A DNA stretch of 64,000 nt from Candidatus Methanomethylicia archaeon. GTDB lineage: Archaea > Thermoproteota > Methanomethylicia > Culexarchaeales > Culexarchaeaceae. Shown here one piece after another: positions 1-64,000 of this stretch (within the stretch, counting starts at the first letter, position 1; each line of letters opens with the position of its first letter). A program made the translations under genes and the position numbers. The notes under the pieces were generated by a model that saw only the letters and a list, made by a program, of their open reading frames with translations, searched no databases and was not told the origin of the DNA. The DNA lies in NCBI GenBank assembly GCA_038727515.1, contig JAVYVS010000002.1, positions 64,001 through 128,000 on the forward strand, written 5' to 3'.

Positions 1-31
1 AAGAGAAGCTAATGGAGGAGGCTCATCCTAG

Positions 32-1768
32 ATGAGCCAATCCTTAAATCAATTTTTTCTAGTAACTGGTAGGACTTTGGCTCAAGGAGTATCCATGGAG
101 AGTGAAGGTAAACTTAGTGATAGGTATTCTCAAGCAGTTGCAATTTTAGAAATGAATTCAATTGATATTAGTAAACTTGGAATTATTGATAGAGCTAAAG
201 TTATTGGTGGCGGTGGAAGCGTAGTACTTCCTGTAAAGGTTAATGATAATCTCTCTCCGGGAACAGTTTTTGCTCCTCTAGGTCCATGGATAAACTTCAT
301 AATGTCTTCATCAACTGATGGAACTGGTATGCCAAGTTTAAAATCCATTAAAGTTCATATTGAAGCTACAAATGAGGATTTTACAACTTTAAGTGCATTA
401 TTAAATTTTCTTGGAGCTAAGGGGTTAGATTATTTTCCATTAGATAAACCGGTTAAAGTTGGGGAAAAGAAAGTTTTTGAAAATGTTCCATGCCCCTTCT
501 GTGGGGATTTATGTGATCATCTTAAAATTGAAGTTGATGGTGATAAGATCGTTAGGAATATTGGTGGATGTGCAATATCAATTGCAAAATTCTTGAATTA
601 TGATAGGCATAGGATTATGAAATCGTATATTAGAGATTCTGGTAGACTTATTGAAGTTGATGTGGATAAGGCTATTGATGTAGCTGCAGATATTCTTGTT
701 AAAGCTAAGTATCCATTATTTTATGGGTGGTCTAATACATGTAATGAAGCTGTGGAGTTAGGTGTTGAATTAGCTGAGATCACACGTGGAGTAATTGATA
801 ATACGAGTACAATATGTCATGGTCCCACAATTCAAGGTGCTCAAGAAGTTGGCTCCGTTAGAGCAACGTTTGGAACTGTTATACAACTTGCTGATTTAGT
901 AATTTTTTGGGGTTCAAATCCATCTCATGCACATTTAAATCACTTTACTAGATTGATAATTCGTGAAGGTAAGTATGTTAAAGGTCGTAAAAATAGGAGA
1001 GTTGTGGTTATAGATGTTAGAAAGACGCCTATAGTTGATGCATCTGATCTCTTCATAAAGATAGAACCTGGAAGAGATTTAGAACTTTTAACTGCTCTTC
1101 AAATGGCTTTAAAGAATCTTGATATTGAATCGCCCATTGTTGCTGGTGTTTCAAGAGAGAAGGTTTTGGAGTTGGCTGAATTGATGACTACTGCCAATTA
1201 TGGTGTTATATTTGCAGGTGTGGGTGTAACTATGAGTGGTGCAAAGCATAGGTTTCTACAGGAGTTAATAAAGTTTTTACAAGAATTGAATGAATGGACT
1301 AAATTCGTTATGATACCCATGAGAGGGCATTATAATGTTACTGGTTCAAATGAAACCATACTTTGGCTTACTGGATACCCATATGCAGTTGATTTCTCTA
1401 GGGGGTTTCCAAAAATGATACCGGGAGTAACTACAGCTGTTGATCTTCTCTCTAATGGTGATGTTGATGCAGCTCTCATAATTGCAAGTGACCCTGCAGC
1501 TCATTTACCGCGTAAAGCTGTTGAACATTTATCTAAGATACCAGTTATAGTTATTGATACTAAATGGTCTCTTACAACCCTTTTCGCTGATGTTATAATC
1601 CCAGCTGGGTATGTTGGTATAGAATGTGAGGGTACAGCATATAGGATGGATGGCATCCCGATAAAGATGAAGAAAATTGTTGATCTAAGTCCTAATGTAC
1701 TATCTGATATTGAAATATTACGTAGGCTTTCAAATAAGGTTAAGGAGAAGATGGGGTGGGTTTCATGA
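32..1768 (+). CDS. fwdB: Formylmethanofuran dehydrogenase subunit D-B fusion (Mo/W-bis-MGD)
   Basis: N-terminal ~115 aa are FwdD-like (LVTGRTLAQG...GPWIN...GTGMPSLKSI). These are followed by the FwdB [4Fe-4S] motif CPFCGDLCDH, metal ligand STICHGP, MRGHYNV and GTAYRMDG. Confidence 0.93.
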   Translation: MSQSLNQFFLVTGRTLAQGVSMESEGKLSDRYSQAVAILEMNSIDISKLGIIDRAKVIGGGGSVVLPVKVNDNLSPGTVFAPLGPWINFIMSSSTDGTGMPSLKSIKVHIEATNEDFTTLSALLNFLGAKGLDYFPLDKPVKVGEKKVFENVPCPFCGDLCDHLKIEVDGDKIVRNIGGCAISIAKFLNYDRHRIMKSYIRDSGRLIEVDVDKAIDVAADILVKAKYPLFYGWSNTCNEAVELGVELAEITRGVIDNTSTICHGPTIQGAQEVGSVRATFGTVIQLADLVIFWGSNPSHAHLNHFTRLIIREGKYVKGRKNRRVVVIDVRKTPIVDASDLFIKIEPGRDLELLTALQMALKNLDIESPIVAGVSREKVLELAELMTTANYGVIFAGVGVTMSGAKHRFLQELIKFLQELNEWTKFVMIPMRGHYNVTGSNETILWLTGYPYAVDFSRGFPKMIPGVTTAVDLLSNGDVDAALIIASDPAAHLPRKAVEHLSKIPVIVIDTKWSLTTLFADVIIPAGYVGIECEGTAYRMDGIPIKMKKIVDLSPNVLSDIEILRRLSNKVKEKMGWVS

Positions 1769-3486
1769 GTCAAATTCTTATAAAGAATGGTATCGTATAT
1801 GATCCACTAAATGGAATTGAAGGAGAAGAAATGATTATAGGGGTTAAGAATGGGAAGATTGTAGATCCATTGGAGATAAATGTTAATGAAGCTACGATTA
1901 TTGATGCTAAGGGTAAACTTGTACTTCCAGGTGGTATAGATATACATTCACATATTGCTGGACCAAAAGTTAATATTGGTAGGTTAATTAGGCCGGAAGA
2001 TCACTATTTAACTAATACTCCACATAAACTTCCTTATAAGAGGTCTGAAACTGGACTTACCGTACCAAATGTATTTAAATTGGGTTATGAATATGCTAGG
2101 ATGGGTTATACATTAGTTGCTGAACCCGCTACCCCACCAATAAAGACTAGGCATACACATGAGGAATTGAATGCTATTCCAATAATAGATAAAATGGCAT
2201 TTGTACTTGTTGATTCTAATTGGATCGTATTAGATTTAATTCAAGAATCTTCAAAAGATCTATTAACGGCTTTTCTGGGCTGGCTTTTATATGCTACTAA
2301 AACTTATGCTTTAAAGATTGTTGATGCCGGTTCAGATGCTTCTTGGATGATTAAGGGTGTTGGTTTAGATATTGATGATATTATTCCAGGATACAATTTA
2401 TCTCCTAAAGATATAATAGTGGCTGTTGCCGAATCTGCACAATTACTCAATATACCACATAAGGTTCATATTCATTGTAATAGACTTGGATATCCAGGTA
2501 ATTATTCCACTACTATTAAAACAATGAATTTAACCAAGGATATTGTGAAGATTTCTGAAGGCAATTTAATGCATATAACACATGTGCAATTTACGGGGTA
2601 TAAGGGTGATTCTTGGGGTTCATTGGAGAGTGGTGGAGAAGATCTAGCCAAGGAGTTAAATGCTAATCCTTACGTTACATTGGATATGGGTCAAGTGATT
2701 CCAGGTAGACCGGCTACAACTATGACTGCAGATGCTCCATTTGAATTTGTTTTATATCATCTTACACGTTGGAAATGGAGTACAACTGATACTGAAGTTG
2801 AAACGGCTTCAGGAGTAGTTCCATATAGGTATCGTAAGAAGAGTTATGTTAATACTATACAATGGGCTATTGGACTTGAAGTTGTATTATTAGCTAAGGA
2901 TTTATGGAGGGTTTTCTTAACAACTGATCATCCTAATGGTGGGCCCTTCATAGATTATCCATTGGTTATTAGTTGGCTTATGAGTAGAAAGGCTAGGGAA
3001 GAATTAATGATGAAAATGAATAAAAAGGCTTTAAAGAAGTGTGTTATACCCGCTTTGGATAGAGAGTTTACACTTAATGAAATAGTCATTATGACTAGAG
3101 CATCTCCAGCTAAATTTCTAGGTTTAGAGAAGATTAAGGGTCACTTAGGTTTAGGTGCTGATGCTGATATTGCTATATATGATATTGATCCTAGAAATAT
3201 TGATTTTAGTAGAGACTATGAAGCTGTGATTAAAGCTTTTAGAAGGGCATATATGACTATTAAGGATGGTGAAATTGTTGTTAAAAATGGTGAAATTGTT
3301 AAAACTACTTATGGTAGAACTTTCTATGTGAATCCTGAAATCCCTGAAGATCTTGCTAAATTACTATATGAAAGATTGAAATCTTCATTTAAGAGTTATT
3401 ACTCTATAGCTTTAGAAAACTTCATAATAGATAAACATGAATTGAAAAATCCATTTGAAATACCAATTAAAACGAATTTGAGGTGA
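1765..3486 (+). CDS. fwdA: Formylmethanofuran dehydrogenase subunit A (amidohydrolase)
   Basis: GGIDIHSHIAG, HIHCNRLG, HITHVQF, TTDHPNGGPF and GADADIAIY motifs; ATG overlaps the fwdB stop. Confidence 0.96.
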   Translation: MSQILIKNGIVYDPLNGIEGEEMIIGVKNGKIVDPLEINVNEATIIDAKGKLVLPGGIDIHSHIAGPKVNIGRLIRPEDHYLTNTPHKLPYKRSETGLTVPNVFKLGYEYARMGYTLVAEPATPPIKTRHTHEELNAIPIIDKMAFVLVDSNWIVLDLIQESSKDLLTAFLGWLLYATKTYALKIVDAGSDASWMIKGVGLDIDDIIPGYNLSPKDIIVAVAESAQLLNIPHKVHIHCNRLGYPGNYSTTIKTMNLTKDIVKISEGNLMHITHVQFTGYKGDSWGSLESGGEDLAKELNANPYVTLDMGQVIPGRPATTMTADAPFEFVLYHLTRWKWSTTDTEVETASGVVPYRYRKKSYVNTIQWAIGLEVVLLAKDLWRVFLTTDHPNGGPFIDYPLVISWLMSRKAREELMMKMNKKALKKCVIPALDREFTLNEIVIMTRASPAKFLGLEKIKGHLGLGADADIAIYDIDPRNIDFSRDYEAVIKAFRRAYMTIKDGEIVVKNGEIVKTTYGRTFYVNPEIPEDLAKLLYERLKSSFKSYYSIALENFIIDKHELKNPFEIPIKTNLR

Positions 3487-3490
3487 TATC

Positions 3491-4360
3491 ATGAGTATCA
3501 CATATAGATTGAAATTAAAGGATAAATTTATTGTTCCAATAGATGCAAGAAGTATTTCCCCAGATAATTTTGTTGGTAAGAGTTTAGAGGATATTAAGAA
3601 GATTAGTATTTTTGAAGGTGGTAGAGAATCTACTATTGAAGATATATTTGATGTTGAAGGACCTAGCTTTTCATCGAAGGAAGCATTGAATAATGTGGAG
3701 ATAATCATTGAAGGAGCTTCTACGGGTAAATTGAGATATCTAGGTTATAAGATGAGTGGTGGGAAGATTATTGTTAAAGGTGATGCAGGTCATTTCATTG
3801 GTTATAGGATGAGTAATGGTGTAATAATTGTTGAAGGTAGAGCAGGCAGTTATGTTGGTTCAAAGATGAAGGGTGGAAGCATAGAGATCTTTAAGGATTG
3901 TGGTGATTGTATTGGTGGGAAGCTTCCAGGTGAAAAACCTGGTAAGGGTATGTCTGGTGGATCTATAATTGTACATGGAAACGCAGGTTCACAAGTTGGT
4001 GTTGGCATGAAGGGTGGTAGGATATTGATTGATGGTAATTCTGGAATGCTCTGTGGATCGTATATGATGGGTGGAACAATAATCGTAAAAATGAGGTGTG
4101 GGCTTTATCCTGGGGCTAGAATGACTGCTGGGAGGATTATAGTTGGTGGAGTTGTTGAAGGTATACTACCAAGCTTTTATGTGGATTCAATAATTCCATC
4201 AATTAAAGTTAGGGAGGTAGTATTCAATAAGCCTTTCATGATATTTCTTGGGGATGTTTTAGTTGGTGGGAGAGGAACACTAAATATATCTCTAGAAGAT
4301 AATAAATTATTGATTGAACCATATAAAGAGCTTTTAGAGGAGGTTTTTGAAATTGAGTAA
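3491..4360 (+). CDS. fwdC: Formylmethanofuran dehydrogenase subunit C
   Basis: GxxMxGGxIxxxG beta-helix repeats, N-terminal ISPD and DIFDVEG; follows fwdA. Confidence 0.95.
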   Translation: MSITYRLKLKDKFIVPIDARSISPDNFVGKSLEDIKKISIFEGGRESTIEDIFDVEGPSFSSKEALNNVEIIIEGASTGKLRYLGYKMSGGKIIVKGDAGHFIGYRMSNGVIIVEGRAGSYVGSKMKGGSIEIFKDCGDCIGGKLPGEKPGKGMSGGSIIVHGNAGSQVGVGMKGGRILIDGNSGMLCGSYMMGGTIIVKMRCGLYPGARMTAGRIIVGGVVEGILPSFYVDSIIPSIKVREVVFNKPFMIFLGDVLVGGRGTLNISLEDNKLLIEPYKELLEEVFEIE

Positions 4361-5309
4361 ACCTATGAATAAACTGGCTGTGAATATAGTTGTAGACGCC
4401 ATTGGAAGGGAGAAAGAACTTCAAATAGCTTCATATAAGGTTGCTGGTGCAACTATCGTTGATATGGGTTTAAAGACTCCAGGTGGATGGGATGCTGGAT
4501 TAATATTGTCTAAGATCTGCCTTGGCGGATTAGGTGAAGTTAAATTAACGAGTTTTAATATTGATGGTATAATTCTTCCAGCGGTTATGGTTTATACTGA
4601 TTATCCTGTGGAATCATGTATGGCTTCACAATTAGCTGGTTGGAGGATAAAGGTTGGCGACTTTTTTGCTAATGCTAGTGGTCCTGCTAGAGCTCTTGCT
4701 AGGAAACCTAAGAAATTATATGAAGAATTGGGTTATTCAGAGGTTTGTGATGAAGCTGTTTTAGTTCTCGAAACTGAAATGTATCCAAATGAAGATGTAG
4801 TTAAATTTGTAAGTGAATCTACAGGTGTAAAACCTGATAACCTCTATTTGGTTATTGCTTCTTCAAGTAGTATTGCTGGATCTATACAGATAAGTGCAAG
4901 AATCGTTGAAACTGGTTTACATAAGTTTCATACGTTGGGCTTTAATATAAAGAGTATAAAGTATGGTTTTGGTATATGCCCAATAGCTCCATTACATCCA
5001 AATCCAATGGTTATGTTGGGTAAAACTAATGATATGCTATTATATGGAGGTTCAACATTCTATATGGTGGATTTTGATGATGATAATAAGCTTAAGGAAT
5101 TTGTTGAGAAATCTCCAAGTTCAACTTCAAGGGATTATGGTAAATCTTTCACAGAATTGGTTCTACAAGTTGGAGTAGACTTCCTATATAAACTTGATCC
5201 AAGCGTATTTGCACCAGCAGTAGTTGTGGTTAATAATATTAAAACTGGGTCTACATTTAAATCTGGTTTTATAAACTATGAAATTTTAAGGAAAGCTATT
5301 GGATTATAA
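4347..5309 (+). CDS. mch: Methenyltetrahydromethanopterin cyclohydrolase
   Basis: ICLGGLG, CMASQLAGW, SGPARALA, QISARIVETG, MLGKTND, KLDPSVFAPA. Confidence 0.96.
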   Translation: MKLSKPMNKLAVNIVVDAIGREKELQIASYKVAGATIVDMGLKTPGGWDAGLILSKICLGGLGEVKLTSFNIDGIILPAVMVYTDYPVESCMASQLAGWRIKVGDFFANASGPARALARKPKKLYEELGYSEVCDEAVLVLETEMYPNEDVVKFVSESTGVKPDNLYLVIASSSSIAGSIQISARIVETGLHKFHTLGFNIKSIKYGFGICPIAPLHPNPMVMLGKTNDMLLYGGSTFYMVDFDDDNKLKEFVEKSPSSTSRDYGKSFTELVLQVGVDFLYKLDPSVFAPAVVVVNNIKTGSTFKSGFINYEILRKAIGL

Positions 5310-5318
5310 TACAACCTC

Positions 5319-6218
5319 TCATTTTTTTGCTTTTTCAATAACATATTTAGCTATTTCCATGGCTATATCCACATTTGTAACACTTTGTAAACCTCTCCAT
5401 CCAGGTTGACTATTTACTTCAAGAATGTATGGGGAATTATCTATTACAACTATATCTACACCAGCAATATCACATCCAAGGATTTCAGTTGATTTTAATG
5501 CTATTTCTTCAATTTTTGGATCTAGTTTTTCTATTAATTGTGGTGTGGCTCCTTGAGCTATATTAGTTTTCCATGCTTGTGGAGGCCCCCTTCTATACAT
5601 TGCTGATATTATTTCCCCTCCAATTATAAATGCTCTTATATCCGTTCCTCCATGTGGTAGGAATTCTTGCATATATATTGTATGGCCAGTAAATGTTAGT
5701 GATCTTACAATCTCCCAGAGTACATCTCTATCTCTAAGCCTAATTCTAGTGCTTCCATGACCTCTAGATCCAAACATCGGTTTTATAACTATATGTTGAC
5801 TTCCAAGTAGATCTACATTTTTTAAGGCTATACTAGATTTCTCTGTGACTATGGTTTTTGGAACTGGTATACCATGAATTTTAAGTGTATATAATGCTCT
5901 AAATTTATCCACACATTTTTCAATTGTTGATGGTTTATTAAATATTGGAATCCCTAATTCTTGTAATGCATATAATAGATCTATTCTGAATATTGCTTGA
6001 TCTAAACTAACCCTCCCAAATGGTCTAACTATAATTGCTGATAATTCTTTAACTATATTTACATCCCCAACATGCACCTTGATATCTTCTCTATCCATGT
6101 ATGCCATCATATCTTTAAATTTAAATGGTAGGGGTTTATGTCCAAGTTTCTCTATAGCTCTTATTATGTTATATGATGACCAACTATTTGGATTTCTAGT
6201 TATTATTCCGATAATCAT
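5319..6218 (-). CDS. RimK-family ATP-grasp ligase, probably tetrahydromethanopterin:alpha-L-glutamate ligase (MptN-like)
   Basis: KPMFGSRGHG, QEFL, DIRAFIIG, WKTNIAQG, EVNSQPGWRGL; adjacent to mch. Confidence 0.85.
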   Translation of the reverse strand: MIIGIITRNPNSWSSYNIIRAIEKLGHKPLPFKFKDMMAYMDREDIKVHVGDVNIVKELSAIIVRPFGRVSLDQAIFRIDLLYALQELGIPIFNKPSTIEKCVDKFRALYTLKIHGIPVPKTIVTEKSSIALKNVDLLGSQHIVIKPMFGSRGHGSTRIRLRDRDVLWEIVRSLTFTGHTIYMQEFLPHGGTDIRAFIIGGEIISAMYRRGPPQAWKTNIAQGATPQLIEKLDPKIEEIALKSTEILGCDIAGVDIVVIDNSPYILEVNSQPGWRGLQSVTNVDIAMEIAKYVIEKAKK

Positions 6219-6336
6219 TATTTTCGCCTTTCCCTGAAAATTTATTTATCAAACTTAAATATATACCATTTATAACGATTGCCTATGAATAAGGTTTTAG
6301 TAATAAATCGAATTTAAGTTTTGAAGGTGTATATTT

Positions 6337-7431
6337 ATGTATAGAGGGTTTAGAGATAGAGATTTCATAGAATCTGTTGATGGTTTAATTTTCTGCGTTA
6401 TTGGAAATATTCATCCTAAAAACCGTATTCTAGCGTATTTAAAGTATGTACCACATATGGAATCTAAAATAAGGGTTAAATGGTCTAAGAATGGGGTTTT
6501 GTATGGTAGAATACTTCCATATTATAGTGCTATGGGCGTTAAGGAAACTATGAGCTTTCTAAGGGGGAATTATCCTCAATATATTACCTATGATGTTTAT
6601 AGATCCATAGAGTTAATAGAGGTTCCATATGATAAAGTTAAAGTCCACTATAAACCGGAAGAGAGATTTAGAGAATTGTTTATTTCACCTAAGGATTATA
6701 TGGAGGAATTAGCTAAAGAAATTGTTGTTAGAATTTCAGATGAATCTAATGTAGATTTAGATTATTTCGGTATAACTGGTTCAATACTTCTAGGTATACA
6801 TAATCCATTGTATTCAGATGTTGACGTAATAGTTTATGGATATCAGCATGCAATTAGAGTTAGAGAAACTTTAAAGAAGCTTTATTGTGAAGAAGAGGAT
6901 TTCTCGCTTCCTAAGGGGGAGATTCTTAAAGCTTGGGCAAATGATATTATTAAAATTCACCCTTCATTAAAGTTTGAGGAAGCTTTACTTCTTTATAGCA
7001 AGTATAAGTGGAATAGAGCTTTATATAAAGGTAGGCAATTCTCTATACATCCAGTTAAACTTGAATATGAAGTTGAAGATTCTTGGGAGAATAAAATTTG
7101 TAAACCCCTCGGTATTGCAAAGATTAAAGCAAAGGTTGTAGATGCAAAAGACTCCATATTTATGCCAGCTACATACATTATTGATAATGTTGAAGTTATT
7201 GAAGGATTTATAACTTCTAAACCCATTATAAAGGTTTTAAGTTATGAGGGATTGTATATGGATTTAGCTAGTGTAGGTGATGAAATCATTGTTAAGGGTA
7301 AATTAGAAGAAGTTACTGAAGTTGATAGTGGTAAAGAGTATTGCCAAATTGTTATTGGAAGTTTTGAAGCATCCGGGTTAGATTATTTAAAACCAATTAA
7401 ATGGTTTCATCATCTTCAAAATGTTTCATAA
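6337..7431 (+). CDS. Predicted nucleotidyltransferase (COG1665-like)
   Basis: FRDRDFIE...IFCVIGNIHP...AYLKY N-terminus; GITGSILLG...SDVDVIVYG Pol-beta motif. Confidence 0.8.
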   Translation: MYRGFRDRDFIESVDGLIFCVIGNIHPKNRILAYLKYVPHMESKIRVKWSKNGVLYGRILPYYSAMGVKETMSFLRGNYPQYITYDVYRSIELIEVPYDKVKVHYKPEERFRELFISPKDYMEELAKEIVVRISDESNVDLDYFGITGSILLGIHNPLYSDVDVIVYGYQHAIRVRETLKKLYCEEEDFSLPKGEILKAWANDIIKIHPSLKFEEALLLYSKYKWNRALYKGRQFSIHPVKLEYEVEDSWENKICKPLGIAKIKAKVVDAKDSIFMPATYIIDNVEVIEGFITSKPIIKVLSYEGLYMDLASVGDEIIVKGKLEEVTEVDSGKEYCQIVIGSFEASGLDYLKPIKWFHHLQNVS

Positions 7432-8047
7432 TATTTAATGCCTTCATAAGGTCTTCTAAAGTATTTATATTGAAAAATTCTTTTTCAGGATTTGATGATA
7501 ATCTATATACGTCTACATAATTAACATTTAACATCTTTAAAATCGATTGAACTCTCTTCTCATTTAAAGATAAGACTTTATCTAATGCTTTTAGTAGTGG
7601 TTCTTTAAGATATATGGCTGTCAATGGCTCTAAAAACCCATTTGGCCATATAGGTACAACTGCTTCATAACCATCATCTAAATATTTCATCATAATCATA
7701 TGGATATTTGAATTTATGAATGGTGTGTCTGATGGTAATACGGCTATGGTATTGAAATTGGAATTTAAAACTCCAGTATAAATTGCCGCTAAAGGGCCTT
7801 CTGTTAATGGTGAATCAAATACGTATCTAATTTTTCTTGTAATATCAGTATTTAAAATCTTTAAATCCTCCTCTAGTACCTCCTTTTGCCATTTTTCACG
7901 TACTACTATTAGTATCTCATTATACTTGTCAATAAATTTCTTAAGGATAATCCTTATAATCGATTCTCCATTTAGTTTGATAAGTGGTTTAAATACCTTT
8001 ATTCTCTCTCCACTACCACCAGCTAAAATAATTAAGGAGATATTCAT
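7397..8047 (-). CDS. mobA: Molybdenum cofactor guanylyltransferase
   Basis: ILAGGSGER, GPLAAI, PSDTPFI, EPLTAIY, FFNINTLED. Confidence 0.9.
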   Translation of the reverse strand: MNISLIILAGGSGERIKVFKPLIKLNGESIIRIILKKFIDKYNEILIVVREKWQKEVLEEDLKILNTDITRKIRYVFDSPLTEGPLAAIYTGVLNSNFNTIAVLPSDTPFINSNIHMIMMKYLDDGYEAVVPIWPNGFLEPLTAIYLKEPLLKALDKVLSLNEKRVQSILKMLNVNYVDVYRLSSNPEKEFFNINTLEDLMKALNIMKHFEDDETI

Positions 8048-8078
8048 GAATCCTTCAAACCTTAAATTAAATGTTTAT

Positions 8079-9077
8079 TTAAGTAGTTTTTCTAAAGTGT
8101 GGTATTACTTCTGAGGCAATTAATTCTAATGCCATCTTCCTATCTTTACCTATTGGTGATCCAAATACTATTTGTGTAACTCCCTTTTTAACAAGTTTAT
8201 CCAGCATTTCAACACATTCTTGTGGTGTTCCAGATATGGAAAATGCATTTATCATATCTTCCGTTACCGCTGCTGCAGCATCTTTAAATTTCCCTTTAGA
8301 TAAATGATCCCGTATAACATTTACCTTTTCCATTTCAATACCATGTCTCTTTAAAACTTCATCTCCAGCTCCAGCAACTATAAAAGCTACAACTGGTCTC
8401 ACAGTTTTCTTAGCTACGTTAATATCTTTATCTATTGAAAAACTTGTACAAGCAACAATATCTATCTTACTAAGTCTATCTTTAGCTGAATCTTTAATTA
8501 TCTTCATAGCATAATCATAGTCTTTTGGATGTGATGCATTTATTAATATTCCATCACCAATTGATGATGCTAAAGCAAGCATCTTTGGACCTTGTGCACC
8601 TACATAAATTGGGATATCGTGAACTGGTTTGTATGTTAATGATGCTCCTTTACTCTTAATTATCTCTCCATCAAAATTAACAACTTCCCCCTTTAAAAGA
8701 CGTCTAATAACTTCTACACTTTCCTTTACAGCTATTAATGGTTTCTTCCATTCAATAGCCATTTTATCTAATGTTGCTTTATCTCCAGCTCCTATTCCCA
8801 GCATAGCTCTTCCACCAGAAACTTCATCTATGGAGGCTATAGCTGAAGCGATCCATAAGGGATTTGTTACATATGGGTTGACTACACCAGTTCCAAGCTT
8901 AACATTTCTAGTGTTTAAAGCTATTGATGTTAATGTTACATAGATATTCCTATTGTTATAGTGATCTGTAACCCATATTACATCAAAACCAAGATTATCT
9001 GCATGTTTCGATAATTCAGTTATATCAGATATTGGAGTTACTGGAAGAAGTTCTAAACCAAATTTTACATAACCCAT
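8079..9077 (-). CDS. mer: F420-dependent methylene-H4MPT reductase
   Basis: KFGLELLP, WVTDHYNNRN, GIGAGD, IYVGAQGPKML, LINASHP, VFGSPIG. Confidence 0.94.
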   Translation of the reverse strand: MGYVKFGLELLPVTPISDITELSKHADNLGFDVIWVTDHYNNRNIYVTLTSIALNTRNVKLGTGVVNPYVTNPLWIASAIASIDEVSGGRAMLGIGAGDKATLDKMAIEWKKPLIAVKESVEVIRRLLKGEVVNFDGEIIKSKGASLTYKPVHDIPIYVGAQGPKMLALASSIGDGILINASHPKDYDYAMKIIKDSAKDRLSKIDIVACTSFSIDKDINVAKKTVRPVVAFIVAGAGDEVLKRHGIEMEKVNVIRDHLSKGKFKDAAAAVTEDMINAFSISGTPQECVEMLDKLVKKGVTQIVFGSPIGKDRKMALELIASEVIPHFRKTT

Positions 9078-9276
9078 TTAGACACCAATATAAAATGTTA
9101 GGTATTATTGTTTAAAACTTTTATCATCAGTTAATTGACATAGTATATTAATTTTTAATTATATTGGTTTACTTAATAACGATGAAAATGATTTAATAAA
9201 TTAATTTAATCTTTTACAATTCATCTCACAGATTATTTTGATTACTAATTATATCAAGTATTATTTAGAATGTTAC

Positions 9277-10128
9277 CTATTTTACTATTGTTAATTGCTT
9301 TAGTGAACCTAGGAATGTTCCATCTAATAGGTATATTTCCGCTTCATCAATATTTATACTCCCAGACCTTAATACTGGTCCTATAAAATCTTTTAAAGCT
9401 TCATCTTTTGCAATTGAAATCTTATTTATTGCTCTACCACCTAGGAAGTTATTGAAAGATGGCATTATAATTAAGTTTTCCACCCTTGGTTCAATTGAGA
9501 ATTCCCTTATTAAGAAATCCTTTACATTAATGTCATTACTTGCTTTAATTTTATATTTTTTGAGTATTGATCTCGCTAGAATTTCAATATTACATGGAGC
9601 TTTAACCCATACTTGACTTGTTATTCTATACCCCATGTGATCTCTAAAGGTTATTGTTGGATGTACATGTCCTATAATCATGGTTCTACAACTTAGAATT
9701 CTTATATCTGGCCACGTATGTCCATGAAATAATCCTACATCCCCAATTATAATACCTTGTTGTTTTTCTAGTTTTATCCCATTTGGTATTAGTATGCTTA
9801 GATCGCCATCATGATTTCCAGGTACAATTATCACTTCTTCCACTAATCTTTTTACTTCTTCTAGAAATAATGGTATTTCACGCCATTCTTCTAAACTTAT
9901 TTTTTCCACTGTATGTTTTAGGTCTCCTAGAATTATTAAACTATTTATGTTTTCAAGTGATATTAAATCTTTGAGTTTTTTTAGAAGTTTATTTGTTTGT
10001 GATGGTATATGAATTCCATCTTCAGCTAAAGATGCTTCCCATCCTAAATGTACATCTGAAATTACTAGTGATCTCTTATTGTTTACATCTATTATTAGAG
10101 CTGCATATGGACTTACAGGTCTAATCAA
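9277..10128 (-). CDS. Metallophosphoesterase (ICC-like, COG1407)
   Basis: SDVHLG, GDLKH, GNHD, HGH, GHVHP, MPSFN motifs. Confidence 0.88.
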   Translation of the reverse strand: MIRPVSPYAALIIDVNNKRSLVISDVHLGWEASLAEDGIHIPSQTNKLLKKLKDLISLENINSLIILGDLKHTVEKISLEEWREIPLFLEEVKRLVEEVIIVPGNHDGDLSILIPNGIKLEKQQGIIIGDVGLFHGHTWPDIRILSCRTMIIGHVHPTITFRDHMGYRITSQVWVKAPCNIEILARSILKKYKIKASNDINVKDFLIREFSIEPRVENLIIMPSFNNFLGGRAINKISIAKDEALKDFIGPVLRSGSINIDEAEIYLLDGTFLGSLKQLTIVK

Positions 10129-10188
10129 TTCTTACACCGAGAAATCAATGCTTAATATTCAAATTTACGCTTAAACCTTTATTCTTTA

Positions 10189-11364
10189 TCATTCATTATC
10201 TTCAATGCGAATACCAATATACCCCTCTGGAATTAAACTTGTAACTAACATAACTTCATTTATATCTCTATGTTCCCTCCAAGTTGAAACTCTCCTATTT
10301 GCATCTTTAAGCCAAAATGACTCTATTTTTTCAGCTATTGGAAAATATGATTGTAAAAGCTTTATAATTGAGTGAATTTCCTCATAATAATTTCCTATAT
10401 TTCCATTTAAGAATCTCCTCATTTTCATGGAAGCTTTTAATCCTATTGATAATCCAAATTCTCTAAAAGCTAATCTCCGATTTGCTGGAAGACTAACTAA
10501 ACCTTCATGTATATAGATTTCTAAGCTAGTATATGCTGACCTCAATATCTTCATTAATAATTCTAAGTCTACTGTATATCCCAAATTTATGAGTTCAAAG
10601 AGCCTATATGCATATGATAAAAGCTCTCCTATACCAAGTGGGTCATCAGTAACCCAATAACCTTCTTCAATCATTATTTTAGCTATATCCTCTATTTCTT
10701 CACTTAAATTTGGCCAGTTAATATCTTTTGGCGATAAAGCTTGTAACTCTCTATATGTGATATATCCGTCTAAGGGGTCATGTTGACCCATTGCATTAAC
10801 TAATGGTCTTGTTAAGTCTATACTCATCTTCCAGTACATACGTCTCCTACCATCAGATGACGTATACGTAAATGCTGAATGCGCCCTTTTTGCTAGTTCT
10901 ATAGCCCATCTATTGTATTTTACATCTCCAGTAACTATGTAAACTTTATTTAATGCATGCATCCATTTAGTTAAATAATGATAATATTGTCCATCCCTTT
11001 CCCACTCTAAGTTCATATCTAGAGGTTCATCAGGTTTTCTTTCAGGAAGCTTTTTACCAATTCTCAATCCACCAATTGTAGGATGTTCTTCAGCTTCATG
11101 ATCATTAAGTCCACTTATCCATCCAATTCTACCATCATCTCCACGATGTTTACCTAAAACCTTATGAACTTGATCAACTAATTTCAACGCTATATCTAAG
11201 AAATTTTTATCTTTAGTAAACTTATATAGGGCTATGAAATTACATACGGCAAAAGCATCCGTCCATAAGTAACGCTTAGGTTTTTCAACCCCAAGAATAC
11301 CAGTTCTATTAGCAAAGTCCATCATAATCTTACAAGCAATATTTATCCTATCTTCTAAAATCAT
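10189..11364 (-). CDS. Conserved hypothetical protein (RYLWTDAF family)
   Basis: 391-aa ORF with conserved-looking motifs RYLWTDAFAVCN, GGLRIGK, RDGQYYHYLTKWMHAL, RLAFREFGL and HRDINEVM; function unknown. Confidence 0.75.
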   Translation of the reverse strand: MILEDRINIACKIMMDFANRTGILGVEKPKRYLWTDAFAVCNFIALYKFTKDKNFLDIALKLVDQVHKVLGKHRGDDGRIGWISGLNDHEAEEHPTIGGLRIGKKLPERKPDEPLDMNLEWERDGQYYHYLTKWMHALNKVYIVTGDVKYNRWAIELAKRAHSAFTYTSSDGRRRMYWKMSIDLTRPLVNAMGQHDPLDGYITYRELQALSPKDINWPNLSEEIEDIAKIMIEEGYWVTDDPLGIGELLSYAYRLFELINLGYTVDLELLMKILRSAYTSLEIYIHEGLVSLPANRRLAFREFGLSIGLKASMKMRRFLNGNIGNYYEEIHSIIKLLQSYFPIAEKIESFWLKDANRRVSTWREHRDINEVMLVTSLIPEGYIGIRIEDNE

Positions 11365-11599
11365 TATCCATCGTGAATAAATGATTATAGCATACCATTA
11401 AAACTTTCTAAACCATAATAAATCAACCAAAAATTTTAGATTTAAATTATAATGGGAATTATTGAAAACGTTATTAACTGTTCTTTCATCAATTAAATAT
11501 GCGTTTAAAAGCTATAAGGGAGCTTATATATGTGAACTCTGTGAAATTAAATCTGCATATTGCAATTCTAGTAGTTTATCAATTACAATTACTTTATTA

Positions 11600-11792
11600 C
11601 CTTTTTCCTGTATTTCCTTTTTAAGTTCTTCAATTCTTCTTTAAACCTTCAATTATATTCAACCCATTCTCTGGATCTGGAGGATAGAAATGATGTGCGG
11701 GGTTCTAGCCCATGCTGGAGGCCATGGATGCATTGGGCGCCACCCTCTATACCAATGTTAGCGTCAAGTCAAATCCTCCACCTCTACCTCAT
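11600..11792 (-). pseudogene. Remnant of a DUF5320-like small protein
   Basis: Fragments in different frames (GRGGG, HWYRGWRPMHPWPPAWA, HFYPPDPE, RRIEELKKE) broken by stops and frameshifts; divergent from the DUF134 remnant. Confidence 0.45.
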
Positions 11793-11825
11793 TTTATCAT
11801 CTCATTTTGTGATATATCACGTAAT

Positions 11826-12059
11826 ATGAGTGGATGGTGTTGATGTAAATGATATAGGTATGAGATTATTGGTAGGAAGTCATCTCCAATAAAGTATCAA
11901 CCACCATCAATACTGATAGATTTAGAGAAGTTTTCATTTGGAGAAGCTTGAATTAGAATGAATATATCTAGGAAGACTGTTTGGCGGTTAGTAAAAAACG
12001 CTAGGGAGAAGATTATTAAAGCATTAATTGATGGTAAACCAATAATAATACAAAAATAG
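11826..12059 (+). pseudogene. DUF134-family HTH regulator pseudogene
   Basis: One frame reads ...DLEKFSFGEA*IRMNISRKTVWRLVKNAREKIIKALIDGKPI, with three in-frame TGA codons and an apparent internal deletion. Confidence 0.75.
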
Positions 12060-12082
12060 TAGGTAGGTTTGTATTATATCAT

Positions 12083-12520
12083 TTAAAAGGGTATTGAAAA
12101 TCTAGATAAGACTTTAATTATATCTTTCAAAATTCTATCTTCATATTCCTTGAAATGTCTAGCTAAATCCCGTGTACTAAACATCCCATATATTATTCCA
12201 TCTTTTACCACTGGTATTCTACGTAGATCATATTTAACCATAATTTCAACAACTTCATCTAAAGTTGCATCTGGATCTACTGTTATTAGAGGTTTACTCA
12301 TAATCTCACTAACCTTAACTTTTGACGGTTCTTTCTCTAAAGCCATAACCTTAAATACTAGATCTCTCTCACTAACTATTCCAATAGGTCTTCCTTTCTC
12401 TAAAACTATTAAATATCCAATATTTTTATCCAGCATCAATTTTGAAGCTTCTAGAGCTGTAGCTTCAACATCTATAGTAAAGAATTCTCTCCTCATATAC
12501 TCCTTTACACGATAAGACAT
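12083..12520 (-). CDS. CBS-domain protein
   Basis: Tandem CBS pair (IGIVSERDL, VSEIMSKPLITV, RRIPVV). Confidence 0.92.
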   Translation of the reverse strand: MSYRVKEYMRREFFTIDVEATALEASKLMLDKNIGYLIVLEKGRPIGIVSERDLVFKVMALEKEPSKVKVSEIMSKPLITVDPDATLDEVVEIMVKYDLRRIPVVKDGIIYGMFSTRDLARHFKEYEDRILKDIIKVLSRFSIPF

Positions 12521-12620
12521 ATTAACACCTATTTTTTCTATTTTTAATTGCCAATTTAAATAGTTATTTTTGTTTTAATGATTTTGAATAGTATTTTTGT
12601 TATAGATTAATTTAGATAGA

Positions 12621-12661
12621 TATATCTAGTTTCAACACCAGTATACTAATCACTAGATATA
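12621..12661. promoter_or_regulatory. 10-bp inverted repeat between divergent genes (possible operator)
   Basis: TATATCTAGT-N21-ACTAGATATA in the CBS/MFS intergenic region. Confidence 0.3.
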
Positions 12662-12720
12662 ACAGTTTATATTTTGTTTTATAGAAGTGTTTAATAACTT
12701 CTATAAAGAGTTGGAGTGAT

Positions 12721-13896
12721 ATGGTTAAACGTGAATATTCTATTGTTTGGATATGGCTTTCAGTAATGCACTTCATAAATGATTTTATAACTTCACTAAT
12801 TCCAGCAATAATACTTGTTTTAAAGTATGAGTGGAATTTAAGTTATTCTAGTCAAGGCTTGTTGACGACTATACCCACATTTTTCATGGTTTTACCTCAG
12901 ATTTTTACTGGTCATTTAGCTGATAGAATTCATGTTTCAAAATTGGTATTTACATGTATGTTTATGCTTGGTTTTGGAACTATATTGATGGGTTTCTCAT
13001 ACGACTTTAATCAATTTATTATTTCAGCATGTATTATGAGTTTAGGTGCATCCTTTACCCATCCAACAATATACTCTATAACCAGTAATCAGTATACTGG
13101 TGTTGAAACTAGATTTTTGAGTTTCGTTAGTGCAGCTGGAGATTTATCTTTACCAATAGTTTTTGCTCTCACTGGATTTTTATTGAAGTTTCTTGGTTGG
13201 AGGATTATATTGTTATGTTATGGATTTATCGTTTTGATTTTAAGTGTAACACTTAAGTATTTTACTTCAACAATTGTGGTAAAATCTCTACCTAAATATG
13301 ATTTAAAATCTATATCTTCAATTTTTAAGAGGGTTTTTTATCCATTGATTACCTTAGGTATTATGGTGGCATGTTATAGGATAATACTAACTTTTACAAC
13401 AACTTTCCTAAGTTTCATCGGTTTTATTGGTGAACAAGCGAATTATGTATTTGCACTAATGCTTTTGATTGGTGCTTTTGGACCTATACTCATGGGTTTA
13501 CTATCAAAACCTGGACATGAGGGTAGAATTGTATTTCTAGGTTTAACTCTCATATCTGCATTCTCCTTTATGATTGTACTTAGTAGGAGTTATTTATCTG
13601 CTGGAATACTTTCCCTCTTCCTCTCTATGGTTATCCTTATTATTCTTGGAATATGGCCCTCAATATACTCACTTATATCTAAAAGTTCTTTTAGTGGTTT
13701 AATGGGTTTAACTTATGGTTTTTCATTAACATTTACATGGGCCTTTGGATCTACTTGGCCATTTATAGCTGGTTTAGTATCTGACGTTTTTGGAATCGAA
13801 TTTGCTTATTTGATTATAAGTTTGCTATCTATCATAGCTGGATTAATAGTTTTAAAATTTATTTTGCTGGATAAACATTTACAAACTATTAAATAA
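12721..13896 (+). CDS. MFS transporter
   Basis: About 12 hydrophobic segments; HFIND, GHLADR, GLVSD motifs (Fsr-like). Confidence 0.88.
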   Translation: MVKREYSIVWIWLSVMHFINDFITSLIPAIILVLKYEWNLSYSSQGLLTTIPTFFMVLPQIFTGHLADRIHVSKLVFTCMFMLGFGTILMGFSYDFNQFIISACIMSLGASFTHPTIYSITSNQYTGVETRFLSFVSAAGDLSLPIVFALTGFLLKFLGWRIILLCYGFIVLILSVTLKYFTSTIVVKSLPKYDLKSISSIFKRVFYPLITLGIMVACYRIILTFTTTFLSFIGFIGEQANYVFALMLLIGAFGPILMGLLSKPGHEGRIVFLGLTLISAFSFMIVLSRSYLSAGILSLFLSMVILIILGIWPSIYSLISKSSFSGLMGLTYGFSLTFTWAFGSTWPFIAGLVSDVFGIEFAYLIISLLSIIAGLIVLKFILLDKHLQTIK

Positions 13897-13917
13897 CCTT
13901 TTGATGTTATATAATTT

Positions 13918-14736
13918 ATGGTTTTAATGAAGTCTAAACCCATTATAACTTTACTAACTGATTTTGGTTTGAGGGATTCTTATGTAGCTGAAATGAAAGC
14001 TGTTATTTTATCGATATGTCCTGAAGCTCATATTGTTGATATATCCCATGGAATTAGGAAATATGATATTCGTATGGGTGCATACATTCTTTCTAGAGCT
14101 TCTCGATATTTCCCTGAAGGTACAATTCATGTCGCTGTTGTAGATCCTGGTGTTGGTGGTATTAGACGTCCAATAATTATAGAAAGTTTTAGAGCTTTCT
14201 ATGTTGGTCCTGATAATGGTCTTTTAACACCTTCTGCGATTATGGATGGTATTAAACATGTATATTTGATTACAAATGATAAGTATATGCTTAAATGTGT
14301 TTCAAGAACTTTTCATGGTAGGGATATATTTTGTCCTGTGGCAGCGTATTTAGCTAAGGGTATTCCTCCCTCTGATTTCGGTCCTGAAATTTTTGATCCA
14401 ATAATCCCAACTTTTGTAAATCCAAAAGTTTATGGAAATATTGTTGAAGGTGAAGTCATTCATATTGATGATTTTGGAAATATTGTTACAAATATTTCTA
14501 GTGAACATTTAAGGTTAATTGGTTTATCTGAAGGTGATTTTTTGAATGTTAAATTTGGGGATAATCTTTTGAAATTGAAGTTTTGTAAAGCTTATAGTGA
14601 TGTTCCATTGGGTCAACCTCTAATTATAATTGGTAGTGGTGGTTTTATTGAATTATCTATTAATCAAGGTGATGCAGCTAAAACCTTTAATATTAATGTT
14701 GGTGATAAAATTGTTTTTCAGAGTAATGAACATTAG
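13918..14736 (+). CDS. SAM hydroxide adenosyltransferase (DUF62, chlorinase/fluorinase family)
   Basis: ITLLTDFG, VAVVDPGVG, GPDNG, TFHGRDIF, IDDFGNIVTN. Confidence 0.93.
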   Translation: MVLMKSKPIITLLTDFGLRDSYVAEMKAVILSICPEAHIVDISHGIRKYDIRMGAYILSRASRYFPEGTIHVAVVDPGVGGIRRPIIIESFRAFYVGPDNGLLTPSAIMDGIKHVYLITNDKYMLKCVSRTFHGRDIFCPVAAYLAKGIPPSDFGPEIFDPIIPTFVNPKVYGNIVEGEVIHIDDFGNIVTNISSEHLRLIGLSEGDFLNVKFGDNLLKLKFCKAYSDVPLGQPLIIIGSGGFIELSINQGDAAKTFNINVGDKIVFQSNEH

Positions 14737-14811
14737 ATACTTCCTTACTTAAATCTATGATTTCCTTAAATTTATGGTTAAGTTTTTATTCTTAACTTAT
14801 TTAATCTTTGG

Positions 14812-15996
14812 TTGTCTTTGGTGGTTTATTTGGAGCGTAGGTTTCTGCTTATAATTTTAGCTGTTGTTGTTATGATGGTTATTAGTATATATCAGTATTC
14901 ATGGTCTCTATTTGCAGATTCTATAATTTCATGTTTGGGTTGGGATTCTGCAACTGTGGGTTTAGCTTTTACCATATTTACTTATACTGCAACCTTCATT
15001 CAACCTTTCTCTGGATTTTTGGCTGATGTTTATGGTGCTAGGAAGATAGCTATTTTAGCTTCAATAATTTGTGGTTTCGGTTTTATTTTATCATCTATAG
15101 CTGTTTCTCCAATGGTTTTATACTTTTTCTATGGTTTTGGAGGTTTAGGTGTTGGTATATTGTATGGTATTTCAACAGCTATAGCTGTTAAATGGTTCCC
15201 CGAGAAACGTGGTTTTGCTACTGGTATTGTCGTTTTTGGTTTCGGTTCTGGTGCTGCCATTTTCAATCTCTTTATTCAATGGCTTATTTCAAATTATGGT
15301 TTGAGTTTTACATTTCAATTTATTGGAGTTTTAATTCTCTTCATAACCCTCTTTGCTTCATCTTTTTATTCTTATCCTAAGTATTCCAGTGATGTTAAGC
15401 GTAGTAGTATAAATGTTAATTATAAACCTTTAGATATGGTTTTAACTTGGCAATGGCCTCTAATATACTTTTCATTTATATTTACTGTTGCTATAGTTCT
15501 AATTTTTGCTGCTCAATTAAAGATGCTTGCTAAAACCTTTAATATCTCTGGGTGGTATTTGAATATAGCTTTATTCCTATTTCCAATTGGTAATGGATTG
15601 AGTAGGATTTTTGCTGGCATCGCTTCTGATTGTATTGGGAGAATTAAGTCAATGTTTATATTCTATTTACTTCTTGGATTGTCTACTCTATCCTTAATAT
15701 ATCTTGGTGGTAATCCAAATCTATTTGTTATTTTGAGTTTTATTGTGGCTTTATTTGGAGGTTCACCCTTCGCATTTTATCCTTCTATTATAGGTGATTA
15801 TTATGGATCTCTTTATGCTACTGCTAATTATGGTTTAACTTATACTGCTAAAGCTTGGGCTGGCTTAATATCTGGCTGGCTTACTGGATACTTATATTTG
15901 ATTTTTGGTTCTTATGATCAAATACTTCTCTTTTTAGCTTTTTCATCTATTATTGCTGCTTTCCTCTCTCTTATTCTTAAACCTCCTACTAAATGA
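14812..15996 (+). CDS. MFS transporter, oxalate/formate antiporter (OFA) family
   Basis: YQYSWSLF, AVKWFPEKRGFATG, NGLSRIF, NYGLTYTAK. Confidence 0.88.
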   Translation: MSLVVYLERRFLLIILAVVVMMVISIYQYSWSLFADSIISCLGWDSATVGLAFTIFTYTATFIQPFSGFLADVYGARKIAILASIICGFGFILSSIAVSPMVLYFFYGFGGLGVGILYGISTAIAVKWFPEKRGFATGIVVFGFGSGAAIFNLFIQWLISNYGLSFTFQFIGVLILFITLFASSFYSYPKYSSDVKRSSINVNYKPLDMVLTWQWPLIYFSFIFTVAIVLIFAAQLKMLAKTFNISGWYLNIALFLFPIGNGLSRIFAGIASDCIGRIKSMFIFYLLLGLSTLSLIYLGGNPNLFVILSFIVALFGGSPFAFYPSIIGDYYGSLYATANYGLTYTAKAWAGLISGWLTGYLYLIFGSYDQILLFLAFSSIIAAFLSLILKPPTK

Positions 15997-16061
15997 TTAT
16001 TTGTTTCCATTGTAACTCTAATTTTATATTGGTCTTATCCCATTTATCATTTGGGAATTTT

Positions 16062-18005
16062 ATGGTTGAATATAACCCCTTTGGTTTATTTAGGTCTGAG
16101 TGTGTTAATGCTATTTCTAATGCTTTATCAGAACTTGGATATTCTAGTTTTGAATTTTCTTTGGAGTATCCACCTCCTGGTATTTCAGCTGATTTAGCTT
16201 TTCCAACATTTACACTTGCTAAATCTATTGGGATTAATCCAAATAGATTTGCACTTGATATTGCTTCTAGAATTGATAATTCAAAGTTTAATTTGATTGG
16301 TAGCATTGAAGTTTCTGGTGGTTACATAAATTTTAGGGTTAATTATCCTAAACTTGCACTTATAACTTTTAATTCTATTGAATCTCTAGATTTAATGTAT
16401 GGTTCTATTCCGGTGGATAAACCTTTAAGAATTGTTGTTGAGCATACTAGTGCAAACCCTATTCATCCTCTCCATATAGGTGCGGGTAGAAATGCCATTA
16501 TTGGAGATAGTTTAGCTAGAATTTTGAAGTTTATGGGGCATATGGTTAAAACCCATTTTTATATAGATGATGTTGGTCTTCAGGTTTCAATAGCTGCATA
16601 TGGTTATATGGGTGTTAAAGATAAGGTTAAGTGTGATTTGAAGTCTGATCATTTTATTGGTTTGATTTATGCTATTACAAACTGTCTCATTGAAATTAAA
16701 CGTATAAATACTCTCTTATCTACTTTGAAATCCTCCAATGCTAATGTTGATGAAATTTCTAAATTGAATTCTGAACTTTCAGATTGGATCTCTGTAGCCG
16801 CTGAATTGAGGGAAAGGAATCCACATCTTTTTGATGTTTTATCTGACTATATTAATTCAGATCCAGATCCTATTGCCTCAATTAATAAGCTTGATTTAGA
16901 TTATGAAATGGGGTTGAATTATGCTAAGAATATTATTCGTGAGCTTTGTACAATGGTTATTGATGGTTTTAAGAGTACTCTTTCAAATCTTAATATTGAA
17001 CATGAATTTTGGGATTGGGAGAGTGATGTTGTTTGGAGTGGTGATGTTAATAGGATTCTTGATAGCCTTAGGAGGAGTGGTTATGTTAAATTTGATGGTA
17101 ATGCTTGGATATTTGATGTGGAATCTGTTTGTAGAGATTTAGGTTTAAAGAAGATTTTAAAGATAGATGAACACCATGAGCTTCCACAACTTACATTGAG
17201 GAGGTCTGATGGTAGAACGCTTTATACAACTAGGGATATCGCTTATACGATTAAACAGTTTAAAGATGCTGATATGGTTATTCATGTTATTGGCCATGAG
17301 CAATCTTTAGCTCAAACTCAATTAAGGGTTGCTTTGGCTTGTATGGGGCTTATGAATTATGCTTTGAATTTAATGCATTATTCCTATGAATTAGTTCATC
17401 TTCCAGGTTTTAAGATGTCTAGTAGACGTGGTAGATATGTGGATCTAGATGGATTATTTAAGGAAGCTGTGGATAGATGTATTATTGAAGTTTCTAAGAG
17501 GAATCCTAATTTAAGTGAATCTGAAGTTAAAGCTATTGCTAAAATTATTGCTGCTGGAGCTATAAGGTATGCGATGCTTTCAGTCTCTCCAAATAAAAGG
17601 ATTGTTTTCGATTGGAATAAGGTTTTAGATTTTAATCAGAATAGTGGTCCCTTTATTCAGTATGCACATGCAAGAGCGTATAACATTTTGGATAAGGTGA
17701 ATTGGGATTATAGTAATTATGATGTTTATAAACTTAAAGATCCATTGGAGCATAGGCTTATAGTGGATGTTGCTAAGTTTCCAGAGGTTATTTCTGAAAC
17801 TTATTCTAGACTTAGCTTCGAATCTTTATGTGTATATTTGAATAATCTAGCTATGGATTTCAATTTATTCTATGATAATCTTCCAGTTTTAAAGTGTGAA
17901 GATGAGGGGTTGAGGAATGCTAGAGTTATGCTTGTAAAATCCGTTATGAAGACTTTAAGGAATGGTTTAAATATTCTTGGGATAGAAGCTCCAAAGAGAA
18001 TGTAA
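16062..18005 (+). CDS. argS: Arginine--tRNA ligase
   Basis: EHTSANP.HPLHIGAGRN, RSDGRTLYTTRDIAY, KMSSRRG, IQYAHAR, GIEAPKRM. Start placed at ATG 16062. Confidence 0.96.
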   Translation: MVEYNPFGLFRSECVNAISNALSELGYSSFEFSLEYPPPGISADLAFPTFTLAKSIGINPNRFALDIASRIDNSKFNLIGSIEVSGGYINFRVNYPKLALITFNSIESLDLMYGSIPVDKPLRIVVEHTSANPIHPLHIGAGRNAIIGDSLARILKFMGHMVKTHFYIDDVGLQVSIAAYGYMGVKDKVKCDLKSDHFIGLIYAITNCLIEIKRINTLLSTLKSSNANVDEISKLNSELSDWISVAAELRERNPHLFDVLSDYINSDPDPIASINKLDLDYEMGLNYAKNIIRELCTMVIDGFKSTLSNLNIEHEFWDWESDVVWSGDVNRILDSLRRSGYVKFDGNAWIFDVESVCRDLGLKKILKIDEHHELPQLTLRRSDGRTLYTTRDIAYTIKQFKDADMVIHVIGHEQSLAQTQLRVALACMGLMNYALNLMHYSYELVHLPGFKMSSRRGRYVDLDGLFKEAVDRCIIEVSKRNPNLSESEVKAIAKIIAAGAIRYAMLSVSPNKRIVFDWNKVLDFNQNSGPFIQYAHARAYNILDKVNWDYSNYDVYKLKDPLEHRLIVDVAKFPEVISETYSRLSFESLCVYLNNLAMDFNLFYDNLPVLKCEDEGLRNARVMLVKSVMKTLRNGLNILGIEAPKRM

Positions 18006-18055
18006 ATTTATTAGAAAAATTTATTTTTAGCATCATTAACCAAATTAATATTTGG

Positions 18056-20485
18056 TTGGTGATTCCTATTGGTGGAAAGCTTAGACCTAAGATAGTTGAA
18101 AAGCGTTGGGATAGATCTGAAGAGTCTAAGATCATCGATTCTTGGTGGAGTGAGGGTATATATAAGTTCAATTATGATGTTAATGATCCTAGACCTATAA
18201 TTGTATTTGATACACCTCCACCATATGCTTCAGGTCCTTGGAATGTTGGTAATTTAGCTCATTATATGCAGATTGATATGGTTGGAAGATACTTTAGGAT
18301 GAGGGGATTTAATGTTTTATTACCTTTCTATGCTGATAGAAATGGTCTTCCAGTGGAAGTTCAAGTGGAGCGTAAACTTGGTTTAAATATTCATGAGATT
18401 GCGTCAACCCCTATTGGTAGAGAGAAGTTCATAGAACTATGTAAGGCTGAATTGGATAATGTTGAGAAACTCCTCATTGACGGTTTGATTAAAAGTGGAT
18501 GTAGCTTTGAATATTGGCGTTCTGGAACTGATAGCCCTGAGTATAGACGTATAACTCAAGCTACATTTATTGAGTTATTTAAGAATAATTTGATTTATGA
18601 AGCTGAAAGGCCTGTTAATTGGTGTCCACGTTGTAGAACTACACTTGCAGATGCTGAATTAGAGTATAGATCTAGTTTAGCTAAGCTCTACTATATTAAG
18701 TTTGGTATTCATGAGACTGGTGGGGAAATAGTTATTGCCACCACTAGACCTGAGCTCTTGGGAGCATGCGCCATAGTCATATATAATCCAAATGATGATA
18801 GATATAAGCATTTAAAGGGGTTGCATGCTATTGTACCAATATATGATAGAGTAGTTCCAATTGTGGAGAGACCTGAAGCTAAACCAGATTTTGGAACTGG
18901 GTTAGCAATGATATGTAGTTATGGTGATAGTGTTGATGTAAAGATCTTTAGAGATATGAATCTTGAACCTAGAGTATTAATTGATAGAGATGGAAGAATG
19001 AATGATTATTCAGGCTTTCTTAGAGGGTTAAGTATTACTGAAGCTAGAGATAGTATAGTTAATGAACTTAAATCTAGAAATCTAATCGTTAAAATTGAAA
19101 ATATTGAACATGAACATCCAGTTTGCTGGAGGTGTAAGACTTCAATTGAATTTATACATTCCAAAGAGTACTTTTTGAAACAAGTGGAATTTAAAGAAGA
19201 TTTAAAGAAGATTATTGATCTTATGATATTTTATCCTGAAGAACATAAGAAGAGACTTATTGATTGGATTACATCTGTATCTACTGATTGGCCTATTAGT
19301 AAAGATAGATATTATGCCACTGAAGTTCCAGTTTGGAAATGTAAAGTTTGCAATAATATTCTACTTCCAGAGCCTGGTAGATATTATAGGCCTTGGATTG
19401 ATAAACCACCTTTCAATTTATGTCCAATTTGTGGTGCAAGTATTGATAATATTTATGGAGAAGTTAAAGTTCTTGATACATGGTTTGATTCATCAATAAG
19501 TGTACTATATGTTTCAATGTATGGTGATAAATTATTCGATAAGTTATTTAATAATACCGTTAGACCACAGGGATATGATATTATTAGAACTTGGCTTTAT
19601 TATTCAATTCTAAGAGTTTATCAATTATTGAAAAAACCTGCATTCAAGTATGTTAGGATTAGCGGTATGGGCTTAGATGAAAAGGGTGAAGCTATGCATA
19701 AATCTAAGGGTAACGTTATAGATCCAAAACCATATATAGATAAGTATGGTGTAGATGCATTTAGATTTTGGGCGGCAGCTGCTTCTAAACTTGGTAGTGA
19801 TTATAGATTTTCAGAACAGTTAATAAAGACTGGAGCTTTATTTGTAACTAAGCTTTGGAATTTAGCTAGATTTATATCTTCATTTCCATTTCCAGAAATT
19901 AGTGATGTAGAATTTAGACCATTAGATCTAGCAATGATATCAGCATTAAATAAACTTATTGAAAAATGTATTTCAGCATATGATTCCATGGATGTTTATA
20001 CACCTGCAAATGAAATATACAATTTCGCTTGGAATGTATTTGCGTCACATTATCTAGAAGCGGTTAAATCTAGAGTATATAATGAACATGGTAAATATAG
20101 GGAATCTCAACAGAAAGCTTCATGGTATACTCTCCATACAGTATTTTCAAATATACTTAAATTGTTAGCACCAATAATGCCAATAATAACGGATTCCATA
20201 TGGAGAATGCTATACTCTAATAGGAGCATACATTTAGAGAGAATAATGGATCCGGATCCAAGATGGAATTATCCTACAAAGTCGCTTGAATTATTAATTT
20301 CAGCCAATAGCAAAATATGGAGTTATAAGAGGAGTATGGGATTACGTTTAAATGATCCATTGAAGGTTGAAGTTAAATTTGCAATTGAATACAGCGATAT
20401 TATTGATGAATTAGTAGATTTACATTTATTGATGAACTATAAAATCATTGAATCAACTGGTGAACGCATAGAGTTTCAATCATAA
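18056..20485 (+). CDS. valS: Valine--tRNA ligase
   Basis: DTPPPY, WCPRCRTTLADAE, IATTRPE, FGTG, DTWFDS, RPQGYDIIRTW, MHKSKGN. Confidence 0.93.
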   Translation: MVIPIGGKLRPKIVEKRWDRSEESKIIDSWWSEGIYKFNYDVNDPRPIIVFDTPPPYASGPWNVGNLAHYMQIDMVGRYFRMRGFNVLLPFYADRNGLPVEVQVERKLGLNIHEIASTPIGREKFIELCKAELDNVEKLLIDGLIKSGCSFEYWRSGTDSPEYRRITQATFIELFKNNLIYEAERPVNWCPRCRTTLADAELEYRSSLAKLYYIKFGIHETGGEIVIATTRPELLGACAIVIYNPNDDRYKHLKGLHAIVPIYDRVVPIVERPEAKPDFGTGLAMICSYGDSVDVKIFRDMNLEPRVLIDRDGRMNDYSGFLRGLSITEARDSIVNELKSRNLIVKIENIEHEHPVCWRCKTSIEFIHSKEYFLKQVEFKEDLKKIIDLMIFYPEEHKKRLIDWITSVSTDWPISKDRYYATEVPVWKCKVCNNILLPEPGRYYRPWIDKPPFNLCPICGASIDNIYGEVKVLDTWFDSSISVLYVSMYGDKLFDKLFNNTVRPQGYDIIRTWLYYSILRVYQLLKKPAFKYVRISGMGLDEKGEAMHKSKGNVIDPKPYIDKYGVDAFRFWAAAASKLGSDYRFSEQLIKTGALFVTKLWNLARFISSFPFPEISDVEFRPLDLAMISALNKLIEKCISAYDSMDVYTPANEIYNFAWNVFASHYLEAVKSRVYNEHGKYRESQQKASWYTLHTVFSNILKLLAPIMPIITDSIWRMLYSNRSIHLERIMDPDPRWNYPTKSLELLISANSKIWSYKRSMGLRLNDPLKVEVKFAIEYSDIIDELVDLHLLMNYKIIESTGERIEFQS

Positions 20486-20487
20486 TA

Positions 20488-20925
20488 TCATATAGCAATT
20501 TCTTCAATCAACTTTTTACATAACATGTGTATGTGCTTAGCTCTATTTAGTGAATCTTCAGCATCCCCTCTTCCTATAACATCATTTGGAGATAATAGTG
20601 CTTCTTCCCCACCATAGAAGCTTATCTCCCTTTTCCCCACCAAAATTTTTGATGATTGAGATATAAAATTCAATTCTTTCTTAAACCATTCTGGGAATCT
20701 ATCTTTTACATCAATTAGAACATCAGATACATCATGAATTTTCGGGTATTCTATTCCCACAGCCTTTAATACTGCTTTTAAAGATAGTTCCACACATTCT
20801 TGACTCAACCTTACTGTGTATGGATAATTCTCTTCAATTAATGCATCTTCTGCATCTTTCAATCTAGCTTCTGCCTGTCTCAAATATGATTTTGCTATTT
20901 TAATCAATTTCAATTTTCTCACCAA
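20488..20925 (-). CDS. HEPN-domain protein (putative toxin of a HEPN/MNT pair)
   Basis: SQECVELSLKAVL, YPKIHDV, REISFYG; overlaps the upstream MNT gene. Confidence 0.88.
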   Translation of the reverse strand: MVRKLKLIKIAKSYLRQAEARLKDAEDALIEENYPYTVRLSQECVELSLKAVLKAVGIEYPKIHDVSDVLIDVKDRFPEWFKKELNFISQSSKILVGKREISFYGGEEALLSPNDVIGRGDAEDSLNRAKHIHMLCKKLIEEIAI

Positions 20926-21652
20926 ACTTGTAATTTGGTTTTAGATCCCAATACCAAAACTTCTTATTAATGAAAATCCTTTTTGCATTGATTTCTATCA
21001 ACTTTGATTTAAAATTCAACAATATTCTTTCTAGGAAACTATTTTTATCATACAATACTATTGCTTCCTCAGTTAAATCTAAGAATAATAGTGGTAGTTT
21101 TTCAGCTTCAACTTTACGTAATGGGTAGAAACTCAATCCAGTATATATCCCATTCTTCCTAAGCCAATTCAATTCATCCCTTAATTTTTCTTCAATTTTA
21201 ATTAGGCTATCTATTCTAGAGGCTATTGTACCATGAAAATCATCTGAAATCAATAATATATCCACATCACTAGTGTTAGAGGTAGTACCCCTAGCCACTG
21301 AACCATAAATTGCAAAAGATTCTAAACAAATATTCTCCATGATTAATCTTAAACAATCCAATATCAACTTTAAATATGCTTCTTGCTTCACTTTATCAAA
21401 ATTCTTTACCATACCTGAAGCTATGAAAATCATGTTTTCAGGATCAATCAATCTATAAATTCTAGGCCTACTTTTCTTAAACACCAATATAAGCCTTTTA
21501 GAATGAAGCATGCTAAAAACTACTGAAAGCTTATTATCATCAAATAACAACACATTCTTAGCATCATTAAAAGTAAACAAACCTAGTTTAAACTTCATAT
21601 ATAGTTTAGAGTAACATTCACCAAGCCATTTTGGGATCCACAAAGTTATCAT
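20900..21652 (-). CDS. Minimal nucleotidyltransferase (MNT) with an N-terminal extension, putative antitoxin
   Basis: YGSVARG...SDVDILLI, plus the C-terminal WYWDLKP typical of archaeal MNTs; ~85-aa wHTH-like N-terminus. Confidence 0.85.
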   Translation of the reverse strand: MITLWIPKWLGECYSKLYMKFKLGLFTFNDAKNVLLFDDNKLSVVFSMLHSKRLILVFKKSRPRIYRLIDPENMIFIASGMVKNFDKVKQEAYLKLILDCLRLIMENICLESFAIYGSVARGTTSNTSDVDILLISDDFHGTIASRIDSLIKIEEKLRDELNWLRKNGIYTGLSFYPLRKVEAEKLPLLFLDLTEEAIVLYDKNSFLERILLNFKSKLIEINAKRIFINKKFWYWDLKPNYKFGEKIEID

Positions 21653-21808
21653 GGGAATATTAACCTTAACTATTTATTAATGTTTTTCTCATCTCTAAAG
21701 TTTTGTAGAAATCAATCTTAAGCATCATTCTTCACGAGTCTTAAACTTCGCTCTAAGGTTAGATTGTTTTAGAAAACTATTATATTTAATGTAGCCTCTA
21801 AATTTATT

Positions 21809-22150
21809 GTGTCTTCAGAGGATAGATCTTTAGGGTTTGCTCCAATTTTTTGGGGTACTTTAGGATTGTTTATGTTTGTTAATGGTATTCAAAATAATGA
21901 TATTGTTTCAACTTCTCTGGGTTTATCCCTAATCTTTACATGTATTTTATTAGCCGCATCTAGATATGTCACAAATATTAAATTGAGTAAAATTTTAGAG
22001 TATTCTTCTATTATAGGGTCTTTGGGGATAATTCTCCACGGTTATATTATAACTGAAAACATGTTTCTATTATTCATAGCCTTAACAATAATTATCGTAA
22101 TAATTTGTAGAATAGTGTATTTAAAAATGATAAAGAAAATTGGTGGATAA
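21809..22150 (+). CDS. Hypothetical membrane protein (~4 TM)
   Basis: Hydrophobic 113-aa ORF. Confidence 0.6.
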   Translation: MSSEDRSLGFAPIFWGTLGLFMFVNGIQNNDIVSTSLGLSLIFTCILLAASRYVTNIKLSKILEYSSIIGSLGIILHGYIITENMFLLFIALTIIIVIICRIVYLKMIKKIGG

Positions 22151-22162
22151 GTTTGACACTAA

Positions 22163-22699
22163 CTACCAGCGATTATATTTAACTATTTCCTCTAGAGGTT
22201 TTCTATCGGTTACTGGATCCTTCTTTTCAGCTGGATATCCCAGTGTTATCATAGTCACAACACGAACATCATCGGGTATTCCTAAAACCTTTTTAATATC
22301 ATTTTCATCATGGAATACTCCTATCCAACATGTTCCAAGACCCAATTCCCATGCAGCTAAAACTAAGTTCTGTAATGCTATAGATACATCAATCTTCCAG
22401 AAATCTGTTCCAGGGAAGCTTTCGCTGGGAACAGCACATCCAACAATAACTATAGGTGCTGTAGCAAGCGGACCTCTATAAGGTCTCCTAGCAGATGGCA
22501 TCATCCTTTCTTTAATCATTTTTAGTTCCTCTATAATCTTCCTATCATTTACAACGATAAACCTCCAAGGTTGTCTATTACCTGCTGAAGGTGCAAGTCT
22601 AGCTGCTTCTAAAACCTTCTTCAATTTCTCTTCTTCAACAGGTTTATCCTCATAAACCCTTATACTACGTCTCGTTCTAATAGCTTCAAAAACATCCAT
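22163..22699 (-). CDS. Nitroreductase family protein
   Basis: RRSIRVY, APSAGNRQPWRF, LGLGTCWIG, LGYP, RKPLEE. Confidence 0.93.
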   Translation of the reverse strand: MDVFEAIRTRRSIRVYEDKPVEEEKLKKVLEAARLAPSAGNRQPWRFIVVNDRKIIEELKMIKERMMPSARRPYRGPLATAPIVIVGCAVPSESFPGTDFWKIDVSIALQNLVLAAWELGLGTCWIGVFHDENDIKKVLGIPDDVRVVTMITLGYPAEKKDPVTDRKPLEEIVKYNRW

Positions 22700-22832
22700 A
22701 TGAACATCTATGTTAATTAAATTAATAATTATTTTGTTTATTGATGGATTTTAATATATGTGTAGATTCTTTTATCAAAATCGTAGTAATTTTTTACTCG
22801 GTAACTTATGGTTTATTCGGTGAATCGAGTAA

Positions 22833-23025
22833 ATGATGAAAGAACGAGTCGGTTCAAAGGGGAAGTTATTTCTTCCAAAGGAAATTAGGAAAGAGCTTGG
22901 TCTCAATGCTAATACAAAAGTTATATAAGATTGAAGATATATTGATGTAAAATACATTTGTGGAAGAATCATTGAAGAGTTTTAGAGATTTAGGAGAGAA
23001 TTGTCTAAGAGGGTTGAAATATTGA
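22833..23025 (+). pseudogene. AbrB/MazE/SpoVT-family antitoxin pseudogene
   Basis: MMKERVGSKG / ELFLPKEIRKELGL..TKVI / FRRELSKRVE joined only across frameshifts. Confidence 0.65.
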
Positions 23026-23187
23026 GAAGATAAAATTTATCAAGAAATAGTGACACCTATAAATCCTAAATTTAAGATACATCGATTAACAGATTTTATG
23101 GTGGTAGATAGCTTTACCTATTTACGAGATTTGTTAATTGAATTTTAAATCCTCATGCTTATATATGATAACAGTTAATAACTATTA

Positions 23188-24225
23188 TTGATGGTATCTG
23201 ATAATTCTGATTTATCTTTACAAAATTTAATTGTAAAAGCTTTATTAAAGCCTGAAGTCTATAATGAAAAAGTAAAAAAGGTAAAACTTATTCAAACCTA
23301 TCATTCTTTTGTTTTTCTTGCTGGAGATTTTGCTTATAAGATTAAGAAGGCTGTAAAATTCCCCTATTTTGATTTTTCCACATTAGATAAGAGGAAGGAG
23401 GATTTAGAGAAGGAATTGAGATTAAATAAGCGTTTGGCATCAGACCTTTATCTTGGGATAGTTCCTATAACTATGGAAGATGAAGAGATTAAAATTTGTG
23501 GTAAGGGTAGAATTATTGAGTATGCTTTAAAGATGAAGCGAATACCTGAAAGATATTTAATGTCAAAACTTTTGGAAGAGAATAAAGTGGGTAATGAAGC
23601 TATTGAAAATATTGCTAAAATTATTGCTGATTTCCATTCTAAAGCTGAAAGTAATGAGGAAATAAGTAAATATGGTTCAATTGAAGTTATAAAGTATAAT
23701 TGGAATGAGAATTTTGAGCAAACTAGAGAATTTATAAACATTACAATTTCTGAAAATCAATTTAACTTCATAAAGAAGATTATTGATGACTTTATATACA
23801 AAAATAAAAGTCTTTTTGAGAAGAGGATGAAAGAGGGAATGATTAAAGACTGCCATGGAGACCTATATTCCGAAAGCATCTTTATAACTCCAAATAAAAT
23901 CTACATTTTCGATTGTTTAGAGTTTATAGATAGATTTAGATTTTCTGATACTGTAAGTGAAGTAGCATTTCTAGCCATGGATTTAGATTTTCATGATAGA
24001 AGTGATCTCAGTGATCTTTTTATTGAAAAATATATTGAATTTTCAAAGGATGTAGAACTCCTCAAACTATTGCAATTCTATAAATGTTATAGAGCCTATG
24101 TTAGAGGGAAAGTTGAAAGTTTCAAACTAAAAGATCCAAATATTGGTAAAAGGGATAAGAATATCGCTGTAAAAAATGCTAGAAAATACTTCAACCTATC
24201 CTTTAATTACGCCAAGCAACTTTAA
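23188..24225 (+). CDS. Aminoglycoside-phosphotransferase-like protein (COG2187)
   Basis: IQTYHSFVFL..AYKIKK, ELRLNKRLA, DCHGDL, FDCLEF, YRAYVRGKV. Confidence 0.85.
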   Translation: MMVSDNSDLSLQNLIVKALLKPEVYNEKVKKVKLIQTYHSFVFLAGDFAYKIKKAVKFPYFDFSTLDKRKEDLEKELRLNKRLASDLYLGIVPITMEDEEIKICGKGRIIEYALKMKRIPERYLMSKLLEENKVGNEAIENIAKIIADFHSKAESNEEISKYGSIEVIKYNWNENFEQTREFINITISENQFNFIKKIIDDFIYKNKSLFEKRMKEGMIKDCHGDLYSESIFITPNKIYIFDCLEFIDRFRFSDTVSEVAFLAMDLDFHDRSDLSDLFIEKYIEFSKDVELLKLLQFYKCYRAYVRGKVESFKLKDPNIGKRDKNIAVKNARKYFNLSFNYAKQL

Positions 24226-24726
24226 TTTCTCAATTAAAATATCTGCTGCCTCCACAGATCCTCTAGTTGTATCTATAATTATATGATCCTGCATTATAGG
24301 TTCAAATTCTCTTTTCAATTTTAAATAAACTTCCCAATCTGCATCCGAAGAAAATCTCTTATCCCCCTTTAATCTTTCTTTAACAACCTCTTCATCACAA
24401 ATACATTCAATAAAGTATATAGGAACATTATTTCTCTCAGCCAATTCAACAACCTTCCTCCTCCTCTCCTCCTTATTAAAAGTAGCATCAAGAATACATG
24501 GAACACCCTGCTTCACCAAATACTCTGCTACAATAAACATTACCCTATAAACCAATTCCCTCTCATCCTCTGAATAAGTTGGTTTCTCAATCAACTTCTT
24601 CCTTATTTCATCAGTCCTTAAAACTGGTGCTCTAATTTTCTCTGATAAGATATCTGCTATAGTACTCTTACCAGTTCCAGGCAAACCAGAAATAACTATC
24701 AACATACACACTATGTAATAATCCAC
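24196..24726 (-). CDS. P-loop kinase (AAA_33/COG0645)
   Basis: GLPGTGKS, TDEIRK, ILDATF, SDAD. Confidence 0.88.
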   Translation of the reverse strand: MDYYIVCMLIVISGLPGTGKSTIADILSEKIRAPVLRTDEIRKKLIEKPTYSEDERELVYRVMFIVAEYLVKQGVPCILDATFNKEERRRKVVELAERNNVPIYFIECICDEEVVKERLKGDKRFSSDADWEVYLKLKREFEPIMQDHIIIDTTRGSVEAADILIEKLKLLGVIKG

Positions 24727-24868
24727 TATCGAAAATAAATAGGTATAGGATTCTACAACTTCATAACTTGATTTGTAAAATTTTCATTTAGTAGAAATTC
24801 GTATTTTCTTTCAGGTTTTGAGGTAAGAATTTTAATTAAGTTATATTTATTTTATTATAATATTTTGA

Positions 24869-25780
24869 ATGATACCCTTAGCATTCGAAGAAATGCTAAG
24901 TCCTGAGCTTGAGAAGGAGTTGTTGAAGATATATGTAGGTCAGAACATTAGGATAGATGCTAGGTTTGGTAAAAGACGGGGGATTTTAAGTAAAGATGTA
25001 AATCAAATATTGGCTCGTAGACTTCTGCTTATGGGATTTATCAAAGAAGATACTTGGTATCGTCTTACATTATATCAAACGACAACAGAAGGTGAAGCGT
25101 ACATAAAACCGATTATTAAGCTTATATGCACTACATTTAATGACGCTGTTAATAAAGCGGTTGAACATCATGGTATTCCTCCAAGAATAATTGGATTCGT
25201 AGTTCATTATTACCTTTTACCTTCATTAAAATTTCCTGCTATTCAACCATCAGAAACAACGGCTGAATTATATGCATTGGATAGAATACTTAGAGATTAT
25301 GAAGTTTGGGAATACTGCTCTAAGTTCATGCAGATCTTGGAAGAAATGAACCTATGTGTTAAAGCACATTTCTATGTTTCCTCACATGGAGGTAAAGAAG
25401 ACGAACCTTACTATGTAATAAGCTTTGAATTACAAGAGTATTTAGAGAATAGCCAGATCCCCCCACCATTTACTGTGGAAGAAGAGAAAGAATTGAAAAT
25501 ATATGAAGTACTAATTCGCACCATTAGGTTATTCTCAGGTCCAGTCAATACATATGTTGGCTACTCGCTTAGAACGTATCTAAAGTTACTTGAAGAGTAT
25601 AGAATTACAGAGGATGATGTGAAATCAATCATCGATAAAGCTAGTGCAAAAGGGCTTACAAGCAAATATGAAGTGTTACCAAATAGAAATCCCTTTATAA
25701 TTCATGATATACATAGGTTTAGCTTCTATATTTACAAGGAGTTAATAGAGCCGAAGATAGAATACCTTTTAGAATTTTAA
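24869..25780 (+). CDS. Hypothetical protein
   Basis: 303-aa ORF with no recognised motif; next to the tRNA/island. Confidence 0.6.
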   Translation: MIPLAFEEMLSPELEKELLKIYVGQNIRIDARFGKRRGILSKDVNQILARRLLLMGFIKEDTWYRLTLYQTTTEGEAYIKPIIKLICTTFNDAVNKAVEHHGIPPRIIGFVVHYYLLPSLKFPAIQPSETTAELYALDRILRDYEVWEYCSKFMQILEEMNLCVKAHFYVSSHGGKEDEPYYVISFELQEYLENSQIPPPFTVEEEKELKIYEVLIRTIRLFSGPVNTYVGYSLRTYLKLLEEYRITEDDVKSIIDKASAKGLTSKYEVLPNRNPFIIHDIHRFSFYIYKELIEPKIEYLLEF

Positions 25781-26029
25781 CAAATACCGGTATTTAAATG
25801 GATAAAAATACATTAAAATTCATCATAAAAGGGATTTTTCAGTATTTATCTATATCTTCTAAAAGTAGCTCATCACACAGTTTTCCCTAATCTTTTCATT
25901 TAGTTTTCTATTTTCCTTCTAGTTTCCATGACATTTTTACTCTAAAAAGTTTAATCTCAGCCTTAACCTAGCCATGGACTAGCGAGGTGTGGACATTAAC
26001 TTATTTAAAGATCTGAATATGGGAGGTAG

Positions 26030-26104
26030 CGGGCCCGCCGGGATTTGAACCCGGGGCCTCTGGCTCCGGAGGCCAACGCTCTATCCAAACTGAGCTACGG
26101 GCCC
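26030..26104 (-). tRNA. tRNA-Arg(CCG)
   Basis: Reverse complement GGGCCCGTAGCTCAGTTTGGATAGAGCGTTGGCCTCCGGAGCCAGAGGCCCCGGGTTCAAATCCCGGCGGGCCCG folds into a cloverleaf; anticodon loop CT-CCG-GA, no intron. Confidence 0.95.
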
Positions 26105-26249
26105 GATTTTTCCTATCCGAACATTTATATATCTCTTCCTCCCCTTTTTCTTGATGCGTCTTGGAGAAGTTTAGTTATAGACACGCATTTTCTAAAAGAG
26201 CTCTGAGGCTTACGCAGAAGTTAGGGCTTGATTTGATGAGCTTAAGGTT

Positions 26250-27380
26250 TTGAGAAGTGGAAGAACAGCCCACGACTATCTGGATATGCTTGCTGGTTTT
26301 GTTGAAAGCTCTGGAAAATCCCCTAAAGATTTAGTTGGGCTATCTTCCAGTGAAGCATATGATGTTTTGAGGAAATGGGATTTATCTGAACTTCGCAAAT
26401 GTTCCTACACTACTGGAAGACTTTATGTTTTATGGAATGCTGTCAAAAACTTCTTGAAATTTCATGGAATTGAGGTGAAAAATAAACCGCCTTTCAAGAA
26501 GACTGTGAAATACTTGGACAAGATTCCAACGAAGGAAGAGTTAAGGCAAATATTAAATGCAGCTTCAAGCCTTTCAACCAAAATTGCCATTGAGCTGATG
26601 CGTTATGGAGGATTAAGACCAAAGGACATATGTGATTTAACCTACTCAAGCATAAAAAACGATTTTGAGGGGGGAAGTCCATTTGCAGTGTTTGTTCCAC
26701 AGGCAAAAAGTGACAGCGTTTACGTCACTTTTATTCCGGAGACAACTGTTGGGCTGATTCGCCAATATTTTAGGTTTAGGGAAAGTAAGGGAGAGAAAAT
26801 AATTGATAAAAGCCCTATAATAGCAAACCCGAGGTATCCAAGCAAAGGGATTAGGAGAAAAACGTTAACAGCCAAAATAGAAAAGGTGATTGCTAAGAGC
26901 GGAATTCAATCGCAGTTAACCTTTGGAAACAAAATTCAGAGAATTAGGCCCTACAGTTTAAGAAAGTATTTTTAGGAGCAATTTAACTGGGCATGCCCCA
27001 AACGAGTATATTGAGGCTTGGCCACACCTCCGGCTTAGAGCATGTATACAGCGGGACAAGGGATCTGGACCCTTCCACAATTGAAAGGATGCGTGAGGTT
27101 TACAAGAGATGTGAACCTTCCCTTTTAGCCACAGCCCAACCGCTAGATCAAAATTCCTTGGTTACAGAAGCAAAAATAGAAGCCTTGAAAAGCATAGCAA
27201 AAAGCCTCCTATGAATAGACCTGCTCGATGTTAAAGTTGCAAAAGAAAGGCAGATTGGAAGAGAGTTAAGCAAGGACGAAGAACTCTAGCTTTACGAGAA
27301 AGAGCTGAAAAAACTAAGAGAGGGAAAACATAACCCCCAAAGGATAATACATGAAAGAGAGCTTGAAAAATACATTTCCC
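26250..27380 (+). pseudogene. Tyrosine recombinase/integrase, frameshifted
   Basis: GLR (R) and PYSLRKYF (HxxR-like), then frameshifts before LGH...HVY (catalytic His/Tyr); the tail has in-frame stops. The 5' end is also broken. Confidence 0.88.
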
Positions 27381-27432
27381 AAGAAGACATAAAGAAGGTT
27401 AAAGAACTGATTATAAAGGCGATCATGGAGAA

Positions 27433-28014
27433 ATGAGCGAAAATTTTGAGGAACTCTTATTTGCGGACATTCTTGTCAGAAAAATTGAAATTAAGGAGAT
27501 TTCGCCTTGCACCGCCGACCCGGAAAGGATTAAGTTTTTGGCGCAGGCTGACAAGCTCCTAGAAGATGTTTTGCCGATTCTCTATTTGGCTATTCCAAAC
27601 GCCAAATACTCCGAAAAGCTCGGCGCATTAAGCTACGTGTACCAGCAACACCTGATAACCATTTTCGCTAATGGCAGAATCAGCATGACCTACGTCAAAG
27701 ATAGAAACGAGGCAAACCAACTCGTCGAAGAGGCTAGGCAACTAATAAACCGCGCCATCATATACCTGAAAACCCATGGAAAGCCAAGCCCCGAAATGAT
27801 TCATGCCAAAAAAGAATTAACACCAGTAAAGATTTACGAGTTGTTGCCGAAAACGAACTGCAAAATGTGCGGGGAGCAAAGCTGCTTCGCTTTTGCAGCC
27901 AAACTTCTAAACGGAGAAAAAACATTGCAGGACTGTCCACCATTGGAGTCTAAGGAGTACGAAGCCTTCAAGTTTCAAATAGAGAGGATGATGAATCCAA
28001 TTAGGCTGAAGTAG
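27433..28014 (+). CDS. (Fe-S)-binding protein with C-terminal FeS domain
   Basis: N-terminal PCTADP; C-terminal LPKTNCKMCGEQSCFAFA...CPPL. Confidence 0.85.
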   Translation: MSENFEELLFADILVRKIEIKEISPCTADPERIKFLAQADKLLEDVLPILYLAIPNAKYSEKLGALSYVYQQHLITIFANGRISMTYVKDRNEANQLVEEARQLINRAIIYLKTHGKPSPEMIHAKKELTPVKIYELLPKTNCKMCGEQSCFAFAAKLLNGEKTLQDCPPLESKEYEAFKFQIERMMNPIRLK

Positions 28015-28061
28015 AAGCTTTTAAGAAACATATTTAAATATTTTAATCTCACTATTTATGC

Positions 28062-28448
28062 TTGGTAAACAAAATGCTTGAATCTAAAATTGATAAAAGG
28101 CTTATGAGGTTGATAAGTTCCGGACGTTGTCCTCATGAAGATCCGCAGAGATACGTTGCTGAGCTAAGACATCTTGCGGATGATGTGGCGAGGGTTGATG
28201 AGGCTGAGGAGCGATGCAAATTTTTTAAGGCTTTGGCGGACACGACGAGGCTTAGGATTTTGAAGCTTTTGGGCGTTAGGGAAATGTGTGTTTGCGAGGT
28301 TATGATAGCCCTTGATTTAACCCAGCCAACAGCTTCGCATCACTTAAAAATACTGGAAAACGCTGGGCTAGTTAAAGGCAGAAAAAAGGGAAGATGGGTA
28401 TACTACAGCGTTAAGAATCCAAAGATAATTGAAAGTATGTTTCAGTAA
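28062..28448 (+). CDS. arsR: ArsR/SmtB-family metalloregulator
   Basis: FKALADTTRLRIL, EMCVCEV (CxC alpha-3 site), SHHLKILENAGLV, GRWVYY. Confidence 0.9.
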   Translation: MVNKMLESKIDKRLMRLISSGRCPHEDPQRYVAELRHLADDVARVDEAEERCKFFKALADTTRLRILKLLGVREMCVCEVMIALDLTQPTASHHLKILENAGLVKGRKKGRWVYYSVKNPKIIESMFQ

Positions 28449-28461
28449 GACTTTGCAAGCC

Positions 28462-28746
28462 TTAACGGTAACCGTATTTCTCTCGCAATTCTCTAAGCAT
28501 CTGCTTAAGTTCCTGCCTTGAAGGGAAGCTTATGGCTCCCACTGGGCACCGCGGTCTACATGACTCGCATCCTACTAGACAATTGTAAGGTCTTGCAACA
28601 ACTACCTTGTCGCCCTGCTTTTCGTAAACATGTTCATGGCAGAATTCCACACAGATTCCGCAACCAATGCAAAGCTCATGATTAATTGTTGGAAACCATT
28701 TAATCTCCTTTCGCGGTATCCCTAAATACGTTTTCTCCTCGCCCAT
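28462..28746 (-). CDS. 2[4Fe-4S] ferredoxin family protein
   Basis: CIGCGICVEFC and CLVGCESCRPRCPVGAISF. Confidence 0.9.
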   Translation of the reverse strand: MGEEKTYLGIPRKEIKWFPTINHELCIGCGICVEFCHEHVYEKQGDKVVVARPYNCLVGCESCRPRCPVGAISFPSRQELKQMLRELREKYGYR

Positions 28747-28747
28747 C

Positions 28748-29128
28748 TTACGCGCCAACCACCTTACTTACAGCTTCCTCAACCTTCTTCATGGCCTCTG
28801 CCGTCTCCATATTCCTCAAATCCAGAGAAATTACTTGCTTGTCAAAGTCTAAGCCCTTTTCAGCAAAAGCGTCCTTAAACATTTTCCTCTGCATCCTTGG
28901 GTCGCATCCACCGATAATGTATATTTTGTCTTTATCCGTTTCCTTCAAGTAATCCCTGAGAAAGTTGTCCCCATCCGTGACGCAAAGCTGAGGATGGATT
29001 ATAGCGTATTCTACGTCAAGCTCATTTCTAACAAAGTTTATAAACTTCCACAAATCCAACTTTGCAAATCCGGGACATTCACCAGTACAGAAACACATTA
29101 TAAATCTTGGCAATTTCCTCTCACTCAT
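28748..29128 (-). CDS. Stand-alone HdrA N-terminal-domain-like Cys protein
   Basis: CFCTGEC...HPQLC...GGCDPRMQ resembles the HdrA N-terminal pattern CxC...LC...ACSPR. Confidence 0.55.
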   Translation of the reverse strand: MSERKLPRFIMCFCTGECPGFAKLDLWKFINFVRNELDVEYAIIHPQLCVTDGDNFLRDYLKETDKDKIYIIGGCDPRMQRKMFKDAFAEKGLDFDKQVISLDLRNMETAEAMKKVEEAVSKVVGA

Positions 29129-29220
29129 ATTTTTCACCTTGTTAGTTGAAGATTATATTTAAACATTTAAATTTATCGTTTTGAAGTTTCCATTTTAAAG
29201 GAAAATTGCGTTAATTTTGA

Positions 29221-29601
29221 CAGCTATTATTAGAAGCCACTCGTGCAGACCTATTTACCACAGACCTGGCCATATATGAAGCCTGTAACAGCCTCTGGAA
29301 GCTTTCAACATTATTGAAATCAATATCCATAGAGGATGCCATAGACACCGCCACCACGATAAAAGACTTAGCCACAAGAGGCGTGATAAAAACAATAAAA
29401 TTCACAAAACTAGACTTTTCCCACACATTTCAAATAGCTTACAAAGAAGGGATAACCTTCTACGACGCCTCATACATAGCAACAGCTAGAAACGCAGAAG
29501 TCACCCTAGTAACAGAAGACGAAAAACTAAAGGAAACAGCAAGAAAATTCATAAAAACAATAACATATTCAGACCTCGAAAACAAACTAACTCAAACCTA
29601 A
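29221..29601 (+). pseudogene. 5'-truncated PIN/VapC toxin
   Basis: LAIYEACNSLWK, ITFYDASYI and LVTED present. The N-terminal catalytic Asp strand and start are missing (stop at 29218); no antitoxin. Confidence 0.75.
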
Positions 29602-29669
29602 CAGCCAAAAATGAAAGTGTATCTGAAAACGCGCGAATACCATAGATATAGGTTCGGATAGGATTTTTC

Positions 29670-29693
29670 CTATCCATGCTGAGCTACGGGCTC
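29670..29693 (-). repeat. att-like copy of tRNA-Arg nt 1-24
   Basis: GAGCCCGTAGCTCAGCATGGATAG versus tRNA GGGCCCGTAGCTCAGTTTGGATAG (26081-26104): 21/24 identical, direct orientation. Confidence 0.85.
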
Positions 29694-29805
29694 AATTTTC
29701 ATGGATTATTTCACTTTATTTTTAATGAATTCTCAATTTTGTTATATTTTTGTTTAAGTTTATTATATAAGTTTCTTTGCATAATTTATGTTATTGGTGT
29801 AAAGT

Positions 29806-30027
29806 TTGGGTAAAATTGATAGGGGCGTCAATTGTAGTATTGTTGATTGCAATAAATCTGCTATTCGCTCATTATCTTATTCTGAGTTTTCTAAAGTTGC
29901 ACCTAAAGCTGGGTTAAGTATTGGCTCTAATGCTCCACGTAGAGTTTATCTCTGTGAGGATCATTATAAGGTTTTTAAGAAGTTTTTGAGGAAGGAGAAA
30001 ATGTATGAGAAATGGAGATATGGTTAG
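29806..30027 (+). CDS. Small putative Zn-binding protein
   Basis: CSIVDC...YLCEDH; overlaps the polB start. Confidence 0.7.
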   Translation: MGKIDRGVNCSIVDCNKSAIRSLSYSEFSKVAPKAGLSIGSNAPRRVYLCEDHYKVFKKFLRKEKMYEKWRYG

Positions 30028-32632
30028 AAGTGAGGAAGAAGAGGTTTTTGAAGAAGAAGAGGAGTTTAGAGAATCTTTTGAGGAAGAGGAATTAGAGGTT
30101 GTTCCAATTAGTGTTGAAGAACCTGATAATACTGGTCCATGTATACTTTTAGCTGTGGTTTATGATGGTTCTGCTGGTAAAGCTCTTTGTAAACTTTATG
30201 ATCCAAATTCAAAGAAGATTTATTATTGGCATGATAAGAGCGGACATATGCCATATTGCCTTACAGATTTAACCCCTAATCAAGTTAAAATGCATAGTGT
30301 AGTTACACATAAGGGTTATAGGGGTGTTGTTGAAGTTGAGAAGTATGATCCTATAAGAGATTCTATTGTTAAGTTGTCTAAAATTATTGCTTCAGATCCA
30401 TTGGCTATTGGTGGTAGGAGGAAGAGTATTAGGGAAATTCTTCCAAAGGCTTGGGAGGATAGGATTCCATACAATAATTGCTATATTTATGATACTGGTT
30501 TAATTCCTGGGTTATATTATAGGATTGTTAATGGGTATCTACAGCCTGTACCTCTAGATATTCCTACGGATGTTTCAAAACAAATTATAAAGATTTTTGA
30601 AGATGAACCCACTGAAGTTTTAGATTGCGTTAAGGAATGGCTTCCACTATTTCTAGTTCCAGTTCCAGATATACCTAGATTGGCTGTAGATATTGAGGTT
30701 TTATCTACTGCTGATAGAATTCCAGAACCTTCAAAAGCTGAAGACCCTGTTATATGTATTTCATGTGCATCTTCTGATGGTTTAAAGAAGGTATTTATGC
30801 TTAAGAGGGAAGGTATTGATAGTGGGATTAGACCTGTAAATCTTCCAGAGGATGTTGAATTGGAATTTTATGATGATGAGGCTGAGATGCTTTTAAATGT
30901 TTTTAAACTTATAACTTCTTATCCCATAATTCTAACTTTTAATGGTGATGATTTCGATTTAAATTATCTTAGGCATAGAGCTTCAAATATTGGTATTAAA
31001 CGTGAAAATATTCCATTGGCTATGGGTAGGAATTATGTTGATGTTGTTCCAGGGGTTCATATAGATTTATATAAGTTCTTTAGTAATAGGTCGATTCAAG
31101 TTTATGCGTTTGGAAATAAGTATAAGGATGCAACTCTAGATGCTATAGCTAATTCTCTCCTTGGAATTGGAAAGATAAGTTTAGATCGTTTGATTAGTGA
31201 ATTATCATATTATGATCTTGCTGCGTACTGTTTTAGGGATGCTGAAATAACGCTTAAGCTAACTACATTTAATGATGGAGTTGTTATGAAGCTTATACTA
31301 TTACTTATGCGAATTAGTAAACTTAGTATGGGTGATGTAGTTCGTAGGGGGGTTTCTGTTTGGATTAGGAATATGCTCTATTATGAACATAGGAAGAGGA
31401 ATTATTTGATTCCATCTAAAGAGGATATTATTGCTTCTAAGGGTGTTTCTGTTACTAAAGCTTTAATTAAGGGTAAAAAGTATATGGGGGCTATTGTAAT
31501 TGAACCTAAATCTGGTGTATACTTTGATGTAACAGTTCTAGATTTTGCTTCTCTATATCCTTCTGTACTCTATAGATGGAATTTATCTTATGAAACCATT
31601 AATTGCCCACATGAAGAATGTAAGAGTAATAGGGTTCCAGAACTTCCACATTGGGTTTGTGTTAAGAGGAGGGGGTTATCTTCAATAATAATTGGCATGC
31701 TTAGAAATATGAGGGTTTATTGGTTTAAACCTAAGGCTAAAGATAAGAGTTTAGATGATGCTGTTAGGACTTGGTATTCAGTTGTTGAGCAGGGTTTAAA
31801 AGTGTTTTTAAATGCTAGTTATGGAGTTATGGGTGATGAAAACTTTCCATTATATTGCCCACCGGTTGCTGAAAGTATAACTGCTATTGGTAGATATGTA
31901 ATTTCTAAAACTATTGGAAAAGCTAGGGAATTGGGTGTTGAAGTATTATATGGCGATACCGATAGCATCTTTCTACATAGACCAACTCAAGAGCAAGTTA
32001 AGAAGCTTATTGATTGGTCTATTAAAGAGTTTAAGATCGATTTAGATATAGATAAAGTATATAGATATATAACGTTTTCAGGTCTTAAGAAGAATTATCT
32101 AGGGGTTTTTAATGATGGTTCTGTTGATGTTAAAGGTCTTGTTGGTAAGAAGAGGAATACTCCTGAATTCCTTAAGAAATTGTTTATGGATGTTGTAGAT
32201 ATTTTAGGTGATGTTCAGACTTTAAAGGATTTTGATGATGCTAAATCTAAGATTAAATCTGTTGTTAGAGATTATTATGTTAAGTTGAAGAATAGGGAAT
32301 TGAATCTTGATGATTTAGCCTTTAGAGTTAAATTGTCTAGAGATTTAGATCACTATGTTAAGACTACTCCACAACATGTTAAAGCAGCTAAACTTTTAGA
32401 GAAGTTTCAATCTAGAAAACTTGGTGCTGGAGATATAATATCATATGTTAAAGTTAAAGGTGATATCGGGGTTAAACCTATTCAACTTGCTAGGATAGAT
32501 GAAATAGATGTAGAGAAATATATTGGGCATATGGAAACTACTTTAAGACAGATTCTAGAAGCTATTGGGATAAATCTTGATGAAATTTTTGGTGTTAAGA
32601 GTTTAGATAGATTTTTCTTTAGTAAGAGGTAG
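30020..32632 (+). CDS. polB1: Family B DNA polymerase, crenarchaeal PolB1 type
   Basis: Exonuclease AVDIE and FNGDDFD; polymerase DFASLYPS, KVFLNASYG, YGDTDS, KKNY; GHMPYC and AWE..IPY motifs typical of PolB1; no intein. Confidence 0.93.
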   Translation: MVRSEEEEVFEEEEEFRESFEEEELEVVPISVEEPDNTGPCILLAVVYDGSAGKALCKLYDPNSKKIYYWHDKSGHMPYCLTDLTPNQVKMHSVVTHKGYRGVVEVEKYDPIRDSIVKLSKIIASDPLAIGGRRKSIREILPKAWEDRIPYNNCYIYDTGLIPGLYYRIVNGYLQPVPLDIPTDVSKQIIKIFEDEPTEVLDCVKEWLPLFLVPVPDIPRLAVDIEVLSTADRIPEPSKAEDPVICISCASSDGLKKVFMLKREGIDSGIRPVNLPEDVELEFYDDEAEMLLNVFKLITSYPIILTFNGDDFDLNYLRHRASNIGIKRENIPLAMGRNYVDVVPGVHIDLYKFFSNRSIQVYAFGNKYKDATLDAIANSLLGIGKISLDRLISELSYYDLAAYCFRDAEITLKLTTFNDGVVMKLILLLMRISKLSMGDVVRRGVSVWIRNMLYYEHRKRNYLIPSKEDIIASKGVSVTKALIKGKKYMGAIVIEPKSGVYFDVTVLDFASLYPSVLYRWNLSYETINCPHEECKSNRVPELPHWVCVKRRGLSSIIIGMLRNMRVYWFKPKAKDKSLDDAVRTWYSVVEQGLKVFLNASYGVMGDENFPLYCPPVAESITAIGRYVISKTIGKARELGVEVLYGDTDSIFLHRPTQEQVKKLIDWSIKEFKIDLDIDKVYRYITFSGLKKNYLGVFNDGSVDVKGLVGKKRNTPEFLKKLFMDVVDILGDVQTLKDFDDAKSKIKSVVRDYYVKLKNRELNLDDLAFRVKLSRDLDHYVKTTPQHVKAAKLLEKFQSRKLGAGDIISYVKVKGDIGVKPIQLARIDEIDVEKYIGHMETTLRQILEAIGINLDEIFGVKSLDRFFFSKR

Positions 32633-33017
32633 ATGGACTTCTTCTTTCTACTATATAAGCACCTAAAACTCCACCTAATATTTGCACACTAACAATTTCT
32701 ATTAATAATTGCATTGGCATACCCCTTATTAATGATGTAAATAACATATTCACTAATATTGCTGATACGCCAACTGTTAGTCCAATGGTCATTCTATCTC
32801 TATATGCAATTCTACATATCAAATAACTTGAAACTATCGTAGAAATCAAGTATGATACTACTATTAATGCTTCTGCAAATAATATCGTAGTTTCTATGTA
32901 TTCTGCGATATACGATATCAATGCTATTACAAGCCATCCAGGGGCATTTGATAATAATGCTCCAGCAATGTATTCTTCCAATTTAGGCATTCTGTAAGTC
33001 ATGTTTTCACCTAACAC
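32619..33017 (-). CDS. Hypothetical membrane protein (4 TM)
   Basis: Hydrophobic 132-aa ORF. Confidence 0.6.
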   Translation of the reverse strand: MLGENMTYRMPKLEEYIAGALLSNAPGWLVIALISYIAEYIETTILFAEALIVVSYLISTIVSSYLICRIAYRDRMTIGLTVGVSAILVNMLFTSLIRGMPMQLLIEIVSVQILGGVLGAYIVERRSPSTSY

Positions 33018-33064
33018 TTATTTACATGTTTGATAATATTTTATATGAGTGTTTTGGTGACTTT

Positions 33065-33955
33065 ATGAACGATATTTTGAGGTCTTTCCTTGAAGATAAA
33101 CGTATTCTTGATAGAGTTAAATTTGAAGATTTTCTCTCAGTTTACTTTGATATTAGACCTGCATCATTCTTTACGATGATTGCAGAACTTCCCAATGCTA
33201 AGGAGATTGGTGAAAAGATAGATTCTGAATGTAAAAGTGATTTAATGACGATAATGTCTGCTAGAGATATTCAATTGAGGGGTGAATTAATAATGGAGTT
33301 GAGAAGTAAAATTGATAAATTGTTTAAGAAGTATGTTTTGGATTCAGATGTTTTTAAAGCTCATGAATATTGGGCTAAGAAGCTTGGTTTAAGGATGGAG
33401 ATGGATAAAATTAGACCAAGTATATGTGAAGTTTATTTGTTTAAAGATAAGAATATAGGTAGAAAACTTAAAGATTTATTCTACATTAGAAGGGAGATTA
33501 GGAGAGCTATATATCAAATGCAAAATATAAGTTTACCACCATCATTATTGGCATATCCTGAAGAATTATCTTCAAAATTTGTTAGTGAACTTGGCTTAAT
33601 CCTTGGATATCCTGAATGCTGTGTTAAAAAGTATGCTGAAGAAAGAGCTTCTGGAGTATATGTTGAAGGTAGAATATCTAATCAAATTAAAGAATTAAAG
33701 AAGTCTGATGATAAACCAAATGTTTTCTCATTCTTCTCAAGTAATTTCATACCTCATGATCCAAAGTGTGAAAAGGCTGCTGAGATTGGATTAAAACTCT
33801 ATGAAACTTTAAGAGAGAGAATTCCAGGAGCTCATGAAATCTATTATAAGCTTTTATTGGAAAACGTTAATACTGCTGAAAACTTTCCAGAAATAATTAA
33901 ATCTTATAGGCAATATGCTGATTCTAGAATGAGAGATCTACTTATGCACCTATAA
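33065..33955 (+). CDS. DUF483-like protein
   Basis: GLILGYPECCV and FIPHDPKC motifs. Confidence 0.65.
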   Translation: MNDILRSFLEDKRILDRVKFEDFLSVYFDIRPASFFTMIAELPNAKEIGEKIDSECKSDLMTIMSARDIQLRGELIMELRSKIDKLFKKYVLDSDVFKAHEYWAKKLGLRMEMDKIRPSICEVYLFKDKNIGRKLKDLFYIRREIRRAIYQMQNISLPPSLLAYPEELSSKFVSELGLILGYPECCVKKYAEERASGVYVEGRISNQIKELKKSDDKPNVFSFFSSNFIPHDPKCEKAAEIGLKLYETLRERIPGAHEIYYKLLLENVNTAENFPEIIKSYRQYADSRMRDLLMHL

Positions 33956-33993
33956 CAGAAAAATTTAATTACGTATCATTTCCAATTAAATAT

Positions 33994-34389
33994 TTGGTGT
34001 TTTATTTGGCTTATGTTAATTTGGATTTAACTCCTGAAAGGAGGAAGGAACTCATAGATAGAATTGCAACTGAAATTGTTAAAAGGGGTCTTGAAACCCC
34101 TGCTATAATGCTTCTTGAAACATTTAAACCATTAAGTTTTATTGGAGCTGAAATGGCTATATTCTACCTATTCCCATATATTAAAGCTATAACTACAAAT
34201 CCAGTTGTAGATGAGATTACAGCTATATTTCATGATAGATCTGCTGTTGAAGAATTGATTAAAAGGATTGAAGAACTTGTAGAGATTGAAAAGGAAAAGG
34301 AGAGAGCTGCTAAAGAAGCTAAAAAGAGAGCTAAACAATTAATGTCTGGAAATGAAAAGAAGAAGAGATTTTGGATTTTTGGAAGTTAA
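33994..34389 (+). CDS. Conserved hypothetical protein
   Basis: LIDRIA..IVKRGLETPAIMLLETFKPLSFIG. Confidence 0.7.
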   Translation: MVFYLAYVNLDLTPERRKELIDRIATEIVKRGLETPAIMLLETFKPLSFIGAEMAIFYLFPYIKAITTNPVVDEITAIFHDRSAVEELIKRIEELVEIEKEKERAAKEAKKRAKQLMSGNEKKKRFWIFGS

Positions 34390-34814
34390 CCTTCCTCCTC
34401 ATCCTCTTTTACTGTTGTTAATGTTATCTCTCTGCTCCATTCCAGTAGCTCATTTTTTGCTTCTTCTCTTAATGGTGATCCTATTGTAACTATGAATACT
34501 CTATTGTCTTTATATCCATCATCAAACCATTCATTATCAAATGATATCACATAAACTGGTAATTCTATTATCACAGTCTTTTGAGCGGTTCTTTGCATAC
34601 TAAATTTAGAATATACATCGTATTCTTCACTTGTCAGTGGTAGTTTTAATTCCATTGGATAGTTGTCTCTTATTATTATGAAATCTGATTTACTTGCATT
34701 CCACAATTCCATGGCTTCTTTAGCAACTTCTTTAACTGCTTCTTCTAATTCAATATTCAATTCCTTATGTATTTTCGCATTTCCATTTTCAGATAATATC
34801 ACAATACTCTTCAA
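34386..34814 (-). CDS. DUF2286-like protein
   Basis: WNASKSDFIII, LPL, PVYVISFDNEW motifs. Confidence 0.65.
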   Translation of the reverse strand: MKSIVILSENGNAKIHKELNIELEEAVKEVAKEAMELWNASKSDFIIIRDNYPMELKLPLTSEEYDVYSKFSMQRTAQKTVIIELPVYVISFDNEWFDDGYKDNRVFIVTIGSPLREEAKNELLEWSREITLTTVKEDEEEG

Positions 34815-35122
34815 TTTAATTCACCCATAGCTCTAAGAATTATTTCTTTTGCCTCCTTTATATTTGGCCCACCTTTATCATCTAATGGAACTCTAGACAT
34901 AACATACTTTATTTCATCCTTCTCATTTTGTATGAATACTTGAGGTATATCTATCCCTCCATACTCATTTTTTACTCCATACTTATCTAGGAAATCATAA
35001 TCTTCTTCTTTAAATTCAACTTCAAACCCTTTTTCCTTAGCCAACTCTGTTACCGCTTTTCTAACATATTTCGAAGCTTCCTCCCAAGATGCTAATACAA
35101 CAATGATCTTCTTAACAGTCAT
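34811..35122 (-). CDS. Thioredoxin/glutaredoxin-fold protein lacking cysteines
   Basis: EEDYDFL..YG..NEYGGIDIPQVF (cis-Pro loop); the CxxC position reads WEEAS. Confidence 0.6.
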   Translation of the reverse strand: MTVKKIIVVLASWEEASKYVRKAVTELAKEKGFEVEFKEEDYDFLDKYGVKNEYGGIDIPQVFIQNEKDEIKYVMSRVPLDDKGGPNIKEAKEIILRAMGELN

Positions 35123-35339
35123 TTAATATACACCTTACCTAAAGCTTAAACATCAAGACAAATATTTATCTTTTTGGTTTATTTACTATTAGAATTTATG
35201 AATATTTATTCATTATTGAAATTCTCTTAGGAGAAGATTTCTTCACTCCTTCGCTTATCCATTAAATTGATTATAATTTGAAATTTTATTTAATGCGAAA
35301 ATATTATTTATAGCTTTGTAATTTCATTTTATGATTTTT

Positions 35340-35543
35340 ATGAGTGAATCTGAAGTTGTGGATATTTCAAAGATACCTGAAGATTTGAAGCATAGGATAG
35401 TTTATGAATGGGTTCATTATAATTATACTTTTGATGAATTAGCAAGTAAATATGGTTTAACTTGGGATCAAATTTTTGAGATTATAAAGAATTCTCCAAC
35501 TATGTATGCTTGGATTAAGCCCAAGGAATTTACTCCAAAATAA
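35340..35543 (+). CDS. Small hypothetical HTH-like protein
   Basis: TFDELASKYGLTWDQIFEII helix-turn-helix-like pattern. Confidence 0.55.
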   Translation: MSESEVVDISKIPEDLKHRIVYEWVHYNYTFDELASKYGLTWDQIFEIIKNSPTMYAWIKPKEFTPK

Positions 35544-35544
35544 T

Positions 35545-35612
35545 TGCGCAACTCATTTTAAGCGGCTTCATCACAATTACTCAGAGCTTTGACCCTATAT
35601 CATTGTTGCGCA
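35545..35612 (-). ncRNA. C/D-box guide sRNA A
   Basis: 8-bp terminal stem TGCGCAAC/GTTGCGCA; C-like ATGATAT, D' CTGA, C' GTGATGA, D ATGA, with 11-13 nt guides. Confidence 0.72.
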
Positions 35613-35667
35613 GGCTCCGACGGTCTAACGTCATCACATATCAGAACCCGAGTTCATCTTCACAGCC
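35613..35667 (-). ncRNA. C/D-box guide sRNA B
   Basis: GGC-T-GTGAAGA(C)-TGAACTCGGGTT-CTGA(D')-TAT-GTGATGA(C')-CGTTAGACCGT-CGGA(D)-GCC. Confidence 0.75.
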
Positions 35668-35714
35668 ATTTACTTATTTATTTAAGTTACAAATTAATTT
35701 TTGGTGTTCACTTT

Positions 35715-36194
35715 TTGCTTGAATCTCTTAAAAATCTTAATGGTGGAACATATACTCTTATAATTGCTTCTCCATATGATCGTAGGATTAAAATTGGATG
35801 TATTGGTTTAATAGACTTTCATAGTGGCATATACACTTATACTGGTTCAGCACTTAAGAAGAAGTTTGCATTGTATAATCGGATATCTAGGCATTTATCT
35901 CAAAATAAAAGGTTATGGTGGCATATAGATTACCTACTTAATACCTCTGGAATTGAAGTTAAAGCTATATGTGCATCACATAGTGATTTAAGATTTGAAT
36001 GCATCATTGCCAATGATATACTTAATACTCTCAATGGTTCTCCAGTAATTGGATTTGGAAGTTCTGATTGTAAATGTATAAGTCACTTACACTTTTTCGG
36101 TAATATTGACTACTTAAAAGTTTTAGATATGATTTACAACTTATATTTAAAATTCAATTTAAAACCAATAAAAATAATTTTTAACCATCAATAA
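35715..36194 (+). CDS. DUF123 / GIY-YIG (Uri superfamily) protein
   Basis: GTYTLII, YTYTGSA, RISRH, WHIDYL, GFGSSDCKCISHL. Start reassigned to TTG 35715 after GGTG. Confidence 0.85.
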   Translation: MLESLKNLNGGTYTLIIASPYDRRIKIGCIGLIDFHSGIYTYTGSALKKKFALYNRISRHLSQNKRLWWHIDYLLNTSGIEVKAICASHSDLRFECIIANDILNTLNGSPVIGFGSSDCKCISHLHFFGNIDYLKVLDMIYNLYLKFNLKPIKIIFNHQ

Positions 36195-36991
36195 CCCATC
36201 GATAACTTAACTATACACTTAAATATTATATCCCCATATGTTAACGTCAGTATTAATCCTATAAGCATGAAAACTATTAGTGGCATAGCCGGCGTAACCC
36301 ATATATATCCCTCTCCTATTAAACCTTCTTCATAAAGTTTAATTATGTTATTAAGCTTATCTTCACCAATGGATATTCCAACCCTTATATTCAATCTCCT
36401 TTTAATTGTATTCCCTTCAAAATTTAATTCCTCTATTGGATATACAAACTTTTTCTCCTTTAACTTTTTCAATTCAATTCTGTAACCAGTTGCCATGGCC
36501 AACAATTTTTTAAATATACTTTCTTCTTCTAAACCTTGAAATATATTTTCACCTATGATAATCCTATATACGTTTTTCATGAGTAAATATACTGCAGGCA
36601 TTATTGAGATTAACATGGAGTTATTGAATGTTGAAACTGGTATTATATTATGAGTTCCTAATTTTATTGCAATTTCTTCCGGCATTATTGGCATTAATAT
36701 GCTTAATGCTATTATAGCCTTTGAGTCGGCTCCTCCAAAGAAATCTAATTTGTAAGTTAATAATCCAATGGCTATTGAGAATAATATTGATATCACCATT
36801 AAGTTCATCCAGATAGTCATCCATTTGATTGCTGCTTCATATATGAGTAATGGTATTCCCATGGCGACCATTATTATCCATATCCAATCGCATATTTCTC
36901 TACTTTTTAAATCTTGTAATGAAGCTAATGAAAAACATATTATAGCCACTATATACCTTATATAGTAGACTTCATTTAACATTGATTTCAA
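36188..36991 (-). CDS. Prepilin/prearchaellin peptidase (A24, PibD/FlaK-like)
   Basis: ASLQDLKSREI (Asp1), FGGADSK (GxGD-type Asp2), IWVTPAMP C-terminal domain. Confidence 0.9.
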   Translation of the reverse strand: MKSMLNEVYYIRYIVAIICFSLASLQDLKSREICDWIWIIMVAMGIPLLIYEAAIKWMTIWMNLMVISILFSIAIGLLTYKLDFFGGADSKAIIALSILMPIMPEEIAIKLGTHNIIPVSTFNNSMLISIMPAVYLLMKNVYRIIIGENIFQGLEEESIFKKLLAMATGYRIELKKLKEKKFVYPIEELNFEGNTIKRRLNIRVGISIGEDKLNNIIKLYEEGLIGEGYIWVTPAMPLIVFMLIGLILTLTYGDIIFKCIVKLSMGY

Positions 36992-37069
36992 CCCTAAATA
37001 CCTTAACCCACTTAAAGTATATTAATGATATCGTTTATATGAAAATCTTTATCTCTTTGTTTTAACGTC

Positions 37070-37258
37070 ATGTCTTATTGGTGTAAATACTTGAAGTTTA
37101 AGTCTGGTGGCTCCAAGATACTTATTTGCCCAAAATGTGGATATAGATTTGATTTAACATATTCAAGGACTTTCTCATGTGGTGGATGTCAATACTCTGT
37201 TTTTGGATCCTGTGGTTATGCTAAGTGTCCGAAATGTGGGCATGAATTTCCACTTTAA
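37070..37258 (+). CDS. Small Zn-ribbon protein
   Basis: CPKCG, CGGC...C, CPKCGHEF. Confidence 0.7.
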   Translation: MSYWCKYLKFKSGGSKILICPKCGYRFDLTYSRTFSCGGCQYSVFGSCGYAKCPKCGHEFPL

Positions 37259-37327
37259 ATCATTTAAATACATTCTTATCTAGTTTAAATAGTGGTTTAA
37301 ATTAAGAGTGTTGAATACTCTTTAAAC

Positions 37328-37732
37328 TTGCTTTTATCAGTAATCTTTTCATTAACTTTAGTTTTAACCTTTGGATTTGTAACTTATGGTAGTATTAATC
37401 AAATTTCATTTGATGAAAATCGCTTTATATGTACTTACATATTTTCCGTAATCAATGAAGCTTTAAGCTTAAGGGATTTTAATGGTTTAGAACATGTCAC
37501 TATTAAACTTAGTTTTCCATATAGGCTTTCTACTTTACCATACGTTATAAAGTTTATAAATATCGATGGATCTGGGAAGATTATTGTTGGTGAAGGTGAT
37601 TCTGCCTATTCTATTACACTTCCACATGGGGTTATTACTTCAGAATATTCACTGAAATTTTATGGGGGTTTCATAATTATTAACATGTTTTTTCATGAAT
37701 CATTTATTGAAATAAGTATTTCAAGTGGTTAA
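37328..37732 (+). CDS. Pilin-like/membrane-anchored hypothetical protein
   Basis: N-terminal hydrophobic helix preceded by SVEY; beta-rich C-terminus. Confidence 0.5.
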   Translation: MLLSVIFSLTLVLTFGFVTYGSINQISFDENRFICTYIFSVINEALSLRDFNGLEHVTIKLSFPYRLSTLPYVIKFINIDGSGKIIVGEGDSAYSITLPHGVITSEYSLKFYGGFIIINMFFHESFIEISISSG

Positions 37733-38114
37733 TATGTCTATTTCCATTGAGTTTTCTCTCTCTATCTTTATAATAACATTAACGATCATTTTCCTATTTC
37801 ACAATATCTCTATCATCGGGTCCTTTGTATGTTCTAATTTAGAAGATTCAAGTAGGATTATTATGGCTAAAAGTATCGCTATAGGAATGTTTACATCTAA
37901 ATATAAGAGCAATGATTTCTTTCATATATTCAATGAGTGTCGAAATCAATGTGATATTGATATTCAAAATTTAAATTGTAAGCTTAAGTGTATAATTTTA
38001 GAGTTTAATACAACTAATTTTGAAAATCCTCCTAACCTCTATTTTAGTTTCTTTATTGAATTTAATGGTAAACTATATGTTGTTAGAGTTTTGAGGTGTG
38101 AAGCTAGTGGTTAG
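37725..38114 (+). CDS. Pilin-like hypothetical protein
   Basis: ISIEF followed by a hydrophobic helix; overlapping operon. Confidence 0.5.
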   Translation: MVNMSISIEFSLSIFIITLTIIFLFHNISIIGSFVCSNLEDSSRIIMAKSIAIGMFTSKYKSNDFFHIFNECRNQCDIDIQNLNCKLKCIILEFNTTNFENPPNLYFSFFIEFNGKLYVVRVLRCEASG

Positions 38115-38499
38115 AGGTATATATTCTATTGAAGCTGTACTATTTATGTTGATACTTACATCATCCATGGTTTTCATATATAGTATGCTCCCAAAATTTT
38201 ATTTCTTCAATTTTTTTAGAGACTCAGATGAATATGTTAAGTTTATTTCTCTCTTAATTTCTATAGATGAAATTGGACTTCTTGATGAAATTTGTATTTC
38301 TAGAGATTATATGAAGCTTTACTCACTTTTAAAATCATGTTTTAATGGTGATCTTAAGATTATAATTTTTGATGCATTTAGTGGGTTTACAATATACCAA
38401 TACCCTGAAGACATTAATTTCCCCATTAAATTATGCTATTACTTTTATTCCTCTATTAGTAATAGGCTTTTTATAATTGTTTTAGGGTGGAAGTATTGA
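38098..38499 (+). CDS. Class III signal peptide (pilin-like) protein
   Basis: VRG|IYSIE followed by a hydrophobic stretch. Confidence 0.6.
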   Translation: MKLVVRGIYSIEAVLFMLILTSSMVFIYSMLPKFYFFNFFRDSDEYVKFISLLISIDEIGLLDEICISRDYMKLYSLLKSCFNGDLKIIIFDAFSGFTIYQYPEDINFPIKLCYYFYSSISNRLFIIVLGWKY

Positions 38500-39152
38500 G
38501 GGGGGAGACTTTCCTATTCTCTTCATTAATAATTGCATTGATTATACTCTTTTTTGGAATTAATGTTTTCATGATGTCTCCAATATCATTGAAATCTTTT
38601 GATGCTGAAGTTTTGTATTGTAGGTCTTTAAACATACTTATTGATAAATACTTTTATATGGTTTTAAGGCATTATCCATTGAGCCGTGATTACATTGATA
38701 AATCTATGAACAACTTTGTTTATCATATCTTAAGGTATAAGTCTCTTGGTGGTCTTAATGTCAATCATATTAGTGTTTCCACATTATTTTCATGTAGATA
38801 TAATCATACCTTTTCATATATTTATTGTTCTTCCACTTTTAATATTTCTATAGGTGATCTTTCTTTTAAGCGTAGTTTAAAGTATAATTTATCTCTTTCA
38901 ATTTTAAATTATAATCTTAATGGTTCAATTCTCTCCTTAAATTACTCTTTCATTGAGAATGAATTACCAATTCATCCAGTTAATGCTACTATTTGGTTTT
39001 ATTATAATGGGTCTTGGGTTAAGATTAAACATGGTTTTAAAGTTTTCGATAACCATATTGTAATATGTTTAGATAGAGTTTCCCCATCAAAATTATTTTT
39101 AGATTTTATTGGATTTATAGGTGTTAGAATTACTGCAATTGTGGATTTCTAA
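38487..39152 (+). CDS. Putative class III signal peptide protein
   Basis: LRG|ETFLF followed by a hydrophobic helix; many N-x-S/T sequons. Confidence 0.5.
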   Translation: MEVLRGETFLFSSLIIALIILFFGINVFMMSPISLKSFDAEVLYCRSLNILIDKYFYMVLRHYPLSRDYIDKSMNNFVYHILRYKSLGGLNVNHISVSTLFSCRYNHTFSYIYCSSTFNISIGDLSFKRSLKYNLSLSILNYNLNGSILSLNYSFIENELPIHPVNATIWFYYNGSWVKIKHGFKVFDNHIVICLDRVSPSKLFLDFIGFIGVRITAIVDF

Positions 39153-39153
39153 T

Positions 39154-40770
39154 TTATTCTAATAGCTTCAATCTTTTCACTATGAATTCTTCATTTAAAC
39201 TTAAAATGAAGGGTGCTAATCTAGGTCCGCTATCCCTCCCCAATATTACCTTATAGAGTATTTGAAATGCTCTTTTAATATCAATACCCATTCTCCTAGC
39301 GTTTTCCACTATTTCTGCTTCAAATTCTTTTGGTGTTGGTTTTCTATTTTCAATCTTTTCTGCTAAGGTTTTTAAGAACTCCCTTTCACTCATACTTATT
39401 GAACTTATTACTTCTACTGGCACTTTATCAACTATCTTTATCTTCATGTTTTCTGGAGCATAATTTTCTATGTAATATTCCGCTCTATCCATTATCATCT
39501 TTATCTTTTCAATTTCCTCTTCACAGGGTTTAGATTTTAGATGTCCAGTTTTCATTAATCTTAATACAACTTCATCCATCCATCTCTCCCCCTTTGGAAC
39601 TATTTGTACTAGTACCATGGCAAATGTATATGGTATTTGTAATGGCATTTCTTTACTTGGATTTTCATTATGTGTTAATTCATAACTTCTTTTAATCATC
39701 ATTTCAATCTTCTTATCCTTTATTGATTCCACACCATAATATATTCTTTCGGCTTTTTCATATTCTTCACATATTTGCGGTATTTTCTCCACTGAAAACT
39801 CTAGGTGCGTCATTGGTTTTGATATATAATACCAGTATTTTAATGCATATGGATCTGCAACTTTATCCCATTCTGCAAAATCAAATGATATACCTCCTGA
39901 ACTTGACATAGCTTCTCCATTTAGGTATACCCATTCATATGGAAATCCTTCTGGAGGTTCTATTCCTAATATCTCCTTTGCAAGTGCAGTACATGTTTCT
40001 CTACTTCCACCTGCAGCCGCATGATCCTTTCCATAGGGTTCAAAGGTTACTTTAAGTACTTTCCATAAAGCTGCCCACTCCAATCTCCATTCCAATTTTC
40101 CCTCATTCATTTTTACAATACCCTTACTCCCACATTTTGGACATTCATATTCAACTTCTTCTCTATCTAAGTCTACTGAAATCGCTTTTGTTGTAGATAT
40201 GTTTTTACATTTTGGGCATAAGGGTTTAAATGGTATCCAATCTTTACCATATTTTTGCCCTCTATACCTATTTAGTATTTCTCTAACTTCATCTCTTTTC
40301 CTTATATACGTTTTTATTGTTTCAATCATATCCCTTGTTTCATATAATTTTGAGGTTTCAATGAATTCAATATCTCCCAATCCATATTTTCCATAGGATT
40401 TATAGAATGGAGTCATCCAATGTTCAACCCAATTCTTACAACATCCTTCTGGGCATGGTACATCCAGTATTCTAGTACCTTTCCATATTTCTTCGAATTC
40501 CTTTGTTATTAATGGTGGTTTTGCTTTTAATGGATCTTGCGTGTATACTACTAGTAGATGTTTAACATTTTCACCCATTTTCCTAAGTCTATTGGCTACT
40601 GCTGCTTGTAGGAATATTTCTCCACGGGTTTTTCCTATATGTATCCTCCCAGAGGCTGCCATTCCACCATTTATCACATGTTCTTCAAGTTTTTTGGATG
40701 CCAATTTTTCCGCTAATACATCTATCCAATGTTTTACCTCAACTTCATGCATTTCTACACACCATTTCAT
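39154..40770 (-). CDS. lysS: Lysine--tRNA ligase, class I
   Basis: HWID, SGRIHIG, GKLEWRLEW, EPYGKDH, AMSSSGG, GPRL. Confidence 0.96.
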   Translation of the reverse strand: MKWCVEMHEVEVKHWIDVLAEKLASKKLEEHVINGGMAASGRIHIGKTRGEIFLQAAVANRLRKMGENVKHLLVVYTQDPLKAKPPLITKEFEEIWKGTRILDVPCPEGCCKNWVEHWMTPFYKSYGKYGLGDIEFIETSKLYETRDMIETIKTYIRKRDEVREILNRYRGQKYGKDWIPFKPLCPKCKNISTTKAISVDLDREEVEYECPKCGSKGIVKMNEGKLEWRLEWAALWKVLKVTFEPYGKDHAAAGGSRETCTALAKEILGIEPPEGFPYEWVYLNGEAMSSSGGISFDFAEWDKVADPYALKYWYYISKPMTHLEFSVEKIPQICEEYEKAERIYYGVESIKDKKIEMMIKRSYELTHNENPSKEMPLQIPYTFAMVLVQIVPKGERWMDEVVLRLMKTGHLKSKPCEEEIEKIKMIMDRAEYYIENYAPENMKIKIVDKVPVEVISSISMSEREFLKTLAEKIENRKPTPKEFEAEIVENARRMGIDIKRAFQILYKVILGRDSGPRLAPFILSLNEEFIVKRLKLLE

Positions 40771-40842
40771 CCTTTTGCCTTATATATTATATATTGGGTT
40801 TCTTATATTTTGTATTGTTATTGGTATTGGTGTGTAAAGTTG

Positions 40843-41403
40843 ATGGATAAATTGAGAAAGTGGGTTGAAGGTCTTCTTAATCCTATAGCTATTTTCCTCC
40901 TTAAGATTAGAATTTCTCCAAATATCCTCACAATTATGGGTTTCTTCTTTGCTTTCCTCTCATCCATCTACATATATTTTGGAAATACATTTTTAGGTGG
41001 TATATTAATTTTGGTTTCAGGTTTCTTTGATGTTATGGATGGATTTTTGGCTAGGGTTGGTGGTTTATCTTCAAAATTGGGTGGATTTCTAGATTCAGTT
41101 TTCGATCGTTTTTCTGATGCATTAATCTTTTCTTCAATAATTTATTCTGGTATGTGTGATTTATTGATTGGTTTATATGTTCTTGTAGGTAGTTTTTTGA
41201 TTAGTTATATTAGGTGTAAAGGTGAATGTCTTAATGTTTATTTGGCTGGAGTTGGTTTAGCTGAACGTTCTGAGAGGCTTTTAATTGTTTCCATTGGATT
41301 ACTATTGAATGAAGTTCAAATATCACTTTATATATTATCTATACTTGTGACTTTTACTATCATTGAGAGGTTTTATAGGGTTGTTAAATCTATTGGTGAT
41401 TGA
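40843..41403 (+). CDS. CDP-alcohol phosphatidyltransferase (archaetidylinositol-phosphate synthase-like)
   Basis: SPNILT, DVMDGFLAR, GGFLDSVFDRFSD, ERSER. Confidence 0.9.
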   Translation: MDKLRKWVEGLLNPIAIFLLKIRISPNILTIMGFFFAFLSSIYIYFGNTFLGGILILVSGFFDVMDGFLARVGGLSSKLGGFLDSVFDRFSDALIFSSIIYSGMCDLLIGLYVLVGSFLISYIRCKGECLNVYLAGVGLAERSERLLIVSIGLLLNEVQISLYILSILVTFTIIERFYRVVKSIGD

Positions 41404-41996
41404 TTTTGAGGAGGATTTTCCTAGTTAAATCCTCCACTGCTTTTACAGCTCCAAAATTTAATCTTAGGTGTATTGCTGGATCTAGTGGTAGACTTGATGT
41501 TATTTGTAGATGTATTTTAAATGCATTTTTCATTGATGAATCTAATTTTAGACGTAATGTTGTTTTCTATGGTGTTCTTGAAGGTCCTCCAGACCCTCCT
41601 AAAACTTTGTGTATTGATGGATTTGAAGTTGAACATATGGTTTTGGATGAAGTTTGGATTGCAAATATGATTTTAGATTTGTTTTCTGGGAAGATTTTTA
41701 AAGGATTTAAAATTTCTAAGATGAGTTTTAGAAGTGTTGTTGAATTTCTTAGAAATTCTGGTGTTAATATTGTTTATATGCATGAAGATGGTATTCCCAT
41801 TGAAAATTATAGTTTTAAATCTGATTTTGATTATTGTTTTATTATTGGTGATCAAATAGGTTTAGATCATCATTCTGAGAAATTTTTAGATTCCATTGGT
41901 GTTATTAGGATTAGTCTTGGAAAAATTCCCTATTTATCAAGTCAATGTATATGGTTGATAAATGCTTTTCTTGATGGATTAAATTTAAATGATTAA
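41400..41996 (+). CDS. trmY: tRNA (pseudouridine54-N1)-methyltransferase
   Basis: AGSSGRLDVICRC, GPPDPPKT, FIIGDQIG, ISLGKIPY..SQCI (SPOUT fold). Confidence 0.88.
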   Translation: MILRRIFLVKSSTAFTAPKFNLRCIAGSSGRLDVICRCILNAFFIDESNFRRNVVFYGVLEGPPDPPKTLCIDGFEVEHMVLDEVWIANMILDLFSGKIFKGFKISKMSFRSVVEFLRNSGVNIVYMHEDGIPIENYSFKSDFDYCFIIGDQIGLDHHSEKFLDSIGVIRISLGKIPYLSSQCIWLINAFLDGLNLND

Positions 41997-42286
41997 GTTT
42001 TTCCTTTAGCTTTTGTAAGTTTTCTTTCTTCTTCTGCTCTTACCTTTACTAAACCTCTATATACTGCACATGATATGCAATATGTCTTTGTAACTGGGTA
42101 TTTTGCTATTATCGTACCCTTTTTCTCTAATTCTTTAGCTAATTGTGGATCTACTGGTGAAACATATGTGGTTATTCTTTTTGCTTTACTTCTCGGTACC
42201 CATGCTCCACAGGAATCGCATTGAACTCTTGATTCTTTACCCTTTTGCCCTTTACCTCTCCCCCTAGACTTCCTCTTCTTAGGCAA
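41993..42286 (-). CDS. rps26e: 30S ribosomal protein S26e
   Basis: MPKKRKSRGR, CDSCG..VPRSKA, YCISCAVYRG.VKVR. Confidence 0.96.
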   Translation of the reverse strand: MPKKRKSRGRGKGQKGKESRVQCDSCGAWVPRSKAKRITTYVSPVDPQLAKELEKKGTIIAKYPVTKTYCISCAVYRGLVKVRAEEERKLTKAKGKT

Positions 42287-42428
42287 ATTTCACACCGTCC
42301 CTTTCCGTCCATACATATGGTTTTACATCTTAATATGTTTTTGCTAATTTATTAATTAATAATTTCTTGTATTTTGAATAAACCTTAAAACTTATAAATT
42401 ATTACAATTATATGCGTTTATTGAGTGT

Positions 42429-42770
42429 GTGGTGGCTCTTTTGTGGTCTGAACTATTATATTCTCCAGTAATAGTTTTCATATTGATACTGATTTTAATG
42501 TATATTTCCTTTATATATTTGAAGAGGATTGGTATTAAGCCTAGGGGTAGTGAATTAAGTTTAGAACCTTATGCATGTGGTGAAGGTACTGATAGATTCC
42601 CCCCTGAAAAAGTTCAACTTAATGTTCAGTTATATAGATATGCTCTGTATTTTACAATATTTGATGTTGCAGCTTTCATTTTGCTATTATCTTTCAATGC
42701 AAATATTGTTTATGTTTTAGTTTATGTAGGGATCATATTATCTGCAATATTTTTCCTCCCTAAGAGGTGA
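42429..42770 (+). CDS. NuoA-like membrane subunit
   Basis: PYACGE loop, YALYFTIFDV, 3 TM. Confidence 0.8.
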   Translation: MVALLWSELLYSPVIVFILILILMYISFIYLKRIGIKPRGSELSLEPYACGEGTDRFPPEKVQLNVQLYRYALYFTIFDVAAFILLLSFNANIVYVLVYVGIILSAIFFLPKR

Positions 42771-42774
42771 TTTT

Positions 42775-43200
42775 ATGGTTTCAATTGTAACTTGGTCTAG
42801 GGTTAGGAGTCCATGGATATTGTATATGTGTACTGGTGCATGTAATGCATGTGATATTGAAGTTTTAGCTGCTTTAGCTCCTAAGTATGATGTTGAACGT
42901 TTTGGAATTCTACTTAAGGGTAGTCCTAGACATGCTGATGTTCTAGTGGTTACTGGTGCAGTTACTAGGCAAGTTGCCCCTAGACTTAAAAGGATATATG
43001 AGCAAATGCCTGATCCAAAATTTGTTATTGCTGCTGGTACATGTGCAACTTCAGGTGGAGTTTATTGGGGTTGTTATAATGTTCTTGGTGGTGTTGATAA
43101 GGTTATTCCTGTGAGTATGTATATTCCAGGTTGTCCCGTCAGACCTGAAGCTGTTATTGATGGTGTTGCAAAACTCATATCTAAACTTTTATCTGGTTAA
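42775..43200 (+). CDS. Group 4 [NiFe]-hydrogenase small subunit (NuoB-like)
   Basis: GACNACDIE, SPRHADVL, GTCATSGG, PGCPVRPE. Confidence 0.93.
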   Translation: MVSIVTWSRVRSPWILYMCTGACNACDIEVLAALAPKYDVERFGILLKGSPRHADVLVVTGAVTRQVAPRLKRIYEQMPDPKFVIAAGTCATSGGVYWGCYNVLGGVDKVIPVSMYIPGCPVRPEAVIDGVAKLISKLLSG

Positions 43201-43215
43201 TGGAGGTTAAGTATC

Positions 43216-43677
43216 ATGTCGAGTTTTGATGTAAATTTTATTCTTAAAGATATTTCAAATGCATTTCCAAATAGGATTTTAGATTATAGATTTGATGGTC
43301 CTAGGAGTGTATTTATGAGTGTTGATCCAAGTGCTTTACATGATGTTATTAAGTATTTAAAGGATAAATATGATTTAAGGCATATTGTAACTATAACTGG
43401 GACTGATCTTGGTGATTCCATTGAATTAATCTATCATCTATCTCCTTTAAATCGTAGAATTCTTGTTAATATTAAAGTTAAGATTCCTAGGGATAATCCA
43501 CATTTCCCATCTATCGTTTCAATACTTCCTGGAGCCATTTTATATGAGAGAGAGGTTCATGATCTTTTGGGGGTTGTTTTTGATGGCCATCCATCTCTTG
43601 AAAGACTTATCCTACCTGATGATTGGCCTGATGGTGTTTATCCCCTTAGGAAAGATTGGAAGGTGGAGGTGAAGTAG
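43216..43677 (+). CDS. NuoC-like subunit
   Basis: ITGTD, YEREVHDLLG..FDGHP, YPLRKD. Confidence 0.92.
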   Translation: MSSFDVNFILKDISNAFPNRILDYRFDGPRSVFMSVDPSALHDVIKYLKDKYDLRHIVTITGTDLGDSIELIYHLSPLNRRILVNIKVKIPRDNPHFPSIVSILPGAILYEREVHDLLGVVFDGHPSLERLILPDDWPDGVYPLRKDWKVEVK

Positions 43678-43678
43678 T

Positions 43679-44854
43679 TTGAGTTATTATACTATTCCAA
43701 TAGGACCTCAGCATCCAGCTATTAAAGAAGCTTTTCAATTCAACTTTGTTTTAGATGGTGAAGTTATTGTTGATGTTAAACCTAGATTTGGATTTGTTCA
43801 TAGAGGTATTGAGAAGGCTATGGAGCTTAGAACTTGGGTTCAAGGTATATTCTTGGCTGAACGTATATGTGGTATATGTAATGTTCCACATACAACATGC
43901 TATTGTCTTGCTGTGGAAAAGGTTTATGGTATAGATGTTCCTGAACGTGCTAAGTATCTTAGGATCATAATTAATGAGTTAAATAGGATTCATAGCCATC
44001 TATTGTGGATTGGGGTTTTAGGTATGGAGTTAGGTTTCCATACTGTGTTTATGTATGTTTGGAGGGATAGGGAGAGAGTTATGGATCTCGTTGAAATGAT
44101 TAGTGGTAATAGAGTTACTCCATCTATGAATTGTATTGGTGGAGTTGTTTATGATATTACCCCTGAAATGGAGCCAATTATTAAGAGGAATCTAGATTAT
44201 CTTGAGGAGAGAACTAAGTATTATAAGAAGGTGCTCATGGAAGATCCTAGTTTAAAGGCTAGAACTGAAGGTGTAGGTGTTTTAAGTAAGGATAAAGCTT
44301 TAGATCTATGTGCAGTAGGTCCTACTGCTAGAGCTTCTGATGTTAAGAGTGATGTTAGATTTGATGATCCATATACATTGTATGATGAAATAGATTTCAA
44401 TATGGTGACTTATTCAACATGTGATGTTTGGGGTAGAGCTATGGTTAGGGTTGATGAAACTATTGAATCTATAAAAGCTATTAGGCATGCACTTGAGAAG
44501 ATGCGTCCAGGGCCAATAAATGTTAAGGTTAAACGTATTCCACCTATTGGTGAAGCTACTGCTAGAGTTGAAGCTCCTAGAGGTGAACTTCTACACTATG
44601 TTAAATCTGATGGCAAAGAGGTTCCATATAGAGCTAAAATGAGGACTCCAACATTAGCCAATATACCAGCATTATGTGAAATGTTAAAGGGGCATTATAT
44701 TGCTGATATACCTGCTATTGTTGCTAGTATTGATCCATGTTATTGTTGTACTGAGAGGTTAATGTTCACAGATATTGGGAATGGTAAAAGTTGGATCTGG
44801 AGTTATGATGAACTTAGAAGGTATAGTCTTAAATATTATGGTTTGGGGGTGTAA
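43679..44854 (+). CDS. Group 4 [NiFe]-hydrogenase large subunit (NuoD-like)
   Basis: GPQHP, HRGIEK, L1 ERICGIC, EAPRGE, RTPT, L2 DPCYCCTER plus a ~30-aa extension. Confidence 0.93.
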   Translation: MSYYTIPIGPQHPAIKEAFQFNFVLDGEVIVDVKPRFGFVHRGIEKAMELRTWVQGIFLAERICGICNVPHTTCYCLAVEKVYGIDVPERAKYLRIIINELNRIHSHLLWIGVLGMELGFHTVFMYVWRDRERVMDLVEMISGNRVTPSMNCIGGVVYDITPEMEPIIKRNLDYLEERTKYYKKVLMEDPSLKARTEGVGVLSKDKALDLCAVGPTARASDVKSDVRFDDPYTLYDEIDFNMVTYSTCDVWGRAMVRVDETIESIKAIRHALEKMRPGPINVKVKRIPPIGEATARVEAPRGELLHYVKSDGKEVPYRAKMRTPTLANIPALCEMLKGHYIADIPAIVASIDPCYCCTERLMFTDIGNGKSWIWSYDELRRYSLKYYGLGV

Positions 44855-45816
44855 TGATGGATCCATTAATATTTATTCTTAGAATCTTAATATTTCCTGG
44901 TATACTCTTCCTACTATTTCTAGCATTTATATTTGAGTGGGTTGATAGAAAGGCTTATGCTAGATTTCAAAATAGGATTGGCCCCCTATATGCTGGCCCT
45001 AGTGGAATCCTTCAACCATTAGCTGATTTCATTAAGCTTATGGCTAAAGAGGATATAACCCCAAAATATGTTGATTCCATCTTCTTCAATAACATTCCAA
45101 TACTTGCAGTTGTTATACCATTATTTGCATCTCTATATATACCATTAGATGGTTCTCCAATTTTAATTCCCTTTGAAGGTGATATCGTCCTACTACTAAC
45201 TTTAATGACTATTTACACTATTTTTGTATTCATTGCTGGTTGGGCATCAACCAATAGGTTTAGTATTGTTGGTGCCACTAGAGCTATTCTACAATTTTTA
45301 GCTTATGAAATTCCAATGTTTATTTCAGCAGCTTCCGTTGTTATGTATGTTGGATCTACTTCTGTAACAATTATATCTCAAAATCAATTGATACCTTTAG
45401 CTTTACTTCAACCAATAGGATTCATAGTCTTTATTACAGCTCTTCAAGCAGAACTTGAACGTATACCCTTCGATATCCCTGAAGCTGAAAGTGAAATTGT
45501 TGCTGGATGGCTTACTGAGTATTGTGGTCCAAAACTTGCTTTCCTAAGACTTGCTGAAGATTTAAAGCTAGTCTTTGGATCTGCTTTAGCTACCGCATTA
45601 TTTCTAGGTGGTGGAAGCGGCCCTATACTTCCACCTATCGTCTGGTTTATTTTAAAGATGCTCTTCATAGTATTACTAAGCTCTTATATTAGATCTTTAT
45701 TTGCTAGGTTGAGGATTGATCAAATGGTTTCAGGTTGTTGGAGGATTTTAATTCCATTATCAATTCTACAATTTGTTTTAAGTAGGTTTTTGGGGGTTGG
45801 TTTTAGATGGCTATGA
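44854..45816 (+). CDS. NuoH-like membrane subunit
   Basis: DRKAYARFQNRIGP, QPLADFIKL, RIPFDIPEAESEIVAG..TEY, ARLRIDQ. Confidence 0.93.
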   Translation: MMDPLIFILRILIFPGILFLLFLAFIFEWVDRKAYARFQNRIGPLYAGPSGILQPLADFIKLMAKEDITPKYVDSIFFNNIPILAVVIPLFASLYIPLDGSPILIPFEGDIVLLLTLMTIYTIFVFIAGWASTNRFSIVGATRAILQFLAYEIPMFISAASVVMYVGSTSVTIISQNQLIPLALLQPIGFIVFITALQAELERIPFDIPEAESEIVAGWLTEYCGPKLAFLRLAEDLKLVFGSALATALFLGGGSGPILPPIVWFILKMLFIVLLSSYIRSLFARLRIDQMVSGCWRILIPLSILQFVLSRFLGVGFRWL

Positions 45817-46163
45817 TACGTGAAGTATTTAAACACCTATTTAAACGACCAGTTACAGTTAAATATCCATTTGAGAGAACTCCTACTGCTGAGAGGTATA
45901 GGGGGAAGCATATATTCTATATTGATAGATGTGTTGGTTGTGGATTATGCGCCCGTGAATGTCCAGCTATGGCTATTGAACTAATTTCCTCAGATAAGAC
46001 CATTAATGGTAGAAGACCAATATTCTATTTGGATAGATGTATATTTTGTATGCAGTGTGAAAGGATATGTCCCAGGGCAGCTATACATTTAACACAATTC
46101 TATGAATTGGCTTCCCATGATCGTAAGTTGCTTGTACATAGTGAAGAAAAGGTTAGTTCTTGA
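45807..46163 (+). CDS. NuoI-like 2[4Fe-4S] subunit
   Basis: TVKYP, CVGCGLCARECP, CIFCMQCERICP. Confidence 0.93.
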   Translation: MAMIREVFKHLFKRPVTVKYPFERTPTAERYRGKHIFYIDRCVGCGLCARECPAMAIELISSDKTINGRRPIFYLDRCIFCMQCERICPRAAIHLTQFYELASHDRKLLVHSEEKVSS

Positions 46164-46258
46164 AAATCAACGTTTTTTATCTTCCAATTATTTGTGTTTT
46201 AATAATTTGAGGCAATAAATTTAAGCTTCTAAGAATAGATGATAGTTAGCTGAGTAAA

Positions 46259-47521
46259 ATGAAGGTTTATGCAGATTTACATTTACATTCAAAGTATAGT
46301 GGTGGTTCTAGTGTTCAAATGAATATTCCAACATTGGTTTCATATGCTTTAATTAAAGGTTTAAATCTTCTTGGTACTGGTGATTGTCTACATCCAAGTT
46401 GGCTTAGAGAATTGAAAAACGATCTTGTACATGCTGGTGGAGGATTCTATCATTATAGGCTTAATTCCAACGTTTTCTTTATTGTTAATTGTGAAGTTGG
46501 TACGGTTTTCGAATTTGGAGGTAAATCTAGAAGGGTTCATCATGTTATTTTAATGCCTAGTTTAGAGGTTGCTGAACAACTTTCCGATGTTTTATCACGT
46601 TATGGTGATGTAATTTCCAATGGGCGTCCAATATTTAATATGCATCCATCAGAACTTGTCGATATAGTTTTTAGTATTGAATCCTCTTGTTTCATATTTC
46701 CAGCTCATATATGGACTCCTTGGTGGAGTATGTTTGGATCTTTTAGTGGTGTTGATAATGTTAAGGATTGTTATGGTGATAGAATTGATAAGATTTATGC
46801 TATTGAAACTGGTTTGAGTAGTGATCCAGAGATGAATTGGCGTGTAAGTCAATTGGATAGATTTTCAATTCTTAGCTTCTCAGATTCTCATTCACCATAT
46901 CCATTTAGACTTGGTAGAGAAGCTTGTTTATTCGATCTTAATGATATGAATTATAGAGAACTTATAGAAGCTATTAAATTTAGGGAGAAGGGTAAGTTCT
47001 TAATGACTATAGAAGTTGATCCAGCTTATGGTAAATATCATTGGTCTGGTCATAGGAATTGTAATGTTGGGCCTATCCCTCCTGAAGAAGCTAGAAAAAT
47101 GAATTATAAATGCCCAGTTTGTGGGAAAAAACTTACTAAGGGTGTTGATGATAGAGTTGAAGAACTTGCTGATAGAAGTAGAGGATTTAGACCTAAAAGT
47201 TATATACCCTTCATAAAGGTTTTACCATTACAAACTATAATAGCTTTCAGTATGGGTGTTAGTGAAGATGATTTTTCTAAATTTAATAGTGGTAGAATTT
47301 GGGATATATATTCCAATCTAGTTTCTAAATTTGGTTCTGAATTTAATGTTTTATTGAATGCTCCAATAAATGAGATTGCAAAAATATCTTCTCAAACAAT
47401 TGCATCTTACATTAAATGTATGAGGGAAGGTAAATATTCAATTACACCTGGTTTTGATGGTGTTTATGGCAAGATAAGTACATTTGGTTTGAAAATGGAT
47501 TTAAGAAACTTTATAACCTAA
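46259..47521 (+). CDS. endoQ: Endonuclease Q family (PHP domain + Zn finger)
   Basis: DLHLHSKYS, GTGD, PAHIWTPW, ETGLSSD, SDSHS, GKYH, CPVCG, PGFDGVYG. Confidence 0.88.
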   Translation: MKVYADLHLHSKYSGGSSVQMNIPTLVSYALIKGLNLLGTGDCLHPSWLRELKNDLVHAGGGFYHYRLNSNVFFIVNCEVGTVFEFGGKSRRVHHVILMPSLEVAEQLSDVLSRYGDVISNGRPIFNMHPSELVDIVFSIESSCFIFPAHIWTPWWSMFGSFSGVDNVKDCYGDRIDKIYAIETGLSSDPEMNWRVSQLDRFSILSFSDSHSPYPFRLGREACLFDLNDMNYRELIEAIKFREKGKFLMTIEVDPAYGKYHWSGHRNCNVGPIPPEEARKMNYKCPVCGKKLTKGVDDRVEELADRSRGFRPKSYIPFIKVLPLQTIIAFSMGVSEDDFSKFNSGRIWDIYSNLVSKFGSEFNVLLNAPINEIAKISSQTIASYIKCMREGKYSITPGFDGVYGKISTFGLKMDLRNFIT

Positions 47522-47522
47522 A

Positions 47523-48197
47523 TCAACCTTTACCCTTCTCTATCAACAATTCCTTCCATCTACCTTTAATTATCATTATTATAAGCCCCCTCGGGCCTTC
47601 TCTATCAAGTATATCTGCAACCTTTATCCAATCTATTTTCAATATGCTTAATGTTGTTATTGTTAGTATTATCAATGAAATCAATATTCCATATATATTT
47701 TCTTCACCGAAAACTATGTTTAAGTATTCCGTAAAGTATTTTCCAGTTAATGCTACTACTGTACTTAATATGATCTTTCCTAGCGTTGTAGCTATGAAGA
47801 ATTTTATGAAGCTATATTTTATGAGTCCTAGTGGTATTATCACTACATCATCTGGTGATGGCGTTACTGTTACGAAGAATACTGCTATCGCTCCATACTT
47901 ACCCAATAATTCTTTAAATTTCTCTATTTGCTTTCTCTTTTCTTCACTTGTAATTAATTTACTTCCTTCAAATCCCAACATATATACTACGCTTTTTCCA
48001 ATTGCTCCACCAAAGCCACTCACAATTCCAAGTATTATTGGGTCTACTTGTAGGTATCCTGCCATATAATATATTGCCAATAAGTAGGGTATTGGTAGAA
48101 ATGGTATAAAATTTCCAAGTATAGATACAATTAAAGCTCCAATATATCCATAGTTTAAGGCTATCTTCATCATTAAGTCAGAGATCCATTCAAACAA
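47523..48197 (-). CDS. DedA/VTT-domain membrane protein
   Basis: GNFIPFLPIPY, GGAIG, TPSPDDVVIIPLG. Confidence 0.8.
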   Translation of the reverse strand: MFEWISDLMMKIALNYGYIGALIVSILGNFIPFLPIPYLLAIYYMAGYLQVDPIILGIVSGFGGAIGKSVVYMLGFEGSKLITSEEKRKQIEKFKELLGKYGAIAVFFVTVTPSPDDVVIIPLGLIKYSFIKFFIATTLGKIILSTVVALTGKYFTEYLNIVFGEENIYGILISLIILTITTLSILKIDWIKVADILDREGPRGLIIMIIKGRWKELLIEKGKG

Positions 48198-48300
48198 TCC
48201 TCTTCACTTACCTTTTATTTCTACATGTTAATAATGTTTGTTTTTTGGAAAGCTTTAAAACTTATTAATTATAAATTGCATAATAGTTTGTTGTTGTGAG

Positions 48301-48558
48301 GTGAAGTTGTTGAGCTTTAATTTTGTTAGTTTGATTTTAGGTGTTTCCATAGTGGCTTTAGCAGTTTTAAGTTTGGAATTTAAGAAGATTATGCATTCAA
48401 TCATAACTTTATGTGGTTTTAGTATTGTTTTGGCTATTGCATTCTTCTATTTATCTGCACCATTGGTTGGAGTATTTCAATTGGCTGTTTTAGCTGGTGC
48501 AGTTACAGTATTGTTTCTAGTTGCTTTAATGTTGACTGGTAAAGTGGAGGTGGATTAA
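48301..48558 (+). CDS. NuoJ N-terminal-like membrane subunit
   Basis: 3 TM; LSAPLVGVFQLAVLAGAVTVLFL. Confidence 0.8.
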   Translation: MKLLSFNFVSLILGVSIVALAVLSLEFKKIMHSIITLCGFSIVLAIAFFYLSAPLVGVFQLAVLAGAVTVLFLVALMLTGKVEVD

Positions 48559-48559
48559 C

Positions 48560-48838
48560 TTGAAGTTTAGTGAATTGATTGGAACTATGTTGGGTTTAGC
48601 TTTAGCCTTTATACTCACGCAACTCTTAGTTTATGGTGTTTCTAATGTTGGTTTATTTGCTTATGATAATGCTCCATTAACTATTCTAAAGCCTGATTAC
48701 TCCTTCCATAATCTGGGTGTTTATATAAGTGAACTTTTATGGGTTGATTGCAGTTTTGATGTAATAGCTCAAGCCATACTCATATTTGCTTCAGCCATAG
48801 GTGTTATTGCACTTTTACGTGAGGAGGTGAAGCATTAA
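48560..48838 (+). CDS. NuoJ C-terminal/MbhE-like small membrane subunit
   Basis: LW..CSFDVIAQAILIFASAIGVIALLR. Confidence 0.65.
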   Translation: MKFSELIGTMLGLALAFILTQLLVYGVSNVGLFAYDNAPLTILKPDYSFHNLGVYISELLWVDCSFDVIAQAILIFASAIGVIALLREEVKH

Positions 48839-49155
48839 TGTCCACTGAACCATACACATTCATAGCTGTTTCAGGAGTTTTATTTTGTATTGGCATGTAC
48901 GGCCTTATGACTAAACGTAATATGATTAAAATGGTTATTTCACTTGAGATAATGTTTAGTTCAGCTATATTGAATTTAGTGAATTTTTCATATTTTAGAA
49001 TTTTTGGATTTATAGACCCAATGGCTCACGTTGTAGCTATAATTGCTATTTCTGTTGAAGCCTGTTTAATAGGTGTTGCTTTAGCATTTGTTATAAATGC
49101 TTATAAACATTATAAGACATTGGACATTAGAGAGTTGAGGAGGTTGAGGTGGTAG
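48838..49155 (+). CDS. NuoK/MrpC-like subunit
   Basis: IGMYGL..KRNMIKMVISLEIM, EA..GVAL, TLDIRELRRLR. Confidence 0.9.
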   Translation: MSTEPYTFIAVSGVLFCIGMYGLMTKRNMIKMVISLEIMFSSAILNLVNFSYFRIFGFIDPMAHVVAIIAISVEACLIGVALAFVINAYKHYKTLDIRELRRLRW

Positions 49156-50657
49156 GTTTTATGGAAATATTATATCCAATGCTAATATTAGCATTCTTCG
49201 GTGTAACAACGCCAATTATTGGTTGGATTTGTGAGAGGTATGGTTTACGTAATCTTGTTAGCGGTTGGGCTTTATTTGGTTTTCTAACTTCCCTAATGGC
49301 TTGCCTTAAACTAGTAGGTTTACTCTATGAAAAGCCAATTATAAGGTATAGTATATACCAAGCTGTTGATGGTTTTAAAATTGGCTTTACAGTTTTAGAT
49401 TGGCTTAGCTTCACATTTACCCTTGGCTTCATCCTTTTAGGTTTAATATCCACTTTGCATTCAATTGATTACATGTCTCATGACACAGGTTTACCAGCTT
49501 ACTACTCCCTACTATTGCTAATGGTTTGCGGTATGATTGGAGTTATTATGGCAGGTGACTTCCTAACGCTATATGTATTCTGGGAGTTGATGAGCATATC
49601 CTCATATTGTTTGGTTGGATTTAGAAAGCATCTCTGGGAGCCTGTGGAAGCAGGCTTCAAATATCTATTGATGAGCGCTGTAGGTTCAGCCTTCATATTA
49701 TTCTCAATGTCATATCTATATGGTTTAACTGGATCCTTAAGCTTCGCTCAAATAACTCTCTCCCTAATGAATGCTAAATCTTCTCCACTACTATACCTAC
49801 TATTCATATTATTGATCGTAGGCTTCGGCGTTAAAGCTGCTATTGTACCATTTCATTCATGGCTTCCAGATGCACATCCAGCTGCCCCCAGCCCTATAAG
49901 TGCTATGCTTTCAGGTGTAGTAATAAAAACTGGCGTTTATGCAATAATAAGAACTTCATATCTAATCTTTGATGTTTCAATTGTGGATTATAGATTGATG
50001 TTAGCTTTCCTATCAGTATTGACCATGAGTGTTGGAAACATTCTAGCTTTAGTTCAAAAGGATATTAAACGTTTACTTGCATATTCAAGTATAGCTCAAA
50101 TTGGATATTTACTATTGGCTTTATCCTTAGGAACGGAATTTGGTTTAATGGCTGGTATTGTACACTTCTTTAATCATGCCTTAATGAAGGGACTTGCATT
50201 TCTCTGCGCTGGATCAATCATACATGAACTTAATACGAGGAATCTTGATGAAATTATTGGTGTTGGTAGAAGAATGCCTATAACTGGTGTGTCACTATCT
50301 ATAGCACTTCTCTCACTAGCTGGAATGCCATTTCTCAATGGTTTTATAAGTAAGTATTTAATATTTGCAGCAGCCATAGATGCTCAAGCATATTTATTGA
50401 CAGCCATAGGATTACTAAATAGTGCTATTGGAGTAGTATACTATATCCGTGTAATACAGACAATATTTAGGAAGCCTATTGAAAGTGTTATGAAGGCAAG
50501 TGAATCTTCACCATTTATACTGTCTTCCTTAATAATCCTATCAGTACTTTGCATAGTCTTAGGCGTATGGCCTCAACCATTATCTTCAATGGCTGAAACA
50601 GCAGCACACTTCACAATGCAAAAACTCCTTTACATAAGGTCGATAATACCATTATAA
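49149..50657 (+). CDS. Antiporter-like subunit (MrpD/NuoN-like)
   Basis: LYVFWELMS, EAGFKY, KAAIVPFHSWLPDAH, KRLLAYSSIAQIG, GFISK. Confidence 0.92.
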   Translation: MVGFMEILYPMLILAFFGVTTPIIGWICERYGLRNLVSGWALFGFLTSLMACLKLVGLLYEKPIIRYSIYQAVDGFKIGFTVLDWLSFTFTLGFILLGLISTLHSIDYMSHDTGLPAYYSLLLLMVCGMIGVIMAGDFLTLYVFWELMSISSYCLVGFRKHLWEPVEAGFKYLLMSAVGSAFILFSMSYLYGLTGSLSFAQITLSLMNAKSSPLLYLLFILLIVGFGVKAAIVPFHSWLPDAHPAAPSPISAMLSGVVIKTGVYAIIRTSYLIFDVSIVDYRLMLAFLSVLTMSVGNILALVQKDIKRLLAYSSIAQIGYLLLALSLGTEFGLMAGIVHFFNHALMKGLAFLCAGSIIHELNTRNLDEIIGVGRRMPITGVSLSIALLSLAGMPFLNGFISKYLIFAAAIDAQAYLLTAIGLLNSAIGVVYYIRVIQTIFRKPIESVMKASESSPFILSSLIILSVLCIVLGVWPQPLSSMAETAAHFTMQKLLYIRSIIPL

Positions 50658-50741
50658 ACGGTATACAATAAAAAATTTAATAATCACATATCTACATAAT
50701 CTTTATCGAAAATTTCCTCCTCTTCTGCGGAGTTGTGCGAT

Positions 50742-52346
50742 ATGTCAAGTATAATTAAGTCAGCTGAAATGTGCAAAGTTCAACTAGTGTTGCCAAAGCA
50801 CTATTACTATGATGTCAAATTGGCTTTAATCAATTTAAAGGTTTTTCATCCAGATGAATGGTGGGTTAATGAAGAATTTGTAGAGTTTATTAAAGAATTG
50901 AAAGCTGAAGAAAATATAGATTTAAAATCGTTAAGTAAACCTCATGAGGAAAGTGCTAAGTTTAAATCTTTATTGGATAAGGTGAATCGATTAATTAATA
51001 CCCTTGGGTTGGAAGCATCAACTATTACATTTAAGCTAAAGCATGTAGATAGGAGTTATTTAAATGATCTTGAGAATAAGCTAAACTTCATTGAATCAAA
51101 AATCAATGAGTTTTCACAATCCCCTGAAAACGTCGAACTTAAAGTTAAGTTAAATGAAGTATGCCAGAATTATGAAAATATTATTTTAGAAGCAAAACAA
51201 GTTTTTGAAAGTGTTTTAGATAGGGATGAAAATACCTTCCATAGTGATTACTTTTCATATATGTTTGGATGGGTTCCAAAGGATAGGGTTAACGAAATTA
51301 TTGAAACCATTGAGAAAACTACAAATAAATCAGTAGTAATCTCAGTTTCACAACCTGGCAAACATGATAATCCCCCATTTCTATCTAAATCTCCAAAACC
51401 TCTAAAACCATTTGAATCTCTAATAAAAACTTATGATATTCCATCAACCCATGAAATTAATCCAACATTAATCGTTAGTATAACCTTCCCATTACTATTT
51501 GGATTAGCTTTCGCGGATGTTGGCCATGGACTCTTACTAGCACTATTTGGAATTGCAACTTACATACTTAAACGTAAAGGGTTCTCTGGCGGTGAAATGA
51601 TCAATTTAGTTCTCTCTGGAGCTGAATTATATATTTTATGTGGTATTGCAGCTATATTTGGCGGTTTAATGTTCGGTGAATTCTTCGGTTTTCACATACA
51701 TCATCCACCTCTAGAATTCATACTTGAAGCTATACCGGGAATTGGTCATGCTTTTAGTCCATTGGAAGAACCTATGAAAATGTTTAAACTCTCACTAATG
51801 GTTGGAATTATGCATATAAGTTTAGGATTAACATTAAGTGTAATCAACGCTGTACTTGAGGGAGAATATAAAAAGGCTTTCTTTGGACATATATGCTGGT
51901 TATGGTTCTATTTAGGTGCAATGTACTTAGGTTTATTCGTATATAAATTTGATATTAGTAAATGGATGTCTGGCAGTTTAACCATACCATTAGTGGTAGC
52001 ACCATTAGTCTTAATGCTTGTAGGAATGATGTTAACTGAAAATCCAATAGATGGCTTCGCTCATACATTTGAAGCAGCAATAAGCTCACTTTCACATACA
52101 GTATCATATGGACGTATACTTGCATTATCACTTTCCCATGGAATGTTAAGTCAATTATTATCTTCAGCAATCCCAGCACTTGGAGCTGCAGGCTATATAG
52201 TCCTAGCTATAGGAACAATAACCCTAGTAATGGCTCTTGAAGGACTTGTATCATTCACACATGTACTAAGGCTTACATGGGTTGAATTTGGCTTTAAATA
52301 CTTCCGTGGTGGTGGAGAAGAATATAAACCTCTAGGTGTTAAATAA
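50742..52346 (+). CDS. atpI: A/V-type ATPase subunit I (a)
   Basis: GWVP, EINPT, FPLLFGLAFADVGHG, SHTVSYGRILAL (essential Arg), HVLRLTWVEF, GGG..YKP; soluble domain is short. Confidence 0.9.
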   Translation: MSSIIKSAEMCKVQLVLPKHYYYDVKLALINLKVFHPDEWWVNEEFVEFIKELKAEENIDLKSLSKPHEESAKFKSLLDKVNRLINTLGLEASTITFKLKHVDRSYLNDLENKLNFIESKINEFSQSPENVELKVKLNEVCQNYENIILEAKQVFESVLDRDENTFHSDYFSYMFGWVPKDRVNEIIETIEKTTNKSVVISVSQPGKHDNPPFLSKSPKPLKPFESLIKTYDIPSTHEINPTLIVSITFPLLFGLAFADVGHGLLLALFGIATYILKRKGFSGGEMINLVLSGAELYILCGIAAIFGGLMFGEFFGFHIHHPPLEFILEAIPGIGHAFSPLEEPMKMFKLSLMVGIMHISLGLTLSVINAVLEGEYKKAFFGHICWLWFYLGAMYLGLFVYKFDISKWMSGSLTIPLVVAPLVLMLVGMMLTENPIDGFAHTFEAAISSLSHTVSYGRILALSLSHGMLSQLLSSAIPALGAAGYIVLAIGTITLVMALEGLVSFTHVLRLTWVEFGFKYFRGGGEEYKPLGVK

Positions 52347-52414
52347 ATGCATAAATCAATAACGTTTATAAATAAATCAACATTATTGTAGTAATAGTTG
52401 TTGGAGGAAGAAAT

Positions 52415-52864
52415 ATGGATGAAACGATAATCGGTCTTATAGGCGTTCTACTTTCAAGTTGCATACCAATATCAGGTGCAGCCTACGGAATTGTAACCGC
52501 AGGTATATCTATGGCTGGAGCTGGAACTGAACGCCCTGAAATAGTTACAAAGCTACTTTTAGCAGTTGTATTAGCTGAAGCTATAGGAATCTATGGATTA
52601 CTTACCTCAATAATGCTCATAGGAAAACTCTCCATAATCCTTGCTTCATATGAAGCAGCCATGAAAGCTTTATCAGCAGGTTTAGTAATGGCTGTATGTG
52701 GTTTATTAGCTTCAATAGCAATTGCATATACTGGATCAGCTATGGCTGGAGCTGGAGTTGAAAAACCTGAAATAGTTACAAAGACTCTTCTAGCAGTTGT
52801 ATTAGCTGAAGCTTTAGCAATCTATGGATTACTAATATCCATAATGTTAATAGGCACTATATAA
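52415..52864 (+). CDS. atpK: A/V-type ATPase proteolipid c/K, two-hairpin
   Basis: Duplicated GAGxE[RK]PE...VVLAEA..IYG; Glu present in both hairpins. Confidence 0.92.
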   Translation: MDETIIGLIGVLLSSCIPISGAAYGIVTAGISMAGAGTERPEIVTKLLLAVVLAEAIGIYGLLTSIMLIGKLSIILASYEAAMKALSAGLVMAVCGLLASIAIAYTGSAMAGAGVEKPEIVTKTLLAVVLAEALAIYGLLISIMLIGTI

Positions 52865-52877
52865 GTGGAGTGCCTAA

Positions 52878-53546
52878 ATGATGAATAGTAAAAGCAACGA
52901 ACTAGAGAAACTAAATGAACAATTAAAGTATACTAGGAGAAAGTATAAAAAGACCATTATAAATTCAAAGATAAAACTTTTGAAAACAAAAATTGCATCC
53001 AAAAATTGTATAACCAAAATTGAAGCTTATAAAGGGAATTGCATCAATAGAGTTGTAAATACTAAAGATATGACTATTAAACTTGTAGAAAATTCCATCA
53101 AAAATAATGTTAATATGATAAGCAGTGAGGGTTTCGTTCCTGATGAAAGTCTAGTTAAACTTTACTCTTTAATTGATAAAACAACATACATTCTAAAGTC
53201 CAAACCATCAAAGATACCAAGTTTTAGACAATACATTTCTAAAGTTTTTTCTGCGATTTCCAATAGCTTATCTACTCTACGTATATACTTTGCTAGAAAG
53301 CTTGCTTTTCCACCAATACTTTATTCTAAATCTTTCACTATGTCTATAATTGAAGTTAAATCATGGCATAGTAACTTATATTTAAGATTGACTACTGGAT
53401 TTAAAGATTTTAGAAAAACTTTATTGAATTATAAATCTAAGCTTGACAAATATGATTCAATTTTACTTTCATCAAAGGCTAGGTGTAATAATGCCATCCA
53501 AGTATCTATATCCAAGGGTAAAACTATTACTCGAAGATTTCTATAA
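52878..53546 (+). CDS. Basic hypothetical protein, possibly a highly divergent ATPase subunit D
   Basis: GGAG ribosome-binding site directly after atpK; ELEKLNEQLKYTRR and RCNNAIQ loosely resemble the subunit D N-terminal helix and RVNALE motif. Confidence 0.4.
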   Translation: MMNSKSNELEKLNEQLKYTRRKYKKTIINSKIKLLKTKIASKNCITKIEAYKGNCINRVVNTKDMTIKLVENSIKNNVNMISSEGFVPDESLVKLYSLIDKTTYILKSKPSKIPSFRQYISKVFSAISNSLSTLRIYFARKLAFPPILYSKSFTMSIIEVKSWHSNLYLRLTTGFKDFRKTLLNYKSKLDKYDSILLSSKARCNNAIQVSISKGKTITRRFL

Positions 53547-53562
53547 TAAATATTATAAATAT

Positions 53563-54618
53563 TTAAATTATTATTTCCTCCATAATTTTTCGTTTTGGTA
53601 TTTCAAGTGATTTCCCATATATTATCACTTTTAAATTTCTTATTTCAGTCCATTTCTTAGTTAAGTATGCCAGTGTTGGTGATATATCGTATTGAAATCC
53701 CTTTTTCCAAACTTTTTGATAACCCTTATATATTTCTTTATTAAATAGTTTCTCTAATTCTTCTATTCCTCCCTTATTTATTGCTTCTATACTTTGCTTT
53801 AATAACGGTTTATATTCTTTTTCCATTAATTCGGTTAACACTTCCTTTTGATCTTCTTTTTCAAAAGCTCTTCTTATCTTTTGCATATTTATTTTGTATG
53901 TTGGGGTTATGATGTTTTCTTCTAGTTCATTCCAATCTATTTTAAGTTTCTTTGCTCTTAGGGTGTTTTTTATATTTGTTAAATCTATTTCTATTCCCAG
54001 CATTTCTCTAACACTTTTTGAGCTTTTACCATCAAGTCTTTTTGCTTCATTTATTATAGCTTCATATACTATTTTATCTATTTTTGCTTCAACAATTTTT
54101 GCATCTTCTTCTTTAAATTCTTTTTCAAATATTTTATGTATTGGTATCGGCACTCCTATTTCAACTAGTTTTTCCAATAATTCCCTTAGGTTTTTTGATT
54201 CTTCATATACTTTAACGTATTCTTCAATTTTGAGTCCTAGTGGGATGGGTGTTAAATGTTGTTTTAATCTTTCTACTGAAGCTCCTAATGTTTTTAATCT
54301 TATTGCAGCCTTTATGTTTTCAGCTTCATATTTCATCATATATAATGCTATTACTCTCATTGCTTGTTTCGGAAGCCATTTTAATACTTTTAGATATGAT
54401 CTCGTCAATGATTTTATCAATATTTTCTCCATTTCTATTGGTGTTGGTGTTTCTTGAAGACCTCTTACTTCTTCTCTATATGGAGTTTCCATTAATACCT
54501 TTACAATTTCTTTATAGGGTGCTTCTATGATTTTATTGTAATCCTCTTTTCTCAGGTATTCCCTTTTTAATCCCCTAATTTTTGTGTTTATGAATCCATA
54601 TCTAATTATTCCAAGCAA
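53563..54618 (-). CDS. atpC: A/V-type ATPase subunit C (d)
   Basis: YGFINTKIRGLK, L.ETPY, YEAENIKAAIR, EIDLTNIKNTLR, EIRNLKVII.GK. Confidence 0.88.
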   Translation of the reverse strand: MLGIIRYGFINTKIRGLKREYLRKEDYNKIIEAPYKEIVKVLMETPYREEVRGLQETPTPIEMEKILIKSLTRSYLKVLKWLPKQAMRVIALYMMKYEAENIKAAIRLKTLGASVERLKQHLTPIPLGLKIEEYVKVYEESKNLRELLEKLVEIGVPIPIHKIFEKEFKEEDAKIVEAKIDKIVYEAIINEAKRLDGKSSKSVREMLGIEIDLTNIKNTLRAKKLKIDWNELEENIITPTYKINMQKIRRAFEKEDQKEVLTELMEKEYKPLLKQSIEAINKGGIEELEKLFNKEIYKGYQKVWKKGFQYDISPTLAYLTKKWTEIRNLKVIIYGKSLEIPKRKIMEEIII

Positions 54619-54673
54619 AGTTATCAGCCTACACTTTATTCTTTAATACGCTAAATACCAATATTGTTATTCA

Positions 54674-55225
54674 CTATTTATACTTAATTGGTTTTAAGAT
54701 TATGTATGTTGTTATTATCAATAACCATATTACTACTCCAATAACTACTCCAATTCCAGCATAAAACTCACTTATCCTACTTCCAATAGTATATCCCATT
54801 AATATTAATGGTATCATTAAAGATAGTAATGCTATACTCCTACTTATCATGAATCTAAATAATCTCTTACCTTCATCTTCAATTCTTTCATCTACAACTT
54901 TCTCCTTCACCTCTTTGACTTTCTCTTTTACTTTAATACTTTCTTTCTCCTCTAATCCCCCTCTTCTTGAGATAACGGTTGCCTTTTCAATTACTTCAGA
55001 TAATGTATTGTATGGTTTATTATGCCTTAAGTTTATTCTACATGTTTCATATAATATTTTCATTGGTATCCATTCTTCTCCATTAATCCATTTTTCTAAT
55101 TCTTCTTCCTTTATCTTTAATCTTTTTAGATATTCATCTCTTCCTAATGTTTCAATAGCTGTTTTTAAAGCTTTCAAAACTTTTTCTGTAGGTTCAATAT
55201 ATATTTCTTCTGTCATTTCATCCAT
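54674..55225 (-). CDS. Hypothetical protein: HTH-like N-terminus, charged linker, two C-terminal TM helices
   Basis: LEKWINGE.WIP (Xre-like); C-terminal hydrophobic hairpin. Confidence 0.6.
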   Translation of the reverse strand: MDEMTEEIYIEPTEKVLKALKTAIETLGRDEYLKRLKIKEEELEKWINGEEWIPMKILYETCRINLRHNKPYNTLSEVIEKATVISRRGGLEEKESIKVKEKVKEVKEKVVDERIEDEGKRLFRFMISRSIALLSLMIPLILMGYTIGSRISEFYAGIGVVIGVVIWLLIITTYIILKPIKYK

Positions 55226-55332
55226 ACCATATCTTTATATGCGTATCAAAATTATTTAAATCGTTAGTTTTTTATATAGTTGTTATTTGAATTCTTTTTA
55301 GATTTTTAATTTTATTCGTATGGACTTTAGAG

Positions 55333-57507
55333 GTGGATGATTTGCTTAATTATTCACCTTGGCTTGTTTGGATTATTCCAATTATAGGTGCACTTTTAAC
55401 ACCTTTAATTGCACGTTTAGGTGATAGAATTCGAGATATCTCTGCTGTCTTCTTCTCTTTTCTAGCTGCTTTAATGGCTACAGTAAACTTTTCATATGTT
55501 ATGTCTGGAGGTATGTATATTCCAGGGGTTGGATATGTTAAGGTTCCCATTGATTGGCGTTTTAAATGGTTTATTGTTCCTGGGTTCCATTTAGATGTTG
55601 GAGTTTTACTGGATCCTCTTAGTGCTTTAATGGGTGTTATTGTTGCTTGGATTTCATTTTTAATTATGATTTATAGCTTGGGTTATATGCATGGTGAAGA
55701 AGGTTTAACTAGATACTGGTTTTTCATGAATTTCTTTATTGGGAATATGCTTCTACTCGTCATGTCCGATAATATTCTACAGATGTTATTTGGGTGGGAG
55801 GGTGTTGGACTATGTAGTTATCAATTGATTGGCTTCTATTATAGTGATGAAAGGAAGCGTTGGATTGGCAATGTTCCTCCATCACATGCTGGTATGAAAG
55901 CCTTCATAACCACTAAAATTGGAGATATATCCCTCATGATAGCTTCCTTCATAATATTCACTATATCTGGAACTTTTAATTTCCTAGATCTTCAAGCAAA
56001 TTATGAATGGATAATTGAACTTGCTAAGATGGGGTTGATAATTCCAGTTGTATTATTATTCTTTGGTGGACCTATTGGGAAATCTGCTCAATTTCCATTG
56101 CATGAATGGCTTCCAGAGGCTATGGCAGGCCCTACTTCAGTTTCAGCATTAATACATGCTGCTACTATGGTTAAAGCTGGAGTTTACCTTGTTGCTAGAA
56201 TGGTTCCAATATTTTATGGAAGTTTTACCCATGCGATTGCACATGTTCATGGATTAGCCATTGAAAACTTAATTTTACAAGCTAGAAACAGCTTCTTCTT
56301 AACTGTTGCATGGATTGGTGCATTTACAGCTTTTCTAGCTGCTACTCAAGCCATGGTTAGTAGAGAATTGAAGAAAGTTCTTGCGTATTCTACGATTTCT
56401 CAAATTGGTTATATGATGTTAGGTTTAGGTGCTGGAGGTTTAATGGAAAATGTAGCTATAGGTTTTGTTGCTGGAGTATTTCATTTAGCTAGTCATGCGA
56501 TCTTTAAAGCTTTGCTATTTATGGCTGCTGGTGCAGTTATTCATGCATGTGAGAGTACTGATATGTTTAATATGGGTGGTATTAGACGTGATATGCCTAT
56601 AACTTTTGTTTGTATGCTTATTGGAGCTTTATCTCTTTCAGGTATACCTCCACTTAGTGGTTTTTGGAGTAAAGAAGCTGTTTTCACAGCTTGTTTAGTT
56701 TCTGGTCAGTATATACTATTGGCTTTTGCAGCTGTAACTGCCGCTATAACATTCTTCTATAGTTTAAGAATGATTGCAATAACATTTCTTGGAGAGAAGA
56801 GTGAGCATTTAGAGGAATTGGAACATGAAGGTCATCATGTTCATGAAGTTTCAAAGGTTATGTGGATTCCATATGCAATATTAGCTATCTCAACTATTGC
56901 CATAGGTTTGATAGGTCCATTTTTCGAAGAGTACTTACATGAATTCCTAGAGCCTTCTATTCATATGATTCATCATGAAATTGCAATTTCAAGTGTTGTT
57001 TATGGTGCTGAAGTTGAAGTTTCTGGTTTTCCAACGAAATTAACAACTATGCTAATAACTTTATGCATGCTTATCTTAGGAGGTTATCCAGCATATTTAA
57101 TGTATATTTCACGTAAAGTTGATCCTGAATCCTTTGTCGAATCTCATGGGTTAAAGGGCATATACAACTTCTTATGGAATAGATGGTATATTAATCCAAC
57201 CTATTATGGTGTATTTGTATATCCTTTGATTCATGGTAGTGTTAAAGTCTTTAGAGGCTTTGAGAAAGCTGTTATTGATAGATTTAATTATGTTTTAGCG
57301 AATATAGTATTGAGCTTTAGCAATATTGTTTATAGATATTTTGAAAAGCCTATTTTAGATGGATTTAATTATTTTGTAGCTAATGTTTTCATGGTGTTTT
57401 CACAGATTTTCAGAAGAATTCAAACTGGTGTTTCTTCATTTAACATTATGGGTATTGGTTTAGGTATACTAATATTGATATTAATGATACTATTCGGTTT
57501 TATTTAA
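55333..57507 (+). CDS. NuoL/MrpA-like antiporter subunit
   Basis: LLDPLS, GWEGVGLCSY, GKSAQFPLHEWLPEAMAGPTSVSALIHAATMV, GFWSKE, long lateral helix. Confidence 0.94.
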   Translation: MDDLLNYSPWLVWIIPIIGALLTPLIARLGDRIRDISAVFFSFLAALMATVNFSYVMSGGMYIPGVGYVKVPIDWRFKWFIVPGFHLDVGVLLDPLSALMGVIVAWISFLIMIYSLGYMHGEEGLTRYWFFMNFFIGNMLLLVMSDNILQMLFGWEGVGLCSYQLIGFYYSDERKRWIGNVPPSHAGMKAFITTKIGDISLMIASFIIFTISGTFNFLDLQANYEWIIELAKMGLIIPVVLLFFGGPIGKSAQFPLHEWLPEAMAGPTSVSALIHAATMVKAGVYLVARMVPIFYGSFTHAIAHVHGLAIENLILQARNSFFLTVAWIGAFTAFLAATQAMVSRELKKVLAYSTISQIGYMMLGLGAGGLMENVAIGFVAGVFHLASHAIFKALLFMAAGAVIHACESTDMFNMGGIRRDMPITFVCMLIGALSLSGIPPLSGFWSKEAVFTACLVSGQYILLAFAAVTAAITFFYSLRMIAITFLGEKSEHLEELEHEGHHVHEVSKVMWIPYAILAISTIAIGLIGPFFEEYLHEFLEPSIHMIHHEIAISSVVYGAEVEVSGFPTKLTTMLITLCMLILGGYPAYLMYISRKVDPESFVESHGLKGIYNFLWNRWYINPTYYGVFVYPLIHGSVKVFRGFEKAVIDRFNYVLANIVLSFSNIVYRYFEKPILDGFNYFVANVFMVFSQIFRRIQTGVSSFNIMGIGLGILILILMILFGFI

Positions 57508-57535
57508 TTTAAATTTTCTTTATATTAATTTTGGA

Positions 57536-58966
57536 GTGGTGAATTTGAAAGTTAGAGTTAGAGGTATATACTCTACAGCTCTATCTAAACTTTTAATTGA
57601 TGAAGGTTATAGTATTGTTCAACCGTCAAAGGTTATTAAGGATAGATTTAATATTGGCGATGAAATGGATTATATGTTTTATGATGTTGATATTCTTGAT
57701 CGTGATGATAAGCATGGAGTATACATTTTGACTTCCAATGAGAATTTAAGAACTATCATAGACATTATTCATAGAAATCTTTTTGATGCTATTATTAGAA
57801 TTGCACCGTATGATGTCAATGGAATTTATAAAGGTGTTGTAGAAGCTATTGATAAAGTTAGAAATTTAGCTTTTATATCCATTATGCCTAAGCTCTTAGG
57901 TGTATTACCGTTATCTAGAGATTCCCCTCTTAAAGTTGGTGATGAAATTCTTGTTCAAGTGGATAAGAGTAGTTTAGGTTTAAGGATTCCACGTTTAACT
58001 ACACGTATAGGTTTAGCTGGTAGGTATGTTGTATTATTTAAAGGTGATGGTTTAAAGTTTAGTAGGAAGCTTACTGGAAGTTTCATTGATTATATGAATA
58101 TATCTGAGACATTAAAAGGAGTTCTGCCTGAAACTTTTGGAGTTATCATTAGATCTTCTTTTAAAAGTGCTTCTAAAGATGATATTTTAAATGAAATTTC
58201 AAATTTATTGGATAACTACAATCGATTGATGGATTTATTTAGGGTTTCACCTTCAAGAAGGCTGATAGTTAATGGGTTAAAGGTATTGGATGTTGAGTTT
58301 CCATATAATTCTAAGAGGATTCTTGATTCAATTAGGAGTTTTGTTACTTCAACAATAAATTTTCATCATTACTTTAAGATTTTAGGTGAAAATTATTCTA
58401 AAATGGTTGATAATGTTGAATCCCTATTATCTAAAGGTTTGAATGTAGATGATACCTTACTTAATATAGATCTTCTTAGAGGGGAATTTGCTTCTAATTT
58501 GAGAGTTATTGAACATGTTAAATTGAATGGAAAAGTCATATTGTTTAGGAACATTGAATCCATTGATTTTAATGGTAAGTTTTTAACTATTTATAGGAGG
58601 GTTAAATCGCCTGGATTTTATGATGGTTTAAACATAGTTAAGATGGTTGGTGATAAAATTGTTACGAAGATTGGTTTTGGAGATTGGTATTATGTTTCTC
58701 GATATTATTCTTCTGATGGTCAATTTCTAGGTTCATATATTAACATAAATACTCCAATTGAAATTTATGGTGATAGATTGAGATATGTGGATTTAGAAGT
58801 TGATGTATGTGTTAAATCAAATGGTGAATTTAAAATTTTAGATATGGATCATTTATATAAAGCCTTTAAAATGGGTGTTGTATCTGAGAGTTTATTTAGA
58901 TTCATATCCAAACTTGTGGATAATATTAAATCTAAAATTATACATGGAGAATTTGATGATATTTGA
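57536..58966 (+). CDS. fau-1: FAU-1 / DUF402 RNA-binding ribonuclease with S1/RNase E-like region
   Basis: VRVRGIYSTAL, GFYDGL, YININTPIE, YVDLEVDV. Confidence 0.85.
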   Translation: MVNLKVRVRGIYSTALSKLLIDEGYSIVQPSKVIKDRFNIGDEMDYMFYDVDILDRDDKHGVYILTSNENLRTIIDIIHRNLFDAIIRIAPYDVNGIYKGVVEAIDKVRNLAFISIMPKLLGVLPLSRDSPLKVGDEILVQVDKSSLGLRIPRLTTRIGLAGRYVVLFKGDGLKFSRKLTGSFIDYMNISETLKGVLPETFGVIIRSSFKSASKDDILNEISNLLDNYNRLMDLFRVSPSRRLIVNGLKVLDVEFPYNSKRILDSIRSFVTSTINFHHYFKILGENYSKMVDNVESLLSKGLNVDDTLLNIDLLRGEFASNLRVIEHVKLNGKVILFRNIESIDFNGKFLTIYRRVKSPGFYDGLNIVKMVGDKIVTKIGFGDWYYVSRYYSSDGQFLGSYININTPIEIYGDRLRYVDLEVDVCVKSNGEFKILDMDHLYKAFKMGVVSESLFRFISKLVDNIKSKIIHGEFDDI

Positions 58967-59019
58967 ATAATAAAGGTTTTATATTGACTTGAGATAAATT
59001 TTGTTGTATTTATTGGGGT

Positions 59020-60516
59020 GTGGTTTGCGTGTCGTTTGAAGGCTTAGTTTTATCATTAATTTTAGTTCCAATATGCTTTCTACCGGTAACGTATATAGCT
59101 GGTAGACGCCTTGGTAGTAAATGTGGTTGGGTCACCTTTGTCCCATTACTATACTCATTTTTAATATCATTAATACTTCTATCCGCTGTTTCTCTTAAGG
59201 GTTCCATCTACGTGGTATTTCCACTAGCTCCTTCTGTTGGTTTAAATTTTGGATTTCTAATTGATGGTTTAAGTTTACCCATAGTGTTTACAATAACATT
59301 GTTATGTATGGTTGTTTCAATATTCTCAATACCCTACATGGAGCATCATATTGGTGAAGATAAAGCTCAACATGCAGCATACTATGCCTTATATCTACTT
59401 TATGCATTGGGGATGGTTGGTACAGCTTTATCCACAAATTTAATTCAATTCTACTTCTTCTGGGAGCTTATGCTTCTTCCATCTTGGGCTTTAATAAATA
59501 TTTGGGGTTATGGTGAAAGGGAGAAGATTGCATTGAAATACTTTATATATACACATGTGGGTGCATTAGCTCTTTTAGCTGGTATATTAAGCTTATACTC
59601 CATATTTGGGACATTTGAACTTCCATTAATAATATCGTTAAGTAAGTTTATTCATGTTGGAGATATGATTAAGTGGATTACCATAGCCATGTTCTTTGGA
59701 TTTGCTGTTAAAATGGCTATAGTCCCATTACATACATGGCTTCCAGATGCACATGCTGAAGCTCCAACACCTATAAGTGCACTTTTATCTCCAGCTATGA
59801 TTGGACTTGGTGGATATGCAACTGTTAGGATAATATATTCTGCTTTTCCAGAGGTTTGGGATTCCCTCAGTTTCATATTGAGTCTTCTAGCTTTAATAAC
59901 AATGGTTTATTCTGGTGCTATGGCTTTAGCTCAAGATGATATTAAGAGGCTCTTAGCATATTCCAGTGCTTCACAGATGGGATATATTTTAATGGGTCTT
60001 GCAAGTGCAGATCCTATGGGTATTGGTGGAGCTATGTATCATTATGTCAGTCATGGAACTTGTAAAGCTATACTCTTCATGGTTGCAGGGGCAATAATTC
60101 TTGAAGCTCATGGTTTGAGAAGTATATCCAAACTTGGAGGTTTAGCTAAGAAAATGCCTTTAACAGCTACAATGGCGTTAATAGGATTTCTAGGTATTGC
60201 TGGTACACCTCCATTAAATGGTTTTCAAAGTGAATGGCTTATATTTACTGGTGCATTTCATGGAGCTATTGAAGCTCATGATACCTTAAGACTTATTGTA
60301 GTTGCACTTGGACTTATTGGAAGTGTATTAACAGCTGGTTATGCCCTTTGGACTATGAGGAGAGTATTCTTTGGAGAATTACGTGAAGGTTTAGAAGAAG
60401 TTCATGAACCATCAATATACGTTTTAGCTCCAATGATGGTCCTAGCAATATTCACAGTTATACTTGGCATATACCCAAGGCTTTTAATGGATTTATTAAC
60501 ATCCTTTCTAAGTTAA
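59020..60516 (+). CDS. NuoM/MrpD-like antiporter subunit
   Basis: IDGLS, FYFFWELM, KMAIVPLHTWLPDAHAEAP, KRLLAYSS, GFQSE. Confidence 0.92.
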   Translation: MVCVSFEGLVLSLILVPICFLPVTYIAGRRLGSKCGWVTFVPLLYSFLISLILLSAVSLKGSIYVVFPLAPSVGLNFGFLIDGLSLPIVFTITLLCMVVSIFSIPYMEHHIGEDKAQHAAYYALYLLYALGMVGTALSTNLIQFYFFWELMLLPSWALINIWGYGEREKIALKYFIYTHVGALALLAGILSLYSIFGTFELPLIISLSKFIHVGDMIKWITIAMFFGFAVKMAIVPLHTWLPDAHAEAPTPISALLSPAMIGLGGYATVRIIYSAFPEVWDSLSFILSLLALITMVYSGAMALAQDDIKRLLAYSSASQMGYILMGLASADPMGIGGAMYHYVSHGTCKAILFMVAGAIILEAHGLRSISKLGGLAKKMPLTATMALIGFLGIAGTPPLNGFQSEWLIFTGAFHGAIEAHDTLRLIVVALGLIGSVLTAGYALWTMRRVFFGELREGLEEVHEPSIYVLAPMMVLAIFTVILGIYPRLLMDLLTSFLS

Positions 60517-61014
60517 ATTAAGCTTTATACTTTCAATTTTAAGTTTATCTATTTCTATCCCAGCATCATATAAGTTTTTTAATGAATGAATTGTTATTAC
60601 CCCACTAATAATTCCCTCACTCTTATATATTGCCTTCCACTTTAGAGTTGTATGTTTACTTCTACTCCTATACGTTATTTGATGTATAACATCTGCTCTA
60701 ACAATATCAACAATTTCACCACTATGTATTTCAAAGCTACCTACAACCTCTTTTCTATTGGCATTCAACCATATTCTACCGGAAATCTCTGGGTACAAAT
60801 TTTTCTGATTGAAATGCTTCTCTATTATTGGCATATTATTTCTAGCTATAGATATCAATATGAACTTCTTAAATTCATTTAATTTAACTCTCCCCTCAAC
60901 TTTAAATAAAACTTCATTCTTAAGTCTCTCAGCATTTCTCTCAGATAAACATTTATCGCATATCCCACCCTTAGCTTGCCTACCACAGTATATACATTCT
61001 TCTTCAGATGACAT
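60508..61014 (-). CDS. Hypothetical protein with N-terminal Zn finger
   Basis: CIYCG...CDKC. Confidence 0.65.
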   Translation of the reverse strand: MSSEEECIYCGRQAKGGICDKCLSERNAERLKNEVLFKVEGRVKLNEFKKFILISIARNNMPIIEKHFNQKNLYPEISGRIWLNANRKEVVGSFEIHSGEIVDIVRADVIHQITYRSRSKHTTLKWKAIYKSEGIISGVITIHSLKNLYDAGIEIDKLKIESIKLNLT

Positions 61015-61036
61015 TTAATACGCCTCAATACATCAT

Positions 61037-61396
61037 TTAAAGATCGTTTGATCTATCAACGTAATTCTTTATGTATTTCTTAGGCTTTAATGTTTCGATA
61101 ATGTAATTGAAGGCTGCTTCGGGATCTGTTTTCCCACATGTAAATACATCTACTGTAGCATATTTTAGGTATGGCCATGCATGTATCGATATATGTGATT
61201 CCAATACTATCCCTATAACTGCATTATACCCCTCAATACTATATACTTCTACATCAACCAATTTTGCTCTAGCAACTTCAACAGCCTTAATAACTACATT
61301 TCTAAGAAATGTGGGGTCAGCTAAAACATTCTCACTACATCCATATAAGTTTCCATATATATGTTTGCCGACAGCCTTTATCTCCCCCACTTCCAT
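61037..61396 (-). CDS. speD: Pyruvoyl-dependent S-adenosylmethionine (or arginine) decarboxylase proenzyme
   Basis: GKHIYGNLYGC, LE|SHISIH self-cleavage site, DVFTCG. Confidence 0.88.
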   Translation of the reverse strand: MEVGEIKAVGKHIYGNLYGCSENVLADPTFLRNVVIKAVEVARAKLVDVEVYSIEGYNAVIGIVLESHISIHAWPYLKYATVDVFTCGKTDPEAAFNYIIETLKPKKYIKNYVDRSNDL

Positions 61397-61691
61397 TTCA
61401 TTTCTTAAGAATAATTTAAACATAAATTTAAAGCTTTCTATTACTTTATTTCAATTTTTATTAGAAATTTTATTTCTAAAATCATTTTTAAGCATAGTTT
61501 CTACTGAAGTTTACATTTAAACATTAATTTTCAAATTAAATCAAATTTAAACATTTAATTTCCATTCTTTTCCAGAAAAAACATATATTTACCATTTTTT
61601 CCTATTAATCTCCTATATTTTTTCTTTTTGCATATCATTTTTTCATATTGTGCGTTTAATTCAAATATTTCAATTACAATTGATGTATTGT

Positions 61692-63065
61692 ATGGTTAAA
61701 TATAGGTTGTTTGGGACTTCTGGTGTTAGAGGTGAGATAAACTTATTTCTAACTCCAGAATTAGCTGTTAAACTTTCTATGGCTTTTTCAAGATTTTTAG
61801 GGGGATCCGGCGATATTGCTATAGGTTTTGATTCACGTCTCCCCTCTAGAGCTTTAGTTGAAGCATGTATTTCTGGAGCTATGTTTTCTGGTTTAAATGT
61901 TTTCTATCTTGGACTTATACCAACACCAGTACTTTTACATGTGGTTAAGGAATTTAAGCTGGATGGTGCCATTATGGTTTCTGCAAGTCATACTCCACCT
62001 AGATATTGTGGTTTAATCTTTTTTAAGGGTGATACTGGAGAGCTATCTCCAATGGAATCGAAAATTATTGAAGATTTAGTTTTTTCTGAATTTTCAACTT
62101 CTAATGTTTTTGGTTCTTTACATTTTTTGGGTGATGTTAGTGACATATATGTTGAATCTATATTGAGAAATTTTAATTTTGGAAGTTTCAATGATTTAAA
62201 TTTGAAGATTGTTTGTGACATTGGTAATAGTCCATATGCACTATACTTCAATAAGCTTTTTGAATATTTAGGTATTGATTTTATTTCTATTAATTGTCAT
62301 CCAGATGGATTTTTCCCAGGTAGAGGTGCTAATGTGGATGTAAATAGTTTAAGTTATGTTTCTAATATTGTGAAGGGTGGTTTAGCGAATTTCGGTTTTG
62401 GAGTTGATGGTGATGGTGATAGATGTTTATTTGTAGATGAAAATGGCGTAGTTTTGTCTGGTGATATTATTGGAGCATTATTTTCACGTGAAGCTTTACT
62501 TAGGGTTCATAGTGGAATTATTGTTTGCCCAATAAATACTTCAAATATAATACTTGATATTTCAAGTAAATTCAATGGTAAAGTATATTTCACTAGGGTT
62601 GGTCCTCCAGAGATAATTGAAGCTATTAGAAAGATCGATAATGTTGTATTTGCTTTTGAAGAATCTGGTAAATATATTTGGCCTAAAAACATATTGTATG
62701 GAGATCCTGGATATACCCTCATAAAAATGTTGGAAATTATCTTGAAGTATGGATCTATTCATGAAGCAATAAAAGATTTCCCAAGATACTTTCAATTTAA
62801 AACTTCTATTCCATGTCAAGATGATTATAAAAATAAGGTTTTATCCTATTTAAGGTGTAAGTTGGATGTTTTCAATCCTAAGGAGGTTATTGATTTAGAT
62901 GGGTTAAAAATTATTTTAGATGATGGTTGGATATTATTTAGACCTTCTGGAACTGAAGATGTATTTAGAGTTTTCGTTGAGGGATTTGATGAACATAAAA
63001 CTATAAAAATGTTGGATTTAAGTGTAAAACTCGTAAAAGATGCTATTAAAATGCTATCTAAATAG
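61692..63065 (+). CDS. Phosphohexomutase (PMM/PGM/GlmM family)
   Basis: LFGTSGVRG, SASHTP, DGDGDR, FEESG, RPSGTE. Confidence 0.92.
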   Translation: MVKYRLFGTSGVRGEINLFLTPELAVKLSMAFSRFLGGSGDIAIGFDSRLPSRALVEACISGAMFSGLNVFYLGLIPTPVLLHVVKEFKLDGAIMVSASHTPPRYCGLIFFKGDTGELSPMESKIIEDLVFSEFSTSNVFGSLHFLGDVSDIYVESILRNFNFGSFNDLNLKIVCDIGNSPYALYFNKLFEYLGIDFISINCHPDGFFPGRGANVDVNSLSYVSNIVKGGLANFGFGVDGDGDRCLFVDENGVVLSGDIIGALFSREALLRVHSGIIVCPINTSNIILDISSKFNGKVYFTRVGPPEIIEAIRKIDNVVFAFEESGKYIWPKNILYGDPGYTLIKMLEIILKYGSIHEAIKDFPRYFQFKTSIPCQDDYKNKVLSYLRCKLDVFNPKEVIDLDGLKIILDDGWILFRPSGTEDVFRVFVEGFDEHKTIKMLDLSVKLVKDAIKMLSK

Positions 63066-63818
63066 GTCTTTCTCCTCTGGATATATTATATTCTTTATTG
63101 AATCTTCACCCTTTGGATAATCATATCCTCTAATTACAACCACCGGTATCCCTTTACTCTTACCCATTGCAAGTTCTGCTGCTGCAGCAAGTTCATCTAC
63201 AATTGCCATTTGCGTTACTCTTAAAGTGTAGCCATACATATCTTGAGTCCCCCTATAATCCTTTATAACATTTATTCCAGCTATACCTATAGCGAAGTTT
63301 ACATGTCCCCTCCTCCAAGCTCTACCAAATGTATCTGAAATTATTACTGCTACATCTACACCCTTCAACTCTCTTATACGATCTCTAATTCCTCTAGCAG
63401 ATCTATCAGGATCTTCTGGTAATAGTGAAACTATGTCTTCTCCACCTGCAACATTTGATTTATCTATACCAGCATTAGCACATACAAATCCATGTTTTGT
63501 TTCAACTATTAAATGTCCACCCCTCATTCTAACGATCTTATTGCTTTCCCTCAATATCAATTCTACAAGTTCAGGGGTTTTACCAGTTAATTCTGCAACT
63601 CTTTTCGCAAAGGGTGAGGGTTGTATATCACTAAGCTTAACTATTCTACCTTCAGCTTTTGCCACTATTTTACTTGCTACAACTATTATATCATTATCCC
63701 TTAATCCTCCAATTTGTTCTTCAGCTTTCTCACAAATCATCTTTGCAATATCATCTCCAGCCTTTATATCTGGAAAACCCTTTAATCCCACTATGGTTAT
63801 AACATCTTTATCATTCAA
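63054..63818 (-). CDS. cofE: Coenzyme F420-0:L-glutamate ligase
   Basis: SKIVAKAEGR, CANAGIDKSN, LLPEDPD, SDTFGRAWR, DELA, DLFR. Confidence 0.95.
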   Translation of the reverse strand: MNDKDVITIVGLKGFPDIKAGDDIAKMICEKAEEQIGGLRDNDIIVVASKIVAKAEGRIVKLSDIQPSPFAKRVAELTGKTPELVELILRESNKIVRMRGGHLIVETKHGFVCANAGIDKSNVAGGEDIVSLLPEDPDRSARGIRDRIRELKGVDVAVIISDTFGRAWRRGHVNFAIGIAGINVIKDYRGTQDMYGYTLRVTQMAIVDELAAAAELAMGKSKGIPVVVIRGYDYPKGEDSIKNIIYPEEKDLFR

Positions 63819-63999
63819 TTTTTATCACCTTTGAAATAATAATCACTATTATACCACCCCATAAGATAACAGTTAAACTTATTGCTAAGTATGATATAAA
63901 GATGCCTATTTCACCAATTATTATTGCCAACCAATCATATTCTGAAGTTAATAATCTTTGTGATAAATTCAACAGTATATTTGCAATCCATGCAAAGGG
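63811..63999 (-). CDS. Partial membrane protein (C-terminus; gene continues beyond the window)
   Basis: Open hydrophobic frame PFAWIANILL...SKVIKIE*, overlapping the cofE start. Confidence 0.55.
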   Translation of the reverse strand, partial: PFAWIANILLNLSQRLLTSEYDWLAIIIGEIGIFISYLAISLTVILWGGIIVIIISKVIKIE

Positions 64000-64000
64000 T

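Follow-up and report, generated by a model that had tools for sequence, protein, structure and literature searches.

A Decayed Integrative Element at the Start of an Archaeal tRNA-Arg(CCG) Gene

In the stretch of archaeal DNA that was analyzed (64 kb, hereafter the window), a mobile element of about 3.6 kb, which is now immobile, sits at the very start of the tRNA-Arg(CCG) gene. The tRNA gene has been separated from its native promoter, and DNA of the element occupies the promoter position. The interval 26105–29669 very probably represents a decayed element of a family found in Bathyarchaeia-type archaea, whose small integrative members recombine with the 5' end of tRNA genes. Below, we demonstrate the insertion relative to an empty site, the terminal repeat, the architecture common to the family, the side on which the crossover occurred, and how this copy has decayed.

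Empty Site in Closely Related Strains

The functional tRNA-Arg(CCG) gene (26030..26104, minus strand) was predicted by ARAGORN and matched in Rfam (67.9 bits), and it is the only Arg-CCG gene in the genome-wide tRNA list of this 93.6%-complete genome. A first-pass annotation had placed an integrative element at the 5' end of this tRNA, with the island upstream of the intact gene. The position relative to the tRNA 5' end agrees with this description, and an empty site in strains that are approximately 99% identical bears out the insertion. Three such strains (L088, L089, and L091), whose flanks are 99.7% and 98.8% identical to those of the window, lack 26111–29669. In these strains the native upstream region, here called the B arm (29694..29805, minus strand), is directly joined to a whole tRNA gene with TT in its D-loop, which is identical to the window tRNA from nt 16 on. 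The insert in the window amounts to 3.56 kb, its position coincides exactly with that of an imperfect repeat of 30 nt (tRNA nt 1–24 plus 6 nt upstream), and the two alignments of L088 to the window share exactly the 30 nt of 26081–26110. The annotation had suggested a search for such a site in relatives, with breakpoints now found at the repeat, and had regarded an identical tRNA upstream sequence in island-less relatives as evidence against its reading; the closest empty-site strains have a different upstream sequence.

The B arm has a TATA-like box of its own (TTAAAAATAAA, 29715–29725 in minus-strand reading, 22–32 nt before the displaced tRNA fragment). Left in front of that fragment, this original box now putatively drives the fragment only.

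Repeats at the Ends of the Element

A displaced 5' tRNA fragment is found at the far end of the island, in the same orientation as the tRNA, and the island lies between it and the tRNA 5' end. This stub (attL; 29670..29693, minus strand) was identified by the repeat match and a shuffle test. The duplication of tRNA nt 1–24 reported earlier (26081–26104 vs. 29670–29693, 21/24 matches) was reproduced, and the repeat proved to be longer than had been noted, with 26 of 30 positions matching between 26081–26110 and 29670–29699 (family D6). The near copy (26081..26110, minus strand), which consists of tRNA nt 1–24 and the 6 nt upstream, was defined by the repeat search and by the overlap of the L088 alignments. 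When up to three mismatches to the 24-mer were allowed, only these two sites were found in the 64-kb window, compared with a mean of 0.00 in 100 shuffles; the repeat is far above chance expectation. A tandem duplication of the tRNA that left the stub as a remnant, or a fortuitous resemblance without any link to the integrase, is extremely improbable. Fragments of tRNA genes are frequent, and GGGCCCGTAGCTCAG recurs in several tRNAs of this genome, but zero matches are expected by chance, a conserved arm of the element is joined to the stub at six loci, and the insertion breakpoints fall at the repeat. The empty site and these breakpoints already contradict such an origin. The A at position 2 of the stub arose later by mutation and is private to this genome, as the sister strains L062, L064, and L085 have G2.

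Three other repeats near the ends had gone unmentioned in the first-pass annotation. A 22-nt imperfect inverted repeat (pair I4) lies just within both of them (26111–26132 and 29642–29663), a 14-nt exact direct repeat, GATTTTTCCTATCC, occurs at 26105–26118 and 29662–29675, and a palindrome, GGATAGG-ATTTTT-CCTATCC, is present at 29656–29675.

Beside the stub lies the P' arm of the element (29642..29669, minus strand), which was recognized by the I4 inverted repeat and is kept at the same place in L057, L062, L078, L083, and L084. It carries the GTTCGGATAGG motif in inverted orientation and contributes half of the palindrome at 29656–29675.

Upstream Arm of the Element

On the attR side, the order is P arm, core, and then the host tRNA body of tRNA-Arg(CCG). 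The P arm (26105..26249, minus strand), which is now the upstream region of the tRNA, was delimited by its column-by-column conservation at 12 integrase-bearing loci (four tRNA species) and its absence from the empty site. AAAAATC, the GTTCGGATAGG motif (26112–26122, plus strand), and a TATA box are found in it, together with a BRE-like stretch rich in purines and the leader of the divergent integrase. The TATA-like sequence that had been noticed inside the island (26124–26131, minus strand) is indeed present; it reads TATATAAA, lies 20–27 nt before tRNA nt 1, and is kept in the P-arm alignment. The composition of this arm of approximately 145 nt is unlike that of the 35 other tRNA upstream regions of the genome. 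The arm accompanies homologous integrases (45–91% identity) at more than 12 Bathyarchaeia loci and, at every one of them, abuts nt 1 of a tRNA gene (Arg-CCG, Arg-GCG, Arg-TCT, or Lys-TTT). The pattern ATAT..AATGTTCGGATAG..AAAAT.GGGCCCGTAG is retained in the alignment at at least 80%. The proposal that the tRNA promoter has been replaced holds as far as position is concerned, in that the native upstream region is separated from the gene and a TATA-bearing element arm follows the integrase to other tRNAs. Judged from its position and conservation, the P arm may well be the working promoter of the tRNA.

Similar arms were also found without an island. At least five related genomes retain only the upstream arm (approximately 80–145 nt), and such fossil P arms, which precede tRNA genes in the absence of a close integrase homolog, were located in G001 (two sites), G003, G005, G022, and G024; the TATA box is poor in the G001 fossil. 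One could ask if 26105–26249 is the host's own tRNA promoter, with the island either inserted farther upstream in an intergenic target or carrying a captured host promoter. Such an origin would agree with the similar segment at the same tRNA in the integrase-free G001, G003, and G005, and with the weak similarity of the upstream region of this genome's own tRNA-Arg(GCG). However, the upstream sequence is different in the closest, empty-site strains, the segment is enclosed by the repeats, it is joined directly to the integrase gene at four tRNA species in unrelated MAGs, and it is absent from G002 and G006–G009, which makes a host origin very unlikely. The tRNA-Arg(GCG) gene of this genome, whose upstream region is only weakly similar to the P arm, showed neither a stub nor remains of an integrase.

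Side of the Crossover

The first-pass annotation had placed the crossover at CTATCC in the D-arm and ascribed the TT of the D-loop to the element. This part was contradicted by the empty site, which already has TT: the D-loop TT of the working tRNA is host DNA, and the CA of the far stub is element DNA. Six far-end stubs from four tRNA species (two of them being the same island in sister strains) carry an element-type D-arm copy whatever the local tRNA, which reads C[AT]TGGATAG in five of the six and CTAGGATGG in L057. In all six far ends, nt 1–15 match the local tRNA type, and nt 16–24 together with P' are element-type. In the window stub, nt 1–15 are tRNA-type and nt 16–24 (CATGGATAG) are the element's D-arm look-alike; the true identity block of the repeat is tRNA nt 1–15. 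Because the empty site has TT and the six far stubs end in an element-type D-arm copy, the crossover took place 5' of nt 16, within tRNA nt 1–15.

A crossover in the 3' strand of the D-arm, either at CTATCC or with the GGATAGG-AAAAAT-CCTATCC palindrome as a Xer-like 11-6-11 core, would make tRNA nt 1–24 with TT the element's DNA and the stub CA the host's. The palindrome at 29656–29675 does resemble a classic tyrosine-recombinase core, the integrase is XerA-like, and the repeat extends to nt 24. Such a crossover is nevertheless highly improbable, given that the empty-site strains of the same species have TT, that TGGATAG closes the far stubs at Arg-GCG and Arg-TCT though their tRNAs read GGATTAG or GGACAG, and that the spacer AAAAAT is without a counterpart in the tRNA (AGCGTT). 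Other candidate sites were also rejected. The 14-nt exact repeat and the perfect 11-6-11 palindrome were ruled out as crossover site by the empty site, as well as by the far stubs, all of which have element-type ends, and the A-run just upstream of nt 1 as the overlap was ruled out by native arms of other loci that lack an A-run. Within the preferred block of nt 1–15, L057 has a mismatch at nt 12, which falls in the overlap proposed below.

Decay of the Integrase and vapBC

The integrase gene is divergent from the tRNA, as had been stated, and the orientation of the ORF at 26250–26975 agrees. This ORF matches PF00589 (E = 2.7e-7, 31 bits vs. a cut-off of 27.1). The whole tyrosine integrase pseudogene (26196..27435, plus strand) was traced by Pfam PF00589, three-frame translation, alignment to intact homologs of 374–417 aa, and a lesion map. 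In-frame stops are present at 26229 (TGA), 27212 (TGA), and 27287 (TAG), and frameshifts near 26970 (+1, with TAG in frame at 26973) and near 27020 (a 5-nt deletion). Two of the lesions, one stop and the 5-nt deletion, are common to all island-bearing strains. The catalytic residues are invariant or nearly so in the intact homologs (Arg in GLRPED, Arg in SLRKYF, His in GHTSGL, and Tyr in VYSG); those of the window integrase are scattered over three frames rather than lying in one open frame. The gene is a pseudogene and, because the integrase is dead, the window copy of the element cannot be active.

The nearest solved relative of the integrase is XerA (PDB 4A8E, E = 5.8e-10), and its score against the NCBIfam XerA model NF040815 is 71 bits, under the cut-off of 220. 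The homolog P0002 of L057 matched a PHROG integrase (E = 1e-18). Among 62 genomes of the GTDB class, only matches of 23–32% identity were found in place of close integrases, and the plasmid and phage collections gave no match to the integrase. A pattern scan of IMG/VR and JGI metagenome contigs did not find the attP junction of an excised circle; its sole metagenome match is the far end of a sister strain.

Between the integrase and vapC modules lies a variable cargo (27433..29137, both strands), for which Pfam and NCBIfam indicated an Fe-S-domain protein (27433–28014, plus strand), an ArsR regulator (28062–28448, plus strand), and a 2x[4Fe-4S] ferredoxin (28462–28758, minus strand); a 129-aa Cys-rich protein (28748–29137, minus strand) is also encoded in this region. 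Similarity to other family members is broken exactly over the cargo (27373–29220). It is followed by a truncated remnant of vapC (PIN toxin; 29221..29601, plus strand; Pfam PIN) that lacks the first ~19 codons: tblastn with VapC of L057 covers residues 20–141 at 78% identity. Tblastn with VapB of L057 gave no match in the element, and an intact VapBC pair is not present.

Family of Related Elements

In L057, an intact 417-aa integrase (87% identical) is found in the same geometry and with the same P arm at tRNA-Lys(TTT). This element, of 2.2 kb, carries an intact vapBC pair, and its far end comes after vapBC. The same geometry occurs in GTDB-genome loci at Arg-GCG, Arg-TCT, and Lys-TTT, and the same vapC gene adjoins the far end in L057, L077, L078, and L083. 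In the elements of this family, the P arm is followed by the tyrosine integrase, a variable cargo, vapBC, and the P' arm. Collecting integrase homologs and mapping their att sites, as had been advised, located homologous integrases at tRNA 5' ends, and not all at 3' halves. In L086 an 11.6-kb interval between such ends holds a RadA-like gene, and some of these "elements" may include rearranged host DNA. The far end was not found in L077, where it is deleted, or in L058, whose contig diverges ~90 nt past the integrase.

Proposed Mechanism and Possible Role in Retention

We suggest that attP holds a copy of tRNA nt 1–15 between GGATAGG-AAAAAT motifs (two direct and one inverted), in the order P arm, nt 1–15, and CATGGATAGG-AAAAAT-CCTATCCGAAC. 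The integrase would recombine this copy with nt 1–15 of tRNA genes whose sequence starts with GGGCCCGTAG, most likely with an overlap of about nt 9–15, the 5' strand of the D stem. The GGATAGG motifs presumably bind the integrase, and the exact cleavage positions would lie within such an overlap. Integration joins the tRNA body to the P arm, placing a TATA box 20–27 nt before nt 1. The native promoter, now at a distance of 3.6 kb, is left facing a stub of 24 nt with a hairpin behind it; the sequence of the mature tRNA stays the same. In this lineage the integrase then died, by the shared stop and the shared 5-nt deletion first and with further lesions later, and vapBC decayed as well. The element can therefore no longer excise.

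The annotation had suggested that dependence of the tRNA on the island could explain its retention, which is borne out only in part. The upstream arm does outlive the island in relatives, whereas the island itself persists because the integrase is dead. A tentative extension, which we do not favor, is that promoter take-over is a built-in retention device, the arm outliving the integrase and becoming a domesticated Arg/Lys tRNA promoter across Bathyarchaeia-type lineages; the fossil P arms of at least five genomes, all of which lack a close integrase homolog, would fit this. If so, deletions that remove the arm would be selected against once the tRNA depends on it, as a second, cis-acting "addiction" alongside vapBC.

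Comparison with Known Systems

The founding report of reversed (5') tRNA gene use is said, by its title and its citation in PMC6563490, to be that of Zhao and Williams. Integration at the 5' end of tRNA genes is rare but already known (pTN3/TKV4, Zhao and Williams 2002, CalSub-E1). The pTN3/TKV4-type elements of Thermococcales are counted among the rare 5'-distal cases by Krupovic et al. 2019 (PMC6563490) and, like the window element, use the 5' part of a tRNA gene for recombination; according to a figure legend, the rebuilt tRNA is "separated from its original promoter" (PMC5495485, S2 Fig). They have an SSV-type integrase with att inside the ORF, so that the gene is split on integration, and a core of ~41 bp that reaches to the anticodon. 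In contrast, the window element belongs to another phylum, its att core is separated by 145 nt from the downstream integrase ORF, which is XerA-like and not split, and its identity block is nt 1–15; the integrated L057 gene is intact (417 aa), and the integrase is not of the SSV ("suicidal") type. In CalSub-E1 of Ca. Caldiarchaeum subterraneum (PMC6563490), and in the Islander-class islands with a 5' tDNA fragment upstream, which are recognized by a configuration filter (PMC4383910), the island is likewise found on the upstream side of the tRNA, and a 5' fragment is displaced. Their integrase families and hosts are different, and the passages cited describe no conserved promoter-bearing arm for them.

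The present case, for which the empty and the filled site and many sister elements are documented, is a natural example of a mobile element that does more than restore the sequence of an essential-type gene and also changes how that gene is transcribed, if the arm is used as a promoter as we infer. It also indicates that archaeal tRNA upstream regions can derive from mobile elements, which bears on the prediction of promoters and genome islands. Standard island finders that expect 3' fragments would overlook the 5'-end class. Furthermore, the archaeal integrase of this family is compact, with a target that is very short and sharply delimited (tRNA nt 1–15), and is a candidate site-specific tool in archaea.

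Canonical 3'-targeting islands (P4-like, pNOB8-type, and SSV1 at tRNA-Arg-CCG) likewise combine a tyrosine integrase, a tRNA target, and a gene-rebuilding copy; they swap the 3' part while the host promoter stays, whereas the window element swaps the 5' end and the upstream region. XerA/dif of archaea, which includes the nearest solved relative of the integrase, shares 11-6-11-like palindromic motifs with the window element, but the window integrase is element-borne and its targets are tRNA genes, not a chromosome-dimer resolution site.

Insertion at tRNA-Arg(CCG)

The tRNA-Arg(CCG) gene, the single tRNA placed at 26030–26104 (minus strand) by ARAGORN and Rfam, has its first 24 nt repeated at 29670–29693 with three mismatches, and the repeat extends to 30 nt (26081–26110 vs. 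29670–29699, 26 of 30 positions identical). When the window was shuffled 100 times with its dinucleotide composition preserved, no match to the 24-mer with three or fewer mismatches appeared. A 22-nt inverted repeat based on GTTCGGATAGG lies directly inside each end of the island, and the palindrome GGATAGG-AAAAAT-CCTATCC is located at the far end.

In several relatives (G001, G002, and G006–G009), tRNA-Arg(CCG) is divergent from a family-B DNA polymerase (PolB) gene and lies 300–640 nt upstream of it, whereas 3.9 kb separate the two genes in the window. The decisive evidence was drawn from strains of the window's own 90% PolB cluster. Three empty-site strains (L088, L089, and L091) are 99.7% identical to the window over the left flank and 98.8% over the right flank and lack positions 26111–29669; in L088, a contig of 1.58 Mb, the two alignments to the window overlap by exactly the 30-nt repeat, which marks the breakpoints. 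At the empty site, the DNA found from 29694 onward in the window directly adjoins a complete tRNA, with a TTAAAAATAAA box 22–32 nt upstream. The same island is present in L062–L064, L085, L092, and L093. Thus, the island of the window is an insertion.

A 303-aa ORF without a family match (24869–25780), located 3' of the tRNA, is intact in the island-bearing strains. In L088 and L089, two of the empty-site strains, 460 nt are missing (window 24792–25251), and the remainder is only 88% identical. The DNA on both sides of tRNA-Arg(CCG) therefore differs among strains.

Position of the Crossover

To locate the exchange, we compared the far ends found in the window, two sister strains (L062 and L085), L057 (a metagenome contig with an intact integrase homolog), L078, L083 (partner of L069), and L084 (partner of L076). 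In all far ends found, nt 1–15 of the displaced tRNA copy, or stub, are of the same type as the tRNA at that locus, with CTCAG or TCTAG at nt 11–15. Nt 16–24 are an element-type look-alike of the D-arm (C[AT]TGGATAG; L057 has CTAGGATGG), and GAAAAATCCTATCCGAAC comes next. The element-type nt 16–24 are kept even at loci whose tRNA reads GGATTAG or GGACAG; being independent of the local tRNA, they place the exchange 5' of nt 16. An exchange upstream of nt 1 was ruled out, as the native arms of other loci (the original tRNA upstream DNA) lack an A-run. Considering also that nt 11–15 always track the target, the overlap probably lies at about nt 9–15.

The first-pass annotation had assigned the D-loop TT of the working tRNA to the element and the CA of the stub to the host. 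This assignment is reversed: the empty-site tRNA has TT, as does the working tRNA of the window, so the CA is not host sequence, and the far stubs end element-type. The sister strains carry G2 in the stub, so the A found at nt 2 in the window is a private mutation. The mature tRNA sequence is unaltered by integration; what the element replaces is at most tRNA nt 1–15, identical anyway, plus all upstream DNA.

Upstream Arm of the Element Family

The metagenome contig L057 encodes an intact integrase homolog (87% identical), which is divergent before tRNA-Lys(TTT) as in the window, and ATTTTTCCTATCCGAACATTTATATATCTCT, again as in the window, adjoins nt 1 of this tRNA. Its 2.2-kb element ends, after vapB and vapC, in a Lys-type stub and the same inverted motif. 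Full-length homologs of the integrase are 374–417 aa long. Relatives are encoded at 15 loci of GTDB genomes, most labeled Bathyarchaeia or Bathyarchaeota and one Hadarchaeota. Those with sufficient upstream sequence have the window-like geometry at Arg-GCG (with or without an intron), Arg-TCT, and Lys-TTT. Alignment of 15 upstream arms, the element DNA adjoining tRNA nt 1 (26105–26249 in the window), revealed that a TATA box, GTTCGGATAG, AAAAT, and GGGCCCGTAG are kept at 80% or more, and the spacing from TATA to nt 1 is almost constant in length. An element-like upstream region was found at none of the genome's other 35 tRNA genes, whose upstream regions are much richer in AT. Judging from these comparisons, the upstream arm is a property of the element.

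It had been proposed that the tRNA took its promoter from the element, based in part on TATATAAA, which is indeed present at 26124–26131 (minus strand), 20–27 nt before nt 1. The condition that had been set for refuting this idea turned out in its favor among the closest relatives, in which the island-free strains do not carry 26105–26140 upstream of the tRNA.

Several variant loci were also observed. At L059/L060 (9700–10000), a 29-nt tRNA 5' fragment with a CAT D-loop stands ahead of an integrase of 55% identity; the fragment leads not into a tRNA but toward a second, distantly related recombinase gene; no intact tRNA was found within 21 kb. L074 has a second recombinase at the 3' side of its tRNA-Lys. 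In L086 (G062:C23:43300–55500), tRNA-Arg(TCT) and its arm are separated from the matching far end by 11.6 kb. This interval encodes a frameshifted integrase, a RadA/Rad51-family protein, a ParB-like protein, and a rhodanese protein, which are either host DNA captured by rearrangement or cargo of an unusual kind.

Fossil Arms without a Close Integrase Homolog

Besides the pseudogene of the window, no close integrase homolog was found in the 62 genomes of the GTDB class. Element-type arms lie directly before tRNA-Arg(CCG) in G001, G003, and G005, before tRNA-Arg(TCG) in G001, and before an intron-containing tRNA in G022 and in G024, the latter with integrase scraps. Such fossil arms fit selection that would retain the arm once the tRNA relies on it; they could also be the mere tail of deletional decay.

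Relative to PolB, tRNA-Arg(CCG) together with its element-type arm has in L041 (G003, 7288–7436) the reverse of the orientation seen in G005 and every other relative, which suggests an inversion with one end at the tRNA. Upstream of the genome's own tRNA-Arg(GCG), the DNA (L002, G000:C2:44450–44488, outside the window) shows a weaker similarity to the element arm, with about 27 of 36 positions matching. No integrase, vapC, or stub was found near this gene, and its upstream region may be an old remnant left by a second integration.

Gene Content and Decay

The PF00589 integrase ORF (26250–26975, continuing in other frames) is divergent from the tRNA and is followed by genes for an Fe–S-domain protein, an ArsR regulator, a ferredoxin, a 129-aa Cys-rich protein, and a PIN (vapC) remnant. 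The cargo between integrase and vapC (27433–29137) forms a compact redox set: a PF04060 Fe–S domain protein, ArsR with a CVC motif, a 2x[4Fe–4S] ferredoxin, and the 129-aa protein, which has weak similarity to the HdrA N-terminus. No arsenic-resistance effector was found among these cargo genes.

The window and L057 share 82% identity in the integrase and vapC modules, and the similarity is interrupted at 27373–29220, the position of the Fe–S/ArsR cargo. Two metagenome contigs, L057 and L058, are 99.8% identical over host flank, tRNA-Lys, and integrase and then diverge completely at about position 4805, some 90 nt past the integrase stop, a break that points to rapid cargo exchange at this position.

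With the intact L057 gene as reference, codon 13 of the integrase is TGA in all island-bearing strains, which also share a 5-nt deletion in this gene. The window additionally has a 1-nt insertion and two further in-frame stops, and the other strains have an additional 7-nt deletion. The window vapC lacks its first ~19 codons, and vapB is absent. The element of the window is locked in place.

Comparison with Known Systems

The integrase is a XerA-related tyrosine recombinase; its closest structure is PDB 4A8E (E = 5.8e-10), and it scores 71 bits with the NCBIfam XerA model (cut-off 220). It is not of the SSV type, because its att site is outside the ORF. No relatives were found in the plasmid or phage collections searched.

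Use of the tRNA 5' end is "considerably less frequent" than that of the 3' end, with five cases cited (PMC6563490). For pTN3, the authors described the rebuilt tRNA as "separated from its original promoter" (PMC5495485), and the filters of Islander accommodate a tDNA with 5' fragments located upstream (PMC4383910). A limited literature search found no published description of the Bathyarchaeia element family or of its conserved promoter-bearing arm. The integration described here is genuine, with sharp limits and a clear mechanism, and it is rare, yet of a kind already known; what is new is the family-wide conservation of the arm, together with the fossil arms.
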